64,000 nt of DNA from Candidatus Kaiserbacteria bacterium RIFCSPHIGHO2_01_FULL_53_29. GTDB lineage: Bacteria; Patescibacteriota; Minisyncoccia; Phycocordibacterales; UBA2100. Both the position numbers and the translations under genes were made by a program. This document shows positions 1 to 64,000 of this stretch, piece after piece. Each line of letters opens with the position of its first letter. The first letter of the stretch is position 1. The DNA is taken from NCBI GenBank assembly GCA_001781125.1, contig MFKT01000001.1, positions 3,630-67,629 of the forward strand. Reading direction: 5' to 3'. The notes beneath the pieces are model-generated. The model was not told where the DNA came from. It saw only the letters and a list, made by a program, of their open reading frames with translations, and did not search any database.

Positions 1-1588
1 TTTCAGGGTCGAGCTCCATAAGCCGGCCAGTGTTCGCTCCTTGGTAAATAGAGCCACCAATAACTACGGGTGTCGCAAATATCCGCGCGCCTGCATTCCA
101 TCGCCATTTCTCTTCGAATGTCTCGAGACCGATACAATATAGATTCTTGTCGAGCGATGCGGCGAGGACCGTATCGCCATAGATGACCGGCGTCGAATAA
201 AATCCGAATTCTGCTTTAAAGCGAGCCCGCTCCGTACCCACCTTTCTATTCACGAAGAAAAGTTCGCCCTTTCGATTCCCAAATATGACGAGGTCTCGTT
301 TCGCGTCATACGCGAATGATTCTTTGATATCGAAGCGACTAAAGCCGACGCCTCGTTCCTTCTCTGTAATCGCATGAGGCTCGAACTTCCATGCAAGCAC
401 ACCGGTTCTAGCGTCGAAGAGGTATGCGCAGCCGTCGTTGGAGCCGACGACCACTTGCCCGCACTCTTCGATGTAGCATGGCGAAGAGTGCGTATAGCAC
501 GGCATATCCGACATGCTCCATATTTTCTTGCCGCTCTTTGCGTCGATTGCCGCGAGACCGCCGCGTTTTCTCCAGAGGCCGAATTCGAGACCGACGAATA
601 CGATACCGAGGTCGCGCGCGACGGCCGGCGAAGAGCCTATCCAGTCCGCTTCAAAGTAGATCCAGCGTTTCTTTCCGGTCGCCGCGTCGAGCGCATAGAA
701 ATTGCCGTCGTATCCGCCGAAATACACCGTCCCGTCGAAAAGAGCCGGGGACGAAAAAATACCCTTTCCTTTTGTGTGCATGCCGATCTTGTACGACCAC
801 GCGACCTCTCCGCTTCTCTGCTCGAGGGCCCAGAGGGTCCCATTGTCAGAACCGACGTAGAGCCGCTCATCATCGATAGCGGGATCGGATTTCGGAACGA
901 CGTACTGGTAGCTCGGGTCTTTGCTTTGAAATTTCCAGAGCACGCGGTACGGTTGCGCGAGAACTTCTCTTTCTTTTTTCTCCAAATTCTCAGTCCCGAG
1001 CTCGTCATTGAAATCGTCGAGCGTAAAAAGGGAGATCACTCGGATACCTTTATCGTGAAAGTACGAATAATAATCTGCGTCGCGGAATCGCACGATCGTC
1101 CACACGGCAGAGATCTTGTGTCCGAGACCTTCCAATACCTCCACTTGCCTAATAAAGCTTTTGCCGCTGTTGATGAGATCGTCCACCAGGACGATCTCAC
1201 GGTCTCTCCTCAGCACTCCTTCAATCATTCGCATGAGTCCGTCTTTCTTGCGCGACTTCCGTATAAAAAATCCATTGACATCTTTTTTGCTACGTTTCCC
1301 ATGCCCATGCATCGTGAGCGCGGTCACCAAGGGGATGGCCGCGGTCTCTATGCCGCCGATCTGAAACGGATAGTGTGTGTCGAATTCATCCCAGAAAGCG
1401 TCGCCGATGTCGTCGAGGACGTGGGGCGTAAGCAGTATGCGGCGGAAGTCGAGAAGCCACCCTTTCTTTTTCTTTCGCTTGCGCGATCTCGAGACGATGA
1501 TCTCATCCTCAGCTTTGACATACGCGCCGCTCACCACAGCCTTTTTTATTCGACCTATACGCGCTTCTGACAGTGCATGCATGTCCAT
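1..1588 (-). CDS. Fusion protein: N-terminal phosphoribosyltransferase (orotate PRTase-like) domain plus C-terminal PQQ-like beta-propeller repeats; the 3' end runs off the window start
   Basis: Manual minus-strand translation from the ATG at 1588 gives MDMHALSEARIGRIKKAVVSGAY...IVLVDDLINSGKSF (PRPP-binding PRTase motif), then without an intervening stop ...DGTVYFGGYDGNFYALDAATGKKRW... (repeated PQQ/WD-like beta-propeller motifs) continuing to position 1. The ORF track omits it because it is open-ended. The listed 374..1570 + ORF is its antisense shadow. Confidence 0.5.
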   Translation of the reverse strand, partial: MDMHALSEARIGRIKKAVVSGAYVKAEDEIIVSRSRKRKKKKGWLLDFRRILLTPHVLDDIGDAFWDEFDTHYPFQIGGIETAAIPLVTALTMHGHGKRSKKDVNGFFIRKSRKKDGLMRMIEGVLRRDREIVLVDDLINSGKSFIRQVEVLEGLGHKISAVWTIVRFRDADYYSYFHDKGIRVISLFTLDDFNDELGTENLEKKEREVLAQPYRVLWKFQSKDPSYQYVVPKSDPAIDDERLYVGSDNGTLWALEQRSGEVAWSYKIGMHTKGKGIFSSPALFDGTVYFGGYDGNFYALDAATGKKRWIYFEADWIGSSPAVARDLGIVFVGLEFGLWRKRGGLAAIDAKSGKKIWSMSDMPCYTHSSPCYIEECGQVVVGSNDGCAYLFDARTGVLAWKFEPHAITEKERGVGFSRFDIKESFAYDAKRDLVIFGNRKGELFFVNRKVGTERARFKAEFGFYSTPVIYGDTVLAASLDKNLYCIGLETFEEKWRWNAGARIFATPVVIGGSIYQGANTGRLMELDPE

Positions 1589-1619
1589 GACTATACTATA
1601 AAGCTCTCCGGGATGAAGC

Positions 1620-2954
1620 GTGATCTGCTGCATTCTCCACGTGATAGTATCAAGACTAATGCTGCACGATGCATTGTCTTTGAGCAAATGGGAACAAAAA
1701 TTCCTCGCTGCGTATCGACGCGCTTTTTCGATACAAGAAATAGAAGAGAGCGTGCCGCTCCAGTGGGTTTTTGGGGCGTTGCTCTTCACTTTTTTTGTCA
1801 CGTTCGAGAAATGGGTCGGCTCCGGCGCCATTACCGTCTCGGCATACGTCGAGAATTCCTACGCATGCTGGCCCTATTTTCAGGATTGCGGCCGATTCTA
1901 CTTTCTGACGCGGCTGCCGGACGGCTATTCGCAGACAACGTTCTACGTCGTCCTCTTCGTCGTCATGCTCCTTGTCGCGTACTTCATGTACCGCAAGCAA
2001 TGGGTATACGCGCATGTGGGCATGCTTGCCCTCTGGCTCTGGAAAGTCGTCGTTATGTTCGGGCTCACCTATGCGACCATGTGGGGGAATTACGATTACT
2101 ACGATGTCGTGTTTCTCGTCGCCGTGCTCTTCCTGCCGCATAAAATGTTCTTCCTCCGCGCCTTGTTCGTGACGCTCTATTTCCTGGCATCGACGATAAA
2201 GATCCACGAAGGATGGGTACTCGGCACGTACTTCACGTCGCTCGAGACGGGGCTCCCCTTGTTCGGTAATACGCTCGCGCCGTTCGTCACGAATCTTGTG
2301 ATATTCATGCAGATGGTCGGTTCCGTCATGCTTTTGAGCACGCGACCCGTTCTGCAGCGCATCGCATTCTTCTATTTCCTTCTGTTCCATATGTACTCGG
2401 GCATCCTAGTCGAATATCGCTACCTTGTGACGTCACTGCCGATGCTCATCATTCTTTTCGGGGTGTTCAATCGAACGATCCCGCTTCCCAGGGGACGCAA
2501 GGCAGTGGTCGGCTGGATATTTTTACTGCTGCTCGCTGCGGTCCAGCTGATACCCATCATCATCATACGCGGCGATCAGAAAATGACTCTAGAGGGTAAT
2601 AAGTACGGACTCTATATGTTCGAAGCCAACCATCAGTGCATTTCTTCGGTGACGGTGTATACGATTGACGGGCAAACGGAGAGCTCAAGAGAAGAGTCAT
2701 GGAGCGCGAGGAAACGGTGCGATCCGTACCGGGAATGGTTCACTCTGCGACAGGCATGCGATCGAGCTCCCGCAATCGCGCGTATCAAATGGGAATACGA
2801 CCATTCGATAAACGGCGGGCCGTTCTACCGTATTGTCGATGAAAAAGACGCGTGCGCGCTGGAATATCACGCATTACGGCACAATGCGTGGATCAAATTG
2901 CCTGAGGATAGACCTCAGATCGTCGGATATCCGGTAAAGAATCTGTACCATTGA
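1620..2954 (+). CDS. Polytopic membrane protein (about 8 hydrophobic helices, then a C-terminal soluble Cys-containing domain; HTTM/VKGC-like architecture is a guess)
   Basis: 444-aa ORF with multiple long hydrophobic segments and a hydrophilic roughly 130-aa C-terminus. It is divergent from the upstream minus-strand gene. The start may be the internal ATG near 1659. Confidence 0.5.
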   Translation: MICCILHVIVSRLMLHDALSLSKWEQKFLAAYRRAFSIQEIEESVPLQWVFGALLFTFFVTFEKWVGSGAITVSAYVENSYACWPYFQDCGRFYFLTRLPDGYSQTTFYVVLFVVMLLVAYFMYRKQWVYAHVGMLALWLWKVVVMFGLTYATMWGNYDYYDVVFLVAVLFLPHKMFFLRALFVTLYFLASTIKIHEGWVLGTYFTSLETGLPLFGNTLAPFVTNLVIFMQMVGSVMLLSTRPVLQRIAFFYFLLFHMYSGILVEYRYLVTSLPMLIILFGVFNRTIPLPRGRKAVVGWIFLLLLAAVQLIPIIIIRGDQKMTLEGNKYGLYMFEANHQCISSVTVYTIDGQTESSREESWSARKRCDPYREWFTLRQACDRAPAIARIKWEYDHSINGGPFYRIVDEKDACALEYHALRHNAWIKLPEDRPQIVGYPVKNLYH

Positions 2955-3160
2955 TATGCGCGTGTATGGATGAAAAGAATATTCTGGCACTCCAATGCAT
3001 ACGGGGCAATTCCGTCGCGGAGCTCACGCCGTTGCAACTACTGATCGAGCCGTATGCCGACATTATCGTCGTTTTCTGGTGGATCCTATGGATAAGTGTC
3101 GTCGTATATATCTGTATCCGTATCATCGCGGCGTATGTCAGTGCGCGCGATGCTCCGTGA
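2951..3160 (+). CDS. Possible small hydrophobic protein (69 aa)
   Basis: The ORF contains one strongly hydrophobic segment (IIVVFWWILWISVVVYICIRIIAAY). No homology was recognised. Confidence 0.2.
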   Translation: MICACMDEKNILALQCIRGNSVAELTPLQLLIEPYADIIVVFWWILWISVVVYICIRIIAAYVSARDAP

Positions 3161-3214
3161 CGGTATCCACACCGAAGGCATAGTCGAGTCCGCCGATGTT
3201 GCTATACTTGCGAG

Positions 3215-3550
<336 letters not shown>

Positions 3551-3565
3551 TCTTTCGAGCAATAT

Positions 3566-4681
3566 ATGGAGCCGAATACCTCGAGTCCGAAGAATACTCG
3601 CCTACTCCTATCAGTAGGCGCTCTCGCCGTGGTCGCAGTTGCAGCTGCTCTATGGTGGTGGCAAGACGCCGCTCCCAAAGCCGGCACTTCGTACGAGGAC
3701 TTCATCGGCAATAATAGTGCGTTCGCGCAGGCTGAAGAGTTGCGCGTAGCGGGGAACAGGAGCGAAGCCGCGGCACTCTATCAAAAAGCCCTAGAAGGGT
3801 TCACGGATATTGAGGACGAAGGCCGCATCAAACTGCGTCTGGCGCTTGTCGATCCCGGTACCTACGCGCACAAGATCTCACTTCTAAAGGAAGTTGCGGC
3901 GGACGTTCGCTATTCCAGGATCACGCGAGCATATGCGGTATTCAATATGGCGGATCTGTTCTACTCGACATCCGATCCCGAGATCACCAAAGCAATATTC
4001 AGCGATGAGAAATACGCGAAATACAAAAAAAGTAATGATCTCACCTCCTACCGACGGCTCGCCGAATACGCAGCATCGCTCTATCCCATCGCGTTCGCGG
4101 AATTACGTATCGCGCAATGGCACGCAAGTCACATAGAACGCCTCTTAAAACAGCAAACACCGGACAAAGCGGAAATAGAAAGATCTACGGCAATCATTCA
4201 CGAGCGCATGGAAAAAGCTGATCGCGATATCGCGCGCATCGCACAGCAGCATGACAACTATTTCGTCGATATTCCGCGCATATTTCTGTTGCGTGCTCAA
4301 ATAATATCTAAACAAGAGAGAGTGGGAAATACGTCCTTTGGCACTACGGAAGACGCGTTCAGGCGAGCCTTAGATGCCTACGTACAGTATGGAAAGCCTG
4401 GCTCCGATGGATATGCACGCTTTTATTATTCGTCCGCATTGCAGAAAAAATATGGAAAGGAGCGTCAAAAGGAAATACAAACTCTGCTTGCGCCATTGTA
4501 TACGGGCACTGTGTACGAAAATACTCCGGTCATGACATATTTCAAGAATGAGCGCGCCAACTTGCTTGGTTCGAAGTCGCTGATCATTCAGGTGGCGGGT
4601 CTCGATCCTGATTTCAAAAGCATGCTCCGTTCTCTTGGATGGACTGAAGAGGATTTTGTACGGAGATCGACCTCAAGCTAA
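3566..4681 (+). CDS. Hypothetical signal-anchored, mostly alpha-helical protein
   Basis: 371-aa ORF with an N-terminal hydrophobic anchor (LLLSVGALAVVAVAAALWWW). The rest is charged and helical, and no specific family was recognised. Confidence 0.55.
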   Translation: MEPNTSSPKNTRLLLSVGALAVVAVAAALWWWQDAAPKAGTSYEDFIGNNSAFAQAEELRVAGNRSEAAALYQKALEGFTDIEDEGRIKLRLALVDPGTYAHKISLLKEVAADVRYSRITRAYAVFNMADLFYSTSDPEITKAIFSDEKYAKYKKSNDLTSYRRLAEYAASLYPIAFAELRIAQWHASHIERLLKQQTPDKAEIERSTAIIHERMEKADRDIARIAQQHDNYFVDIPRIFLLRAQIISKQERVGNTSFGTTEDAFRRALDAYVQYGKPGSDGYARFYYSSALQKKYGKERQKEIQTLLAPLYTGTVYENTPVMTYFKNERANLLGSKSLIIQVAGLDPDFKSMLRSLGWTEEDFVRRSTSS

Positions 4682-4686
4682 GGACC

Positions 4687-5475
4687 ATGCTCTCTTTCGC
4701 GCGCCGTCTTGCGCCCTACATTCTGGGCGCTTACGCTGTGATACTTATCGTATCGACCGCGACCGATTTCTACCCGTATGAGGATGTAGCCTTTTTCTTC
4801 GACGATTCTCCCGAGCGGGCATACGCATACGCCCTGAAACATTTCAGCGCACTCGATGCGCGCGAATACGATATCGATCGCGCGGAATTCTTCTACCTGG
4901 AAGCGGCGAAACGCAACCTGGATGTAGGGTATCCATATCACGAGCTCGCGCGTATCGCTTTTTTGCGCGGCGATTTCGAACGGGCGCTCGCGCTTATCAA
5001 GCTACAGATCGTGCTTCATGGTGATTCGATGCCAAACAGCTACTACATACGGGGACTCATCTTAGGCTTTATGGAGCGCTACGATGAGGCGGCACTCTCT
5101 TTTGAGAAATTCCTGAAATTTCACCCGACCAATTGGGCGGCGATGAACGACTACGCGTGGGTCCTTCTGAAAGCGGGCCGCGCCAAAGAAGCACGCCTCA
5201 TTACGGAAAAAGCACTCGAATATTTTCCGAATAATGTATGGGTCTTAAACAGCAATGCAATTGCCGCTTTCGAGATGGGCGATACTGCCGGAGCACTGGA
5301 AAGTGCGAGCAAGGCCGCGCAGTTCATCGATACCGTCGGTGTGGAAGATTGGTTGCGGGCGTACCCGGGCAATGATCCGAATATCGCGCATGAAGGCATC
5401 ACTGCTCTGCGGGGTTCGATATTGAAGAATATGCACATGCTCCGGGCCGCTTCAGCAAAAGATGCGGTAGAATGA
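4687..5475 (+). CDS. TPR-like repeat protein with an N-terminal transmembrane segment
   Basis: 262 aa with an N-terminal hydrophobic helix and repeated A/Y/L-rich helix pairs (AYAYALKHF..., ALALIKLQIVLHGD..., EAALSFEKFLKFHP..., EARLITEKALEYFPNN...) typical of TPR. Confidence 0.6.
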   Translation: MLSFARRLAPYILGAYAVILIVSTATDFYPYEDVAFFFDDSPERAYAYALKHFSALDAREYDIDRAEFFYLEAAKRNLDVGYPYHELARIAFLRGDFERALALIKLQIVLHGDSMPNSYYIRGLILGFMERYDEAALSFEKFLKFHPTNWAAMNDYAWVLLKAGRAKEARLITEKALEYFPNNVWVLNSNAIAAFEMGDTAGALESASKAAQFIDTVGVEDWLRAYPGNDPNIAHEGITALRGSILKNMHMLRAASAKDAVE

Positions 5476-7511
5476 ACATGTCTATGAAGACAGCACGACT
5501 TTCTGCGCGCGGGAATATTTTGTTCGGCATTGCCGTGCTTGTGCTTCTGCTCGGCACGATACAGTCGGACGGCGCATTCGTATCTTCTGAAGTACGTTTT
5601 GCTGACGATTCCGCACAGGGTCTTTCGATCGTGCCCGCATCATGTCCCTCAAGTCCGCATGAGACGCCGAGTGAATGTGACGAGCCCGGGTTCAATGAAT
5701 GTTTTCTTTCCGATACTCCACCGGGCATCATCGCAGAGGGCACCACCGCCACGCTGCATTGGGATGCCGGCAAGACAGACTTTACGTATTTGAGCGGAAG
5801 CATCTCTCAGGGCGTCGGTGCCGTCTCATCGGTCGGTTCCATTCCGGTAACGCCCGCGCAGACGACGCAATACGTATACACCGGCACCCGGCAGCATTAT
5901 CAGAGCAGGACCGGACAAGTTCTCTCCTTTTCGTGCAGCACGACGGTCGCGGTGGACTCGCCTCCTATCGACTACTGCCCCAATATCGCGGGCACACAAA
6001 CTTCGGTACCGAGCGGGTATCACACAGAAGACGGCCAATGCGTTCCCGACCCCCAAAAATACTCCTGCAACACGAACAATCAGTGTATAGCTGATTCCAG
6101 CGGTCCGTACACCAGCTCGAGTTGCGACAATGCGTGTGGTTCCGTCGTCCCAAAATACTCCTGCAACGCGAGCAATCAGTGTGTAGCTGATTCCAGCGGT
6201 TCATACACCAGCTCGAGTTGCGACAATGCGTGCGGCGGCGGTAGCAACTCATGTGAAATGTACTTTGAACCGGCATCAATCCCGCCCGACGGCAGCTCAA
6301 CCCTGTATTGGACCGCAGATCATCCGGGCACGATGTATCACTCCGGCGCTACATGGCAGGTTCCTGCGGTTGGCAGCGGAATAAGCGGAGACCTCGAATC
6401 GTATCAGCTCGTAGACAACGTCAACGGTGAGTCATGCACCGCAGAGCTCACGATCCAATGTCCCGCAGGCCAAACGTGGGACGGCACCCAGTGTGTCGGC
6501 CAAAAATACTCCTGCAACACGAACAATCAGTGTATAGCTGATCCCAGCGGTCCGTACACCACCTCAAGCTGCGGGGGCGCGTGTGCACCCGTCCAAAAAT
6601 ACTCCTGCAACACGAACAACCAGTGTGCGTTGGACTCGAACGGTCCGTACACATCCTCGAATTGCAACAACATCTGCGGCAGTGGCGGAGGATTTTCCTG
6701 CAACGCGGGCAATCAGTGCGTGGCGAGTCCCAGCGGTTCATACGCTACCTCGAACTGCAACAATGCGTGTGGCGGTGGCAGCTGCTCCAAGAGCCCCTAT
6801 TGCGACGACGATACCAACGCGCATTACAGCGTCAGCGCAAGCTGCCAGTACGTTTCAGACGGGGACTGTGATGGCGGTGGTTCCTGCACCAAAAAACCCT
6901 ACTGCGATGCCGGCACCAACAAGCAATACGGCGTAAGCGCTAGTTGCCAATATGTTGCAGGCGGCAGCTGCATCGAATGTCCAGGTAACCAAAGTAAGAT
7001 CTGGAACCCTACGACGCACCAATTTGAGTGTAGGGTAACCGGATGTCCATTACCGGTCTACTACTGCCAAGCTGACAACTTGTGCCACCGCACATACGGA
7101 AGCTCCCCGGAATGTCAACCAAACAACAGCTGTTCTGCCTGTGCATACGGATGCACGCAAAGCGGATCGAGCTCTTCATGCAATCCGCCGCCCGCGCCCG
7201 AGATCGTGACGTGGAACGTGCACCCGACTCTGGTTCACCGTGAGAGCACTGTGCAGGTTGAATGGGAAGCCAAAAACGTCCGATCGTGCACTGTTAGGGG
7301 CACGAATAGCGACGGCACAGGGAATAATGCCACCGGTGTGTGGGGCGGCACGGCCGGTAGCACTCACAATCTGAGCGGTACTAAAACATCAAGCCCTATT
7401 ACTGCGCAGACTATCTACACAATTGTCTGTCAGCCGGTTCCCGAGTCTGTATCCTCTCCCGTTAGCCGCTCGACGACTGTCAACATCATCCCCATTTTTC
7501 AGGAACAGTAG
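5472..7511 (+). CDS. Secreted cysteine-rich tandem-repeat protein
   Basis: Signal peptide (MKTARLSARGNILFGIAVLVLLLGTIQS) is followed by at least 5 copies of a roughly 39-aa unit KYSCNTNNQC[IV]ADSSGPYTSSSC[DN]NACG and 2 copies of a second unit PYCD..T...Y.VSASCQYV..G.C. The C-terminal region is also Cys-rich. Confidence 0.7.
   Translation: MNMSMKTARLSARGNILFGIAVLVLLLGTIQSDGAFVSSEVRFADDSAQGLSIVPASCPSSPHETPSECDEPGFNECFLSDTPPGIIAEGTTATLHWDAGKTDFTYLSGSISQGVGAVSSVGSIPVTPAQTTQYVYTGTRQHYQSRTGQVLSFSCSTTVAVDSPPIDYCPNIAGTQTSVPSGYHTEDGQCVPDPQKYSCNTNNQCIADSSGPYTSSSCDNACGSVVPKYSCNASNQCVADSSGSYTSSSCDNACGGGSNSCEMYFEPASIPPDGSSTLYWTADHPGTMYHSGATWQVPAVGSGISGDLESYQLVDNVNGESCTAELTIQCPAGQTWDGTQCVGQKYSCNTNNQCIADPSGPYTTSSCGGACAPVQKYSCNTNNQCALDSNGPYTSSNCNNICGSGGGFSCNAGNQCVASPSGSYATSNCNNACGGGSCSKSPYCDDDTNAHYSVSASCQYVSDGDCDGGGSCTKKPYCDAGTNKQYGVSASCQYVAGGSCIECPGNQSKIWNPTTHQFECRVTGCPLPVYYCQADNLCHRTYGSSPECQPNNSCSACAYGCTQSGSSSSCNPPPAPEIVTWNVHPTLVHRESTVQVEWEAKNVRSCTVRGTNSDGTGNNATGVWGGTAGSTHNLSGTKTSSPITAQTIYTIVCQPVPESVSSPVSRSTTVNIIPIFQEQ
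6040..6790 (+). repeat. About 117-bp tandem DNA repeats inside the Cys-rich protein gene
   Basis: Near-identical nucleotide blocks (aaatactcctgcaacacgaacaatcagtgtatagctgat...cagctcgagttgcgacaatgcgtg) recur at roughly 6058, 6166, 6490 and 6598. Confidence 0.7.
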
Positions 7512-7536
7512 CTTCTCTCAATGATATAGTCTGCGT

Positions 7537-8007
7537 ATGACACATACATCATCGATCCGGACGCTCACGATCGTCATCGTGATGTTTCTCTTCGCGTGGA
7601 TCGCGCTTGCGCACGTGGTGCAAGCACAAGAGTCCTCGGGCGATCTGCGTGCGACCATCCGCGCCGAATTGTTGAGCGATCCGCGCACGAGCAGCCTCTC
7701 GCAAGCACAGATCGAGGAAATGGTGGATGTCCTCTTACAGGAGGCACAAAAGCAGGGCGTGACCTCGCACGATATACAGTGGCGACCCGCACCGTCGGCA
7801 GATCCTGCCGAGGACTCCGGGTCAGCCGTTGCCTGCGGGAATGTGCCCTCAATTCTCTGTGCAATGAATACAGCGTTCGGCTTTGATGGATCGGATCTCA
7901 AGATTCCCATAGGTCTTGCCGCCAGCTCCATTCTCCTCATCGTCCTTATCGGGCTGATGATAGAAGAGCATCGCCGCCGCGCGGGAGCTATCGCGCGATC
8001 TCTTTGA
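7537..8007 (+). CDS. Hypothetical bitopic membrane/secreted protein
   Basis: 156 aa with an N-terminal signal-like helix and a C-terminal hydrophobic helix (IGLAASSILLIVLIGLMI). Confidence 0.45.
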   Translation: MTHTSSIRTLTIVIVMFLFAWIALAHVVQAQESSGDLRATIRAELLSDPRTSSLSQAQIEEMVDVLLQEAQKQGVTSHDIQWRPAPSADPAEDSGSAVACGNVPSILCAMNTAFGFDGSDLKIPIGLAASSILLIVLIGLMIEEHRRRAGAIARSL

Positions 8008-8024
8008 AGGGCGCGTACAACAAG

Positions 8025-8052
8025 TTGCTTTTTTAACCCGTTCGGCTATAGT
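8025..8052 (+). promoter_or_regulatory. Candidate sigma70-like promoter upstream of rplC (TTGCTT-N16-TATAGT)
   Basis: Read directly from the sequence. It sits roughly 80 nt upstream of the L3 start. A GTCGGCCTTGGGCCGAC hairpin lies in the leader. Confidence 0.3.
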
Positions 8053-8129
8053 GCCTCAACGCTACGTCGGCCTTGGGCCGACCAATGGTAAGATGCTTCT
8101 CGCGTCTACCAGGGCGCGTTTTTCATTTT

Positions 8130-8729
8130 ATGGCTAACAAATTCATGCTGGGCACCAAAGGGCGGATGACGCAGGTCTTCGATGAGAAGGGCGTTGTTTC
8201 TGCTGCGACCATTGTGAGCGCAGGGCCTCTCACCGTGACACAGATAAAGGGAAAAGAAACAGACGGTTACGACGGGGTACAGGTGGGTTTCCTCGCTGCA
8301 AAAGAGAAACACGTCAACAAAGCACAAAGTGGTAAACCGTTCACGTACCTCCGCGAATCATCCTTTGATGTCGCCCCGGAGATAGGCGCCTCGATCGACG
8401 TGTCAATTTTCGTCCCCGGCGACATGGTCACTGTTTCCGCCATCTCAAAAGGCAAAGGATTTCAAGGTGTTGTGAAGCGGCACGGATTCCACGGGGGCCC
8501 CAGAAGCCATGGTCAGAAAAATCGAGAGCGCTCTCCGGGCTCTATTGGCGGCGGCGGTCGCGCAGGCGGGCGTGTCGTGAAGGGAATGCGCATGGCAGGC
8601 CGCATGGGGGGCAGTAGGATCACCGTCAAAAATCTCAAGGTCTTGCAAGTAGACGTGGCCACCAATACACTCGTCATTTCGGGTGCCATTCCAGGGCGTC
8701 CCGGTACACTCGTCGAGATCAGAGGCTAA
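8130..8729 (+). CDS. rplC: 50S ribosomal protein L3
   Basis: MANKFMLGTKGRMTQVFDEKG...FQGVVKRHGFHGGPRSHGQKNRERSPGSIGG matches the L3 signature. The start is taken at the internal ATG of the 8073 ORF. Confidence 0.9.
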   Translation: MANKFMLGTKGRMTQVFDEKGVVSAATIVSAGPLTVTQIKGKETDGYDGVQVGFLAAKEKHVNKAQSGKPFTYLRESSFDVAPEIGASIDVSIFVPGDMVTVSAISKGKGFQGVVKRHGFHGGPRSHGQKNRERSPGSIGGGGRAGGRVVKGMRMAGRMGGSRITVKNLKVLQVDVATNTLVISGAIPGRPGTLVEIRG

Positions 8730-8761
8730 TTTTGTACCTGTCCCGTTAGAAACAAACGTAT

Positions 8762-9517
8762 ATGAACAACGAAACAAAACATACAGAGAAAGAGACAAGA
8801 ACCACTGCCTCGAAAAAGGCCGGGGTTTCTAATGGGATGGAATCAGTAATTTACAACGCACAAGGAAAAAAGCAGGGCTCGGTGAAATTACCCGAGAGTA
8901 TTTTCGGCGTCGCGTGGAATGATTCGCTCATGCACCAGGTGGTGACGGGGATGCAGGCCAACGCGCGCTCGATGGTCGCGCATGTGAAAAACCGCGGAGA
9001 AGTGAGAGGCGGCGGCAAAAAGCCGTGGGCCCAAAAAGGAACTGGCCGCGCGCGCCATGGCTCTACGCGTAGTCCGATTTGGAAAGGCGGTGGCGTTACG
9101 CACGGGCCCCGGAAGGACAAAAACTATTCGCAAGCGATCCCGAAAAAGATGCGCGCGAAAGGGCTTTTCATGGCGCTTTCGCGCAAGCTCAAAGACAGCG
9201 AGATCATCTTTGTTGATTCGTTCGGATTGAATGGGCCGAAGACCGCCGCCGCCCAAAAAGTACTCGCGATACTCGGAGGAGTATCGGGCTTTGCAAAACT
9301 TGCCACCAAAAGAAAGAACGCCGCGCTCATAGCGCTTGCCGATCCGACCGAAGCTGCACAAAAGAGTTTCCGCAATATCGGCAACGTCACGTGTGTTGCG
9401 GTGCGCAATTTGAACCCCGTGTCTGTCCTCGGCAATTCCTATCTCATCATCGAAAATCCCGAAGCCGCAGTGGCGATTATTGCGCAGCGCGTTCGGAAGC
9501 CAGTGGCTAAACCCTAG
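8762..9517 (+). CDS. rplD: 50S ribosomal protein L4 (the true start may be the internal ATG near 8837)
   Basis: ...RGEVRGGGKKPWAQKGTGRARHGSTRSPIWKGGGVTHGP... matches the L4 signature. Confidence 0.85.
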   Translation: MNNETKHTEKETRTTASKKAGVSNGMESVIYNAQGKKQGSVKLPESIFGVAWNDSLMHQVVTGMQANARSMVAHVKNRGEVRGGGKKPWAQKGTGRARHGSTRSPIWKGGGVTHGPRKDKNYSQAIPKKMRAKGLFMALSRKLKDSEIIFVDSFGLNGPKTAAAQKVLAILGGVSGFAKLATKRKNAALIALADPTEAAQKSFRNIGNVTCVAVRNLNPVSVLGNSYLIIENPEAAVAIIAQRVRKPVAKP

Positions 9518-9535
9518 TGGCGAACTACTATTCCT

Positions 9536-9892
9536 ATGGCACTATTTTCACGAAATAAGAAAAAAAACAAAATCGAATCGGCTCCGGCTTCTGTTTCGAT
9601 GAAGTCGAATACGCGAGACCTGTCGCACATCCTTCGTCATACCCGCATCACGGAAAAGGCAACCATGCACTCAGCCGATGGCGTCTATACGTTCGACATT
9701 GCCCCAAGTGCCACGAAGCGCGACGTCATGCAGGCGGTGCGGGCACTCTACAAGGTGACCCCGCGGCACGTAGCGGTCGTAAGCATTCCCACGAAGACGA
9801 AACGCAACGCACGAACGGGTAAAAGTGGCGTGAGGGGCGGAGGCAAAAAGGCCTATGTGTACCTTAAAAAAGGCGAGACCATAACGTTCTAA
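9536..9892 (+). CDS. rplW: 50S ribosomal protein L23 (possible N-terminal extension; alternative start near 9599)
   Basis: ITEKATMHSADGVYTFDIAPSATKRDVMQAVRALYKVTPRHVAVV matches the L23 signature. Confidence 0.85.
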   Translation: MALFSRNKKKNKIESAPASVSMKSNTRDLSHILRHTRITEKATMHSADGVYTFDIAPSATKRDVMQAVRALYKVTPRHVAVVSIPTKTKRNARTGKSGVRGGGKKAYVYLKKGETITF

Positions 9893-17566: not shown

Positions 17567-17767
17567 AGAAGATGTTATGAACAAAGTGAATTACATATTC
17601 TTTACCCTCCCAAATTTTGCGCTCAACGCGCTTGAGTCGAATGCAGCACTTTGTCAGAGACCCGTCTCAACAATGCGCTATGTATGGCAGTCAGTTGCGC
17701 GAGCGGAAAATTTAGGAGGGTGGAAGTTATTGCTAAACTCGCTTACACTCGTTAAGCAAAACTAACC

Positions 17768-18316
17768 ATGTCACGACTCGGCAAACTAGCTATAAAGATC
17801 CCCGCGGGCACCGACGTGTCCGTCGTGTCCCATGAGATCATCGTCAAAGGGAAGGGCGGGACTTTGAAGCGCATGCTTCATCCGGCAGTTTCCGTTGCTA
17901 TCGAAAATGGTGAGGCTTCTGTAACGCCCAAAGAGATGTCGCGCCTCGGCCGGGCACTCTGGGGTACCTACGCTGCGCACGTGCGCAATATGATTTCCGG
18001 AGTAAACACGCCGTTCGTAAAGAAGCTGCAGGTAGAAGGGATCGGCTACAAAGCGGAATTGTCGGGTAAATCTCTCAAACTTGCCGTGGGGTTCTCGCAT
18101 CCGGTCGTGCTTTCGATCCCCGAAGGCATTACCGCGGTGGTGGAGAAAAATATCATTACCGTGTCCGGTGCCGACAAGGAGCAGATCGGAGAATTTGCCG
18201 CATCCATCCGTGCGACCAGGAAGCCGGAGCCGTATAAGGGTAAGGGCATCCGATATGAGGGAGAGGTCGTACGGCAGAAGCAGGGCAAGAAAGCGGCTAC
18301 AGCGGCCGCCGCATAG
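17768..18316 (+). CDS. rplF: 50S ribosomal protein L6
   Basis: MSRLGKLAIKIPAGTDVSVVSHEIIVKGKGGTL... matches L6. Confidence 0.9.
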   Translation: MSRLGKLAIKIPAGTDVSVVSHEIIVKGKGGTLKRMLHPAVSVAIENGEASVTPKEMSRLGRALWGTYAAHVRNMISGVNTPFVKKLQVEGIGYKAELSGKSLKLAVGFSHPVVLSIPEGITAVVEKNIITVSGADKEQIGEFAASIRATRKPEPYKGKGIRYEGEVVRQKQGKKAATAAAA

Positions 18317-18337
18317 TTCGACGTTGCTCACTATAAA
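18314..18337 (+). promoter_or_regulatory. Conserved intercistronic motif TAGTTCGACGTTGCTCACTATAAA (begins with the rplF stop codon)
   Basis: The same motif follows the stop of rplO before secY and, in reverse orientation, the stop of rpmI before rplT. Confidence 0.5.
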
Positions 18338-18345
18338 CAAAATAT

Positions 18346-18690
18346 ATGTCACTTTCAAAATCAGCACAAAGAGACCGGCGCCACAAGCGAGTGCGCGCGA
18401 AGGTCATTGGCAGCGGAGCGCGGCCGCGTCTCTCTATCTACAAATCCAACACGCGTCTCACGGCGCAGATCATTGACGACGCGAAGGGTATCACTATCGC
18501 TGCTGTCTCGTCTGCCGAAGAGAAAGGCAAGACACCGCGCGAGCGGGCAGAAGCCGCTGCCGCAACACTTGCAAAGCATGCGGGCGCTAAGGGCGTGAAG
18601 ACGGTGGTTTTCGATCGTGGCGGTTTTCAATATCTTGGAACGGTGAAAGCGTTTGCCGATGCCGCGCGCGCTGCAGGACTCGAATTCTAA
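18346..18690 (+). CDS. rplR: 50S ribosomal protein L18
   Basis: ...RPRLSIYKSNTRLTAQIIDDAKGITIAAVSS...GVKTVVFDRGGFQYLGTVKAFADAARAAGLEF matches L18. Confidence 0.9.
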   Translation: MSLSKSAQRDRRHKRVRAKVIGSGARPRLSIYKSNTRLTAQIIDDAKGITIAAVSSAEEKGKTPRERAEAAAATLAKHAGAKGVKTVVFDRGGFQYLGTVKAFADAARAAGLEF

Positions 18691-18697
18691 TAATTAT

Positions 18698-19327
18698 ATG
18701 AATGTAGAACAAAATCCAGAACAGGAAGTAGCGACACCGGCAGACGAGGTTGTTGTGGAGGTGCCGGTTACGCCAGTAGAGCCACGTGCGCCACAGCAAG
18801 GCTTTGGAGGTGCTCGCGGGAATCGTGACCGGCGTGGCGGAGGTCGCGGGGGCCGTCCGGGTGGACAGCGTCGCGGGGGCGATGAGCGACGCTCGGAATT
18901 TGCGCAAAAATTGATCGGCATCCGGCGCGTCGCGCGCGTTATGGCAGGCGGTCGCCGCTTCAATTTCTCTGCGGCACTCGTGCTCGGCGACAAGAAAGGG
19001 CGGGTAGGAGTTGGCTTGGGCAAAGCCGCAGACACCGCGCAAGCGATCGAAAAGGCGACCCGTGCGGCAAAACGCGCCATGATTAATTTGAATCTGACGA
19101 AAACCCGCAGTCTCGCGCATAATGTCGAGGCCAAATACTGTGCATCGCGCGTCGAGATCCGACCTTCTCCCGGCCGGGGACTCGTCGCGGGTTCATCGGT
19201 GCGCACCGTGCTTGAGCTTGCCGGAGTCTCGGACGTCACGGCCAAGCTTCTTTCGCGCAGTAAAAATCCGGTCAACAACGCGCGCGCAGCTATCGAGGCC
19301 CTGAAGAGCATCTCGATCACACAATAG
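18698..19327 (+). CDS. rpsE: 30S ribosomal protein S5 (with an N-terminal G/R-rich extension)
   Basis: ...[47 protein letters not shown] matches S5. Confidence 0.9.
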   Translation: [209 protein letters not shown]

Positions 19328-19331
19328 ACAT

Positions 19332-19781
19332 ATGGCATCACTCAATGCACTCAAACGCATGACAAAGAGGGCATATCGCCGCGTTGGGCGGGGACAATCG
19401 AGTACGCGTGGCAAGCAATCAGGTCGTGGCGGCAAGGGGCAAACCGCGCGGGCCGGCAACAAACGCCGACCCGAGATGCGCGACATCATCAAGAAATTGC
19501 CCAAGCGCCGCGGATACGGCAAGAACCGTGGACGCACCGTAGACGGCACCAGGCCGGATGCGGTCGCTCTCTCGATCGAACGCCTCAACGCTCTCTTTGA
19601 TGCGGGGGCGGAGGTGACGCCGCGAGCGCTTCAGGAGAAGGGTATTCTCAAACGGCGCACAATGGTGCCCGTGAAGATCGTCGGCGCAGGTGTTGCAAGC
19701 GGGAAATTTTCCATAAAAGGGATCGCAGTTTCCGCGTCCGCCCGCGCAGCGATCGAGAAGGCAGGCGGAACAATTGCATAG
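19332..19781 (+). CDS. rplO: 50S ribosomal protein L15
   Basis: MASLNALKRMTKRAYRRVGRGQSSTRGKQSGRGGKGQ... matches L15. No L30 gene lies between S5 and L15. Confidence 0.9.
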   Translation: MASLNALKRMTKRAYRRVGRGQSSTRGKQSGRGGKGQTARAGNKRRPEMRDIIKKLPKRRGYGKNRGRTVDGTRPDAVALSIERLNALFDAGAEVTPRALQEKGILKRRTMVPVKIVGAGVASGKFSIKGIAVSASARAAIEKAGGTIA

Positions 19782-19802
19782 TTCGACGAAGCTCACTATA
19801 AA
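19779..19802 (+). promoter_or_regulatory. Second copy of the intercistronic motif TAGTTCGACGAAGCTCACTATAAA (begins with the rplO stop)
   Basis: Direct comparison with 18314..18337. Confidence 0.5.
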
Positions 19803-19807
19803 TATCT

Positions 19808-21082
19808 ATGATGGAAACATTCTTGCGCAAAGTAAAACTTGTCTTCGAAGACGAGACGCTCCGCACGCGCATTCTCTTCGTCTTAGGCGCACTCGTAGTG
19901 TTCCGGTTTCTCGCTGCGATCCCCATTCCGGGTATCGACGCCACACAGCTTGAAGCATTTTTGAGCAACAACCAATTTCTCGGACTGCTTAATATATTCT
20001 CGGGAGGCGGCTTCTCGAACCTTTCTATCATGATGATCGGTGTCTCTCCGTACATCACTGCGTCGATCGTCATGCAGCTCATGACCGTCCTTATCCCGAA
20101 GTTGAAGGAGATGTATCAGGAGGAAGGTGACGCCGGCCGGATGCGCTTTATGCAATATTCGCGCTATCTCACTGTGCCGCTCGCGTTCGTTCAGGCGTTT
20201 GGATTTCTCCTCTTGCTCCAACAGAACGGTATTGTACCGGCTCTTTCCCCCTTGGGATTTGCGACCAACGTCTTTGTAATAGCCGCCGGCGCCATGCTCA
20301 TCATGTGGATCGGTGAGCTCGTCTCGGAATTCGGTGTAGGCAACGGTATCTCGCTCATTATTTTTGCGGGCATTGTTGCGGGTATCCCGAGCAGCGTATC
20401 GCAGTTCGCATTCTCCTTCGATGTCTCGCAGATTCCCACATATGTCGGATTTACTGCGGCTGCGGCCCTCATCATCGCGGGTGTCGTCTTCATTACCGAG
20501 GCTGAGCGGCCCATTCCCGTCACCTATGCCCGCCGCGTGCGCGGGACGAAAGTCTTGGGCGGCATTTCCACGTATTTGCCGCTTCGTGTGAATCAGGCCG
20601 GAGTGATCCCGATTATTTTTGCGCTCTCGATACTTCTCTTTCCGCAAATGATCGCCACGTTCCTCGCAAAAAGCTCCATCCCCTTCATTGCGTCCGCCGC
20701 AAGCGCGGTTGTTTCCGGCCTTGCCAATCAATGGATCTACGGCGGGCTGTATTTCTTCCTGGTATTCATCTTTACTTACTTCTATACTGCGATCACTTTT
20801 GAGCCGCATCAAGTCGCCAAGAACCTGCAGAAGAACGGCGCCTTTATTCCCGGAGTCCGGCCCGGTGGCACAACGGCGGAATATTTGGGAAACATCATCA
20901 CACGCATCACGCTCGTGGGCGCGCTCTTCCTGGGTATCCTTGCGGTTCTGCCGATCATTCTTCAGGGTATCACCGGAATTACCGCGGTCACGATCGGTGG
21001 CACGGCGCTCCTCATCGTTGTCTCTGTGGTATTGGACCTTGTCAAAAAGATTGACGCGCAGACGTCTATCAGAGAGTATTAA
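19808..21082 (+). CDS. secY: Preprotein translocase subunit SecY
   Basis: A 424-aa protein with 10 TM segments in the SecY position after L15, with characteristic hydrophobic blocks. Confidence 0.9.
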   Translation: MMETFLRKVKLVFEDETLRTRILFVLGALVVFRFLAAIPIPGIDATQLEAFLSNNQFLGLLNIFSGGGFSNLSIMMIGVSPYITASIVMQLMTVLIPKLKEMYQEEGDAGRMRFMQYSRYLTVPLAFVQAFGFLLLLQQNGIVPALSPLGFATNVFVIAAGAMLIMWIGELVSEFGVGNGISLIIFAGIVAGIPSSVSQFAFSFDVSQIPTYVGFTAAAALIIAGVVFITEAERPIPVTYARRVRGTKVLGGISTYLPLRVNQAGVIPIIFALSILLFPQMIATFLAKSSIPFIASAASAVVSGLANQWIYGGLYFFLVFIFTYFYTAITFEPHQVAKNLQKNGAFIPGVRPGGTTAEYLGNIITRITLVGALFLGILAVLPIILQGITGITAVTIGGTALLIVVSVVLDLVKKIDAQTSIREY

Positions 21083-21087
21083 TTGGA

Positions 21088-21684
21088 ATGGAGGCGGTAA
21101 CAGTCAAGCAAGTTGTGGTAATCGCCGGGCCATCCGGATCGGGCAAGAACGTCGTTATCAACGAGATATTGAAGCGGTATCCCAATTGCGCGCGGCTCGT
21201 GACGGCGACAACACGCGCGATGCGTCCCGGTGAGCAGGAAGGCGTCGACTATTATTTTATGTCGCAGGAGCAATTCGATGAGCAATTGAGTGCGGGAAAT
21301 ATCCTCGAACATCGCTTCGTTCCCGCACTCAACACCTACTACGGCACCTACCTGCCTGATCTCGCGAAAAGGATGAGCGAGGGAAAGATCGTTTTCGCAC
21401 AAGTGGACATCGAGGGGGCCAGGCTTCTGAAGAGTCGCTATGGGGCAACGACGATCTTCATCATGCCGGAATCACTCGAACAATTCAGGGCTCGTCTGCA
21501 TGTGCGCAACCCCGAATGGTCAGAGATCGAATTCAAAGCACGTATGAAAGTGACGGAACAAGAATTACATGAACACGCACCGCAGTATGACTATCGTATT
21601 GTGAACGCCGACGGAAAGTTGGAGGACACGCTGCGCGAGGTCGTGGAAATAATGCAGAAAGAAGGCTACAATCTCTCAACATGA
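21088..21684 (+). CDS. gmk: Guanylate kinase
   Basis: P-loop VVIAGPSGSGKNVV, TTRAMRPGEQEGVDYYF, and a LID/NMP-binding pattern typical of Gmk. Confidence 0.85.
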   Translation: MEAVTVKQVVVIAGPSGSGKNVVINEILKRYPNCARLVTATTRAMRPGEQEGVDYYFMSQEQFDEQLSAGNILEHRFVPALNTYYGTYLPDLAKRMSEGKIVFAQVDIEGARLLKSRYGATTIFIMPESLEQFRARLHVRNPEWSEIEFKARMKVTEQELHEHAPQYDYRIVNADGKLEDTLREVVEIMQKEGYNLST

Positions 21685-21757
21685 ACCCCGTTAGAAAAAC
21701 GTTTTCAGGAATGTTGGCCAAAATAGTTTCTATGTGCAATACGAACGTTACTTTGAT

Positions 21758-22384
21758 ATGACAGATACATTTTCTAATGGGGTGAAACCCCTTACCGTTT
21801 TATTTTTCGGCTCACAGGGTGCTGGCAAAGGCACGCAGGTAAAGATGCTCATCGATTACCTCCGATCGAGATCGGATCGGGGTGTCGTCCATATCGACAT
21901 GGGCCAGCAACTCCGAAATCTCCGGGATACCGGCACATGGGCGGGGAAACTCACCGGTGAAATTATCGATGCGGGGGTACGCATCTATGATTTTATGGCG
22001 ATTTACCTCCAAACAAAACTGCTTGTGGATAATTTCACCGGCGAGCAGCATATCATCGCCGATGGCCTGGCGCGCGGGGAAGACCAGACACGAGGGTTCG
22101 ACGACATGATGCAATTTTTCAAGCGTGACGATCTTCAGGTCATCAACCTGGTAATTTCCGATGATACGGCAGTGAAGCGCCTCCTTGCGCGCGGCCGCAA
22201 CGACGATACGGAGGAAGCGATACGAAGGCGTCTCGCATGGACAAAAACGGACGTGATACCGCAGCTTGAACTTTTGAAAGGTCGCGGCCGCGCGATCCAC
22301 GAGATCGACGGTGAACCGGATGTCGCGTTGATACACAAGAGTATCCTGAAAGTTCTGGAATTGGCGCCCATAAAGGGGATCTAA
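21758..22384 (+). CDS. adk: Adenylate kinase
   Basis: FFGSQGAGKGTQ P-loop and ...DGLARGEDQTRGFD... The start is taken at the internal ATG (MTDTFSNG). Confidence 0.8.
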   Translation: MTDTFSNGVKPLTVLFFGSQGAGKGTQVKMLIDYLRSRSDRGVVHIDMGQQLRNLRDTGTWAGKLTGEIIDAGVRIYDFMAIYLQTKLLVDNFTGEQHIIADGLARGEDQTRGFDDMMQFFKRDDLQVINLVISDDTAVKRLLARGRNDDTEEAIRRRLAWTKTDVIPQLELLKGRGRAIHEIDGEPDVALIHKSILKVLELAPIKGI

Positions 22385-22424
22385 GAATTTCCAACTCGTA
22401 TATGCTCGTAAGAACTTCTAAGAC

Positions 22425-23195
22425 ATGATCGCAAAGACCACGGATGATATCGAGGCGCTCCGTGAAGGAGGGCGCCGGCTCGCGCGGCATTTGCGCATCC
22501 TTTCCGGCATGGTTCTACCCGGCGTATCTGCGCGCGAACTCGAAGACAAGGCCCGCAAGATGGTGAAAGCGGAGGGCGATATACTCGCATTCTATGGTCA
22601 CACCGAAGGGAAAAAGGACAAGCCGTATCCATCCGGGCTGTGTCTTTCGGTCAATGATGTGATCGTGCACTCTCCCGCAAGCGACAATGGCGCGACCATC
22701 CACGATGGTGATGTGGTGTGCCTCGATTTTGGCATCAAACACAAAGGGCTCTATACCGACCACGCGGTCACGGTCATTGCGGGGACTGCGCGCGATCCTC
22801 ACGACGAGAGATTAGTGCGCGGCACCTATGAGGCGCTTGCTGCGGGGATCGCACAGGCGAAAGTGGGCAACACGACCGGCGACATTGGCTATGCGGTGCA
22901 AAAAGTTGCCGAGAAATATCATTTTGGATATCCAAAAAATCTCTCAGGCCATGGCGTGGGGCAGAAGGTGCATGAGGAGCCGCACATTCCGAATTTTGGC
23001 ACACCCCACACGGGCACGAAGCTCGAAGAAGGCATGGTCATCGCCATCGAGCCCATGATGACACTCGGAAGTGGCGAGCTTTTCATCGACAAAGACGGCC
23101 ACTCCTACCGCACAAAGGACGGCTCCCGCACTGCCCACGCCGAGCACACGGTACTTATCACAAAAGACGGTCCTGAGATTCTGACAGAAGAATAA
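22425..23195 (+). CDS. map: Type I methionine aminopeptidase
   Basis: ...CLSVNDVIVHSPA...DGDVVCLDFG...GHGVGQKVHEEPHIPNFG...IEPMMTLGSG shows the MetAP metal-ligand pattern. Confidence 0.9.
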   Translation: MIAKTTDDIEALREGGRRLARHLRILSGMVLPGVSARELEDKARKMVKAEGDILAFYGHTEGKKDKPYPSGLCLSVNDVIVHSPASDNGATIHDGDVVCLDFGIKHKGLYTDHAVTVIAGTARDPHDERLVRGTYEALAAGIAQAKVGNTTGDIGYAVQKVAEKYHFGYPKNLSGHGVGQKVHEEPHIPNFGTPHTGTKLEEGMVIAIEPMMTLGSGELFIDKDGHSYRTKDGSRTAHAEHTVLITKDGPEILTEE

Positions 23196-23200
23196 GTTCT

Positions 23201-23611
23201 ATGAAAATTATCATCTGCGGCTCCATCAGTGCAGCGGATGAGATTTTGTCTGCAAAGAAAATTCTGGAAGACACCGGTCATGTTGTTGAGGTCCCTGAAG
23301 GTGTCAAAAATAATGAGCTTCGTGCTCGAACGGACATCAGCAATGAAGAAAAAGCAAATGACAAAATCGCGCACGATCTCATCCGTAAGTATTTTGAGAA
23401 GGTCAAACAGTGCGATGTCGTTTTGGTGGTAAATCCGGAGAAGAGGGGAATAAAAGGGTATATCGGTGGTAATTCGCTCATCGAAATGGCGTTCGCGCAC
23501 GTTCTCGGTAAACCGCTCTATGTCCTCCATCCCATACCCCAACTCCCGTACACTGCAGAAATAATTGCTATGCAGCCCGTAATTTTGAACGGCGACCTGT
23601 CCCTCATCTGA
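23201..23611 (+). CDS. Nucleoside 2-deoxyribosyltransferase-like (Rossmann-like) small protein
   Basis: MKIIICGSIS...VVLVVNPEKRG..GYIGGNSLIEMAFAHVLGKPLYVL is typical of this fold. The family assignment is tentative. Confidence 0.5.
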   Translation: MKIIICGSISAADEILSAKKILEDTGHVVEVPEGVKNNELRARTDISNEEKANDKIAHDLIRKYFEKVKQCDVVLVVNPEKRGIKGYIGGNSLIEMAFAHVLGKPLYVLHPIPQLPYTAEIIAMQPVILNGDLSLI

Positions 23612-23659
23612 TGATGGTACAATGTACTCATTTCAAGCTATAGCGTAAGATAGGTACGT

Positions 23660-24229
23660 ATGGGGACGATGGAAGTTGAAAGTAGAAAGAGAACAAAGAA
23701 GAATCAACTAAAGGGGATGATTCTGGAAACCGTTAAGATAGCGGGTCTCATTAGCCTGTTTGTTGTTGCCCCCAATGTTATTGGAGCAATGGCAAAGATT
23801 GGTCTCATCGCGTCTCCTCGCCAGAAAGACGTGATACAACGCGCATCCCAGCGACTTGTTCGGCAGGGTTTGATGGAGTGGAGGCAGGGGAAGTTGCGTT
23901 TGACCGAAAAAGGGGAGAGGGAACTGCGTATACTGCAACTTCGCGAATTGGCGCGGAATCGGCCCCGAAAGTGGGACAAAAAGTGGCGGGTATTGATCTT
24001 TGACATTCCCGAACATCGTAAAGTATTGAGAGACAAAATCCGTACGACATTGCAAAAAATCGGCTTTGAACACTTACAGGATAGCGTATGGGTTTATCCC
24101 TATGACTGCGAAGACCTGATGGCGCTCCTGAAAGCTGAATTCCACGTCGGTGACGCGGTGCGCTACCTCATCGCGGATGCAATAGAGCGCGACGAGGGAC
24201 TGCGTCGGCATTTCAAGCTGTTATCGTAA
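23660..24229 (+). CDS. PaaX C-terminal-domain-like protein with an N-terminal hydrophobic segment
   Basis: KWDKKWRVLIFDIPEHRKVLRDKIRTTLQKIGFEHLQDSVWVYP matches the PaaX_C signature (W..W....DIPE..R..R..L...GF..L..SVW..P). Confidence 0.5.
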   Translation: MGTMEVESRKRTKKNQLKGMILETVKIAGLISLFVVAPNVIGAMAKIGLIASPRQKDVIQRASQRLVRQGLMEWRQGKLRLTEKGERELRILQLRELARNRPRKWDKKWRVLIFDIPEHRKVLRDKIRTTLQKIGFEHLQDSVWVYPYDCEDLMALLKAEFHVGDAVRYLIADAIERDEGLRRHFKLLS

Positions 24230-24303
24230 CGTACTTATCTCATGCTATAGCAGAGAATAAGTACGATGTGAAATAAGGAGAATTGTTCTGGTACAATTCT
24301 TCA

Positions 24304-25575
24304 ATGGATGTGTTACTTGTTGGTGGTGGTGGAAGAGAACACGCGCTCGCGTGGAAATTGAAACAATCGCCACGTATCGGGAAGCTTTATATTGCTCCGG
24401 GAAACGGCGGCACGCGGCTCCTTGGCGAAAATGTGCCGATAGGTGCGATGGAATTTGAGAAATTGGCGGACTTTGCAGAGGAAAAGAAAATCGGGCTTAC
24501 CGTTATTGGGCCCGATGATCCACTTGCGGGTGGCATTGTTGATGTGTTTAAGGCGCATGGCTTGCGCGTGTGGGGACCGACGAAAGAGGCGGCGCAGATC
24601 GAGGGCTCGAAAGCATTTTCAAAGCAGTTGATGCGCGAAGCCGGAATTCCGACGGGCGAGTTTGGTGTGTTCACCGAATATGAAAAAGCATTCGCCTACG
24701 TGCGTGAAAGAGGCCTGCCCATCGTGGTTAAAGCAAGCGGGCTTGCGCTTGGCAAGGGCGTCTATGTATGCCAGACGCTCGCGGATGCTGAAGCGGCACT
24801 CAATGAGGTCATGGTCAGGAAAATTCACAAAGACTCCGGCGACCAAGTCGTGATCGAAGAGTTCTTGGACGGACAAGAAATCTCGCTCCATGCACTTTCC
24901 GACGGGAAAAATTATTTGATGTTTCCGTCATCGCAGGACCACAAGACTATTGGTGAAGGGGATACGGGAAAAAACACCGGCGGAATTGGTACTATTGCGC
25001 CCGTACCGTGGGTTACTGCCGAGATGATGGGCACACTTGAAACTAATGTCGTCCGTCCGACGCTCAATGCACTTGCCGCGAAAGGCTCACCATTTGTCGG
25101 GATTTTATATCCGGGCCTTAAGATGAGTTCCAAGGGTCCGAAAGTCCTCGAATTCAACGCGCGGTTCGGCGATCCAGAGACGCAGGTGTATATGCGGCTG
25201 CTAAAAAACGATATCCTCGATCTTTTCGAGGCATGCATAGACGGAACACTCGACAAACAAATACTTGAATGGAATTCCGGATTCGCCGTCAACATCGTTC
25301 TGTGTTCCGGCGGCTATCCCGATGAATACAAAAAAGGATTTCCGATTACTGGGATCGAAGAAGCGGGGAAAGTCGATGGCGTCATCGTTTTTCACGCGGG
25401 CACCGTATTCGATGGTCAATTGAAGACCTCCGGTGGTCGCGTCCTCGGTGTATCTGCGGTCGGCGGCACCCTCAAAGAAGCGCTCGACCGCGCCTATAAA
25501 GCCGCGGACAAGATCCAATTTGAAGGAAAATACTACCGCCGCGACATCGGTGCGAAGGCGCTTGCGTTAGAGTGA
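24304..25575 (+). CDS. purD: Phosphoribosylamine--glycine ligase
   Basis: MDVLLVGGGGREHALAWKL...the ATP-grasp core...EFNARFGDPETQ matches PurD. Confidence 0.9.
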   Translation: MDVLLVGGGGREHALAWKLKQSPRIGKLYIAPGNGGTRLLGENVPIGAMEFEKLADFAEEKKIGLTVIGPDDPLAGGIVDVFKAHGLRVWGPTKEAAQIEGSKAFSKQLMREAGIPTGEFGVFTEYEKAFAYVRERGLPIVVKASGLALGKGVYVCQTLADAEAALNEVMVRKIHKDSGDQVVIEEFLDGQEISLHALSDGKNYLMFPSSQDHKTIGEGDTGKNTGGIGTIAPVPWVTAEMMGTLETNVVRPTLNALAAKGSPFVGILYPGLKMSSKGPKVLEFNARFGDPETQVYMRLLKNDILDLFEACIDGTLDKQILEWNSGFAVNIVLCSGGYPDEYKKGFPITGIEEAGKVDGVIVFHAGTVFDGQLKTSGGRVLGVSAVGGTLKEALDRAYKAADKIQFEGKYYRRDIGAKALALE

Positions 25576-25587
25576 TATACTTTCTCC

Positions 25588-28407
25588 ATGCCTCCCATGA
25601 TGGAGAAGCCGCGTGTTGCGGCACCAGAGAAATTTAAATCTCCCGAAGAGGAGTTGGCCTATTTGCGCGAGCGGGTGCGGGAAAAAGAGTCGGAAATGGA
25701 AGCGCCGGATAATCGCTTCGAGAGTGACCGCATCGCGAAACGCGAAGTTGCCGCATATGCCGATACGCCGGCGGCGACCATCCTTCACGAGACGGTGGTC
25801 ATGGCTGAGCACGACATTCTCAAAAATGTCCTCAAGCTCGAACCGGAAACTCACGACAAGCAGGTAGACGAGATTTTGAAACTGGTCGCCGAGCGCGGGA
25901 TCAGGAACGCACTTTCGGTTGCCGCACGGATGAAGAATCCGCATTTGGAAGATGATATTCACCGCGCGCTCGTGCGCTACCTTGCGGAAGGCCTGCCCGA
26001 TAAAGGGATGGGGGTTCCGGAGAAAGTGCGCCGCGCGCTCAATATGGTGCTGTTCGAGATTCAGCCGCAGGCGTATGGTGAGGATACTACGCGCAGTCGT
26101 GATCAATACAAACTTGAGCAGATGCTCTCGTCAACTGAACAGCTTTATGCGGGGCTCACCTCACTTATCGATCCGCACGAGGGATTTTCACTTGAGATCG
26201 CTGTACAAGAGGGCACCGAAGAAGCGTTTTTATACCTCGCGGTGCCGCGGGTGAAAAAAGTCCTCGCGGAGCGCCTTATTTCTTCCGTTTTCCCCAACGC
26301 GCACATGTCGGAATCACGCGGCGACTACAACATCTTCAATTACGAAGGCGAGCATGCCGCAGCCTACGCTACTCTTGCTGAACACCCCTCGCTGCCCCTG
26401 AAGACGCCCGAGCTTTTTGAGCACGACCCTATGAATATTCTTCTTGCTGCGTTCGCGAAGATCGCGAAGCACGGCGAGGGAGCTGCGCTTCAGATCACGG
26501 TCTCGACCGAAGGTGACCGTTACAACCTTCACTACAAGAAAATCCTGCGTCAGCTCGAGAAAGGCAAGATCTTTCACAAAGCCATCAGGATCCCCGAGAC
26601 GACGATTATGGAAGCGGTTTACGTGATGACAAAGAAAGTATTCATGCCCAAGGAGTATGAAATGGAGGTTGAAAAACAGTTTCGCCGCACGAGCGATCAA
26701 GTGGCAACCGAGGAGATTACCAAAAAACTCAAAAGTCGTATCGCGCCGGTTTCGATCCGTATCGTTGCATCGGCGCCCACCAAGTCTCGTGCGCAGGAAA
26801 TTTTGGATAATCTGAAGGCGCCATTCAACCAATACGACGATCCGAGAGGTAACCAACTGAAATTTAAAGATATAGGCAGCTGGGGACTGACTGATTTTTT
26901 GCGCAGTTTTACCTATCGCGAATTTGACCACTCGATCTCGATGCCGCTCTCGCTCGCTGAAGTGACCTCGATGTTTCACTTTACGGCAGAGCGCCTCACG
27001 ACCTCGCGAGAGCTCAAGCGCAGCTTTGCCAAGCAAGCCCCCGCGCCGATCGAGACTCCCGCAGATGGCATTACGATCGGTATCAACAAATATGGCGCGG
27101 ACGAAACCCCCGTGCACTTCGGGGCAAGCGATAGGCTGCGACACGCGTACGTGATAGGGCAGACGGGTACGGGAAAGACCGGATTCCTCAAGAATATGAT
27201 CATCCAAGATATCAAGAACGGCGAAGGCATTGCATTTATCGATCCACACGGCAACGACATTGAGGATATACTCGCGTGTATCCCGAGAGAGCGTATGCAG
27301 GACGTAATTTATTTCGATCCCGCCTACACCGCGCGACCGATGGGCCTCAACATGCTCGAGTACGACCGCTCGAAGCCCGAAATGAAGACGTTCGTCGTCG
27401 ATGAAGTGTATGGCATCTTCCGCAAACTCTACGCCGATGTGCCCGAGGCTTTCGGTCCGATGTTCGAGCAGTATTACCGCAACGCCGTGCAGCTTGTCGT
27501 TGAAGATCCCGATACCGGCAGTACATTTGTCGAGATCCCGCGCGTATTCGCCGATACCGCATTCCGCAATCTCAAGCTCTCGCACTGCAATAACCCCATC
27601 ATCGTACAATTCTGGCGCAAGATCGCGGAGCAAGCACAAGGTGATCCCAGTCTCGAAAATGTCGCTCCCTACATCACGAGCAAATTCGACGTCTTCCTCA
27701 CCAACGACATTATGCGGCCGATCGTAGCCCAAGAAAAATCGGCATTCAATTTCCGCGAGATCATGGACAAGAAGAAGATATTTCTCGCGAATCTCTCCAA
27801 GGGGCGTTTGGGCGATCGTAATACCTCGCTTCTCGGCCTCATTCTCGTTTCCAAATTCCTGCAGGCTGCTTTCTCGCGCGTCGATACCCGTGGCGATGTG
27901 TTACCCGTCTTCTATCTCTACATCGACGAGTTCCAAAACTTCGCGACACCGAGTATCGCAACCATTCTCTCCGAAGCCCGCAAATACAAACTTTCGCTCA
28001 CCATCGCGCACCAATTCATTGCCCAGCTTGAAGAAGACATTCGCGATTCGGTCATCGGCAACGTGGGCACCAAGGCAGCCTTTCGCATCGGCACGCAGGA
28101 TGCTGAATTTTTGGAGAAGCAGTTCACGCCGATCTTTATGCAGCAGGACCTTGAGAACCTTCCTAACAGAACCGCGGTCCTCTCGCTTCTGGTCAATGGC
28201 GTCCCCGCGCGGCCCTTCACCATACAAACGCAAGACCTTCCTACGATGGACTACAGCAAGACGGATGCTATGAAGGAACTTTCATACGCGACCTACGGGA
28301 AGGATAGGGAAGAGGTGGAAGCCGACATCCGCCGCAAGTTCGAAGCCGCCTACGGCAAAAAGCCCGCTCCACTGGTGCCCGAATCCCCTACACCGTTGTA
28401 TCAATAG
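25588..28407 (+). CDS. Large P-loop NTPase of the TraD/VirD4/HerA-FtsK-like (DUF87-like) superfamily with a long N-terminal non-ATPase region
   Basis: Walker A IGQTGTGKTGFLKNMI and a Walker B-like VFYLYIDEFQNF. This architecture is typical of T4SS coupling-protein or archaeal-type HerA-like ATPases. The 939-aa ORF has a large antisense shadow ORF (26314..27732) inside it. Confidence 0.6.
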   Translation: MPPMMEKPRVAAPEKFKSPEEELAYLRERVREKESEMEAPDNRFESDRIAKREVAAYADTPAATILHETVVMAEHDILKNVLKLEPETHDKQVDEILKLVAERGIRNALSVAARMKNPHLEDDIHRALVRYLAEGLPDKGMGVPEKVRRALNMVLFEIQPQAYGEDTTRSRDQYKLEQMLSSTEQLYAGLTSLIDPHEGFSLEIAVQEGTEEAFLYLAVPRVKKVLAERLISSVFPNAHMSESRGDYNIFNYEGEHAAAYATLAEHPSLPLKTPELFEHDPMNILLAAFAKIAKHGEGAALQITVSTEGDRYNLHYKKILRQLEKGKIFHKAIRIPETTIMEAVYVMTKKVFMPKEYEMEVEKQFRRTSDQVATEEITKKLKSRIAPVSIRIVASAPTKSRAQEILDNLKAPFNQYDDPRGNQLKFKDIGSWGLTDFLRSFTYREFDHSISMPLSLAEVTSMFHFTAERLTTSRELKRSFAKQAPAPIETPADGITIGINKYGADETPVHFGASDRLRHAYVIGQTGTGKTGFLKNMIIQDIKNGEGIAFIDPHGNDIEDILACIPRERMQDVIYFDPAYTARPMGLNMLEYDRSKPEMKTFVVDEVYGIFRKLYADVPEAFGPMFEQYYRNAVQLVVEDPDTGSTFVEIPRVFADTAFRNLKLSHCNNPIIVQFWRKIAEQAQGDPSLENVAPYITSKFDVFLTNDIMRPIVAQEKSAFNFREIMDKKKIFLANLSKGRLGDRNTSLLGLILVSKFLQAAFSRVDTRGDVLPVFYLYIDEFQNFATPSIATILSEARKYKLSLTIAHQFIAQLEEDIRDSVIGNVGTKAAFRIGTQDAEFLEKQFTPIFMQQDLENLPNRTAVLSLLVNGVPARPFTIQTQDLPTMDYSKTDAMKELSYATYGKDREEVEADIRRKFEAAYGKKPAPLVPESPTPLYQ

Positions 28408-28443
28408 TTTCGTTTGCCCCTCAAACGTGATACATTATCGCTC

Positions 28444-29046
28444 ATGGAACATCCGAAAGACGAACGAACGCTGGTCATCATCAAACCCGATGGCGTGCAG
28501 CGCGGGCTCATAGGAGAAATAATAAAACGATATGAGCGCACGGGCCTCAAGATGGTCGCTCTGCGATTTGGCGTCGCGGATGAGAAGAAATTTTGGGAGC
28601 ACTACAACAAAGACGACGCGTGGTTCTTGAAAAAAGGATCGAAAATTGTGGAAGATAAGAAAGCCAACGGCCTGCCTGCGGACAAAGAGCCGCTCGAGTA
28701 CGGCAAAGACATCATCCGGCAGCTCGTGAAATTCATGACAAGCGGCCCGACCATATTTATGGTCTGGGAGGGCAATCAGGCGGTCGCAGTTGTGAAGAAA
28801 TTGACGGGCGACACCGAGCCGGCTACCTCGGATGTGGGAACGATCCGCGGCGATCTCACACTCGACTCGTACACCATCGCGGCGGTGGACGATCGCGCGG
28901 TGCGCAACCTGATCCACTGTTCCGAGAATGTCGACGAAGCGAAACGCGAACTTGCGATTTGGTTTACCGACGCAGAAATCACTGAATACCGTCTCGTCAC
29001 CGAGCAAATTTTGTACGACGTGAACCTTGATGGTATCCTTGAATAA
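28444..29046 (+). CDS. ndk: Nucleoside diphosphate kinase (with an internal insertion)
   Basis: ERTLVIIKPDGVQRGLIGEIIKRYERTGLKMVAL...NLIHCSENVDEAKRELAIWF matches NDK. The active-site His context is at the NxxH motif. Confidence 0.85.
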   Translation: MEHPKDERTLVIIKPDGVQRGLIGEIIKRYERTGLKMVALRFGVADEKKFWEHYNKDDAWFLKKGSKIVEDKKANGLPADKEPLEYGKDIIRQLVKFMTSGPTIFMVWEGNQAVAVVKKLTGDTEPATSDVGTIRGDLTLDSYTIAAVDDRAVRNLIHCSENVDEAKRELAIWFTDAEITEYRLVTEQILYDVNLDGILE

Positions 29047-29058
29047 TTTCCTTCACAC

Positions 29059-29085
29059 TTGCTTCTTTTAGGGCGGTGGTATAAT
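29059..29085 (+). promoter_or_regulatory. Candidate promoter with an extended -10 (TTGCTT..TGgTATAAT)
   Basis: Read directly from the sequence. It would give a roughly 165-nt structured leader before the 29257 gene. Confidence 0.3.
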
Positions 29086-29208
29086 CGGAGATAGCGGTAG
29101 GTATAACACCTGCTGGTGCTATAAAGGGAGCTCGAATCGCTCTACGCTTTGGTGTAGATGCTGAGAGCACCCACCTGGTTTCACCCAGGCTTGCCGTACT
29201 TGCCGCTT

Positions 29209-29240
29209 CCGAAAAGTCCTGCGATGAGCAGGACTTTTGG
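29209..29240 (+). other. Near-perfect 12-bp stem-loop (CCGAAAAGTCCTGC-GATGA-GCAGGACTTTTGG) 17 nt upstream of the next start codon
   Basis: Read directly from the sequence. It could be an ndk terminator with an embedded U-tract, or a leader or attenuator structure. Confidence 0.4.
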
Positions 29241-29256
29241 GTGCTAAAATCGTTCG

Positions 29257-30636
29257 ATGGCATCAAAAATCACATTTCATGGCGGTGCGGGGACGGTGAC
29301 GGGAGCGGATTTTCTTTTGGATACCGGTTCTAGCAAAATATTGATCGATTGCGGCGTCTTGCAGCGCGAGCCCCGCTATGAGCGGGGCGAACACGTGTGC
29401 GACACGGCAAATGCTGCCGCCTTCCCATACGATCCGAAAGACATCGATGTACTTGTGGTGACGCACGCGCATGCCGACCACATCGGGCGCATCCCGAAGC
29501 TCGTGCGTGATGGATTTAAGGGTGCAATACATTCGACAGCCGCCACAAAGGACCTCACGGCTCTGATGTTCGACGATGCGCTCAATGTGATGCACGAAGA
29601 GGCGAAGCGTCATGGCTGCCAATTACTGTATGAAAAAGAGGATGTGGAGCGCACGCTTTCACTGTGGCATGTACACGAATACCATGAGGTATTTTCGATA
29701 GGGGACGTATCCGTTGAACTTCTTGATGCGGGACATATCCTGGGCTCGGCGATGATCCGTGTCAAACGCGGTGAGAAAAGCATTATTTTCACCGGCGACC
29801 TCGGCAATTCCCCCGAGCCCCTCTTGCACGACACAGAAGATCCAACGGGCGCGGAGTATCTTGTAATGGAAAGCGTGTATGGTGACCGGCTGCATGAGGG
29901 GCGTAAAGAGCGGCGGGAACACTTACGAGCTTCCGTGGAAGGAACGCGGGCACGAAGGGGCGTTTTGCTCATCCCCTCATTTTCGATCGAACGCACGCAA
30001 GTGCTTCTGTACGAGCTCAATGCAATGATAGAAGAGCGGATCATGCATCCAATCCCCGTCTACCTCGACGCGCCGCTTGCGATACGGGTCACCGACGTGT
30101 TCCGGAAACATTCGAACCTCTTGAATCCGGCAGCACGAGAACATTTTGAGCATGGCGCCGACCCGTTCTCCTTCAAACATCTCACCCTCACACGGCACAC
30201 CGGCGAATCGCAGGCAATCCACAAGGCGCCAAATCCGAAGATCATCATTGCCGGCGCAGGAATGTCCGGGGGCGGCCGCATCCGTGAGCACGAAAAGTAC
30301 TATCTGGGCGACAAACATGCGACTGTTCTTTTCGTCGGCTATCAAGCACCCGGCTCTTTGGGCCGGCACATTCAGGACGGAGCAAAAAAAGTGGAGATCG
30401 ACCGCGGACATATCCGTATCCGTGCACGAATTGAGACACTTTCCGGATACTCCGGCCATGCCGACCGTGATCAGCTGCTCAATTTTGTAGAGAATGCGGG
30501 AGAAGGACTCCGGCGGGTGTTCGTTACAATGGGCGAGCCCAAGGCGTCGCTTTTTCTTGCGCAGCGTATCCGTGATTTTCTCGGAGTGGACACAGTTGTG
30601 CCGGAAGCGGGAGAATTTTTTGATATTGAGTGGTAA
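29257..30636 (+). CDS. Beta-CASP family MBL-fold ribonuclease (RNase J/CPSF-like)
   Basis: VVTHAHADHIG (HxHxDH) metallo-beta-lactamase motif, followed by beta-CASP region motifs (ESVYGDR, GHADRDQL). Confidence 0.8.
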   Translation: MASKITFHGGAGTVTGADFLLDTGSSKILIDCGVLQREPRYERGEHVCDTANAAAFPYDPKDIDVLVVTHAHADHIGRIPKLVRDGFKGAIHSTAATKDLTALMFDDALNVMHEEAKRHGCQLLYEKEDVERTLSLWHVHEYHEVFSIGDVSVELLDAGHILGSAMIRVKRGEKSIIFTGDLGNSPEPLLHDTEDPTGAEYLVMESVYGDRLHEGRKERREHLRASVEGTRARRGVLLIPSFSIERTQVLLYELNAMIEERIMHPIPVYLDAPLAIRVTDVFRKHSNLLNPAAREHFEHGADPFSFKHLTLTRHTGESQAIHKAPNPKIIIAGAGMSGGGRIREHEKYYLGDKHATVLFVGYQAPGSLGRHIQDGAKKVEIDRGHIRIRARIETLSGYSGHADRDQLLNFVENAGEGLRRVFVTMGEPKASLFLAQRIRDFLGVDTVVPEAGEFFDIEW

Positions 30637-30685
30637 GGGGGTGCTCGACGGATGTTATCTTTTTCCGTCGCTATTCTAGCGGCTG

Positions 30686-31471
30686 GTGCCGCAGCGCTCG
30701 GTCTCGCCGCCGACGCGGCTGCGAAGCCGGAAAAAGACAACACCCGCACTCGCTTTTACTGGAAAATTCAATGATACAATCTTCTTCATGGGAAAAAGGA
30801 ATCTCCATCCAAACCACACGGCACCACCGCTCAATTTTTGTCGACTGCCCGACGGCTACGGCGTCGTGAAGATCGGCATCTCGGGCGCAGCCGAGACTGG
30901 TGCATGCGGGCTCGATGCATATGAGAAGGCAAAGGAGTTGGGACGTGAGATCGCAAAGCAGGGTAGCATCATCACCACGGGTGCCACGACCGGATTTCCC
31001 ATGTACGCCGCGATGGGCGCGAAGGACGAGTGCGGTTTCTCTATTGGTTTTTCGCCCGCCGCGAACGAACGCGAACATGTCGAGACATACAAACTCCCGC
31101 TTGAATTCATGGATGTCATTGTATATACGGGCTTCGGCTATGCGGGGCGCGATCTGCTCTTTGTGCGCTCCTCCGACGCAATGATTATCGGGTGCGGACG
31201 CATCGGGACCCTCAACGAATTTGCGGTTGCGTTCGAAGATCGCCGCCCCATCGGCATTCTCGAAGGCACATGGGAGACTGATGAGATTCTGCGGCACGTC
31301 ATCAAAGAAGCGCACCGGCCCAACAAAAAGATCGTCTTCGACTCTGATCCCAAGGCACTCGTCGAGAGGCTCATCGAAATGGTAACCAAAGAAAAGGAGA
31401 CGACGATGCTCGTCTACAACAACCATGACAGCCGGAGTGCCTCCGGCAAAAATCAGGAGGTGGTTTTGTAA
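30686..31471 (+). CDS. LOG/TIGR00725-family Rossmann-fold protein (the start may be the internal ATG near 30789)
   Basis: VKIGISGAAETG...AKELGREIAKQGSIITTGATTGFPMYAAMGAKDECGFSIGFSP is typical of the TIGR00725/LOG-like family. Confidence 0.65.
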   Translation: MPQRSVSPPTRLRSRKKTTPALAFTGKFNDTIFFMGKRNLHPNHTAPPLNFCRLPDGYGVVKIGISGAAETGACGLDAYEKAKELGREIAKQGSIITTGATTGFPMYAAMGAKDECGFSIGFSPAANEREHVETYKLPLEFMDVIVYTGFGYAGRDLLFVRSSDAMIIGCGRIGTLNEFAVAFEDRRPIGILEGTWETDEILRHVIKEAHRPNKKIVFDSDPKALVERLIEMVTKEKETTMLVYNNHDSRSASGKNQEVVL

Positions 31472-31481
31472 ACTTTCCCGT

Positions 31482-31829
31482 CTAGCCGTGGAGCTGTTTC
31501 GTCAGCCGTTCGAACACTGCAGGATGGTCTTTGGCGAGTTCGGAGAGAACCTTGCGGTCGAGGGGGATGTTGGCTTTCTTGAGTGCGCCGATGAATTTGG
31601 AATACGAGAACCCGAGCGGGCGCACGGCGGCATTGATGCGGAGTGTCCAAAGATTGCGAAATTCGCGTTTCTTTGCGCGGCGGTGACGGAACGCATGTGC
31701 GCCGGCATGGCGGATCGCTTCCTTGGCAACCCGCTCCTTGCGCGAACGATCGAAACGATAGCCTTTGGTCTGGGCCAGAATATTCTTGCGCCGCTTATTC
31801 TTTTGTACACCCCGTTTTACTCTCGACAT
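31482..31829 (-). CDS. rplT: 50S ribosomal protein L20
   Basis: MSRVKRGVQKNKRRKNILAQTKGYRFDRSRKERVAKEAIRHAGAHAFRHRRAKKREFRNLW matches L20. Confidence 0.92.
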   Translation of the reverse strand: MSRVKRGVQKNKRRKNILAQTKGYRFDRSRKERVAKEAIRHAGAHAFRHRRAKKREFRNLWTLRINAAVRPLGFSYSKFIGALKKANIPLDRKVLSELAKDHPAVFERLTKQLHG

Positions 31830-31836
31830 AAATTAC

Positions 31837-31858
31837 TTGTAGTGAGCTAGTCGAACTA
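31837..31858 (-). promoter_or_regulatory. Third copy (minus strand) of the intercistronic motif TAGTTCGACTAGCTCACTACAA, starting at the rpmI stop codon and preceding rplT
   Basis: Reverse complement of plus-strand 31837-31858. Confidence 0.5.
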
Positions 31859-32038
31859 ATTCGGCAAAAACCGACTGCGGTTTTGTGGTGTCATTTGCAT
31901 GCTGCTGGCGCGATTGTTGCGCATCTTCTCGCTGCCGGAGCGCTTGGCATTGAAGTGATTGTGCCCGGGCACCCGCGAAACGATCTTGCCCCGACGCGTT
32001 ACCCGCAGGCGCTTGCTGAATGATTTGTTGGTTTTCAT
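31856..32038 (-). CDS. rpmI: 50S ribosomal protein L35
   Basis: MKTNKSFSKRLRVTRRGKIVSRVPGHNHFNAKRS matches L35, in the canonical position upstream of rplT. Confidence 0.88.
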   Translation of the reverse strand: MKTNKSFSKRLRVTRRGKIVSRVPGHNHFNAKRSGSEKMRNNRASSMQMTPQNRSRFLPN

Positions 32039-32140
32039 GGAAAAACCGCACTTCGGCGGTCAGGGCATTATGCCCGAAAGGGGACAAAAAGCAAATTCGT
32101 GTACGTCCGGTCCCTTTGGCACTCCTCGGCTGATAGATGG

Positions 32141-34204
32141 CTAGCGATAGCGATAGTACGGGAGTTGTGGGTAGTTTGTTCCAAACAAGTAGTTTGAGAA
32201 AGCTCTACCAGCATTGAATCCGCCTAGGATTTGATTTGTCACGAAAGCATCGACGTTGCCTATGTTTGGTGGCAGACTGACACGGTTACCAATCAGTGAA
32301 TCCGGTACCCGGTTTGCGATGGGTACGGGGTCAAGAGTTGAAACTTCCCTGTAGTAGTCGTAGTTGGTGCGGTTTGGCTCTGCGGGTGTCTCTCCGAGCA
32401 GTGGAGAAGATGCCTGTATTCCCGAGGATCCGTCGGGATTTACGAACGTTGCTCTGGGGGCTTCCGCACGACCATCGAAAGAGGGAGGGAGTTGACCATT
32501 ACTATTGCCATTTGTGAAGTTAGAGCTCCCTGAATCGTTCGACTCCGGCGCAAGGCCAAATCCTGGTCTGTTACTAAACTCTTGCGGTGAGAAGTTTTGA
32601 GCGTCTGTTACGTAGCTAGGAAATTCATTGGGTCCGGTCGTCACATACGGATTCAGCGGCAAATTGTCACCCGCGTTCGCGTAGAATAAATCGTTCGGTT
32701 GACCCGACTGAGCGGGCGGCGCCCACGGGGCATCAAAGGGGCCGTAAGTCGAAACGTCACTGTTCGGCCCGAATGTATCAATTCCCGACACCTCCACATC
32801 CCTCCATGAGCTGAGAGTCGTTTGCATACACATGCCGCAACTATTCTCGAAACTACGTTCGGGTTGTGGGGACACTTGGTCAGGAGCAAGTAATTGATTT
32901 TGCGTTTCCGCTCCATCGCTTGAACCGGTCTTGTATATTGTATCGGGATTCTCGAGCATATCCCTACGCGGGTTAGGGCTCTCATTCGCTAGCTCTTGAT
33001 TTTGTGATTGAGCCTCCAAGGAACTTCGATCATTGGTCGGCAGGTCTTCGGTGGGGGGAGGGGTTGGAAGATCCGCCGCATTCTCATTGACCATCAGGAC
33101 TTCGGCTCGTTGGAGTTCATCCATCGATTGAAATTCGGTAGACTGGTCCAGCTGAATACTCTCTAGTCCGGATGTATCGGCTTGGTTGATGCCTAAGTAG
33201 TCCATTGCCCCTTCCCATGCGCTTGCAGTTGTGTCCCGAACTGCATTCCATGTACTTGCAGCAGCATCGCGGATCGAATCTACCCATCCCGACGTCTCTT
33301 GGTTTGACGAATCGAAGCCCCCCGTTTGCTCCTGTGAGAAAGTACTCCCGGAAGAAAACTGCTGCGTCATCGTGTATGCGCCGCTCCTCTTGAAGGCTTC
33401 TTCGGCATCACTTCCGCCGACACCACTACCACTCTGTTCAGCCATGAGGCGCTGGATATTCTCAGGGGCCACACCCTGGGTCGGTTGCGCGTTTTGCGGT
33501 ATCGACGCTTCGTCCTGATAATCCTCTCCTCCATATTCGTCGGCATCGCTTTCAATGTCACTGAATGATCCATTTTCAGGTAGCGGAGCTTTACTCTCCG
33601 AAGAGTCCTTCGCTTCCAAACGTGCGTCGAGTGGCTGGAGTTGGAGGTTGGCTGCACTCTGCTGCAAAGGCCCGGTATCATTCCCCCCTTTACCCGCAGC
33701 ACTCGGAATTTGCGGCGCTCCGGGAGATCCGCTACCTGCCTGTTGTGTACCACCCGGCTTGCTCCCCGGCGGTACGCATTTCCCGTCGAGCAGCTTTGTA
33801 CACTTATTGCTATGCTTCGGACCACCAACACAGCATCCCAAAATGCCGCTCTGACTGTATGCGGCTTCTGTGCATGACGATTCACAATCAGGATCTTTGG
33901 GACACTGCTCGATGCCTTTTGCCGTCTTCTCCCGGCACTTTGGTATTACGCAGTTCCGCCAATTTGTCTCGCACATATTCTTGTCTTTCTCGTTGGGATC
34001 AGTCATACATTTGTTATACGCCTGTTCGCATGCCCCGCCCGAAGTAGCTGCGGCGGCGGCGGCTTGCGCAAGAAACGCAGAGCGGTCGGGTGCAGTGCTG
34101 GTGAATTGTGTCAGACCGAAATTCGCGAGGCCGAGAATTGCCACCAATACGAGCAACGGATGAATAGCGATGTTGTCGCGCAAATTCGGACCCTCTCCAG
34201 GCAT
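32141..34204 (-). CDS. Large secreted/membrane-anchored low-complexity protein (Cys-rich N-terminal module, S/G/Q/N/P-rich remainder) inserted between infC and rpmI
   Basis: A 687-aa ORF. An N-terminal hydrophobic helix is followed by a roughly 120-aa region with about 17 Cys. The rest is polar low complexity ending in ...YPQLPYYRYR. Confidence 0.6.
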   Translation of the reverse strand: MPGEGPNLRDNIAIHPLLVLVAILGLANFGLTQFTSTAPDRSAFLAQAAAAAATSGGACEQAYNKCMTDPNEKDKNMCETNWRNCVIPKCREKTAKGIEQCPKDPDCESSCTEAAYSQSGILGCCVGGPKHSNKCTKLLDGKCVPPGSKPGGTQQAGSGSPGAPQIPSAAGKGGNDTGPLQQSAANLQLQPLDARLEAKDSSESKAPLPENGSFSDIESDADEYGGEDYQDEASIPQNAQPTQGVAPENIQRLMAEQSGSGVGGSDAEEAFKRSGAYTMTQQFSSGSTFSQEQTGGFDSSNQETSGWVDSIRDAAASTWNAVRDTTASAWEGAMDYLGINQADTSGLESIQLDQSTEFQSMDELQRAEVLMVNENAADLPTPPPTEDLPTNDRSSLEAQSQNQELANESPNPRRDMLENPDTIYKTGSSDGAETQNQLLAPDQVSPQPERSFENSCGMCMQTTLSSWRDVEVSGIDTFGPNSDVSTYGPFDAPWAPPAQSGQPNDLFYANAGDNLPLNPYVTTGPNEFPSYVTDAQNFSPQEFSNRPGFGLAPESNDSGSSNFTNGNSNGQLPPSFDGRAEAPRATFVNPDGSSGIQASSPLLGETPAEPNRTNYDYYREVSTLDPVPIANRVPDSLIGNRVSLPPNIGNVDAFVTNQILGGFNAGRAFSNYLFGTNYPQLPYYRYR

Positions 34205-34326
34205 GTCAGCATTATGACAACATTTCTAACTGTCTGATGCCCCCCTGTGTACAAGCTGATGCCCCCGCGCGGTTACGAACATCCGCACGGGAAGCATGTA
34301 TAGAGAGCTCAAGCAAGATCTGGCCA

Positions 34327-34938
34327 CTATGCGTGGTCTTCGGCTGGTGCGACAGGATCAGGCGTTTTCGGCGCCTTCGGCGCGGATGTTTTTTTGGACG
34401 GATCCCGCTCGATCGATACGGAAAGCCCCTTGAGACCCTTTTGGATCGGCTCGGCTATTTTGTAACCCTCGGGAATGACCGCAAGAAAACGCTCGAGGCG
34501 CTCCTTGAGGAAGCCAAACTCCATATACTTGTACCGGCCCCAGAGAAAAAGATCGACGCGCACGCGATGTCCCTCTTTGAGCCAGGCCGCAGCTTTGCCG
34601 GCTTTGATCTGCATGTCACGTTCGCTCGTGCCGATCTTCACCTGTGTCACTTTGGTTTCCGTCACATGCGCTTTTGATTTTATTTCCTTGTCTTTTTTCT
34701 TTTGTTCGTATTTGAATTTGCCATAATCGGTAATTTTGCACACCGGCGGCTGCGCGTTGGGGGATATCTCAATGAGGTCGAGTCCCAACTCTTGTGCCTT
34801 TGCGATAGCTGCGCTTATCGCGAGGATCCCGAAATTTTCCCCCTCTGGCCCAATGACTCGCACCTCCGGCGCGCGAATGCCCTCATTCATCCGTGCGCGA
34901 GTCTTTTCGGCCTGTGATGTGTACTTGGTGAATCCCAT
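34327..34938 (-). CDS. infC: Translation initiation factor IF-3 (with a C-terminal K/P-rich tail)
   Basis: EVRVIGPEGENFGILAISAAIAKAQELGLDLIEISPNAQPPVCKITDYGKFKYEQKKK...KEGHRVRVDLFLWGRYK matches IF3. The true start codon is uncertain; IF3 genes often use atypical starts. Confidence 0.85.
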   Translation of the reverse strand: MGFTKYTSQAEKTRARMNEGIRAPEVRVIGPEGENFGILAISAAIAKAQELGLDLIEISPNAQPPVCKITDYGKFKYEQKKKDKEIKSKAHVTETKVTQVKIGTSERDMQIKAGKAAAWLKEGHRVRVDLFLWGRYKYMEFGFLKERLERFLAVIPEGYKIAEPIQKGLKGLSVSIERDPSKKTSAPKAPKTPDPVAPAEDHA

Positions 34939-35114
34939 CCCGTTAGAGGTAGGAAGCTTGCGCTTCCGACGCGAGTATAAACTTTTGTGAGTAGAGTTTC
35001 ATCTGTTGCAAATGTATCATCCGCATACTACTACGAAACTTCCGTAACCTCTAACGGGACCCATTTGTTAGGGGGACTATAGCACGAGATAGGGGCCCGA
35101 TACAATTGTTTGCA

Positions 35115-36713
35115 TTAGAGCGCAAGCACTTGAGTCTGGGCACTTCCATACGGTCTCACAGATCTCAAGTAGTTGAGTGCGTACAGGAGAACGTTCTTGA
35201 ATATCTCAAGAATTTGTATTAGCGCCCCGTTTTGCTTCGTTGCATTGACCGGGACAGGGTTTCCGGCAAGGTCGGGAGATGTGAACGTCTGCTGCGAGAT
35301 CGGCGGCGCCATGATGATGGGACGGGCGGGTGGTGCGGAGGCGAGGGTATTGGGATTTTGTGCTGTCACGTCGGAGTTTCCCGCAGTATCTACGGAGCTC
35401 GAAACATCAGTCCCCGTTACGGCTTGCAGCTCCACAGAATTCAAGAGGTCGTTGTTGAGGGAGAGGGGCGTTGTTGTCGTCATGATCGGCTGATTGACCG
35501 GATCCATCTGATTTTCGAACTGCCGGATGAGGTCGAAGGCGGAGAGGCTGCTCGTCGCTGTCCTTGACCCATCGTTACTATTCAGATTGAGCGCGAGCGG
35601 TTCTCCGGTGGTCGTTGAGGTCGCGGTAAGAAGATTGAGGAGCGAATTCTGCGAAGAATTTGCCGGTGTCAGTAAATTTGCAATTGACGATTGAGTCCCC
35701 AATGCCTCCGAGGAAATGCTGGATTGCGCAGGAAGTATCGGTTGCGCAGAGGATTGAGGCTGTTGCGGAAGCTGCTGCTGCATCTGTGGTTGCTGCATTT
35801 GAGGTGGGGGCAGTGGCGGTGGAGGAGGTGGGGGTGGCTGCATACCAAGTGCTTGGCGAATTTGATCGGCAAGTCCGGAGGAGGGCGATCCGCGCTCTGG
35901 AGCAGGGAGAAAACCATTTCCGCTCCCGCCACTGTTGCATGCGCCGCATTGTCCATGCCTGCCCTCCGCATTTTGGAAATGACCCGGGTCCCATCCATTG
36001 ACGCCGGTAATGGTACGGAGTCCAGATCTGCCAGCGTTGGCGTGCATCCATGGCAACAGTGCCTTGTTTGCGTTGAAGTCGGCCGCGAGTCCGTAATTAT
36101 GGTACGACTGGCAAGGGCCTGCTTTTGAGGCCCTGCTGGCGACGAGACCGTTTTGTTTCTCGGGGCCTCTATATGCGTCCGTGATTTTTGGCGGGCCGCC
36201 AGGAACTGCTTCCATGAATTTTTTCAACTTTTCCGCGAATTGTGTGTTGAGGCACGAGATATTCGCGTCTTTAGTCGCATGCTGTCGCAGCCAGAGTTTT
36301 GCTTCTCCGGCAGCTTGGCCGGTATTCGGATCTTTCGTATTCCACGGCATGCCGACTTGCGGATCCGGTATGCCAGCTGACTCCATTTTCGGTATATCGG
36401 CCGCTGTCGCGGGTCGTGTACCGACTGGAGTGCTGCCAGAGGTTTCTGGGGGTTCCGGTGACAGTAGTGTTGGGATAGTGGATAGGCTATCTTTCCAGCC
36501 ACTACAGAGCTGGTGTTTTGTTCCGGGGGGCGGTGCGACGTTGTACATCACGATGGGTCCCCACCCTTTGTTGAGGAGGTCGTTGTACTCTGCGCTCTCC
36601 CACACGACATCTTTACACTCCGCTCTGACATACAGCGGAACCGTAACCACTAGGACTGCGACGATAAGAAAAAACACGAACACTCCAGTGTCGTTCAGGT
36701 CAGTTCGAAACAT
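35115..36713 (-). CDS. Membrane-anchored peptidase M15-family (VanY/endolysin-like zinc D-Ala-D-Ala / L-Ala-D-Glu peptidase) domain protein with a Pro/Gln-rich linker and a conserved C-terminal domain; paralog 1
   Basis: N-terminal TM (VFVFFLIVAVLVVTVPLY). Motifs ITDAYRGPEKQ...SYHNYGLAADFN...DPGHFQ fit the M15 zinc-ligand pattern (S.[FY]R..Q / S.H..G.A.D / H). The PPPPPPPPLPPPQMQQPQMQQQ linker is followed by a C-terminal roughly 170 aa about 70% identical to the neighbour. The start is taken at the ATG; the listed ORF starts at an upstream GTG. Confidence 0.6.
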   Translation of the reverse strand: MFRTDLNDTGVFVFFLIVAVLVVTVPLYVRAECKDVVWESAEYNDLLNKGWGPIVMYNVAPPPGTKHQLCSGWKDSLSTIPTLLSPEPPETSGSTPVGTRPATAADIPKMESAGIPDPQVGMPWNTKDPNTGQAAGEAKLWLRQHATKDANISCLNTQFAEKLKKFMEAVPGGPPKITDAYRGPEKQNGLVASRASKAGPCQSYHNYGLAADFNANKALLPWMHANAGRSGLRTITGVNGWDPGHFQNAEGRHGQCGACNSGGSGNGFLPAPERGSPSSGLADQIRQALGMQPPPPPPPPLPPPQMQQPQMQQQLPQQPQSSAQPILPAQSSISSEALGTQSSIANLLTPANSSQNSLLNLLTATSTTTGEPLALNLNSNDGSRTATSSLSAFDLIRQFENQMDPVNQPIMTTTTPLSLNNDLLNSVELQAVTGTDVSSSVDTAGNSDVTAQNPNTLASAPPARPIIMAPPISQQTFTSPDLAGNPVPVNATKQNGALIQILEIFKNVLLYALNYLRSVRPYGSAQTQVLAL

Positions 36714-36771
36714 ACAGAGAAGTATACAGAGAAAATCACTGCTCACTTCCGGCGACTGTACAAGTACTCAC

Positions 36772-38421
36772 TTATATTTGCACGGCTGCACGGCTTCCGA
36801 ACGGTTTCAAATACTCAAGCGCGAGGAGCAGCGTATCCCTGAAGATCGTAAGAATTCTTATGAGCACCGCATCGTTTTGCTTCGCTGCTGGTATATTGGC
36901 AGACACAGGAGCATTGCCAAGGTCGGGAGATGTGAACGTCTGCTGCTGCGAGATCGATGGCGCCATGATAATGGGACGTGTTGCTGGCGTCGCCGTCGCA
37001 TAGACGATGCGACCACTGATATTTTCGGGCGCTGTTGCATCCGAAGAAGGCCCAATGTCAATTGGAATATAAACATCAGTCCCCGTTGCCGCATTTAGTG
37101 CACGGGGGAAAGCAGCTTGCAGCTCCACAGAATTCAAGAGGTCGTTGTTGAGGGAGAGAGGGGTTGTTGTTGTCATGATCGGCTGATTGACCGGATCCAT
37201 CTGATTTTCGAGTTGCCGGATGAGGTAGAAGGCGGAGAGGCTACCCGTCGCTGCCCCCGACCCATCGTTACTATTCAGATTGAGCGCGATCGGTTCTCCG
37301 GTGGTCGTTGAGGTCGCGGTCAGAAGATCGAGAATTGAATTCTGCCCAGCTGAAATTGGTGAATTTGGTATCGTCAGGAGACTTGCGGGTGATGATTGAA
37401 TCGGTAGATTCGAAGAGACCGTCGGCTGTGTAGAAAGAGTTGGTTGAGCCTGAAGCGTTGGTTGAGTGGAGAGCGCCGGTTGTATCGACGACTGAGGCTG
37501 TTGGGGAAACTGCTGCTGTGGCGGCATCTGCGGTTGCTGCATTTGAGGTGGTGGCGATGGCTGCTGAGGCGCGGGCGGTTGCGGCGGGAGTTGAGGTTGT
37601 TGTCCCTGTCCGTTAGTTAGGCACTGCGATTGCTGGACCGTCCCGGGTGGCGCGATGACGGGAGGATTGAGACTCGTGAAGCACTCCGCGGTGTTCATGG
37701 CTGATGAACCCTGCGCCCAATCCCGTATCCCGCTCGTTATTCCGGAAGTAGGTGTGGTTTGAGATGTTTGAGGAGGTGGGGTGTTGGCTGGGGTACCCGC
37801 AACCCCACTGCATGACGGGCTGCGCATGTTCGTTGGTTGCATGTGCGGCCTGTCGCCCATGCCGAGCGGAAAGCCGACGCCAAATTGCGGACTCGCTCTC
37901 GCGAACGCATGCAGTTGCGCATAGTTGCCGCTTGCCGGATTCACGTCCATAGCCATTCCTATTTGGTGGTTGGAATTCGTCGCTCCTCTGGCCCTCGCAT
38001 TCTCCGTGCGGTCGCATTGGATGCTTGCAGGCGAGCGCGGCCCGCATCGGAAGGCCGACACGACAAAGATAGGCCCGTATTTCTGTGCGTATGCTTTGAG
38101 AAAATTAGCCGCGCACGTTGCAAACGCGTTGTTTAGCTTGTCGATACGACCTCCTGAGGTCGGTGGAGCTTTTGAATTCCGCAGGTCTCTCGCTATGCTC
38201 TGTAAATATGCTTTCGCTGCTCCGGCGTCGTTGGTGATTCCCGCTTTGGTATCACCGGGACAAACGGGTCTTCCCGGTAGAGCACCTGCGCGGACTTCAC
38301 CTGGAGTAGCCGTATGACCCGCCGAGCCATCAGCACAAGGACCTGCCGATTCCGTGAAAAGCGGGCCGAGGATCACTAGTGCAAAAGGGACGGCCAATAG
38401 GGCAGATACCTTGAGAGACAT
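36772..38421 (-). CDS. Secreted peptidase M15-family domain protein with a Pro/Gln-rich linker and a conserved C-terminal domain; paralog 2
   Basis: Signal peptide MSLKVSALLAVPFALVILGPLFTESA. Motifs VVSAFRCGPRSPASIQ...SNHQIGMAMDVN...DRPHMQ fit the M15 pattern. The linker is PQPPAPQQPSPPPQMQQPQMPPQQQ. The C-terminal domain (TTTGEPIALNLNSNDGS...NQPIMTTTTPLSLNNDLLNSVELQA) is shared with 35115..36713. A shared upstream motif CTGTATACTTC sits just before both start codons. Confidence 0.6.
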   Translation of the reverse strand: MSLKVSALLAVPFALVILGPLFTESAGPCADGSAGHTATPGEVRAGALPGRPVCPGDTKAGITNDAGAAKAYLQSIARDLRNSKAPPTSGGRIDKLNNAFATCAANFLKAYAQKYGPIFVVSAFRCGPRSPASIQCDRTENARARGATNSNHQIGMAMDVNPASGNYAQLHAFARASPQFGVGFPLGMGDRPHMQPTNMRSPSCSGVAGTPANTPPPQTSQTTPTSGITSGIRDWAQGSSAMNTAECFTSLNPPVIAPPGTVQQSQCLTNGQGQQPQLPPQPPAPQQPSPPPQMQQPQMPPQQQFPQQPQSSIQPALSTQPTLQAQPTLSTQPTVSSNLPIQSSPASLLTIPNSPISAGQNSILDLLTATSTTTGEPIALNLNSNDGSGAATGSLSAFYLIRQLENQMDPVNQPIMTTTTPLSLNNDLLNSVELQAAFPRALNAATGTDVYIPIDIGPSSDATAPENISGRIVYATATPATRPIIMAPSISQQQTFTSPDLGNAPVSANIPAAKQNDAVLIRILTIFRDTLLLALEYLKPFGSRAAVQI

Positions 38422-38459
38422 TCTCGAAGTATACAGAAGAAAAACTCCAGCCCCTTTTC

Positions 38460-39050
38460 CTATGTGGACTGTTTTGTCGTATTGCCCAGGCACACTCCGT
38501 CGGCCCAGAGACCTCGTTTAGCCGCTTGCGCTTCCTGTTCTGCTGCTTTGAATTCGGCTTGGTATTTGTACGGAAGGCGATAGGTGTATTCGTGGCCGAA
38601 GCCATTCTCGATCATGAATTTCTCGTAGTTTGTTCCATTGAGCAGAAAGACATAGGCGAGCGTACGGCCGTACTTATCATATGTATCTTGCGAAGCGTCA
38701 TATTCGAGTCGCACATACTGGCTGTCGAGAAGTTTGTGCCCCTCATCGGAAGCTTCGCGCGCAAAACATTGTACGGGTTTGCGCGGGTCGACAATCTCCG
38801 GCGTGTCGAGTCCGATAATGCGGATGCGGGTCAGTGCGGCGTCCATCACGACGTCGATCGTATCGCCGTCGATGACCTTGGCAACGGGGTAAACATCGGG
38901 CGTTGTGGTTGCAGGCTGTATCGTTGCAGCCGCAAGCGCGCTTTGCGCCGCTTTATGATTCGCAATCGGCGCAAGGGCGGTGCGGCCTGCAAGAATGGCG
39001 AGTGTAGCAAAAATCACCGCGGCTCCGTACAAAAGTGAACGCACATTCAT
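38460..39050 (-). CDS. Secreted thermonuclease (staphylococcal nuclease/SNase-like)
   Basis: Signal peptide, then VIDGDTIDV...RIRIIGLDTPE...YGRTLAYVFLLNGTNYEKFMIENGFGHEYTY...AKRGLWAD matches the SNase fold signature. Confidence 0.8.
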   Translation of the reverse strand: MNVRSLLYGAAVIFATLAILAGRTALAPIANHKAAQSALAAATIQPATTTPDVYPVAKVIDGDTIDVVMDAALTRIRIIGLDTPEIVDPRKPVQCFAREASDEGHKLLDSQYVRLEYDASQDTYDKYGRTLAYVFLLNGTNYEKFMIENGFGHEYTYRLPYKYQAEFKAAEQEAQAAKRGLWADGVCLGNTTKQST

Positions 39051-39064
39051 TTCGAGATTATACG

Positions 39065-39112
39065 CATAAAAAATCGTGGGCGCGGCGGAGAGGTTCTACT
39101 CCCGCCGCGCCC
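39065..39112 (-). terminator. Strong rho-independent terminator (minus strand) after gene 39127..39693
   Basis: 11-12-bp GC stem GGGCGCGGCGG...CCCGCCGCGCCC followed on the minus strand by a TTTTTTATG run. TATAAT lies immediately upstream of the nuclease start. Confidence 0.7.
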
Positions 39113-39126
39113 GTTCGCGCCACCAG

Positions 39127-39693
39127 TCAGGCCGCAATGCCAAGTGCGGACAGAAGCGCGTGCCCCCTCTCATCGTCCGAAGGGGGAGGTTTCCAGGATC
39201 CCGGCTCGCTCTTGACCGTATGGCCGAGTGCCATCAGGAGGTCGATCGTGAGTGCCGCCGCGTCTGCAGTCATGCCGGGAGCAAAGGCGATCTGCTCCAG
39301 CGTGAGCGGGTTCTTGCCTTTCTCGCCGGGGATCACCGTTCTTTGTGTGACCTTTTTCTTCCCGACGATGTCTTCGACTGTCATCACGCCGATGAACGAT
39401 AGGGCGTTTCGCGCACATTCGCCGTGCTTCTTCAACTCCTCGTCGCTCCAGCGCGTGTTCAAGAGGATCACTCTTGTGAATGTGAACGCGAAGAACCCCC
39501 GAATCGGAGCATTTTTCAGGAGCTCGGGCCTGTTCGCTTCTTTCGTAGGCTTCAGCGTGTGGAGCTGGTTCGAGACGCATCTCGCGGCACTGACCAGCTC
39601 TAACCTATCGCGACGTTCTATCATTTTCCACCTCACATTTCGGACATCGGTGTCCGCCAATGAAACACTGCCCGAATGAGAAGCTCGTGTCAA
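39127..39693 (-). CDS. Hypothetical protein (possible start at the internal ATG near 39622)
   Basis: A 188-aa ORF ending at a strong terminator. No family was recognised. Confidence 0.45.
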   Translation of the reverse strand: MTRASHSGSVSLADTDVRNVRWKMIERRDRLELVSAARCVSNQLHTLKPTKEANRPELLKNAPIRGFFAFTFTRVILLNTRWSDEELKKHGECARNALSFIGVMTVEDIVGKKKVTQRTVIPGEKGKNPLTLEQIAFAPGMTADAAALTIDLLMALGHTVKSEPGSWKPPPSDDERGHALLSALGIAA

Positions 39694-39739
39694 ACTTTCT
39701 GCATCAGTTGGAATATAACTAAATGAACGATACTATCAT

Positions 39740-41164
39740 TTGATGCGCTATATCTCGACGCGCGGAGGGGGCATTCCGCAGCCGTTTCTCAAAATACTGC
39801 TCGAGGGTCTTGCGCCCGATGGTGGTCTGTATGTGCCGGAAGAATATCCGAAACTCTTGGCCGAAGAACTTGAGGCGATGCGCAGCATGACATACCCCGA
39901 ACTTGCGTTTGCGATTCTCTCGAAATATATCGACGATATTCCGTCCGCTGACCTGCGGAAAATTATCTTTGATACGTATACAAAAGAGATATTTGGCAGC
40001 GAGACAATAGTGTCGCTTAAAAAACTCGAAGACAATCTCTATCTTCTCGGCCTCTCGGAGGGTCCGACGCTTGCATTTAAGGATATCGCGCTCCAGCTTC
40101 TCGGCAGACTCTTCGAGTACGCACTGGCATCCGCCGGAGGAAAAGACAAGGGAACTTTGAACATCCTCGGTGCGACGTCGGGCGACACGGGAAGCGCCGC
40201 GGAGTATGCGATGCGTGGGAGAGCAGGTATTCGCATCTTTATGCTCTCACCGCTCGGTCGTATGAGCGATTTCCAGCGCAAGCAGATGTACACGCTTCAA
40301 GATAAAAATATTTTCAATATCGCCATCAAGGGTACTTTCGATGATTGTCAGGATATTGTGAAGAAAGTGAATGAAGATGGGGAATTCAAGCACGCACACC
40401 ACCTCGGGGCGGTGAATTCGATAAATTGGGCCCGCATCCTTGCGCAGACCGTTTATTACTTTTGGGGATACTTTCGAGCGACGCGCGCAAATACCGAACA
40501 TGTCTCTTTTGCGGTGCCGACAGGGAATTTTGGTGATATCCTCGCGGGCTGTATCGCGCGGCGTATGGGTCTCCCTATCAAACACCTCATTCTTGCGACC
40601 AATGAAAACAACGTGCTCGAAGAATTCTTTACGACCGGTGTCTACCGCCCGCGCACCGGCGCGGAAGTTGCAGTTACGTCGAGCCCATCGATGGATATCT
40701 CGAAAGCGTCTAATTTTGAACGCTATGTATTCGATCTTGTCGGCCGCGATGCTTCCCGTATGCAAAAGCTCTGGAGTGACCTCGCAGAGAAAGGCGCGTT
40801 CGATATTTCCGGCTCGCCGGATTTTGCACGCATTCCGGCAACCGGCATCGTTGCGGGCAGAAGTACGCACGCTGATCGTCTTGCGACAATTCGCTCGGTC
40901 CACGAAAAATACGGCGCCCTCGTCGATCCGCATACCGCCGACGGAGTTACAACTGGACTCAAGCACCGCGAGGACAGTGTGCCTCTGATATGCCTTGAGA
41001 CCGCGTTGCCCGCAAAATTTGCCGACACCATCCGCGAAGCGATCGGTATCAATCCCGATTTGCCGGCAAGTTTTCAGACTCTTGCAACCCTTCCCGAACG
41101 ATTTGAGATTTTGGCTACGAACGTCGATCTAATCAAGAAATACATAGCCGCACACACCTACTAG
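39740..41164 (+). CDS. thrC: Threonine synthase
   Basis: The PLP-lysine motif GPTLAFKDIALQ and a 474-aa length fit the long-form threonine synthase family. Confidence 0.85.
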   Translation: MMRYISTRGGGIPQPFLKILLEGLAPDGGLYVPEEYPKLLAEELEAMRSMTYPELAFAILSKYIDDIPSADLRKIIFDTYTKEIFGSETIVSLKKLEDNLYLLGLSEGPTLAFKDIALQLLGRLFEYALASAGGKDKGTLNILGATSGDTGSAAEYAMRGRAGIRIFMLSPLGRMSDFQRKQMYTLQDKNIFNIAIKGTFDDCQDIVKKVNEDGEFKHAHHLGAVNSINWARILAQTVYYFWGYFRATRANTEHVSFAVPTGNFGDILAGCIARRMGLPIKHLILATNENNVLEEFFTTGVYRPRTGAEVAVTSSPSMDISKASNFERYVFDLVGRDASRMQKLWSDLAEKGAFDISGSPDFARIPATGIVAGRSTHADRLATIRSVHEKYGALVDPHTADGVTTGLKHREDSVPLICLETALPAKFADTIREAIGINPDLPASFQTLATLPERFEILATNVDLIKKYIAAHTY

Positions 41165-41218
41165 TTGCGCATTACCAGAGCGAGTGAGAGACTAAAAGGA
41201 CTTAGCAACGTAAAAATA

Positions 41219-41752
41219 ATGAGTATGCCAGATGGAAGTACGAATGCGCCCGCTACGTCGGGCTCGGGGAACAAGATGTGGTACATTATCGGCGGCATTG
41301 TAATCCTGCTTCTGCTTGGATGGGTGCTGATGCGCGGCGCTCCATCCATGATGGGAGCGGCGGGAGTGAATACGGACCGGAATACGGACGGCTCAACCAC
41401 CTATAGCAACAGCGAAGGGAGCGTAACGGTCGGCGCCACCAGCATGCCGGACAACTGGCCCTCGGACGCCCCCGCCATCTACTCCGGCGGCACCATCCAG
41501 TATTCCGGTTCTTCGAATCCGCAGACGGGGCAAGCGGGCTCGGTGGTCGTGTATTCGGCGAAGGCAACGGTCTCGAGCGTCGTTGAGTATTACAAAGCGC
41601 AACTTGCACAAGCCGGATGGACACTCGAGGGTACGGCAAATTCCGCCGGAACTACGATAATTTCCGCCAAGAAGGACACGCGCACGTTTGGGATTTCTGT
41701 TGCAGACACCGGGACCGGGACGGTCCAGGTGACGGCGGGGATCGGGATGTAG
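41219..41752 (+). CDS. Hypothetical membrane-anchored protein with an S/T/G-rich extracellular domain
   Basis: TM helix WYIIGGIVILLLLGWVLM. The remainder is polar and resembles DUF4352-like beta-rich lipoprotein domains (tentative). Confidence 0.5.
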   Translation: MSMPDGSTNAPATSGSGNKMWYIIGGIVILLLLGWVLMRGAPSMMGAAGVNTDRNTDGSTTYSNSEGSVTVGATSMPDNWPSDAPAIYSGGTIQYSGSSNPQTGQAGSVVVYSAKATVSSVVEYYKAQLAQAGWTLEGTANSAGTTIISAKKDTRTFGISVADTGTGTVQVTAGIGM

Positions 41753-41828
41753 CGTCTTTGGCTTTGGAGGTGGTAGAGGGGTATACCCCGTAGTAGAGCC
41801 TTGCTTCACTACAGGGTATACTTAAGGC

Positions 41829-42530
41829 ATGAGTCGCCTGTTCACGTACCTCGTCGCTCTGGTCGTCTTTCTCGGGGCGGGGTATTTTCTCGTGACTCGC
41901 TTGCAGGCGCCGCAGATCTCAACTGTTGCTACGACCACACCACAGGTGCAAGTGCAAGTGCAAGACAGCGTTCGAATTACGACGGCGAATGTGCAGGAAG
42001 AAACGCCGCAATACAAAATTGACGTGCAGTACCCGCAATTTGGGATGCCCGTTATTGATGCGCAGATAAAAAAGAATGTTGACGAGACAATAACCGAGGT
42101 CAAAGGCTTTCCCGCCAATCCGCCCGACTTGTCGAGCCCGCAAAATGAGCTCACGATGCGGTTTGATTCCGCGTATATCGGACCCGACGTGATAAGCGTC
42201 AAGCTCATCATTTCGCAGTACACCGGCGGCGCACACCCCAACACGCTCTTTAGCGGACTCAATTTCGACCGCGCTTCCAATCAGCAACTTCTTCAAGACG
42301 ATGCGTTCAAGATGATAGGACTCACGGTCGCTCAAGTGTCTGTGGCGGCGACCGAACAGCTCAAGTCCAAACTCGGCGAGGGAATGTTTACCGAGGGCGC
42401 CAATTCCAATCCCGGAAATTTCAGCTCGTTTGTGATCTCCGCCGAAAAAGTCACCTTTATTTTCCAACCATACCAAGTGGCCGCCTACGCTGCTGGTCCG
42501 CAGGAGGTATCGTTTGCGAGAGTGAAATAG
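41829..42530 (+). CDS. DUF3298/DUF4163 (RsiV/PdaC N-terminal-like) domain protein, membrane-anchored
   Basis: N-terminal TM plus the QYTGGAHPN motif characteristic of DUF3298. Confidence 0.6.
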   Translation: MSRLFTYLVALVVFLGAGYFLVTRLQAPQISTVATTTPQVQVQVQDSVRITTANVQEETPQYKIDVQYPQFGMPVIDAQIKKNVDETITEVKGFPANPPDLSSPQNELTMRFDSAYIGPDVISVKLIISQYTGGAHPNTLFSGLNFDRASNQQLLQDDAFKMIGLTVAQVSVAATEQLKSKLGEGMFTEGANSNPGNFSSFVISAEKVTFIFQPYQVAAYAAGPQEVSFARVK

Positions 42531-42536
42531 AAACCA

Positions 42537-42761
42537 GTGGGGCTGTATGGTATAATGGCTCGTATGAAGCAAAAAAAGACGCGGACAAGTACTGGGAAAA
42601 AACAAAAAGAGGGATACGCACCGAAAGAACTTCATGCCCTGATGCATGCGTATATCGACGAGTCTGCTGAACAATTGCGCAAAGAACTACGGGCGGCATG
42701 GAAAAAGCAAGCCGTCCCTCGACGAGCTCGGCCTCGAGACCGACATGCAATTACAGTATAG
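42537..42761 (+). CDS. Small basic protein; possibly the antitoxin-like partner of the next ORF, or the 5' part of a frameshifted gene
   Basis: A 74-aa ORF overlapping the next ORF (42646..43095) in another frame. Confidence 0.25.
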   Translation: MGLYGIMARMKQKKTRTSTGKKQKEGYAPKELHALMHAYIDESAEQLRKELRAAWKKQAVPRRARPRDRHAITV

Positions 42762-43095
42762 GGATCAAGCGCAGTTTGAGCTCCAATCGTTCGTCGATGC
42801 GTACAAGACTCTCTTTCGAGAGATCTATCTCGATTCAGGCTTGTGGAATGAGAAGCAAATTATAGAGGGGTATGCCGCGAACGCGCACAAAATCTACGAT
42901 AACATCACGAAGACAATCGACACACACCTTTCCGAATCCAGAGTGACTGGACGTAAGCGAGTGAAGGGCAACCGGTACACGATACTTTTGAATGTCGGCA
43001 GTCGGTTGGTCATTGTCTACTATTCGGAAGACAAAAAACAGAATATTCGCTGGGTCGAATCAATCTCCATCGACCGCAAGCCAATCATTTTTTGA
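42646..43095 (+). CDS. Hypothetical protein with a RelE/ParE-like C-terminal region (tentative)
   Basis: The C-terminal ...GRKRVKGNRYTILLNVGSRLVIVYYSEDKKQNIRWVESISIDRK resembles RelE/ParE toxin beta-strands. The evidence is weak. Confidence 0.3.
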   Translation: MRISTSLLNNCAKNYGRHGKSKPSLDELGLETDMQLQYRDQAQFELQSFVDAYKTLFREIYLDSGLWNEKQIIEGYAANAHKIYDNITKTIDTHLSESRVTGRKRVKGNRYTILLNVGSRLVIVYYSEDKKQNIRWVESISIDRKPIIF

Positions 43096-43356
43096 TATTA
43101 AACAGCTACCAAGTCGGCCCTCATTACACCGGACCGCAGGAGGTTTTGTTCGATAGGGGAAAATAGCACTTTACAGGATAAGCGTTGGGTATACGATTGC
43201 GGTATTAGCGGCGTAACTTTTTATGAGTATGGATGAATGTAATTGCGGGGAGCACTCGACGTGCAAGCCGGGCGATGAGAAGTGCACCGGATGCGGCAAG
43301 ACCTGCCCCACGAATCGTTCGAAGATAGAAGCGGAAGAGTAGGAGGAATGTGTAAC

Positions 43357-43395
43357 CAAAAGCCGCCGCGTCAGACGCGGCGGCTTTTGGTTTTG
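43357..43395. terminator. Bidirectional rho-independent terminator
   Basis: AAAAGCCGCCGCG-TCAGA-CGCGGCGGCTTTTGGTTTT has a perfect 9-bp GC stem flanked by an A-run and a T-run. Confidence 0.7.
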
Positions 43396-43577
43396 TGGAA
43401 ACTAGTGAATGACGTTAGAACCTTTGTCGAGGAAATCGAAAATACGACGTACATACTTGGTTTTGTGGAATTTGCAAAAACATGTGAGCAGAGGGTTGTC
43501 TAGCCAGGTTGTGGGAGTTCAGTAGAACCTACCCAAAAAGGTATATACTCGCCTAATAGATTAATAATTATTTGAAT

Positions 43578-43932
43578 ATGAATACAAATAATTATTTTAG
43601 GTATCGTAGTTGTCATTCTTGTTGGAGGAGGCATTTATTTTTATTCACAAAAGCAAAACACTTCTGCGGATGGCTGGTCGCAGTACACCAACGATTGGAG
43701 TATTACATTTAACCATCCTTCAGATTGGGAACGCACAGGGTTCGGTACTAAAGAAAGTGATGAGGCTACTTCGGCGATTCGTGTGGCAGGAGATGGATCA
43801 AGTGTCACATTCAACAAAAACGGAGAAGGAACTGCGCTTTCTGGCTGCAATGGAATGAGTGCCGTTGTCGTTGGCGCATCAGAAACTACAAATAAGATTA
43901 TTGCCTCGGTGAGATGTTCGATAGGGGAATAG
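43578..43932 (+). pseudogene. Frameshifted small membrane-anchored protein gene in a low-GC decaying region
   Basis: The ATG at 43578 (MNTNNYF...) is out of frame, by one base at a TTTT run, with a long stop-free frame 43582..43932. That frame encodes a TM helix (GIVVVILVGGGIYFY) plus a soluble domain ending ...CSIGE*. No in-frame start codon exists. Confidence 0.3.
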
Positions 43933-44474
43933 AAACAAAACAAAGCCAGAAAAACTCTGTCCTGTCGATCTTTATAGAACCTTTATTCCGTAATGCTGCG
44001 CAAAACAGAATATGGAAGAACGTGAATAACATGTACTTATGTGGAGATGGCGAGAATTGCACTCGCGTCCAGAGAAGAGAATATGAACGATTCTACACAA
44101 CGTAGATTATTCTGAATTTTCGTCGCGGTGCATCAAGAACAATCAAAAGTGCATCGCGCTTACCTCTCTTTCTTGAAAGCAGTGCGCGGAGTGACGCAGA
44201 GCTCGAGTCAATTGATTATGGCGTTCGAATCAGAGCAAATGACAACTGCTGATTGAACGGTCGTTCGAGCTGTTTAGGCAAAAACGAGGCCGAGGTCTTT
44301 CGCCTGAATCGGAGAAAGAACCCCCCGTGCTACTTTGTTCGCACTTGAGTTTTGAGGCAGTTTAAAAAGATGCCACAACTTTGTTGCGCACAGACATATT
44401 CCTATTTCCCTGTCGAAACTGATCATCCCCCACCCACGATTCTACGAGAGAATCATGGGTGGGGAAGGACAAGG

Positions 44475-44915
44475 TTATTTTTTCAACGTACGTTCGATCC
44501 GACGTTTCTCCTCACGCGCCCGTATGCTATGACGTTTGTCCTGGCTTTTCTTTCCGCGCGCGATTGCTATCAGGAGTTTCAGCTTTCGATTGCTATTGTA
44601 CACCTTGAGTGGCACAATTGTCAATCCCTTCTCACCCTCTGCCGAGGCAACGTGGGCGATTTCCTTGCGCGAGAGAAGCAATCGGCGCGTGCGCTCGGGG
44701 TCGTAGGATTTTGGCGCGTTCTTTATCTGCCATGCAGGGATACTCGCTCCCACAAGATATGCCTCACCGCCGCGCGCAACGACACGTGCGCCCTTTAAGG
44801 AACCCCGTCCGGCGCGCAGAGACTTCACTTCAAATCCGAGCAATTCCAGCCCCGCCTCGATCTCCTCGAGGATCGTATAGTCAAAACCAATTTTTTTGTT
44901 TTCAACGACGGTCAT
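44475..44915 (-). CDS. smpB: SsrA-binding protein SmpB
   Basis: ...NKKIGFDYTILEEIEAGLELLGFEVKSLRAG...YDPERTRRLLLSRKEI...KGLTIVPLKVY...IARGKKSQDKR matches SmpB. Confidence 0.88.
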   Translation of the reverse strand: MTVVENKKIGFDYTILEEIEAGLELLGFEVKSLRAGRGSLKGARVVARGGEAYLVGASIPAWQIKNAPKSYDPERTRRLLLSRKEIAHVASAEGEKGLTIVPLKVYNSNRKLKLLIAIARGKKSQDKRHSIRAREEKRRIERTLKK

Positions 44916-45748
44916 GCAAACAGTGTACGCAATTCTTGCGCCCGCGCGAGCGCGTCCGCGATGCCCATCTGAAATATGGCACGGATCTTGCGAGGATTTT
45001 TTGTTGCGGGCCAGATCGGCAACTCCGGGTGTATAACAACGCATTGCGCATCTCCCACTCGCGGCGCCTTTCCATGGTGAGCGGTCCAGTGCCGGATCGC
45101 TTTTTGAGTTGCTCTTGTGGCGAGGAGGCGCTCATATATGAGTAGTATGAGACGTTTCCCAAAGGTCAGACGAGTTCTATTGTCAATCACGAGGATTCTC
45201 TTTGCGCCCTTCTGTATCGCATACTCGACCATGTCATGCGCGGTGAGCGCAATGCCCCCGTCCATATATGAGTGACCAAGCAGGGAAACGGCCTTTCCGA
45301 AGAAGAAGGGCATGGACTTTGATGCACGCAAGAGTTCATATGGGTCGACACCATCTTCACGGCCGACGTATCGGACCTCTCCGGTCTTTACATCGAGAAG
45401 AGGCACAAAATATTCCGTCTTACTCTCTGCAAGGAGGTCTGTCCTCAAAGGGAATCGGTTTTTTAAGACATCGTCCACCAGATAATCAATATCCATGATA
45501 GGTCGACGTGTCCACGAAATGAATCGCGGAGTAGGGAGGAGTTCACCCCAAACATGCTCTGCGGCCTCACTTTGTCCGGTTATAAAATACAACGCATTTC
45601 CGGTACCGCCCGAACTCGCGACGATGATATCGGCGTGGGGAATACCGAGCATCGTCTTGAGCGCGTAGAGAAATCCCGCACCATAGGCACTTCGCATGCC
45701 GCCGCCTATCGAGATGATGGCGGTTTTATTTTCCTGTGACATGCGCAA
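44912..45748 (-). CDS. Patatin-like phospholipase
   Basis: IGGGMRSAYGAGF (oxyanion GGGxR) and ASSGG (GxSxG nucleophile elbow). Its stop overlaps the smpB start (ATGA). Confidence 0.8.
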   Translation of the reverse strand: MRMSQENKTAIISIGGGMRSAYGAGFLYALKTMLGIPHADIIVASSGGTGNALYFITGQSEAAEHVWGELLPTPRFISWTRRPIMDIDYLVDDVLKNRFPLRTDLLAESKTEYFVPLLDVKTGEVRYVGREDGVDPYELLRASKSMPFFFGKAVSLLGHSYMDGGIALTAHDMVEYAIQKGAKRILVIDNRTRLTFGKRLILLIYERLLATRATQKAIRHWTAHHGKAPRVGDAQCVVIHPELPIWPATKNPRKIRAIFQMGIADALARAQELRTLFA

Positions 45749-45811
45749 ATCATACTATGCTGAATCGGAAGCTTCTTTTCATAACAGGCTAAATATGTAT
45801 AATGCACGTCC

Positions 45812-47743
45812 ATGGCAAACTCTAGGAAAGAAGCGTCCCGCAAGCCACGCGGGGGAGGTGAGCCAGCTGGCGCGGGGGGCCCTTCTATCTGGATACAGCT
45901 CGCGGCGGCATTCGCGGTATTTCTCGTGCTCTCCACCGGCTATTCGCTGGTGCGGCAATACTTCCTCGATAAAAGCGAAGAGGTGCCACTTTCCCAGATC
46001 GCAGTCGACATTAGTGCAGGAACGGTGGTCTCGATAGAAGTATCAGGGGACAAAATTACTGCCGTCTATACGGACGAAACGAAAAAGACGTCGCGCAAAG
46101 AAACGGAATCAGCACTTTTGCAGACCCTCTCGGATTATTCCATCGAGCCTGAAAAATTGGCTAGGGTGGTGATCGAGATAAAAGATGAGGGGGGGTTGCG
46201 TTTCTGGGCGCTCACACTTTTGCCCATCCTCGTGCCGGTCGTATTTCTTTTTGGCGTCATCTGGTACCTCTCGCGGCAGCTGCGTGGCGGCGGCATGCAG
46301 GCATTTAGCTTCGGTAAATCGATGGCGCGGCTCGTGAATCCGGAAGATGAGGTGCAGAAAGTAACATTTAAAGATGTGGCAGGAGCGAAGGAAGCAAAAA
46401 GCGAACTCCTTGAGATAGTCGACTTCTTGAAAAATCCCAAGAAATTCATCCAGATCGGCGCGCGCATTCCAAAAGGCGTACTTCTTATGGGTGCGCCGGG
46501 TACGGGCAAGACATTGCTTGCACGCGCTGTTGCGGGTGAAGCAGGCGTACCGTTCTTTTCCATCTCCGGCTCTGAATTCGTCGAGATGTTCGTCGGGGTG
46601 GGGGCATCCCGTGTGCGTGATCTTTTCCAAACTGCGAAGAAAGCCGCACCCGCCATCGTTTTCATCGATGAGATAGACGCGGTTGGGCGCGTGCGCGGCA
46701 CGGGAGTGGGCGGAGGCAATGACGAGCGTGAACAGACACTCAATCAGATCCTCGTCGAGATGGACGGCTTCGAGCCGAATGAAAAAGTCATCGTGATGGC
46801 GGCGAGCAACAGACCCGACGTGCTCGATCCCGCGCTCTTGCGCCCGGGCCGATTCGATAGGCGCGTTACCATCGATTTGCCCGACCGCAAAGACCGTGAA
46901 GAGATACTCAAAGTCCACGCGCGCTCAAAGCCGCTCGGCCCCGACGTAAACCTCATCGTCATTGCTGAACGCACGCCGGGATTCTCCGGTGCAGATCTCG
47001 CAAGCCTCATGAACGAAGGCGCCATCCTCGCCGCGCGCGAGGATAGGAAGGAACTCACGCAGTACGACCTTATCCGCTCCATCGAGAAGGTCATGCTCGG
47101 ACCCGAGCGAAGGTCGCACGTGTTGAACAAAAAAGAAAAAGAGATAACCGCGTACCACGAGGCCGGCCACGCACTCATTGCGTCGGTTTTGCCGTACGCT
47201 GATCCGGTGCACAAAATTTCCATCATTAGCCGCGGACGTGCTGCGGGCTACACGCTTAAGCTGCCCTTTGAGGATCGCCGCATGCAGTCGCGCAAAGAAT
47301 TTTTGGACGATATTGCGGTTTCCCTCGGCGGCTATATCGCCGAGAAATTGGTATTCGATGACATCACGACGGGCGCCTCGAATGATCTTCAGGTATTGAC
47401 CGCGCTCGCTCGCAATATGGTCGCCCGTTATGGCATGTCGGAAAAAATGGGTCCGATCGCGTTTGCCACCTCGGCCCAGCGCACCATCTTCGGCGAGGGG
47501 GTCGAGGGAGAACAATCGCAGGAAGTTGCGTCACAGCTCGATGAGGAAGTGAAGAAAATAATCTCCGGCGCACACAAGATCGCTCTCGGCGTCATCACCA
47601 AACACCGCAAAGCGCTCGACGCGATCGCGAGCCGGTTGGTAGTGGTGGAAACCATCGAACGCGAGGAATTTGAGAACATCCTTATCGCCAACGGCATAAC
47701 TCCCAAAAAGAAAGAGGATATAGAACATCAACCACTGGTATAG
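45812..47743 (+). CDS. ftsH: ATP-dependent zinc metalloprotease FtsH
   Basis: N-terminal TMs, the AAA module [28 protein letters not shown], and an M41 HEAGHA zinc motif. Confidence 0.92.
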
Positions 47744-47820
47744 GTGTCAGCTGTCAGGTTTCAGCTATCAGCAAAATCGTGCAAAATATTTTCTGAAATC
47801 TGAAAGCTAGCACCTGAAAG

Positions 47821-48891
47821 CTATTTTTTGATTTGCCAGTGTATCGTCTCGTTGCCAAGCCCCATGTCTTTGTGGTAGATGGGCCATACTTTCACACCTT
47901 CGTCGGTGACGACCGGCTCTGTGACCTGCCAATCTTTTTTCACGAGCGTTATTGTTTCGCTGCTCGGCTCGAGTCCGAAGAATCGTGGACCGTTCACTGA
48001 CAAAAAGTTCTCGAGCTTATCGAGGCACCCCAGTTCATCAAATACTTGCGTATAGAGTTCAACCGCAACCGGCGCGCTGAAAATGCCGAACGCCGCGGTC
48101 GTCGCGAATTTCTTGGATTCGGGATGCGGGGCCGAATCACTTCCCGCGGATACGAAAGGCAGTCCTTTTTTAACGAGCGCTCGGATCTTATCCCTATTCG
48201 ATCTTTCTTTTATCAGAGGTTTTACCCGAAGGAGGGGACGAGGCTCGGCATCGCCGCGATCGTACAAGAGATGGTGCACCGTTATGGTCGCGACGAGTCT
48301 TCCTTCCTTTCCGTTCTTCTCTATAAAATCCACCGCTTCCGCCGAACTCGCATGTTCGAGCGATACCTTGAGCTTGGGGTACGAGGTGAGAAGTTCCGGC
48401 AGAATACCTTTAATGAACGTTTGCTCTCCGCGATACGGGTCTACTTCCTCGTTGCGTTCGTCCACATGCACTTCACCGTGGAGGAGCAGGGGAAGGCCGA
48501 CCCCTTCCATCTTTTTAAGCACGTCTTTCGCCTCCAAAATATTCTGGTAGCCCCACTGCGAGTTCGTCGTCGCGCCCCATGGATAGTACTTGACGCCGTA
48601 GACGCCGCTCCCGGCTGCTTTTTCGATCTCTGCAGGCGTAAGGTTTTTCGTAAGATAGAGAGTCATCAGTGGCTCAAACCGAGAGGCGTCGCCTCTCGGT
48701 ATAGCAGCAAGAATTTCTTTTTTGTACTCCGCAGCTTGTTCGACGGTCTCTATCGGCGGGTCGGTATTGGGCATCACGATGGCACGAGAGAATTTCTCTG
48801 CCGTTATCGGCGTCACCGCTCGCAACATAGCTCCGCGCCGCAGGTGCACGTGGGCATCGAAGGGTTTTTTGAGGGTTATTGTGTCAATCAT
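47821..48891 (-). CDS. pyrC: Dihydroorotase (type II, E. coli PyrC-like)
   Basis: MIDTITLKKPFDAHVHLRRGAMLRAVTP...AIVMPNTDPP...PLMTLYLT...LLLHGEV is closely parallel to E. coli PyrC (DDWHLHLRDG...AIVMPNLAPP...LLVHGEV). Confidence 0.88.
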   Translation of the reverse strand: MIDTITLKKPFDAHVHLRRGAMLRAVTPITAEKFSRAIVMPNTDPPIETVEQAAEYKKEILAAIPRGDASRFEPLMTLYLTKNLTPAEIEKAAGSGVYGVKYYPWGATTNSQWGYQNILEAKDVLKKMEGVGLPLLLHGEVHVDERNEEVDPYRGEQTFIKGILPELLTSYPKLKVSLEHASSAEAVDFIEKNGKEGRLVATITVHHLLYDRGDAEPRPLLRVKPLIKERSNRDKIRALVKKGLPFVSAGSDSAPHPESKKFATTAAFGIFSAPVAVELYTQVFDELGCLDKLENFLSVNGPRFFGLEPSSETITLVKKDWQVTEPVVTDEGVKVWPIYHKDMGLGNETIHWQIKK

Positions 48892-48916
48892 CCAAGAAGT
48901 ATACACTGGCGGCAAT

Positions 48917-50080
48917 ATGGCAAAAAAAGATGTTGCAAAACAGGCGCTGGCGCTCCACAAGAAGCTTGGGGGGAAGATACGGATCGTGCCGGCGGCGCCT
49001 ATTACCAATCGCGCCGAGCTCTCCCTCGTGTATACGCCCGGTGTTGCTGCTGTTTCTTCATATGTTGCAAAACATCCAAAAGAGGCAAGGGTTTATACGA
49101 TGAAGGGTCGCAGCGTCGCGGTCATTTCCGACGGTTCCGCTGTACTCGGCCTCGGCAACATCGGCGCGCTTGGCGCGCTTCCGGTGATGGAAGGGAAGGC
49201 TGCGATTTTTAAAACATTTGCAGATATCGATACGGTGCCGATCGTTCTTGATACACAAGACCCTGATGAAATTGTAAAAACGGTCATCGCTATCGCGCCG
49301 GCCTTCGGCGGCATCAATCTCGAAGACATCGCCGCGCCGAAGTGTTTTGAGATAGAACGCCGCGTTATCGAAGCACTTGATATTCCGGTGATGCACGACG
49401 ACCAGCACGGGACCGCGATCGTGGTACTTGCTGGCATCATCAATGCGCTCAAAGTCGTCAAAAAGAAATTATCGTCAGCTCGCGTCGTTATCCTCGGAGC
49501 TGGAGCTGCGGGTACGGCGACCGCAAGACTTCTCAGGGCGGCCGGAGCAAAAAACATCATCGTTCTTGATAGCAAGGGGATCGTTAATCGCTCAAGACCC
49601 GAGCCGCACAAAAGAGAACTCGCGAAGTTCAATACAAAGGGTGTCAAAGGTGGATTGCGAGAAGCGCTCTCCGCCGGAGGCGGATCCTCCTCCGGAGGAA
49701 AAGGTGCCGATGTGCTTCTTGGTGTCTCCGGCCCCAATCTTGTAAGGGCGGAAGACATACGGCTGATGGCGAAGAAGGCAATCGTCTTTGCGATGGCGAA
49801 TCCGACTCCCGAGATCATGCCTGACGAAGCGAAAAAGGGCGGAGCCATGGTGGTGGGCACCGGACGCTCGGATTTCCCGAATCAGGTAAATAATTCACTC
49901 GCGTTCCCCGGCGTTTTCCGCGGCGCCTTGGATCATGGTGTGACGAAGATAACCGACGCGATGAAATTGAAGGCGGCACGCGCGATAGCCGCACTCGTGA
50001 AAAAGCCGACAGCCAACAAAGTCATTCCCGACATGTTCGACAAACGCGCTCCCATCGCCGTGGCTAGAGCAATACGCTAA
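48917..50080 (+). CDS. NAD(P)-dependent malic enzyme (short form)
   Basis: ...LSLVYTPGVAAV...AVISDGSAVLGLGNIGALGALPVMEGKAAIFK...VILGAGAAGTATARLL matches the malic enzyme N- and NAD-binding domains. Confidence 0.85.
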   Translation: MAKKDVAKQALALHKKLGGKIRIVPAAPITNRAELSLVYTPGVAAVSSYVAKHPKEARVYTMKGRSVAVISDGSAVLGLGNIGALGALPVMEGKAAIFKTFADIDTVPIVLDTQDPDEIVKTVIAIAPAFGGINLEDIAAPKCFEIERRVIEALDIPVMHDDQHGTAIVVLAGIINALKVVKKKLSSARVVILGAGAAGTATARLLRAAGAKNIIVLDSKGIVNRSRPEPHKRELAKFNTKGVKGGLREALSAGGGSSSGGKGADVLLGVSGPNLVRAEDIRLMAKKAIVFAMANPTPEIMPDEAKKGGAMVVGTGRSDFPNQVNNSLAFPGVFRGALDHGVTKITDAMKLKAARAIAALVKKPTANKVIPDMFDKRAPIAVARAIR

Positions 50081-50233
50081 GGGACATGAATGAGCCTGTT
50101 CGAGTTGTCATAACCGGAGGGACCGGCGTATACGTTGCCATGAATGGAAAGGTATTCCTCTGGAACAATGTCAGGAAGAATAGAGATAAGCAAGTGTTTG
50201 AAAACTTGCAAAAGACGGTAGAGTAGTACTGTT

Positions 50234-50304
50234 GCGCCCATAGCTCAATGGTAGAGCGACCGTCTTATACACGGTCTACCTAGGTTCGATTCCTAGTGGG
50301 CGTA
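50234..50304 (+). tRNA. tRNA, apparent anticodon UAU (Ile, AUA-reading) by manual cloverleaf folding; CCA not encoded
   Basis: GCGCCCA-TA-GCTC-AATGGTA-GAGC-G-ACCGT-CTTATAC-ACGGT-CTAC-CTAGG-TTCGATT-CCTAG-TGGGCGT-A. There is a G1·U72 wobble. A TTGAAA..TAGAGT promoter-like sequence lies upstream. Confidence 0.7.
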
Positions 50305-50358
50305 TAAGTGAACTTTGCTGTGAATTGCGAGGTTGCACCCTCGGCTCGCCGTGCGACA

Positions 50359-52701
50359 ATGAGTGGCATGCGATACGTTGTTCGGATTCCTGCGCTAGCT
50401 GCATGTCTAGCCGCTTTTCTCTTTCTCTTCCTCCCTCATGCAAGCTTTGCGGCGACTGTCACGGTAACGATGGGGGCAAATTCTTTCTCGCCCAAAAATA
50501 TCACGGTCAATTCCGGCGACACGGTCACGTGGGTCAACAGCAGCAGCATGGCGCACACTGCAACGGCCGACAACGGCAGCTTCGATAGCGGAACGGTGGC
50601 TGCGGGACAGAGCTACGGAGCGATATTCAATGCACCCGGCATCTACGCGTATTATTGCAAACTCCACGGTAGCCCCGGTGGGATAAGTATGGCAGGTACT
50701 ATTACGGTTGTCGCGGGCGCAACCCCGACGAGCGGAGCTGTCGGGGCCCCACCCAGTGCGTCGGGGCTGCAGGCGCAAGCACAGGCACTCCTCAATCAAA
50801 TTGCGGCACTCAAGCAACAGCTGGGATATGGTGGCACTTCGGGAACCGCGATCACGACGACTTCAGGGAGCGGCATCTCCACGTATTCGGCCGCGTGTCC
50901 GCTCATCGGGAGGAATCTCTCACAGGGCGCGAGCGGTGACGATGTGTCGCGTCTCCAGCAATTTCTCGCGCAGGACACTGCGGTCTATCCGGAGGCGATC
51001 GTGTCGGGATATTATGGAAGTTTGACTCAGACGGCAGTGCAGCGATGGCAGGCGAAGTACAATATCGTCTCGTCAGGTACGCCAAGCTCGACCGGCTACG
51101 GTGTCGTCGGTCCGCGCACGGCGGCAGCGATCGCTATCATTTGTGCCGGCGGCAGCATCAATGGCATCTCCGCAACGGCAGTGAGCCCGCCTCCTGCATC
51201 TGTCAGCGGTGTTGTCAGCGTGACACCGATCGTGGGGGACGCACCCCTTACGGTCAATGTTACCGCGACACTCAATACGGCCGGCTCATGCGCCGGCGGC
51301 CTTTACACACTCGATTTTGGCGATGGCGCTCCTGTGCAGCAAATTACTGTTCCGGCTGGTAATTGTGGACAATTGAGTCAGACCTATCCGCATACGTTCC
51401 GATACGGTGGCAGTTACTCCATCACTCTTTCGGCAGGAGTGCACCGTCAATCCGCGACAGTCACCGTCACCGGTCCTGCAGCGCCTCCGCCGCGGAAAAC
51501 AACGCCCGGTCTGCCGAAAGAATCTTTCAAGGTCTCTCCTACCTCGGGTACAACACCGCTTACCGTTACGTTCTCGGGCGTCGTCAACAGCAACGATGCG
51601 GGATTCTGTAACGGCGGTTGTGCCTCTGTTCTCGACTTTGGCGATGGCACGTCCGGGACGGTCGATCTTCCCGCCTCTGTCGGGGGATGGCTTGAGTACA
51701 GCATCACGCATACCTATACGACGGCGGGGGGATTCAAGACGACTCTGTATCAGGGCGGTGCGGGCGTCTCACAGCCGAAGGTCGGGTCGGCAACGATCGT
51801 TGTCTCGGTCGGCACCCCGTCGTTTTCTGCGATACCCGCATCCGGTCCCTCGCCACTTGCTGTCGGCTTTTCTGCGACTGGTCTTTCTCCAAGCGGCCTC
51901 TACGGGATCAATTATGCCGATGGAACGGCCATTGCGCGCTTCACGGGAAGCGCCGCTCCCGGCACGCAAAGCCCGTGGACGCATACCTACTCGACTCCTG
52001 GCACATTCTCGGCCCAACTTCTCTCGTATCAGGCGTCCACGAGTGGCTGCCAAGGCAGTTGTGCCTCGACCCCGACGGTCATAGGCACGGTACCGGTCAA
52101 TGTTTCCGGCACCCCCGCCGGCTCTGCCGCGCTCTCGGTATATCCGACCTCCGGCGTGGCGCCAGTCAACGTTTCATTCACGGCGAATATCAGCCCGACA
52201 AGCGGCACGCACAGCATTAATTTTGGCGATGGCTCTCCGGCGCAAACCTTCGGCTGCGCGACCGGCTCAACGTGTGCCACGCACTGGCAGATCAATCACA
52301 CGTACGCGACGGGCGGCACATTTGTGGCGCGGCTCAGCACGGGATCGGGCTCTCAAGTCGGGGCGGCCACGGTTACCGTTTCCGGCGGTTCGACGAATCC
52401 GACGAATCCCACAAATCCTCCAAATTCTTATCCGTACAATCCGCCCCTGCTCTCCGGTGGCAGTGACTCGCTTTCATTCAATGTGCAGTTTGACCTGCCA
52501 TCCTCGTGCACGGGCTACGATCTCTCTTGGGGCGATGGCACGTCTCATGTCGTGCAGAGTGACGGAGGCTCCTCGTGTGCGCAGAGTATTGCTACTCCAT
52601 CTCTTTCTCACACGTATAGTTCCGAGGGCTCATACACCATCGTTTTGAAACGTGGACCGACGCTTTCCCAGATCAACGACATCGAAATAACCACTCAATA
52701 A
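50359..52701 (+). CDS. Secreted multidomain protein: cupredoxin (blue-copper) domain, a peptidoglycan-binding (PG_binding_1-like) domain and about 5 PKD-like (FGDG) domains
   Basis: Signal peptide. Cupredoxin ligands HTATADNG...YYCKLHGSPGGISMAG. The PG-binding motif is GASGDDVSRLQQFLAQ...YYGSLTQTAVQRWQAKYNI. Repeated ...LDFGDGxxx.../INYADGT/SINFGDGS/DLSWGDGTS units are present. The listed ORF begins at an upstream GTG. Confidence 0.7.
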   Translation: MSGMRYVVRIPALAACLAAFLFLFLPHASFAATVTVTMGANSFSPKNITVNSGDTVTWVNSSSMAHTATADNGSFDSGTVAAGQSYGAIFNAPGIYAYYCKLHGSPGGISMAGTITVVAGATPTSGAVGAPPSASGLQAQAQALLNQIAALKQQLGYGGTSGTAITTTSGSGISTYSAACPLIGRNLSQGASGDDVSRLQQFLAQDTAVYPEAIVSGYYGSLTQTAVQRWQAKYNIVSSGTPSSTGYGVVGPRTAAAIAIICAGGSINGISATAVSPPPASVSGVVSVTPIVGDAPLTVNVTATLNTAGSCAGGLYTLDFGDGAPVQQITVPAGNCGQLSQTYPHTFRYGGSYSITLSAGVHRQSATVTVTGPAAPPPRKTTPGLPKESFKVSPTSGTTPLTVTFSGVVNSNDAGFCNGGCASVLDFGDGTSGTVDLPASVGGWLEYSITHTYTTAGGFKTTLYQGGAGVSQPKVGSATIVVSVGTPSFSAIPASGPSPLAVGFSATGLSPSGLYGINYADGTAIARFTGSAAPGTQSPWTHTYSTPGTFSAQLLSYQASTSGCQGSCASTPTVIGTVPVNVSGTPAGSAALSVYPTSGVAPVNVSFTANISPTSGTHSINFGDGSPAQTFGCATGSTCATHWQINHTYATGGTFVARLSTGSGSQVGAATVTVSGGSTNPTNPTNPPNSYPYNPPLLSGGSDSLSFNVQFDLPSSCTGYDLSWGDGTSHVVQSDGGSSCAQSIATPSLSHTYSSEGSYTIVLKRGPTLSQINDIEITTQ

Positions 52702-52723
52702 CGAGTATCAAATTTAGGCCCCG

Positions 52724-52869
52724 ATGATATGCCCGGTAGGACAATTTCGAATCGCCTTGATATGAATATTTACCAGCGTATGACGAGAAAAATTGATTCG
52801 AGAATTTTGCAGCCATTCGTCGTTGATACCGCGGCAAGAATTATTCGAAATTGTACTGACCGGGTATGA
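52724..52869 (+). repeat. Copy D of the roughly 140-bp cassette, outside the ribosomal cluster, upstream of a secreted PG-binding protein gene
   Basis: gaTATG|CCCGGTAGG...CTGACCGGG|TATGa. The 35-aa uORF MNIYQRMTRKIDSRILQPFVVDTAARIIRNCTDRV has an ATGA overlap with the downstream ATG. Paired substitutions (C to T in the 5' arm, G to A in the 3' arm) keep the closing helix intact. A 1-nt insertion fuses uORF1 and uORF2 in frame. Confidence 0.8.
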
Positions 52870-53717
52870 GAAAAATACGGTTCGCAGGAATTGCAACGCT
52901 GCTCGCAGGTATTTGTGCGACGCCATTCTTTGCGGCAGCTTTGAGCGGCGACGATATCAAGGCGCAGATTGCGGCAATCCTTGCTCAGATCGCTGCGACC
53001 CAGGGGAAAGCGCAGTCCGTACCATCTGTCCAGTCCGTCCAATCTCTTCCCCCCGTGCAGCCGCTTTCCCCGAACCAATCGCAGGGAGGGGCGTGTCCGG
53101 TACTTTCCCGCTCGCTCTCGCTTGGTGCACAGGGCCTGGATGTGCTCTCGCTCCAGCAATTCCTCATCGCGCAGAATTCCGCGAGTACCGGATCGGCGAC
53201 CGGCTACTTCAACGCGCAGACCGAAGTTGCCGTACAAAAATGGCAATCATCGCACGGGCTCGTCTCCTCCGGTGACGCGGGATCGACCGGATGGGGAGTG
53301 GTGGGTCCGCGCACAAGAATGCTCATTTCTCTCAATTGTAACCTTCCAACGTCATCTCCGGCGTCGGCTGTCACCGGAAGCCGGTGCCCGAGTGCGCTCC
53401 CGCCTGTGATGCTCTGCTCGACTACTTGGAAGCCGGTCTTGGACGTATACGGTTGTACCACTTCCTACCAATGCTCGGTCCCGCTTTCAGGCGCCACGTC
53501 ACAGAAATCGGTGCAATCAACGACGACAACACCGGCAACAGGCTCGGTCATATCGATCGGTATCCTCTCAAGCAGCTATTGTGTAACTCCGTGGGGCAAC
53601 ATTACGCGGGTTAACGGACAAAGTATCAGCTATATCCCGTATTTCACGAACGGACTAAATAACGGGGGACGCAATCCAAGTGTTTTATGCGACAAAGGCG
53701 TTTGGACGGTGCAGTGA
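52866..53717 (+). CDS. Secreted protein with a PG_binding_1-like domain and a Cys-containing C-terminal domain
   Basis: Signal peptide. LSLGAQGLDVLSLQQFLIAQ...GYFNAQTEVAVQKWQSSHGL is a peptidoglycan-binding-type motif. Confidence 0.65.
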   Translation: MRKIRFAGIATLLAGICATPFFAAALSGDDIKAQIAAILAQIAATQGKAQSVPSVQSVQSLPPVQPLSPNQSQGGACPVLSRSLSLGAQGLDVLSLQQFLIAQNSASTGSATGYFNAQTEVAVQKWQSSHGLVSSGDAGSTGWGVVGPRTRMLISLNCNLPTSSPASAVTGSRCPSALPPVMLCSTTWKPVLDVYGCTTSYQCSVPLSGATSQKSVQSTTTTPATGSVISIGILSSSYCVTPWGNITRVNGQSISYIPYFTNGLNNGGRNPSVLCDKGVWTVQ

Positions 53718-53720
53718 TGT

Positions 53721-54710
53721 ATGCGCTCAAACCGTTGTGTTGCTCTCATCACAGCTGCCGCATTGTTCTTTCCGCTTGCCGCAAGCGCTCTCACGGATGC
53801 TGGTTCATGTCCGAATATCGCTTACGCTCTCTCACGCGGTTCGCGCGGCACTGACGTTGTTCAATTGCAGCAGTTTCTCATCGCGCAGGGTTCTCTTCAG
53901 GCTGGATTAGCGACCGGATATTTCGGCGCTCTTACCGAAGCGAGTGTAAAATCCTGGCAATCACAAAATGGGGTAGATTCTATCGGCATTGTTGGACCAA
54001 AAACCCGCGCGGCGATAGCAAGAGCGTGCGGCACAGATCCCATAGACTTTCAGGCCTCAAGACAATCCGGGACGGTACCAACTTCGTTGCAATTCTCGTG
54101 GAAGTTAGGCTCGAATAAGCAATCGTACTACGGTGTCGATTTTGGCGACGGCACTTCCTGTTCTGGCTATGATTGTGTTTTCGGCTACGTTGTTCACTTC
54201 TCGGCGGATTACACGCCAGAGAGTCTGGAGTTCCAGCTTCACGGCAGAGGTCAAGCCAACCATCAATATACGTCTCCAGGTACCTACACAGCTCGGCTAA
54301 TCGGAACGGGGAATGCGACACTTGCTAGCCAAACCACGATATTCTTCGCGGGTCAGCAAGGTCAGCCGGCTGTAGGCATGTGGGTTTCTCCGACATCCGG
54401 ACATGTTCCGTTGGTTACTTCGATCGGATGGCAAGGGTATGGTAGAGAGAGTGTCGAAAACTACAGCGTTGATTATGGTGACGGTTCGCACAGTACAAAC
54501 GCAACTATGAAGTGTCGGGTTGCTTCGGCTGCTGCACATACTATCTTTTCTTACATCTTGCAGCTGATGATCCCGGTTGCTTCTGCGAATACAGCTGTCG
54601 CACCAAATTGCTCGGCTAATCACACCTATACCACGCCGGGCACTTACACTGTTCGCCTACTTTCGCCAGACGGGTCTCTCGCAGGTTCAGTAGTGGTCAC
54701 CGCCAAGTAA
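53721..54710 (+). CDS. Secreted protein with a PG_binding_1-like domain and two PKD-like domains
   Basis: Signal peptide. LSRGSRGTDVVQLQQFLIAQ...GYFGALTEASVKSWQSQNGV is followed by GVDFGDGTSCSG and SVDYGDGSHST units. Confidence 0.65.
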   Translation: MRSNRCVALITAAALFFPLAASALTDAGSCPNIAYALSRGSRGTDVVQLQQFLIAQGSLQAGLATGYFGALTEASVKSWQSQNGVDSIGIVGPKTRAAIARACGTDPIDFQASRQSGTVPTSLQFSWKLGSNKQSYYGVDFGDGTSCSGYDCVFGYVVHFSADYTPESLEFQLHGRGQANHQYTSPGTYTARLIGTGNATLASQTTIFFAGQQGQPAVGMWVSPTSGHVPLVTSIGWQGYGRESVENYSVDYGDGSHSTNATMKCRVASAAAHTIFSYILQLMIPVASANTAVAPNCSANHTYTTPGTYTVRLLSPDGSLAGSVVVTAK

Positions 54711-54770
54711 TTATTCTGCGATGATTTCTTGCGTCCCGTCGCGTGCGCCACGGGATGCTACCATGGGGCG

Positions 54771-55031
54771 ATGAAGATTGAGTTTACCAATCATGCACAA
54801 CGAAGAATGCGTGAACGGAATTTGAGTCGCAGGCAACTTGAAAGATTCGTCAGCAAACCCGACAGCGTTGAAGTTTCAAGCAAGAACTCGTTGAGATTTT
54901 TACTCAAGAAACGGTATCGTCACCGCACATCCGGGAAGGACCACTTGCTTATGGCGATTTGCGAGCGCCATGGTGACGTACTTGTTGTGGTGACTATCGT
55001 TGACACTTCACAGATCAGGAAATACAGTTAG
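54771..55031 (+). CDS. DUF4258-family protein (putative toxin/RNase-like)
   Basis: MKIEFTNHAQRRMRERNLSRRQLERFV... is typical of the DUF4258 N-terminus. Confidence 0.55.
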   Translation: MKIEFTNHAQRRMRERNLSRRQLERFVSKPDSVEVSSKNSLRFLLKKRYRHRTSGKDHLLMAICERHGDVLVVVTIVDTSQIRKYS

Positions 55032-55034
55032 GGT

Positions 55035-55256
55035 ATGGTAAAAATTGGCTATGATAAGGAAGCACGAGTATTGTCGTTCCGCATCGGCCGTGGAAAGAGC
55101 GTTGATTCCGATGTAGAAGACTCCGTTGTGATTGATCGCGACAAGAAAGGCCGCATTGTGAATGTGGAAATCATGGACATCAGTATTGACGAATTCAGGA
55201 AGGCGCAGCCGCATATGCGCAAAATCGCGCATCTCGATCCGGCAGAAGTGCGGTAA
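55035..55256 (+). CDS. DUF2283-family protein (putative antitoxin partner of DUF4258)
   Basis: MVKIGYDKEARVLSFRIGRGKSVDSDVEDSVVIDRDKKGRIVNVEIMD is typical of DUF2283 (YDKE.D.L...; GVI.D.D..G.IVGIEI). Confidence 0.55.
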   Translation: MVKIGYDKEARVLSFRIGRGKSVDSDVEDSVVIDRDKKGRIVNVEIMDISIDEFRKAQPHMRKIAHLDPAEVR

Positions 55257-55266
55257 AGCGAGCGAT

Positions 55267-57435
55267 CTATTCCCCGTGCAATTCTTGTCCTGCGCTTTCT
55301 ACGCGCGCTGCGAGTGCGGGGTAGTTTGAAAGCGTTGAGTCTTTTGCGATGAGCGCTTGCGCCTCTTCGCGCGCGGCGCGGATTAATTTTACGTTTTTTA
55401 GGGCTTCCATGCCGAGGTCGCTCACACCCCATTGTTTGCGCCCAAAAAGATCGCCCGCGCCGCGCGCTTCGAGGTCGGCTTCGGCGAGTTTGAACCCATC
55501 GTCGGTACCCGCGAGCGCTCTCAAGCGCTTCAGAGAGATATCGCTCTTCGTATCGGGCAGGAGAAAACAGTAGGGTCTGTACGAGCTTCGCATGATACGC
55601 CCACGCAGTTGGTGCAATTGCGCCAATCCAAATCGCTCGGCGCCTTCGATGAGCATCACGGTCGCGTTGGGCACGTTGATGCCGACTTCGACCACCGATG
55701 TGGCAACGAGGATATCGATCTTGTGTGCCGCAAATTGCGCCATGACCCTGTCTTTCTCCTGTGGCTTGACGCCACCGTGTAAAAGGCCGATGCGGTATTC
55801 GGGGAACACATCCTTTTGCAATCGTTGTGCTTCGGCTTTTGCCGACTTCGCCTGCAGCGCGTTTATTTTTGCAGGATCAGGCTCTTCAATGCGCGGGCAG
55901 ATGACGAATGCCTGCCGTCCGGCTTTCAATTGCTCGCGTACACGCTCGTATGCACTCGCTCGGCTCGAGGGGCTAACGATTTCGGTTGTAATTTTTGCGC
56001 GTCCGGGCGGCAGCTCGTCCAAAAGAGAGATATCGAGGTCGCCATAGATGGTAAGTGAGAGCGTGCGGGGAATTGGCGTTGCAGTCATAGATAAAAAGTG
56101 AGGGGCTGCATCTCCTTTATGCGCAAGAGCACGTCTTTGCTTGGTGCCAAACCTGTGTTGTTCGTCCACTATCGCGTAGGCGAGGTGCTGGAACTTCACG
56201 GATTTTTGGATAAGCGCATGGGTGCCGACGAGCATGGCGATCTCGCCGCCCGCGACCCATTTCAAAAGCTGCGCGCGCGAAATATCGGTCGCTCCATCTC
56301 GGTCCACTTTCGACGGGAATTTTTTGCAGCCGCTTCCGGTCATAAGCGCGATATTGATCGGCAGATGCTCGAAGTATTCGATGAAGGATTGGAAGTGCTG
56401 CGCCGCCAGTATTTCCGTCGGCGCCATATAGGCAACTTGCAAGGTCCCGCTTGTACGATTCGGTGGACGTGAGTTTACTACCGCATAAGCACTCGCTGCG
56501 GCGACCAGAGTCTTGCCGCTTCCTACATCGCCCTCCAAAAGCCGCGCCATCGGGTGTAGCTTGCCGAAATCGGCAAGAATGTCGGCGATAGCGCGCCGCT
56601 GGGCTACGGTCGGCGGGAAAGGAATGGTGGCGAGGAATTTCTCTGCGAGTGCATCGCCATCCTTCATTGGAAATGACGCCTGTGAATCGTTCTCGGCACG
56701 TTCGCGGGCGCGTGCGATCTGGATCGCAAAAATTTCTTCGAATGCGAATCGTTTTCGCGCGGCTTCTGCATGCTTGAGCTCGTCCGGTTTATGAATATAC
56801 AAGAGTGCGTTCGCAAGTGGGGGCAAATTGTAGCGCTTCACGATTTCCGCAGGAATGGGATCTTGCATGGGATCCAAAATGTTTGCAGCAAATACTTTGT
56901 CGAGGGCATGGCGGAACCAAAGCGATGTGACGCCCCGGCTTTCGGGATAGACAGCAAAGAGAGAGCTTTCAGCTTTCAGCTTTGAGCTTTCAGGAGAAGA
57001 AAAAAGACCCGCTTCGACAGGATCCGCGGCTTCGACATGCGGGTTTGCGAGATACGGTTTTCCGCCTTTACCCCCCACAGTGCCGACCGCTTTTACAAAT
57101 TGCCCTTCCGAAAATTTCTTGGCGAGATACGGCTGGTGGAACCACATGATCTTGATCGAGCCCGACGAATCGGTGATAACCGCTTCGCCGACGGGAATTC
57201 TCCTCTTCCACGATCTTCGCGTGTCGAGTTTGCTGATGGTGCCGAAGATCGTCACTGAAGCGCCCGCGACGAGTCCTGTAATAGCTGAATCCATTCCACC
57301 CTGATCGTAGCGAACGGGGAAGTGATACAGGAGCTGACGAACCGTCAAAAGCCCTAGTTTTTTCAAACCACTGAGCTGTACAGGTGTAAGTCGGAAGTAT
57401 TTCGTGAGGGCGTCGTTGGGGTGCATTGGAGGCAT
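55267..57435 (-). CDS. recG: ATP-dependent DNA helicase RecG
   Basis: Wedge/OB N-terminal region and the helicase motifs LLEGDVGSGKTLVAAASAY and IVDEQHRFG. The start is set at the internal ATG (MPPMHPNDAL). Confidence 0.88.
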   Translation of the reverse strand: MPPMHPNDALTKYFRLTPVQLSGLKKLGLLTVRQLLYHFPVRYDQGGMDSAITGLVAGASVTIFGTISKLDTRRSWKRRIPVGEAVITDSSGSIKIMWFHQPYLAKKFSEGQFVKAVGTVGGKGGKPYLANPHVEAADPVEAGLFSSPESSKLKAESSLFAVYPESRGVTSLWFRHALDKVFAANILDPMQDPIPAEIVKRYNLPPLANALLYIHKPDELKHAEAARKRFAFEEIFAIQIARARERAENDSQASFPMKDGDALAEKFLATIPFPPTVAQRRAIADILADFGKLHPMARLLEGDVGSGKTLVAAASAYAVVNSRPPNRTSGTLQVAYMAPTEILAAQHFQSFIEYFEHLPINIALMTGSGCKKFPSKVDRDGATDISRAQLLKWVAGGEIAMLVGTHALIQKSVKFQHLAYAIVDEQHRFGTKQRRALAHKGDAAPHFLSMTATPIPRTLSLTIYGDLDISLLDELPPGRAKITTEIVSPSSRASAYERVREQLKAGRQAFVICPRIEEPDPAKINALQAKSAKAEAQRLQKDVFPEYRIGLLHGGVKPQEKDRVMAQFAAHKIDILVATSVVEVGINVPNATVMLIEGAERFGLAQLHQLRGRIMRSSYRPYCFLLPDTKSDISLKRLRALAGTDDGFKLAEADLEARGAGDLFGRKQWGVSDLGMEALKNVKLIRAAREEAQALIAKDSTLSNYPALAARVESAGQELHGE

Positions 57436-57903
57436 TCTACACCGAGGCCGGCACGTGCTCGTGCCGGCATGACCCCTCTCGCATCGGCAGTAGCCGACAC
57501 TCGAGCCGCTTGGCGGCGCGCTCACGCGCGGGGTCAGTTATTCACACTCTCGTCATTTGTAATATTGCACGCTGCGGGGGTGTAGGTAAAATGGTCGTGT
57601 CCCGGTACCGCACATCTATAAAAAAGATGTGGCTACGGGACGAGAAGTGGTGTCTCGCGCTTTGAATTGGGCAATTCGCGCCCCGTAGTTGTTGAGCGTG
57701 CGAGACATACTTCGGGGTTTGTTAGTAGCGTTAACAAATATATATGGCGTATCATGACGATGAAGAAAGACAGGGAAGCGATCTTCTCGAGGGTGCGGTA
57801 GACGAGGTTCTCGAAAAACCGGATATTGATGACGAGGATGAGGACACCCCGGTGAGCGAAATGCTTGATGAGGACAAATACGAATAAGTGCTAGAATGCT
57901 CCA

Positions 57904-58239
57904 ATGCGTACCATCCTTCGCTATCTGGGCACTGTCGCGGCGGTTTTTCTCACAGTCAATCTCGTTCCGGGAATTACGGTTGCGGGCGGCTGGACGACGA
58001 TCTTGCTCGTCGCGCTCGTGTGGTCTGTGATCATGATGATTATTAAGCCGGTGCTCACCATTCTCACGCTCCCGATCACCATTCTCACGCTCGGCCTGTT
58101 CTCATTTATCTTGAACGCGCTCCTCTTTTGGGCGATGACACTCATCGTCCCCGGTTTTATCGTCGCGGGATTTTTGCCGGCGCTTCTGGGCGCGCTTGTG
58201 CTGTCAGTTTTGACATGGCTCATTCACCAGATTCTTTAA
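57904..58239 (+). CDS. DUF360 / phage-holin-4-like 4-TM membrane protein
   Basis: Four hydrophobic helices with ...IKPVLTILTLPITILTLGLFSFILNALLFWAMTLIVPGFIV..., characteristic of pfam04020-like proteins. Confidence 0.6.
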   Translation: MRTILRYLGTVAAVFLTVNLVPGITVAGGWTTILLVALVWSVIMMIIKPVLTILTLPITILTLGLFSFILNALLFWAMTLIVPGFIVAGFLPALLGALVLSVLTWLIHQIL

Positions 58240-58249
58240 GGCTTCTTTC

Positions 58250-59320
58250 ATGAGCGAACCCATATCCGGTCCCGCATTTTTCATAGGCAAGGGTGACGAT
58301 ACGCTCATCTCGTTCGGCTCCGGCCAGCCGGATTTGCCGCCGCCCGTGGAAGCCTTTGATATCCTGAAAACGTACACGAGCTTCAAGTACGGTCTCGTGC
58401 AAGGGGAACAATCTCTGCGCTCCGCGCTTGCCTCCCAGTACCCGCAGGCCACGGCAGAGCACTTTGTCATCACCAACGGCGCCTCGGAGGCGATAGACCT
58501 CGTCTTGCGCTCAATTTCCGTTCCCAGGGGAAAAGTCCTCTTGCCGCGGCCGTACTACTATTCGTATCCGTTCAATGTGCTTTACGCGGGCATGACGCCT
58601 TGCTACTACGACTTGGACAAAAACGGCAAAGTAGATTTCACGGTCTTTGAAAGAATAGTGCAAGGATGCGTTGCGGTGATGATCAATTCACCGTCCAATC
58701 CCACGGGCACGGTGCAGGACATTGATACACTCAAAAAGATCGAGGCGCTGTGCGATAAGCTTGGTGTGTATGTGATCTCCGACGAAGTCTACAAAGACAT
58801 TATTTATGTGCGCGAGAATTATCTCATTCAGGGCTCACGCGTCATCACCGTCAACTCTTTTTCAAAAACCTACGCCATGTGCGGCTTACGCGTGGGCTAT
58901 GCGTACTCAACGAACAAAGAACTTATAGAAAAGATCGTGGAGATGAAGACGCACACCGCGATGAACACGAGTATCGTGGGACAGGTAATGGCGCTCGCGG
59001 CGCTCTCGGCTCCCCAAAGTTACATAGGACACAATGTAGAGGTCTGGCATGCGCGGCGCGATCTGATGTACAACGGAATGCGCGAGCTCGGGCTTCTGCT
59101 CTGGAAGCCGGAAGGCGCATTCTACGTCCTGCCGAAGTTCAAGAATTCGGGGCGCGCGGTGAACGACCTCTATTACACCTATAAGGTGATTACCTACGAC
59201 GGCGCGTGGTTTGGTGCGCCGGAGCGCATCCGCTTCAGCTATGCTCTCGATGCCACTAAGATCCAGGAAGGCCTGCGCCGCCTCAAAGAATTTATGGGGA
59301 AGGAATACGCCTCCTACTGA
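58250..59320 (+). CDS. Class I/II PLP-dependent aminotransferase (aspartate/aromatic aminotransferase-like)
   Basis: ...VMINSPSNPTGTV...VISDEVYKD...NSFSKTYAMCGLRVGYA is the PLP-lysine SxSK motif region. Confidence 0.85.
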   Translation: MSEPISGPAFFIGKGDDTLISFGSGQPDLPPPVEAFDILKTYTSFKYGLVQGEQSLRSALASQYPQATAEHFVITNGASEAIDLVLRSISVPRGKVLLPRPYYYSYPFNVLYAGMTPCYYDLDKNGKVDFTVFERIVQGCVAVMINSPSNPTGTVQDIDTLKKIEALCDKLGVYVISDEVYKDIIYVRENYLIQGSRVITVNSFSKTYAMCGLRVGYAYSTNKELIEKIVEMKTHTAMNTSIVGQVMALAALSAPQSYIGHNVEVWHARRDLMYNGMRELGLLLWKPEGAFYVLPKFKNSGRAVNDLYYTYKVITYDGAWFGAPERIRFSYALDATKIQEGLRRLKEFMGKEYASY

Positions 59321-59348
59321 TTCGTACCCGTCTTCATGCTACTATTAA

Positions 59349-60404
59349 GTGGCTATGTCACTCAATCAAACTGAAACTCCGCACGGTCGCAAACCATGGC
59401 TCACTATTAGCTTGGCGCTTCTCGCGCTCGTTACATTTTTTATGATGTCTGGAGGCGGACAGACGATTTCGAGAATGGGTGGCGGGTACGGAGTTTCAAG
59501 CTCAAATACAATGGCGCCGACACCGCCGACCATGGGGATAGCCGAAAGCGCACAGGGTGTGCCGCGAGCGACTCAAGTCATGGCCCCGGATTATTATCCG
59601 CAGCCGTACTATGGCGGCACGCCTGCGGCCACTGATACGCGCGAATTCAATAAGATCTCATACAGCGCCGTGATGCGCACGCGTAGTGTGCAGGATCTCG
59701 TGCGCCGCACCGAGACCACCGTTCGCGGATTTGATGGTCGTGTCGATCAGACATCGAGCGCGGAAAAGTACGGGTATGTGAGCTTCGTCATACCGGCAAC
59801 GAAATTTGAAGAATTTAGAACCGAAATCGAATCGTTCGTCCGACCGCGATTTTTGAAAGTCGATATCTCATCTCAGAATCTTTTGTCACAGAAGCAGAGC
59901 ATTGAGGAGACGCAAAAGCAGGTGGAGAAGAATATCGCCGACCTGCAGACCGAGCGCAAGCAGCTTGTCGCCAGTCATGCAAGCGCCGTCAAATCGCTCC
60001 AATCACAGATCGACGCAAATACGAACACGCAGACAGCACTGCGTGCGGAAGTCACGAATGATCCCGCAAGGCAGGCATCAATTGCGCTACAACTTAACCA
60101 ATTGTCGGCAGAACTCATCACACTTAAATCGCGTTTGGCCAATGAAAATTCAAATTATGTGAACAATATCGCCTCGATCGATTCACAGATCAAATACACC
60201 AACGAAAATCTGACGGGCGTGAAGCAGCAGGACCAGAATCTTCTCGACAATGTCGCTACCGTGAATGGCACGATTTCTTTCAACTGGATCTCGCTGTGGG
60301 AAATCATGCAGCTGTATCTGCCCGGATACTGGATCCCGTCTATTCTGGCTGTATCAGCTATGCTTGCGTACCTGTGGGAGCGCCGGCGAGGTCACTTTCA
60401 ATAA
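59349..60404 (+). CDS. Hypothetical bitopic membrane protein with a central coiled-coil (DUF4349-like architecture)
   Basis: N- and C-terminal hydrophobic helices. The middle is Q/N/L-rich coiled-coil-like sequence. Confidence 0.5.
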   Translation: MAMSLNQTETPHGRKPWLTISLALLALVTFFMMSGGGQTISRMGGGYGVSSSNTMAPTPPTMGIAESAQGVPRATQVMAPDYYPQPYYGGTPAATDTREFNKISYSAVMRTRSVQDLVRRTETTVRGFDGRVDQTSSAEKYGYVSFVIPATKFEEFRTEIESFVRPRFLKVDISSQNLLSQKQSIEETQKQVEKNIADLQTERKQLVASHASAVKSLQSQIDANTNTQTALRAEVTNDPARQASIALQLNQLSAELITLKSRLANENSNYVNNIASIDSQIKYTNENLTGVKQQDQNLLDNVATVNGTISFNWISLWEIMQLYLPGYWIPSILAVSAMLAYLWERRRGHFQ

Positions 60405-60886
60405 TATTTCGAAGAAGCCGCGTGTTTGCCAAAGGCATTCCACGGCAGTTGCATGCCGGATTCGGGAAATTGGTCGAGCACCCACTGGACGTATGTGTTG
60501 CTGTTGGGGCCGGGCAAAGAATAGGTGTAACAGTATGGATATGTGTGCGGTGAGTTCTCGATACATTCTGCCATTCGTGCGGCCAGTGAGTTTTCCTCGC
60601 CTTCAATACCTCCCAGCAGAGTTCCTTCGCCCCACAGGTATTTCTCGGTAAAGAGAAATTTCGCGATTCCCTGCAGCGGAGTATAAAAATCCTTGTGCAG
60701 ATGTCCCCAGCGTGCCTCCCATTCTTGCGGCCGCCAGAACACTTCCCATCGCGAGACTACTCCACGTCTGTTCACGACGAACCACGGGTGGCAGCTGAAA
60801 CTAAAAGGCAGTGTTGCCGGACAGGTGAACAGAAAGACCTGATACCTGTCGTTCTTTAGCAGACGGTTGAGATTTTGCTCACTCAC
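60398..60886 (-). CDS. Hypothetical protein (the family was not recognised with confidence)
   Basis: A 162-aa ORF, convergent with a 7-nt overlap to the previous gene. Confidence 0.45.
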   Translation of the reverse strand: MSEQNLNRLLKNDRYQVFLFTCPATLPFSFSCHPWFVVNRRGVVSRWEVFWRPQEWEARWGHLHKDFYTPLQGIAKFLFTEKYLWGEGTLLGGIEGEENSLAARMAECIENSPHTYPYCYTYSLPGPNSNTYVQWVLDQFPESGMQLPWNAFGKHAASSKYY

Positions 60887-60898
60887 AAAGGTGCCATG

Positions 60899-61906
60899 TT
60901 AGTTGATCTCGATGTCGATGTGGCGCACCGCGGGGAAGCGCTTGCGCAGCATTGCCTCGATCTCGTCTATTTTCTTGCCCATCAAGCGCGGGATGCGGTC
61001 GGCATAATCCACACAAAAACGCTTGAACGCCTCGTAATCGTCTTTGATCTCCTCGTATCGCTCTTGCAGATATTTATTCTGATATGCACCCTTGAGAAGG
61101 GCGTTGCCGTTGAATTCGACTTCACACTTGATGCGGTATACACCGATGCCGAGCACGCTTGATTTGAAATCGATGACGCGCTCTATCGCGGGCTCTGCCA
61201 CGAGTGCGGCGATTATTTCCTCCCGCTCGTCTTCCGGAATTGAGCGGCCAAGGAGATAGGAGTGGTTTTTGCGGATGAGAACGATGGCGATGGTCGCAAG
61301 CAAAAGACCCACGACTACAGAGCCGAGGGCGTCCCACAGGGTATTGCCCGTGTAATACGACGCAGCAATACTTAGTGCCGCAACGCCAATGCCGATGAGC
61401 GCGACGCCATCTTCGAGATACACGGCGAGGGTCGACGGATCGGCAAGCGCGAGCCGTTCTCGCCACGATGCATCCGGGTACGACCGTTTGAGTCCGCGTG
61501 CGGCTATCCAGAATGTCAGCAATTCGATGACGAAGGATGCACCCAAGACGACGAACAGAAGCCCGTGGATTTCGATCGGATGGGGATTGAGGAGCGAGGA
61601 GACGCCCTTATAGAGCGAGATACCTGCACCGAGGAAAAATATCCCGCACGCCGAGAGGAGTGCCCAGAAGAAACGCTCTTGGCCGTATCCGTAGTCAAAG
61701 TCGTCGTCGGCTTTCTTGAACGAACGGCCGACACCGATGAGGAGAAAAAGTTGATTGAGCGTATCGGCAAGGCTGTGCACCGCTTCGGAAAACATCACAC
61801 TTGAGCCCGATGTGGCTGCGGCGCCCGCCTTGATGATCGTAACCAAAAGATTCCCGACGAACGCCGCCGCGACGGGAATGAGCCCCACTGTCCGCCTCTC
61901 TGCCAT
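60899..61906 (-). CDS. Cation diffusion facilitator (CDF) family divalent metal efflux transporter
   Basis: TM region with HSLADTLNQ... and D/H metal-site motifs, plus a C-terminal cytoplasmic CDF domain. A 335-aa length is typical. Confidence 0.85.
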   Translation of the reverse strand: MAERRTVGLIPVAAAFVGNLLVTIIKAGAAATSGSSVMFSEAVHSLADTLNQLFLLIGVGRSFKKADDDFDYGYGQERFFWALLSACGIFFLGAGISLYKGVSSLLNPHPIEIHGLLFVVLGASFVIELLTFWIAARGLKRSYPDASWRERLALADPSTLAVYLEDGVALIGIGVAALSIAASYYTGNTLWDALGSVVVGLLLATIAIVLIRKNHSYLLGRSIPEDEREEIIAALVAEPAIERVIDFKSSVLGIGVYRIKCEVEFNGNALLKGAYQNKYLQERYEEIKDDYEAFKRFCVDYADRIPRLMGKKIDEIEAMLRKRFPAVRHIDIEIN

Positions 61907-62000
61907 ACCGACACTTTAGCATAACGCGCTCTTACGAAGCGTACGTTATCTGCTCTTCGAATTGAGAATAGATATAACCCGGATCGCACCTGAGTAAAAA

Positions 62001-62909
62001 TCAAAATATCAAATCTTCGTCCTTTACTGACCGTGTCATAAGTTCCTTTAGCGCTGTTTGTGGAGATCTTTCCCCCGCAACTACTTTTGCGATCTGTGAG
62101 AAAAGAGGAAGATCAAGCCGGTTTCGCTCACTTAATTTGAGGACAAGCTGAGCGTTACGAATACCCTCCACGGTGATACCCCTCTTACGTCCGACACTTC
62201 CTGATCTGCCGATTGAGAATCCAGTCGAATAATTTCTACTTTTTACGCTCGTGCACGTTAGGATCAGGTCGCCTATCCCCGATAAGCCACGCAAGGTCTG
62301 CTCACGTGCTCCCTCGGCCCTGGCCAAAATTACCATTTCGCGAAATCCGCGGGTGATAAGCGCTGCTCGGGCGTTGTCGCCACAGCCCATGCCATCACTG
62401 ATGCCGGCGGCAAGGGCGACAATGTTTTTCAACATCCCGCCTAATTCAACACCGATGACGTCTTTGGTCCGATAGACACGGAAATTTTCAGTGCAGAATA
62501 ATCTCTGCACTTTTTCCGACGCTTCCGAAGAATGAGAGGCCGCAACAACCGCAGTTGGTTTGCGCTGTGACACTTCCCCGGCAAAACTCGGGCCGGACAA
62601 TACGGTAAATTTTCGCGCGTGATGCGGGCTCAATTCTTCAACGATCTGGGATGTTCGCATCAGCGAAGCATCTTCCAGTCCTTTTGTTACAGAGATGACA
62701 ATCGTGTGAGGACTAAGCTTGGGTAAGACATCAGCCGCAATCTCACGGAAAATTGCAGAAGGGGGAGCCAGAATAAGAAATTCAACGTTTGCAATCGCTT
62801 CCATTTTCGCCCTTTTTTGCCACAGCACTACGTCGCGGCCGTTGTCTCTGAGTGGCACTGCCAAGGCGGTACCCCACTGCCCGGCTGGGATAATTACAAC
62901 TTTAGACAT
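62001..62909 (-). CDS. gpsA: NAD(P)H-dependent glycerol-3-phosphate dehydrogenase
   Basis: MSKVVIIPAGQWGTALA... (Rossmann GxGxxG) ...LGGMLKNIVALAAGISDGMG... matches GpsA. The start is set at the internal ATG. The listed ORF extends a further 55 codons upstream through hairpin-rich sequence. Confidence 0.85.
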   Translation of the reverse strand: MSKVVIIPAGQWGTALAVPLRDNGRDVVLWQKRAKMEAIANVEFLILAPPSAIFREIAADVLPKLSPHTIVISVTKGLEDASLMRTSQIVEELSPHHARKFTVLSGPSFAGEVSQRKPTAVVAASHSSEASEKVQRLFCTENFRVYRTKDVIGVELGGMLKNIVALAAGISDGMGCGDNARAALITRGFREMVILARAEGAREQTLRGLSGIGDLILTCTSVKSRNYSTGFSIGRSGSVGRKRGITVEGIRNAQLVLKLSERNRLDLPLFSQIAKVVAGERSPQTALKELMTRSVKDEDLIF

Positions 62910-63463
62910 ACGTGGATGGCGTTGACCTTTATTTTTTGAGTAATTCATCCGCAAGATCCTGTCTGGCGGTGTAATCATATCCTTTGCGCGAACCTTTTTC
63001 GAGCGGAACTGACTTCGCACGCTCCGCGTGCGTGGTGGCTTGAAACTGCATCGTACGCTCCGATCGCGTGGCAACTCTGAATCCCGCCACGCGCGGAGTA
63101 CCGCGCGTCCCGCCCTCTCGCCTTGCCGCTCCTCTCCATTCTGATTTTTTGCGGGGGGGGAATTTGAAAAAAGGAATGGGCGGCAAAGGCGAGGGGCGGC
63201 GCTTCCTTTTCAAGATTCCAAGAAAAGGAAGCGGACGGGATTCAAATACAACAAGGAGCAAACGGCTCGAATGCACTAAACGAGCCGTTTGCACAAAATC
63301 AGGAATACAAAGCGGAGCCTCGCCATACAAAATTCTTCAAGGAATGGCGAGGCGCAAAATCTATATGTGTTTGCCCCTCCCTCCCAGCGCACACATCATC
63401 CCCGCCGTTTTAGGAAAACATTTTAAAACGGCGGGGATGGCTCCCTGAAGAATTATCAACGCG
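62910..63463. other. A 550-nt noncoding tract packed with at least 5 near-perfect GC-rich stem-loops
   Basis: Hairpins: 63088-63106 CGCGCGG/AGTA/CCGCGCG; 63198-63238 CGCTTCCTTTT...AAAAGGAAGCG; 63261-63290 AAACGGCTCG...CGAGCCGTTT; 63317-63352 GCCTCGCCAT...ATGGCGAGGC; 63400-63436 CCCCGCCGTTTTA...TAAAACGGCGGGG. A G8 run sits at 63153-63160. Confidence 0.5.
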
Positions 63464-63907
63464 TTAGCTTTGTCTGACATTTGCTTTCTCCAATTTTCTT
63501 ACTGCTTTCAAACGATGTGGTTTTCTACCCTGGTATTTCGTTTCTAAAAATCGCATTGCGATTTTTATATTCTTCTCGACTGGTGTAAATGCGGACAAAC
63601 ACAAAACATTTGCGTTGTTTATGATTTTTGCGTTCTTTGCGTGCGTGAGCTCATAGCACGCGACGGCGTATATCCCTTTGTGCTTGTTCGCACATATCGC
63701 TGTCCCACTTCCCGTTCCGCACATCAAAATACCTTCTGTCTTGTGCTTTTTCACCAGTCGAGAAACCTCTTTCGAAATATCAATGTAGTTATCGAGTGCC
63801 GGATTTTTCTCGACGACATCTACCACTTTGCCAACGTGCGACAGCGCGCGTTTCATGCGCTCGACTTGTTTTTTGCCCTGATAGTCCGACCCAAATATAA
63901 TTTTCAT
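63464..63907 (-). CDS. rpiB: Ribose-5-phosphate isomerase B (RpiB/LacAB family)
   Basis: MKIIFGSDYQGKK...GILMCGTGSGTAICANKHKGIYAVAC matches RpiB. Confidence 0.88.
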   Translation of the reverse strand: MKIIFGSDYQGKKQVERMKRALSHVGKVVDVVEKNPALDNYIDISKEVSRLVKKHKTEGILMCGTGSGTAICANKHKGIYAVACYELTHAKNAKIINNANVLCLSAFTPVEKNIKIAMRFLETKYQGRKPHRLKAVRKLEKANVRQS

Positions 63908-64000
63908 ACAATGTGAAGAATATCGTCTACCGCCTTGGTAAATCCTCGCATATCTTTTTCGGACAAAAATCCCATCGTCGAAACCTCGAATGTTTTTCCT
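63904..64000 (-). CDS. 3' end of an unidentified upstream minus-strand gene (5' end outside the window)
   Basis: The frame ...EVSTMGFLSEKDMRGFTKAVDDILHIV* has a TGA that overlaps the rpiB ATG (ATGA). Confidence 0.35.
   Translation of the reverse strand, partial: GKTFEVSTMGFLSEKDMRGFTKAVDDILHIV

Follow-up and report, generated by a model that had tools for sequence, protein, structure and literature searches.

A sequence of about 140 nt recurs four times in a 64,000-nt stretch of DNA (hereafter the window) from Candidatus Kaiserbacteria bacterium RIFCSPHIGHO2_01_FULL_53_29 (GCA_001781125.1, contig MFKT01000001.1, positions 3,630-67,629, forward strand). Three copies lie at ribosomal protein (r-protein) genes; the fourth, copy D, directly precedes a gene for a PG-binding protein and contains a small ORF that runs into the start codon of that gene. 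What kind of element is this, and why is its reading frame fitted to the gene behind it? In our view copy D probably belongs, as a MITE-like and non-autonomous member, to a family of very small mobile elements that are mobilised by a GIY-YIG nuclease and read through by ribosomes on their way to the host gene. The inverted-repeat arms, the duplicated target site and the connection with a gene for a GIY-YIG nuclease went unnoticed in the initial annotation of this DNA.

Copy D and its host genes

Copy D occupies positions 52728-52868 of the window; like all window features given here, it is on the plus strand. Its left target copy TATG (52728-52731) provides the ATG (52729-52731) that opens the element ORF. 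The left inverted-repeat arm, CCCGGTAGGACAATTTCGAAT (52732-52752), was delimited from the sequence and the alignment across copies, and is followed by a variable interior (52753-52842) that holds a conserved ATGAAT (ATG at 52762-52764) and a small hairpin region. The right arm, ATTCGAAATTGTACTGACCGGG (52843-52864), contains, in the reading frame of the host ATG, a TGA (52857-52859), and the right target copy TATG (52865-52868) provides that ATG (52866-52868), the start codon of the PG-binding gene, with an A at 52869. The junctions are of type 33 on the left and type 104 on the right.

Between its left arm and its internal ATG, copy D is one base longer than the other three copies, which brings the ATG at 52729 into frame with the internal ATG and gives a single ORF (52729-52869) whose TGA (52867-52869) overlaps the host ATG as ATGA. 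The annotated fusion of two upstream ORFs by a 1-nt insertion is therefore correct in kind, with a product of 46 codons plus stop rather than 47 amino acids. A 13-codon ORF started by an ATG in the flank (52724-52765), whose TGA (52763-52765) overlaps the internal ATG at 52762, also exists as annotated. It had been read as restoring the chain of ORFs by another route; it lies outside the element, is not needed, and is no special rescue, since the in-frame left junction, with the internal ATG 33 nt past the left ATG, occurs in 20 copies as one of the two usual states, and only two of these 20, copy D being one, have a flank ATG feeding the internal ATGA. This ORF is probably incidental.

A domain search agreed with the annotated neighbors. 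Upstream is a 797-aa gene (50308-52701) with cupredoxin, PG_binding_1 and PKD domains, whose stop is 27 nt ahead of the left ATG of copy D; no promoter-like or terminator-like sites were found between this gene and copy D. Downstream is the 283-aa host gene (52866-53717) with a PG_binding_1 domain. All 17 public contigs carrying the identical gene have the element directly upstream, and no empty site for copy D itself was found among them; the next-nearest homologues of the protein are at most 53% identical. In one contig (L155) an assembly break falls inside the element.

Copies, target sites and empty sites

Copy A (9894-10033) lies on the L2 start codon at the L23/L2 junction, copy B (12019-12158) on the L22 start codon at the S19/L22 junction and copy C (14697-14836) on the L24 start codon at the L14/L24 junction. 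Relatives provide exact empty sites for all three (L061, L063 and L067 for A; L070 and L058 for B; L070 for C). An nhmmer search of the 64-kb window found no further copies beyond A-D. The arm motif has eight matches in the window at 0-1 mismatch and ten in total at up to two mismatches, while shuffled sequence gives a mean of 2.6 and none of 100 shuffles reached ten. The terminal helix formed by the arms is long (24 bp) and near-perfect, includes the host AUG, and folds with z = -3.9 to -5.6. Over the family the arms, of 21 and 22 nt, form Watson-Crick pairs at 1273 of their 1280 paired positions, and changes are compensated at four positions; a wobble-bias comparison of RNA-level with DNA-level selection rests on few mismatches, two G-T against two A-C. 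Identity among copies A-D ends exactly at the flanking TATGs in the alignment and does not extend beyond them; on this ground a segmental duplication of r-protein DNA was rejected, in keeping with the annotation of copy D as an independent insertion.

We found about 68 copies of the short element, four in the window and about 64 in 57 loci, from 21 Kaiserbacteria/Patescibacteria assemblies. They measure 135-141 nt between their two ATGs. In all canonical copies the element is in sense orientation and an ORF of 92-740 aa begins at the right ATG. The interior is only about 60-85% identical between copies, although the internal ATG is conserved (GTG in five copies). The flank duplication is 4 nt, or 5 nt in L013, L043 and L045, and where the flanks are unusual the two sides match within the copy: TTTG/TTTG, TACG/TACG, CATG/CATG, CATA/CATA and TGTG/TGTG. 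The only informative positions of the target motif are the ATG and position -1 (T in 72%), and no motif longer than YATG was found across the family copies. No copies of this element or of its longer form, described below, were found in viral contigs.

Among related r-protein loci, 79 of 80 are without the element, and the one carrier has it at the L16/L29 junction instead. The host genes are functionally unrelated and often essential, including those for DnaA, FtsW, CysRS, S11, L15, L2, L22, L24 and L29; no preference for secreted or r-protein genes was seen among them, which answers in the negative a check for secreted-protein genes proposed with the initial annotation. The empty sites for A-C, the 79 loci and the unrelated hosts bear out its main point, that the element is mobile or modular and not an ancestral r-protein leader. 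In size, which is below about 600 bp, in having terminal inverted repeats, dispersed copies and no transposase-sized ORF (the longest is 46 codons), and in duplicating its target at sites that are empty in relatives (for A, B and C), the element resembles a MITE. We regard it as almost certain that it is a mobile insertion with target duplication. The nearly exclusive placement on start codons in the sense orientation calls for either a targeting step or strong selection, because a 4-nt target cannot explain it alone. Neutral intergenic TATG sites would be expected to outnumber start-codon sites.

A reading frame phased to the host start codon

Of 55 copies, 48 have no stop in the frame of the element ORF; the other two frames are free of stops in 20 and 4. 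The ORF has two main endings, 6 nt before the host ATG or overlapping it as ATGA: of the 55 copies, 28 end their internal ORF at -9 and 18 at +1, together 46. In 66 of 67 aligned copies the triplet concerned in the right arm is a stop (TAG, TAA or TGA). Even in copies sited a few nucleotides upstream of the real ATG, the ORF ends 5-9 nt before that ATG. About ten of the 55 copies have a premature stop or some other irregular path, and two loci (L013 and L043) have a left ORF of three codons. A stop near or overlapping the downstream start, as in translationally coupled cistron pairs, is the usual arrangement.

Which ending is used goes with the host sequence. ATGA is present at the gene start in 18 of the 20 copies whose frame needs it, but in only 3 of the 31 that stop within the arm (frame class versus host base +4, 18/2 versus 3/28; Fisher p = 7.5e-9, a value that overstates independence since the copies share descent). 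The frame-shifted class does not form a single clade; it comprises about eight independent lineages, and the nearest relative of copy D belongs to the other class. The chain of frames leading to the gene start, noted in the initial annotation, is accordingly real, although the chaining through ATGA that it emphasized is not general. From these sequence comparisons, the chain ending at the gene start appears to be under selection.

It is not the peptide that is constrained. The element peptide has dN/dS of 0.4-0.65, the same as an out-of-frame control, which indicates no protein-level constraint on the small ORF; furthermore, the two frame classes read the same nucleotides in different frames and so have unrelated C-terminal halves.

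Regarding the source of ribosomes, 36 of 57 copies follow a same-strand ORF, mostly one ending 4-9 nt ahead of the left ATG. Eight of the other 21 have a -10-like hexamer spaced for a leaderless transcript, compared with 0-2 in control windows.

A longer form encoding a GIY-YIG nuclease

A version of about 310 nt has the same arms and flanks as the short element and consists of a single gene for a GIY-YIG (UPF0213/Slx1-like) nuclease of 93-99 aa. The nuclease ORF begins at the left duplicated ATG, and its stop lies within the right arm, 6 nt short of the host ATG; the arms supply its first eight and last six codons. The example at L034 (3503-3193, minus strand) matches the Pfam GIY-YIG family with E = 4e-17. 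We collected 242 homologues of the nuclease; in the close ones the left arm encodes the initial MPGRTISN, and in many the right arm encodes a terminal NSKLY. Six more contexts of the long form were found, in L138, L146-L149 and one JGI contig, the DNA being readable for the first five; their ORF stops 5-6 nt before the ATG of the next gene, or 25 nt before it for the 93-aa form. TATG is present on both sides in L138, L146, L147 and L149, while L148 has ATG on the right only. One copy of this autonomous form precedes an RNase III gene. The nuclease core is under strong purifying selection (dN/dS 0.05-0.13). Since the arrangement persists in divergent members, whose arm changes are compensated, the association of arms with ORF is both old and intimate. 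It is not universal for UPF0213-like genes; a distant one, P0170, from a 2.6-Mb genome, is without the start-codon arrangement.

The short and GIY-YIG elements share about 30 terminal nt at each end, and no convincing homology was found between their interiors. We judge it very probable that the two are related; because only the termini are shared, "derived from" could as well be "cross-mobilised by". No GIY-YIG gene was found in the 64-kb window, the copies there encoding no nuclease. A search of the 137 loci and the window for orphan arms or longer arm pairs returned only the GIY-YIG form at L034, the remaining arm matches being coding sequence or chance; nor was any DDE, serine, tyrosine or HUH enzyme found between such arms in the fetched loci, which are short stretches around the copies. 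GIY-YIG nucleases do not belong to the known transposase families. By the account in PMC2761285, GIY-YIG enzymes characterised to date leave 2-nt overhangs. A 2-nt overhang offers no obvious route to a 4-nt duplication, which counts against mobilisation by GIY-YIG.

Proposed translational pass-through and alternative explanations

We infer all functional steps that follow from comparative sequence. The GIY-YIG nuclease would mobilise the short form as well as the long one. The latter would have no expression signals of its own and would be translated from the initiation signals of the host gene, provided either by the stop codon of a gene ending a few nucleotides upstream or by the promoter of a leaderless transcript. 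Ribosomes starting at the left ATG would traverse the element and melt the 24-bp terminal helix that would otherwise pair with the host AUG; termination, 6 nt ahead of the host ATG or at ATGA, would then be followed by reinitiation on the host gene. In copy D the route would be the single 46-codon ORF that ends in ATGA. An insertion could be nearly neutral even before essential genes because ribosomes would terminate and reinitiate on the host gene in this way. Such pass-through is, in our opinion, the likely reason for the ORF architecture.

Several other explanations deserve consideration. The short element might be an ordinary MITE moved by a conventional DDE transposase from outside our sample, the GIY-YIG ORF either riding along as a passenger or occupying the same shell independently. 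Inverted arms with a 4-nt duplication (5 nt in three loci) are the classic signature of cut-and-paste transposition, and a candidate enzyme would be of the IS1380/piggyBac type, whose elements end in CC(C)...(G)GG and make 4-5 bp duplications; the ends here, CCCGG...CCGGG, together with the 4-5 nt duplication, resemble these. The interior of the short element is moreover unrelated to the GIY-YIG gene, and a transposase elsewhere in the genomes would escape loci that are short stretches around the copies. A passenger would hardly be expected to draw its first eight and last six codons from the arms even in divergent members with compensated arms, or to be held under strong purifying selection, and apart from the GIY-YIG form the 137 loci contained neither orphan arms nor longer arm pairs; we therefore consider this explanation unlikely. 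A slightly more doubtful proposal is that the element is tolerated through RNA processing, RNase III cutting the 24-bp helix in the manner of rRNA intervening sequences to leave a leaderless mRNA beginning near the host AUG. The long, near-perfect helix that takes in the host AUG would suit this, several of the target genes look natively leaderless, an RNase III gene is itself preceded by an autonomous copy, and both GIY-YIG-encoding non-intron insertions and short ORF-less ones have been reported in CPR rRNA genes (PMC11270868). By itself, though, processing predicts neither an ORF held open in one frame, nor stops placed at -9 or +1, nor a link between frame class and the fourth base of the host gene, and G-T is not in excess over A-C among the arm mismatches. 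It could act alongside pass-through.

Two further readings fare much worse. A cis-regulatory leader kept by the host for r-protein and cell-wall genes, either a structured RNA or a leader-peptide attenuator, would account for the sense position directly upstream of a gene, the stable fold and the conserved small ORFs. We rate it as very improbable: Rfam gave no match at gathering thresholds over the whole window, nor even at E <= 1 over 52600-53000; the downstream genes are without a common function; the interior is poorly conserved and its peptide unconstrained; the flank duplications are a mark of insertion; and the empty orthologous junctions in 79 of 80 relatives largely refute it. An r-protein operon leader in particular was rejected, the element being absent from the L23/L2, S19/L22 and L14/L24 junctions of relatives and present before non-ribosomal genes. 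That the short ORF encodes a functional small protein, a toxin or regulator, the element being simply a tiny gene, is just as hard to credit. Its start codon is conserved as ATG or GTG and the frame is open in 48 of 55 copies; against this, one set of nucleotides is read in two frames to unrelated C-terminal halves, the C-terminus is set by the insertion site, and dN/dS does not differ from the out-of-frame control.

Returning to the GIY-YIG element with translational pass-through, we are evenly divided over a broader proposal: that the form of about 310 bp represents an unrecognised class of autonomous mobile element, the smallest known, in which one UPF0213/Slx1-like GIY-YIG gene spans the whole element including its inverted repeats, inserts at start codons for host-driven expression and hands the ribosome back, the 140-nt copies being non-autonomous derivatives; by extension, many small "repair" GIY-YIG/UPF0213 genes and some of the non-intron insertions in CPR rRNA genes would be such elements. 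Our searches of the literature on GIY-YIG proteins, UPF0213/COG2827, MITEs, start codons and coupling, and CPR found no prior description. If the proposal is true, a selfish element can settle before essential genes of a very compact genome without harm, expressing itself from the borrowed start codon of the host and re-delivering ribosomes by means of a phased ORF. A single-domain GIY-YIG protein would then join the enzymes that drive inverted-repeat, target-duplicating elements, and the widespread, uncharacterised small GIY-YIG proteins would gain a testable function. The matching of element frame to the fourth nucleotide of the host gene, copy by copy, offers an unusually clean natural experiment in termination-reinitiation. 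For annotation, gene callers will misplace starts or call spurious small genes at element sites.

Comparison with known systems

Among the bacterial MITEs found inside transcription units are Correia/NEMIS in Neisseria, ERIC in enterobacteria and RPE in Rickettsia. Like the present family these are multicopy elements of about 100-160 bp without a transposase, co-transcribed with host genes, with terminal inverted repeats that form a long hairpin in the transcript and with short target duplications; RPEs are tolerated inside coding sequence through staying in frame. They differ in occurring in both orientations without any tie to start codons, and their known partners are DDE transposases, whereas in the present family the longer partner is taken up entirely by a gene for a GIY-YIG nuclease. 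We know of no report of an ORF phased to end at a host start codon for Correia, ERIC or RPE.

Free-standing GIY-YIG homing genes such as the seg genes of phage T4 (PMC2988022) are likewise small selfish nuclease genes wedged between host genes, and are likewise polymorphic among relatives. Homing endonucleases, however, possess a DNA-binding domain, recognise a long specific target and copy themselves into the cognate allele, with neither inverted repeats nor duplication. In the present family only the long form encodes a nuclease of the homing superfamily, and this is just a catalytic domain of about 95 aa with a target of about 4 nt; in place of one long cognate target without duplication we find dozens of non-homologous YATG sites, many and unrelated within a genome, bordered by arms and duplications, and occupied also by non-autonomous derivatives.

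The closest solved sequences to the element nuclease are BH0048 (PDB 1zg2, E = 1e-5) and EF2693 (1ywl, E = 3e-3), UPF0213 proteins of the Slx-1 cluster with a predicted role in double-strand-break repair (PMC1564403). They share its single-domain size and GIY-YIG Pfam match. The literature treats UPF0213 proteins as host repair factors of unknown function, in contrast to the role proposed here, and in the UPF0213 literature searched we found no mention of borders made of inverted repeats, of duplicated targets or of placement on start codons. An HsdR gene into which a GIY-YIG domain was "very recently inserted" has been noted (PMC1564403). From the same bacterial radiation as the present family, insertions in CPR rRNA genes have been described that encode GIY-YIG proteins and are neither group I nor group II introns, alongside many short (<200 bp), uncharacterised ORF-less insertions (Tsurumaki et al., 2024, PMC11270868). 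Unlike the elements described here these are in rRNA genes rather than at protein start codons, and that paper does not mention inverted repeats.

The handing over of ribosomes proposed above also has a familiar counterpart. Coupling by termination and reinitiation at stop and start codons that overlap or adjoin (ATGA, TAATG) is well established in operons, where, as here, the stop of the upstream ORF lies within a few nucleotides of the next start, and that start has no Shine-Dalgarno sequence of its own and is buried in a helix that the upstream ribosome would have to open. What sets the present family apart from coupled operons is that the upstream ORF comes from a mobile insertion, with its phasing set copy by copy by the fourth nucleotide of the host gene.

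Copy D and its sister copies

Copy D (52728-52868), one of four copies (A to D) of a ~140-nt element in the window, consists of a left flank TATG (52728-31), a left arm CCCGGTAGGACAATTTCGAAT (52732-52), about 90 variable nt of interior, a right arm ATTCGAAATTGTACTGACCGGG (52843-64) that is an inverted repeat of the left, and a right flank TATG (52865-68) followed by A. A 283-aa ORF with a PG_binding_1 domain begins at the second ATG (52866). The gene to the 5′ side (50308-52701) encodes cupredoxin, PG_binding_1 and PKD domains, and no promoter-like or terminator-like site was found between it and the copy. Just 5′ of this gene is a tRNA gene (50234-50304, plus strand), found by Rfam as was a tmRNA gene elsewhere in the window (44039-44430, minus strand).

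The other copies interrupt the ribosomal-protein cluster at the junctions L23/L2 (A, 9894-10033), S19/L22 (B, 12019-12158) and L14/L24 (C, 14697-14836); a profile search of the window yielded none beyond these four. The initial annotation had described copy D as a copy outside the ribosomal cluster, ahead of a PG-binding gene, and this is confirmed; its interpretation, a mobile or modular cassette preserving chained ORFs, is supported in part. In a four-way alignment identity spans the left TATG to the right TATG(A), beyond which the sequences are unrelated, with none of the extended identity that a duplicated block would leave, so an origin of copy D by segmental duplication from the r-protein cluster is ruled out.

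One extra base in copy D brings ATG 52729 into frame with the internal ATG 52762, and a flank ATG (52724) starts a 13-codon ORF whose TGA overlaps ATG 52762, both as first annotated. The fused ORF has 46 codons rather than the 47 aa originally given, its stop TGA (52867-69) overlapping the host gene ATG.

Distribution of the family

A scan for the two-arm pattern, covering one genome for each species, found 57 loci in 21 assemblies; nearly all belong to MAGs of Candidatus Kaiserbacteria and their Patescibacteria relatives. By profile HMM count the family has about 68 copies. The viral contigs searched had none, and Rfam has no match to the element. Canonical copies are all sense to the downstream gene, and in each the right-hand ATG is the start of a 92-740-aa ORF. 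No function is shared by the downstream genes, which include DnaA, FtsW/RodA, CysRS, transketolase, ScpA, DksA, ABC transporter parts, D-Ala-D-Ala carboxypeptidase, S11, L15, L29, L2, L22 and L24; many are essential, and no preference for secreted or ribosomal genes is found, which bears on the question of gene preference raised in the initial annotation. Four copies sit at near-cognate 4-mers, 4-21 nt 5′ of the true start; they are still sense-oriented, with ORFs that stop 5-9 nt ahead of the true ATG. A divergent-arm subfamily has two copies at gene 3′ ends, lacking the internal start. One Logan contig (SRR2090155_2748966, L155) starts inside the element, 26 nt 5′ of the PG-binding gene (positions 1-26), an assembly break typical of repeats.

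Insertion at start codons

Among 80 r-protein loci of relatives (L2 identity 48-77%) a single one carries the element, at another junction, L16/L29. Exact empty sites for copies A, B and C were found in the closest relatives, and equal the window copies minus the element and one TATG. At L23/L2 (loci L061, L063 and L067) the upstream stop is followed by 4-7 nt ending in T and then ATGAAAAC; in locus L070 the S19/L22 site reads gaaataatcat followed by ATGAAAGC, and the L14/L24 site atcgtataatcat followed by ATGAAAATC. No empty site was found for copy D, 17 of 17 public contigs with an identical gene sharing the same 164-nt spacer.

In the family as a whole YATG (T 72%, C 21%) stands on the left and TATG on the right, with no informative position around the site beyond these 4-mers. 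Odd flanks are identical on both sides (TTTG/TTTG, TACG/TACG twice, CATG/CATG, CATA/CATA, TGTG/TGTG, and TATGA/TATGA in three copies), which is the signature of target-site duplication. On a rough estimate, start-codon TATGs should be outnumbered several-fold by TATG sites that lie between genes and are not starts. A 4-nt target is insufficient to explain the start-codon, sense-strand placement of almost all copies, and this bias must call for a targeting step or strong selection.

Arms and reading frames

Of the 1280 arm positions, 1273 form Watson-Crick pairs. Fully compensatory changes are seen at four positions (e.g., C:G in 22 copies and T:A in 42), and in subfamilies and divergent relatives the arms differ in sequence yet remain complementary. 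The element RNA folds into a 24-bp terminal helix in which the host AUG is also paired; in a test of RNA- versus DNA-level selection on the helix, arm mismatches had no G-T excess over A-C. An asymmetry of one bulged base and one mismatch is conserved, giving the right arm a stop triplet (TAG, TAA or TGA) 9 nt 5′ of the host ATG and in its frame; of 67 aligned copies, only one lacks the triplet.

Short copies conserve an internal start ATGAAY (GTG in five), 32 or 33 nt past the left ATG. With 32 nt, an 11-codon ORF from the left ATG stops at a TGA overlapping the internal ATG; with 33 nt, as in copy D and 19 others, the two ORFs are fused in frame. Two classes differ at the far end. In class 1 the internal and host ATGs are 105 nt apart (or 102 or 108) and the stop lies in the arm, 6 nt before the host ATG; in class 2 the distance is 104 nt (or 107) and the stop is a TGA that overlaps the host start within an ATGA. 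The ORF ends at −9 in 28 of 55 canonical copies and at +1 in 18. ORF class tracks the host's fourth nucleotide, which is A in 18/20 class-2 and 3/31 class-1 copies (Fisher p = 7.5e-9); an extra copy in L059 is class 1 at an ATGA site. Class 2 is not a single lineage, since its single-base differences sit at differing alignment columns and several members, including copy D, have class-1 nearest neighbors; we estimate about eight independent lineages.

The ORF frame lacks stops in 48 of 55 copies (20/55 and 4/55 for the other two frames), and the two classes read one and the same stretch of sequence in different frames. The peptide has dN/dS of 0.4-0.65, against 0.56-0.67 in an out-of-frame control, a comparison that gives no sign of constraint on it. 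Conservation thus attaches not to a protein but to an uninterrupted route for ribosomes, which leads from the left ATG up to a stop codon at the start of the host gene.

A GIY-YIG nuclease gene between the same ends

A ~310-nt relative, the long form, was found with the same flanks and arms (L034 3503-3193, minus strand). From its left ATG runs a 93-codon ORF, MPGRTISNRFYYVYVLES..., matching Pfam GIY-YIG (E = 4e-17), and a protein search returned 242 homologs at E <= 1e-8. Close homologs (60-88% identity) start MPGRTISN, the left arm read as codons, and many end NNSKLY or NYSKLY, the right arm read to its in-arm stop. Six contexts (L138, L146, L147, L148, L149 and a JGI contig) place the nuclease gene between two same-strand host genes. 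In five of the six, the upstream stop precedes the left ATG by 1-17 nt, the spacer in L148 being 85 nt, and the downstream ATG follows the nuclease stop by 5-6 nt, or 25 nt for the 93-aa form. Among the five contexts with readable flanks (all but the JGI contig), TATG stands on both sides in L138, L146, L147 and L149, and ATG on the right side only in L148. Strong purifying selection acts on the core of the nuclease (dN/dS 0.05-0.13 in comparisons with unsaturated dS). Among proteins of solved structure the nearest are BH0048 and EF2693, both UPF0213, of a prokaryotic Slx1-like group described as putative repair factors (PMC1564403).

The two forms have only the terminal ~30 nt at each end in common, for which reason we call the short form a non-autonomous relative. 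Its probable origin is deletion from the long form; less probably, it may only be cross-mobilized. There is no GIY-YIG gene in the 64-kb window; both forms co-occur in assembly L034 and in the sample series of the window's organism.

In L138 (1501-1782 and 1808-2494) the start codon of an RNase III gene is occupied by a complete GIY-YIG element (P0098, 24 contigs); RNase III is the enzyme expected to cleave the element's long RNA helix. Another small GIY-YIG gene (L036 330-640), 51% identical to the L034 protein, adjoins a tRNA gene and has as its borders another inverted repeat, ~24 nt long (GCCCCCgTCACCaGAAAAGCTCT); it may be common in these genomes for small GIY-YIG genes to have inverted-repeat borders.

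Other features of the r-protein junctions

A second, unrelated small insertion family occurs at S19/L22 and L14/L24 in two close relatives (L059 1286-1418 and 4170-4276; L060 about 7150-7325). It starts ATGA(A/G)CAA..GAATTACA, has an inner hairpin CCCAGCCCCAGTTTTG...CAAAACTGGAGCTGGG and a 21-codon ORF (MNKVNYRFLTQPQFCKNWSWV), and ends ...CTCGCTCGCyAAGmAAAACTAAC immediately 5′ of the gene's ATG, a TAA lying 1 nt short of that ATG. Multiple kinds of element seem to be drawn to the start-codon junctions of these operons. Short runs of heptamer-like repeats (NNCCTAG)n, repeat family D8, lie just 5′ of the S19, S3 and L16 starts (11631-11665, 12567-12615 and 13334-13368). The cluster is also broken by two pairs of small overlapping ORFs, at L2/S19 (10928-11523, plus strand) and L5/S8 (15687-16267, minus strand), which by eye look like toxin-antitoxin pairs (MazEF-like and RelE/YoeB-like). 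L15 lies directly 3′ of S5 (18653-19781) with no L30 gene between, as is typical of CPR/Patescibacteria genomes and in keeping with the Kaiserbacteria affiliation to which the distribution of the element points.

Proposed mechanism and alternatives

Of the 57 copies, 36 closely follow the end of a long ORF on the same strand, which mostly stops 4-9 nt 5′ of the left ATG and in three overlaps it as ATGA; these tight junctions are presumably translationally coupled. Eight of the other 21 have a −10-like hexamer starting 11-16 nt ahead of the ATG (0-2 in control windows), the spacing expected of leaderless transcripts, and a few copies have a Shine-Dalgarno-like sequence.

Drawing on the observed anatomy, insertions and orientation, the nuclease gene and selection on it, and the ORF statistics, we propose that the family is a mobile element that inserts at start codons. 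The duplicated left ATG would take over the host's initiation signals, of which the right ATG, with no Shine-Dalgarno of its own, would be deprived. The long form would be a bare nuclease gene expressed by the host gene's signals, giving the ribosome back to the host gene 6 nt later; its GIY-YIG protein would catalyze mobility. The short form, including copy D, would have lost the nuclease and retained a pass-through ORF, its phasing tuned to local host sequence. We infer translation of the element ORF, and expression of the host gene driven by termination-reinitiation.

The same ends might instead belong to a conventional MITE mobilized by an unsampled DDE transposase, since ends and duplication length are reminiscent of IS1380/piggyBac; we consider this unlikely. 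That RNase III cuts the helix to leave a leaderless host mRNA is quite unlikely as the explanation, and would be compatible with ribosome pass-through. A host regulatory leader is highly improbable, as the empty sites and diverse downstream genes speak against it, and a functional small peptide, opposed also by the unconstrained sequence, is just as hard to credit.

Comparison with known systems

Full-text literature searches found no description of elements such as these. The nearest report is of CPR rRNA genes with GIY-YIG-encoding non-intron insertions and short ORF-less insertions (PMC11270868). We give the long form, as a new class of autonomous element, about an even chance. It resembles free-standing homing endonuclease genes in enzyme superfamily only: such genes are defined by a long cognate target and by homing as their means of spread, and it has neither. 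Structurally, the copies in the window count as MITEs; unlike described bacterial MITEs, they lie strictly at start codons on the sense strand, carry a phased pass-through ORF, and have as their longer partner a GIY-YIG nuclease gene.

Follow-up and report, generated by a model that had tools for sequence, protein, structure and literature searches.

We consider it likely that the hairpin-rich tract separating gpsA from rpiB forms a non-coding module at the end of a gene-cassette island that is driven by a large serine recombinase (LSR), targets tRNA genes and is widespread in Patescibacteria. In such a scenario the LSR would insert a small genomic island next to tRNA genes, and the window (the whole 64-kb stretch of DNA that was analysed) would hold the gpsA-side host junction, two non-coding modules and the 3' end of the cassette, comprising rpiB and part of an aminotransferase gene (Table 1). 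We refer to the 5' 240 nt of the tract as F, to its 3' part as t and to the inverted copy of F as F'. This proposal is built on direct observations: conservation of the element, inverted repeats, precise cassette boundaries, replacement of cassettes within one species, and linkage to LSR and tRNA genes in relatives.

The first-pass annotation had drawn attention to a dense series of hairpins between gpsA and rpiB, and the window sequence bears them out at the positions given. The clustering is real and non-random. Perfect hairpins (stem of at least 9, loop of 3-25) number 20 in the whole 64-kb window, and four of them lie inside one 240-nt stretch of the tract. Folding of 62957-63455 gave z-scores of -8.3 and -9.4 for the two strands relative to dinucleotide shuffles, none of 100 shuffles being as good. 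The listed run of eight G residues is also there (63153-63160), in the loop of the ~40-bp imperfect hairpin H4, and the long N-terminal extension of gpsA was rightly called implausible: gene calls on metagenome contigs and an identical NCBI protein (Candidatus Kaiserbacteria RIFCSPHIGHO2_01_FULL_53_2x) give 302 aa with a start at 62909. The remark that smpB lacks an adjacent ssrA was mistaken, as Rfam finds a tmRNA gene directly downstream of the SmpB ORF; since ssrA thus sits beside smpB, a tmRNA identity for the tract itself was rejected. The idea of a structured RNA survives in part, in that the tract is conserved, strongly structured and non-coding, but no known RNA family matches it. A scan of the window at the Rfam gathering thresholds returned only the tmRNA and one tRNA, and none of the families proposed for the tract (tmRNA, 6S, RNase P, SRP) matched there; a permissive scan of 62700-63700 yielded only sub-threshold matches to microRNA-type hairpins. 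Resemblances to T-box, RNase P and SRP RNA had been suspected by eye, and Rfam confirmed none of them. Two open reading frames, 63068-63448 on the plus strand and 62929-63330 on the minus strand, were rejected as coding because a 59-nt insertion shifts the frames, the peptide frames are not kept and the G-run varies in length between 6 and 10 among homologues, a variation that itself marks the region as non-coding.

Table 1. Features of the window that bear on the proposed island; positions are those of the window.
Feature	Positions	Strand	Remarks
tmRNA gene	44039-44430	-	Rfam, 86.7 bits
SmpB ORF	44475-~44912	-	tmRNA gene directly downstream
tRNA	50234-50304		Rfam scan at gathering threshold
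gpsA	62001-62909	-	302 aa, Pfam NAD_Gly3P_dh domains; host gene that would flank the island
Host-side flank, putative left junction (attL-like)	62910-62961		F homology begins at ~62962
Module F, left copy of the ~240-nt inverted repeat	62962-63199	+	nhmmer matches in 119 of 129 loci
F 5' end, candidate attP-type half-site	62962-62994	+	..GCGGTGTAATCATATCCTTTGCGCGAACC
-10-like hexamer TATGAT	62979-62974	-	promoter scan; overlaps F 5' end
-35-like hexamer TCGAAA	63002-62997	-	scan 63002..62974, 9/12 matches, consensus match only
Hairpin H1	63016-63032	+	CGCACGC tcc GCGTGCG, 7-bp stem
Helix H2	63033-63087	+	GGTGG (63033-63037) pairs with CCGCC (63083-63087)
Hairpin H3	63089-63108	+	ACGCGCGG agta CCGCGCGT, 8-bp stem
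Long imperfect hairpin H4, ~40 bp	63110-63199	+	variable G-run 63153-63160 in apical loop
Module t, chain of palindromic hairpins	63200-63449	+	ends at cassette boundary ...GGGGATGGCTCCC; nhmmer profile matches
Perfect 12-bp palindrome at F/t junction	63200-63233	+	
Lineage-specific insertion	63245-63303	+	carries perfect 12-bp hairpin 63258-63292
Perfect 10-bp hairpin	63317-63353	+	U-rich tail after it on minus strand
Terminal perfect 16-bp palindrome	63397-63439	+	followed by GCTCCC
Start of proposed cassette, seen from its 3' end	63450-64000	-	rpiB and 3' end of aminotransferase gene
rpiB	63464-63907	-	gene of proposed cassette
Class V aminotransferase gene, 3' end	63904-64000	-	

By comparison with related loci, the tract is a conserved element of 430-500 nt (~62962-63449) and not mere spacer. 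Homologous loci number 129 in diverse Patescibacteria. The exact 27-mer at 63173-63199 recovered 15 loci among GTDB species representatives, labelled Kaiserbacteria, Adlerbacteria, Nomurabacteria, Paceibacterota and Saccharibacteria, and an exact 22-mer recovered 114 loci from metagenomes. Pairwise identity over the full element ranges from 70 to 96%, with a median of 84%, a conservation that is inflated in appearance by the sampling of loci through an exact 22-mer. Between two of the loci (L016 and L019) the F-t sequence is 87% identical and the LSRs only 33%. The same 22-mer matched zero contigs in IMG/VR, and a phage origin was rejected on this ground. Taken together, the 129 loci and the compensatory changes in the long hairpin and the terminal hairpin indicate a conserved structured element rather than spacer. 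In the window it occurs once: the 27-mer gives a single match in 64 kb with up to three mismatches allowed, matches to the nhmmer profiles of F and t are restricted to 62966-63452, and weak F-like matches at 55294-55481, which lie inside a long ORF, were dismissed as chance.

The structure of the element is clearly preserved. Across 64 F copies 95% of cells pair, and double-sided changes affect 16 pairs, compared with 2.4 +/- 1.2 in shuffles (0 of 500) and 7-14 in slid controls. Eleven of 19 pairs in H4 have undergone double changes in these copies, and in diverged copies (L117:1881-2119, L026:8380-8658 and L011:509-752) its stem has been wholly swapped. The H3 stem is replaced yet still paired in L021, L110 and L046, and that of H1 is preserved in the variants CGCGCGC/GCGCGCG and in a shifted register. 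A long-range pairing between F and t, predicted from the minimum free energy fold (GAATCCCG at 63078 with CGGGATTC at 63236), was rejected because common variants turn it into C.A or C.T mismatches. RNAalifold produced a poor consensus on 25 as well as on 64 sequences, which is attributable to alignments that are not structural.

Module t is single-copy, unlike F. Its 63245-63303 insertion is found in 6 of 25 aligned elements (the window, L020, L022, L120, L091 and L083). The hairpin at 63317-63353 shows compensatory variants in L048 and L117, and at the terminal palindrome full compensation is seen in the variants of L011, L091, L122, L131 and L020; a diverged copy of this palindrome also lies just 5' of the LSR start in one LSR subgroup. 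Two of the t hairpins bear U-rich tails on the minus strand, which is the cassette strand. We favour the view that t consists of two-way transcription stops or insulators, and its palindromes would serve mainly in this capacity between the cassette and the flank.

It is possible, though doubtful, that F-t is instead the gene of a new large structured RNA, or else folds as single-stranded DNA in a strand-specific way, for example as an origin or a priming site, with the DNA repeats being secondary. That such a product would work together with the recombinase or with host machinery is a similarly doubtful proposition. The folding scores, the 16 doubly changed pairs against 2.4 in shuffles, the wholesale replacement of the long hairpin in diverged copies, the far stronger conservation of F-t than of the LSR, the variable G-run and the unkept reading frames all fit a functional RNA or single-stranded fold. 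So does the central pair of H2, which is T.G in 54 of the 64 sequences and switches to C-G in five and to T-A in three, H2 being the one helix that favours the plus strand. However, Rfam holds no match, the folding energy is equal on both strands and thus reveals no strand preference, and the mismatches in the t hairpins are G.U-compatible on either strand in about equal numbers. Moreover, perfect palindromic stems are unusual for RNA genes, the big hairpin lies in flipped orientation in L146, and no promoter was found for the F-to-t direction. A DNA-level or a dual role for F seems most likely.

The reading of F-t as the end of an island draws on the arrangement of the repeats. Contigs that encode an identical RpiB align to the window as two blocks that meet between 63199 and 63200. 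In L001, L003, L004 and L005 the sequence ...GCGAGGGGCGG runs into the HTH end of the cassette, and the order that follows is an XRE HTH gene, a cupin-like gene, the class V aminotransferase gene, rpiB, and then the reverse complements of 63200-63449 and of 63156-63199; L004 has 44-nt perfect terminal repeats of 63156-63199. Thus, the block junction and the reverse-complemented end identify F as one arm of an inverted repeat around a segment of ~2.4 kb. The right F copy lies ~2.2 kb rightwards, past the window end, and the inner boundary of F is precise (...GGGGCGG/C, the slash marking the boundary here and below). The rule that emerged from nhmmer is that F occurs as a facing inverted pair of which only one copy runs on into t. 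Such facing pairs are present in 36 loci, their inner ends being 965-6804 nt apart (median 1979 nt). Among the loci with enough sequence, 10 of 16 have the F pair and ~6 of 16 are without a second copy. The repeat ends at identical nucleotides everywhere (...GGGGCGGC(T)TCC/), inside the left arm of the 63200-63233 palindrome in all genomes, and the far cassette side ends at ...GGGGATGGCTCCC/. The two cassette boundaries have a similar motif, each after the 3' arm of a hairpin.

What lies between the boundaries is exchangeable. Past the window end the cassette continues with the cupin-like gene and the XRE HTH gene, in an order taken from L001, L002 and L004. Across loci there are 48 distinct cassettes of 0.8-3.9 kb, with genes mostly oriented from F' to t. 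Their 130 ORFs fall into 93 protein clusters, and the sole recurrent protein is a small XRE HTH protein (20 ORFs). Pfam domains in the cassettes include NUDIX, Dcm (C5 DNA methylase), trypsin-like protease, CMAS-type methyltransferase, RmlD, class IV aminotransferase, LAGLIDADG, ART-PolyVal, and Shedu SduA with DUF7736. A contig from another Rifle sample (L141) encodes an identical GpsA and carries a flank that is 99.7% identical up to 63449, followed by a Shedu cassette and no rpiB. Comparison of this contig with the window indicates that cassettes are replaced within one species. A cassette inversion is also suggested, since the cassette of the window and of L002 is oriented opposite to that of L001 with respect to gpsA, with flanks that are 100% identical. 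The 240-nt F repeat exceeds the assembly k-mer of 141, so the two orientations may be path ambiguity of the assembly. Long identical F copies would let the cassette flip and be exchanged by recombination.

Such flipping raises the prospect of an inverton, in which a recombinase inverts the segment between F and F' and an outside promoter then drives the cassette or t, an explanation that we hold to be rather unlikely. It does account for a pair of inverted repeats that adjoins a recombinase gene, for the presence of both orientations, whether between identical flanks (L001 compared with the window and L002) or with respect to the LSR (L048 and L148 compared with the remaining loci), and for repeat copies that are identical within genomes and different between them. 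However, a flip between identical repeats restores the same local arrangement, and the cassettes have promoter- and operator-like palindromes of their own just inside F'. In addition, repeats longer than the k-mer make the orientation calls unsafe, and RecA alone could flip repeats of 240 nt. For the LSR-driven island, the surroundings of F' in related loci are informative.

In at least 16 loci F' adjoins an LSR with Resolvase, Recombinase and Zn_ribbon_recom domains, the usual order being F, t, cassette, F', a stretch of 60-300 nt, and the LSR. In reverse complement, the stretch between F' and the LSR start matches the 3' coding end of the same LSR gene, and the two form a further inverted repeat (IR2) with arms of 95-143 nt that are 91-100% identical and have ~1410-1600 nt between them. 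A tRNA gene on the opposite strand directly adjoins the 3' arm of IR2 with its 3' end. The consensus map of related loci reads host DNA, then F, t, variable cassette, F', IR2, LSR body and IR2', and then the tRNA. As a control against circularity, we took four LSR homologues from a protein search that puts the LSR family at over 6,500 members (E<=1e-40), selecting them independently of F: all four (4/4) have IR2 and a tRNA-Ser. The whole architecture is present in L146, where F is much more diverged. The closest solved relative of the LSR is the SPbeta integrase (E 9e-14).

For the genome under study, the LSR, IR2 and tRNA positions fall outside the window, and the sole link to them is a contig of the same species (L003) that carries a C-terminal coding fragment of the LSR (...SELEVSICG, as in L126) right beside F'. 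A search with this LSR C-terminal peptide returned no homologue. In the nearest GpsA relative (65% identity), the region upstream of gpsA contains, at a distance of 265 nt and on the strand of gpsA, a tRNA-Arg gene and decayed tRNA fragments, and it lacks both F and t; an uninserted site that has been used repeatedly would look like this. No empty site from the same species was found among 11 contigs. Neither an empty site nor a circular junction or excision product was seen in any member of the family, a circular junction being indistinguishable from the internal F'/IR2 junction.

The host side of F is likewise suggestive of an integration site. F copies are flanked either by unrelated host DNA or by the IR2 arm. 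Sequence common to the window and L003 begins only at ...TCTG(G)CGGTG, the gpsA upstream flank carrying ...CATCCGCAAGATCCTG, and we read ~62955-62965 of the window as a probable left junction. The first ~25 nt of F fall into four sequence types, which vary with the LSR subgroup and with the kind of tRNA. A (C/T)GAACC motif that is complementary to the tRNA T-loop is shared by both sides. Measured from the IR2 arm end, its position is +16 to +20 in F and +10 to +15 on the side of the tRNA, and the two positions differ by 4-6 nt in all loci compared (7/7). In serine integrases, the motif recognised by the zinc-ribbon domain (ZD) is 5 bp nearer the centre in attB than in attP (Rutherford et al., PMC3783163). 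Given the closeness of the two shifts and the sequence types, 62962-62994 can be read as an attP-type arm. It is thus appealing to propose from the sequence pattern that F begins with an attP-type arm of ~30 nt, which would remain at the junction after integration by the LSR.

The same end of F may also carry an outward promoter. A minus-strand -10-like hexamer lies 9-12 nt from the F end in 60 of 64 F copies despite the differing sequence types (TACAAT in 32, TATGAT in 13, TAAAAT in 7, TATAAT in 4, TAGAAT in 2 and TATACT in 2). In the window it faces gpsA at a distance of 65 nt; the corresponding hexamer of the F' copy is directed across IR2 at the LSR gene. On the strength of these consensus-level matches, the F' copy would drive the LSR and the window copy would read into gpsA, and the tract probably forms the promoter region of gpsA.

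An alternative view of the linkage is that the LSR and IR2 make up a separate IS-like unit that inserted between a tRNA 3' end and the 5' end of a pre-existing F cassette. It is unlikely, as is its corollary that F-t is foreign to the recombinase's own element. In L015 a tRNA-Ala is directly followed by F, in L093 a tRNA-Ala is followed by a 72-nt palindromic remnant of the IR2 ends and then by F, and IR2 resembles terminal inverted repeats, all as this view would predict. On the other hand, F cassettes lie beside different tRNA types that track the LSR subgroup, indicating that something must move the F cassettes; the far F end abuts unrelated host genes; and in L026 the LSR 3' end runs straight into an F copy.

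The island interpretation itself leaves one feature without an account: an LSR requires only ~50 bp, so that ~400 further nucleotides that are conserved and preserve their structure are not explained by the LSR. A bolder scenario would assign them a function. The islands would be minimal, integrative flip-flop carriers of cassettes and would make up a new class of mobile element in CPR bacteria, with F-t as an active cofactor; we judge this improbable. As such a cofactor, F-t could guide or gate the LSR in the form of an RNA or a single-strand fold, or it could serve the excised circle as a protein-independent origin or priming site. In this scenario the ~450 nt of ultraconserved F-t would be more than a set of terminators. 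Finally, the array of REP-like or other dispersed palindromes that the first-pass annotation had put forward, or a stack of intrinsic terminators after rpiB, is extremely unlikely: the tract does have many GC-rich hairpins in series, two of them with U-rich minus-strand tails, but a search of the 64-kb window for the palindromes revealed no second copy, each hairpin has its own sequence, order and flanks are kept over 129 loci, a simple terminator scan returned zero sites within 62910-63463, and F is also found upstream of cassettes.

Patescibacteria (CPR bacteria) have tiny genomes with few recognised mobile elements, and little is known about the routes by which accessory and defence genes pass between them. 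A compact island made of a recombinase and a cassette could be a main vehicle of the flexible CPR genome, its cargo being very diverse and including restriction-modification genes, Shedu, enzymes and surface proteins. The predicted pairs of attP and attB (tRNA) sites would offer many testable natural serine-integrase systems, and in genome annotation the tract would be better labelled an island end than a gene for some known type of RNA. Searches of the literature turned up neither the double inverted-repeat architecture nor the conserved hairpin module. A serine-recombinase gene-cassette island beside tRNA genes in many Patescibacteria is apparently undescribed.

The proposed island shares with the elements of large serine integrases (phiC31, Bxb1, A118/LI, the SPbeta prophage and CcrAB of SCCmec) the Resolvase, Recombinase and zinc-ribbon domains, insertion at a conserved host gene, which in this case is a tRNA gene entered at its 3' end, and a half-site motif whose position differs by ~5 nt between element and host. 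Unlike these elements it is tiny (~4-6 kb) and free of phage or conjugation genes, and no directionality factor was seen in it. Inverted repeats of 95-143 nt, in which the 3' coding end of the LSR is included, enclose the LSR body, and the island has a second repeat of 160-240 nt around the cargo as well as a conserved, structured module of ~400 nt that is non-coding. Tycheposons integrate at tRNA genes, mostly by means of tyrosine recombinases, and carry replication genes. The tRNA-targeting islands of this kind described from Prochlorococcus (10.1101/2020.12.28.424599) are similar small cargo islands in streamlined genomes that are devoid of classical transfer systems. Unlike our island, they are reported, in title and abstract, with neither double inverted repeats nor a conserved hairpin module (10.1101/2020.12.28.424599).

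Like invertons and shufflons (Hin/hix, Gin, Rci), the island has a DNA segment between paired inverted repeats and a recombinase gene that lies within the segment or adjoins it. Its repeats are, in contrast, 10 times longer and highly conserved between species, its recombinase is of the large integrase type, and its flip, being symmetric, would not obviously switch anything on or off. The yeast 2-micron plasmid (FLP/FRT) and other flip-flop replicons consist of two long inverted repeats and two unique segments, with the recombinase encoded in one of the segments. If circularised, the island would have the same layout of two unique segments, one encoding the recombinase, each of which could be flipped without breaking a gene. 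It differs from the 2-micron plasmid in that its recombinase is of the serine rather than the tyrosine type and in that it is seen only in integrated form. With integron cassettes and their attC sites it has in common swappable, promoter-poor cassettes, structured palindromic bounds and an adjacent recombinase gene. However, the recombinase is of the serine type rather than IntI, a single multi-gene cassette takes the place of an array, and, unlike attC, the boundary is marked by the motif GGCTYCC after a hairpin.

Open reading frames of the large serine recombinase (LSR) traverse an arm of IR2, the inverted repeats of 95-143 nt that flank the LSR body, and then enter the tRNA gene in antisense orientation, yielding the peptide ...SICG-EGGIRTHE. 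Should the putative outward promoter of F', the inverted copy of the repeat module F, be used, the 5' UTR of the recombinase mRNA and ~135 nt at the 3' coding end of that mRNA would be perfect complements.

Two derivatives, L093 and L015, lack the recombinase. All that remains between tRNA-Ala and F in L093 is a 72-nt palindrome built from both IR2 ends, while L015 carries, directly after tRNA-Ala, a shortened element in which F positions 1-109 are fused to positions 103-181 of t, the palindrome-chain module bounding the cassette. In one recombinase subgroup, the final 80 nt of t, comprising the terminal palindrome and GGCTCCC, recur in diverged form within the IR2-bounded segment, 25-110 nt ahead of the codon at which the recombinase starts. 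At the locus of the nearest GpsA relative (L144), tRNA-Arg(cct) is followed by two to three decayed partial copies of itself and then by gpsA; these copies look like scars from repeated integration and excision at the site.

Many independent contigs break off precisely where the 16-bp terminal palindrome has its outer edge (t profile position ~131). Sequencing or assembly could have dropped off there because the hairpin is strong, or the junction could be that of a real variant. Two further contigs, L117 (6729 nt) and L134 (6134 nt), are palindromic over their entire length, with the recombinase or F-t mirrored at both ends. Either the repeats made the assembly fold back on itself and both contigs are artefacts, or the head-to-head arrangements are real.

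The first-pass annotation had considered ssrA to be missing, but Rfam identifies a full-length tmRNA gene beside the SmpB ORF. The longest perfect hairpin of the window, with an 18-bp stem, a 3-nt loop and A/T-rich outer ends, lies ~650 nt away from the tmRNA gene and is probably a two-way terminator.

Positions of the features discussed (within each locus, or in the window where so marked)
Feature	Locus	Position	Strand	Remark
Recombinase ORF run-through into tRNA antisense	L016	5626-5793
	L126	3140-3388
	L020	3520-3700
	L003	1-134
Recombinase-less derivative	L093	1699-1769
	L015	183-190
Diverged t-end copy	L019	4876-4958
	L048	3127-3214
	L115, L129
tRNA-Arg(cct) and decayed copies ahead of gpsA	L144	6663-7000
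Contig ends at terminal palindrome	L005-L010	63389-63400 (window)
	L032, L040, L045, L046, L089, L112, L129
tmRNA gene, full-length	window	44039-44430	(-)	Rfam, 86.7 bits
SmpB ORF	window	44475-~44912	(-)	tmRNA gene directly downstream
Longest perfect hairpin	window	43354-43392
Similar cassette modules	L136	67-3937
	L145	4500-6700

Finally, two cassettes (L136 and L145) hold the same kind of module, consisting of an HTH controller, a C5 DNA methylase, a nuclease (HNH or unknown) and an S24/LexA-like peptidase, which looks like a restriction-modification-type system carried in the cassette slot.
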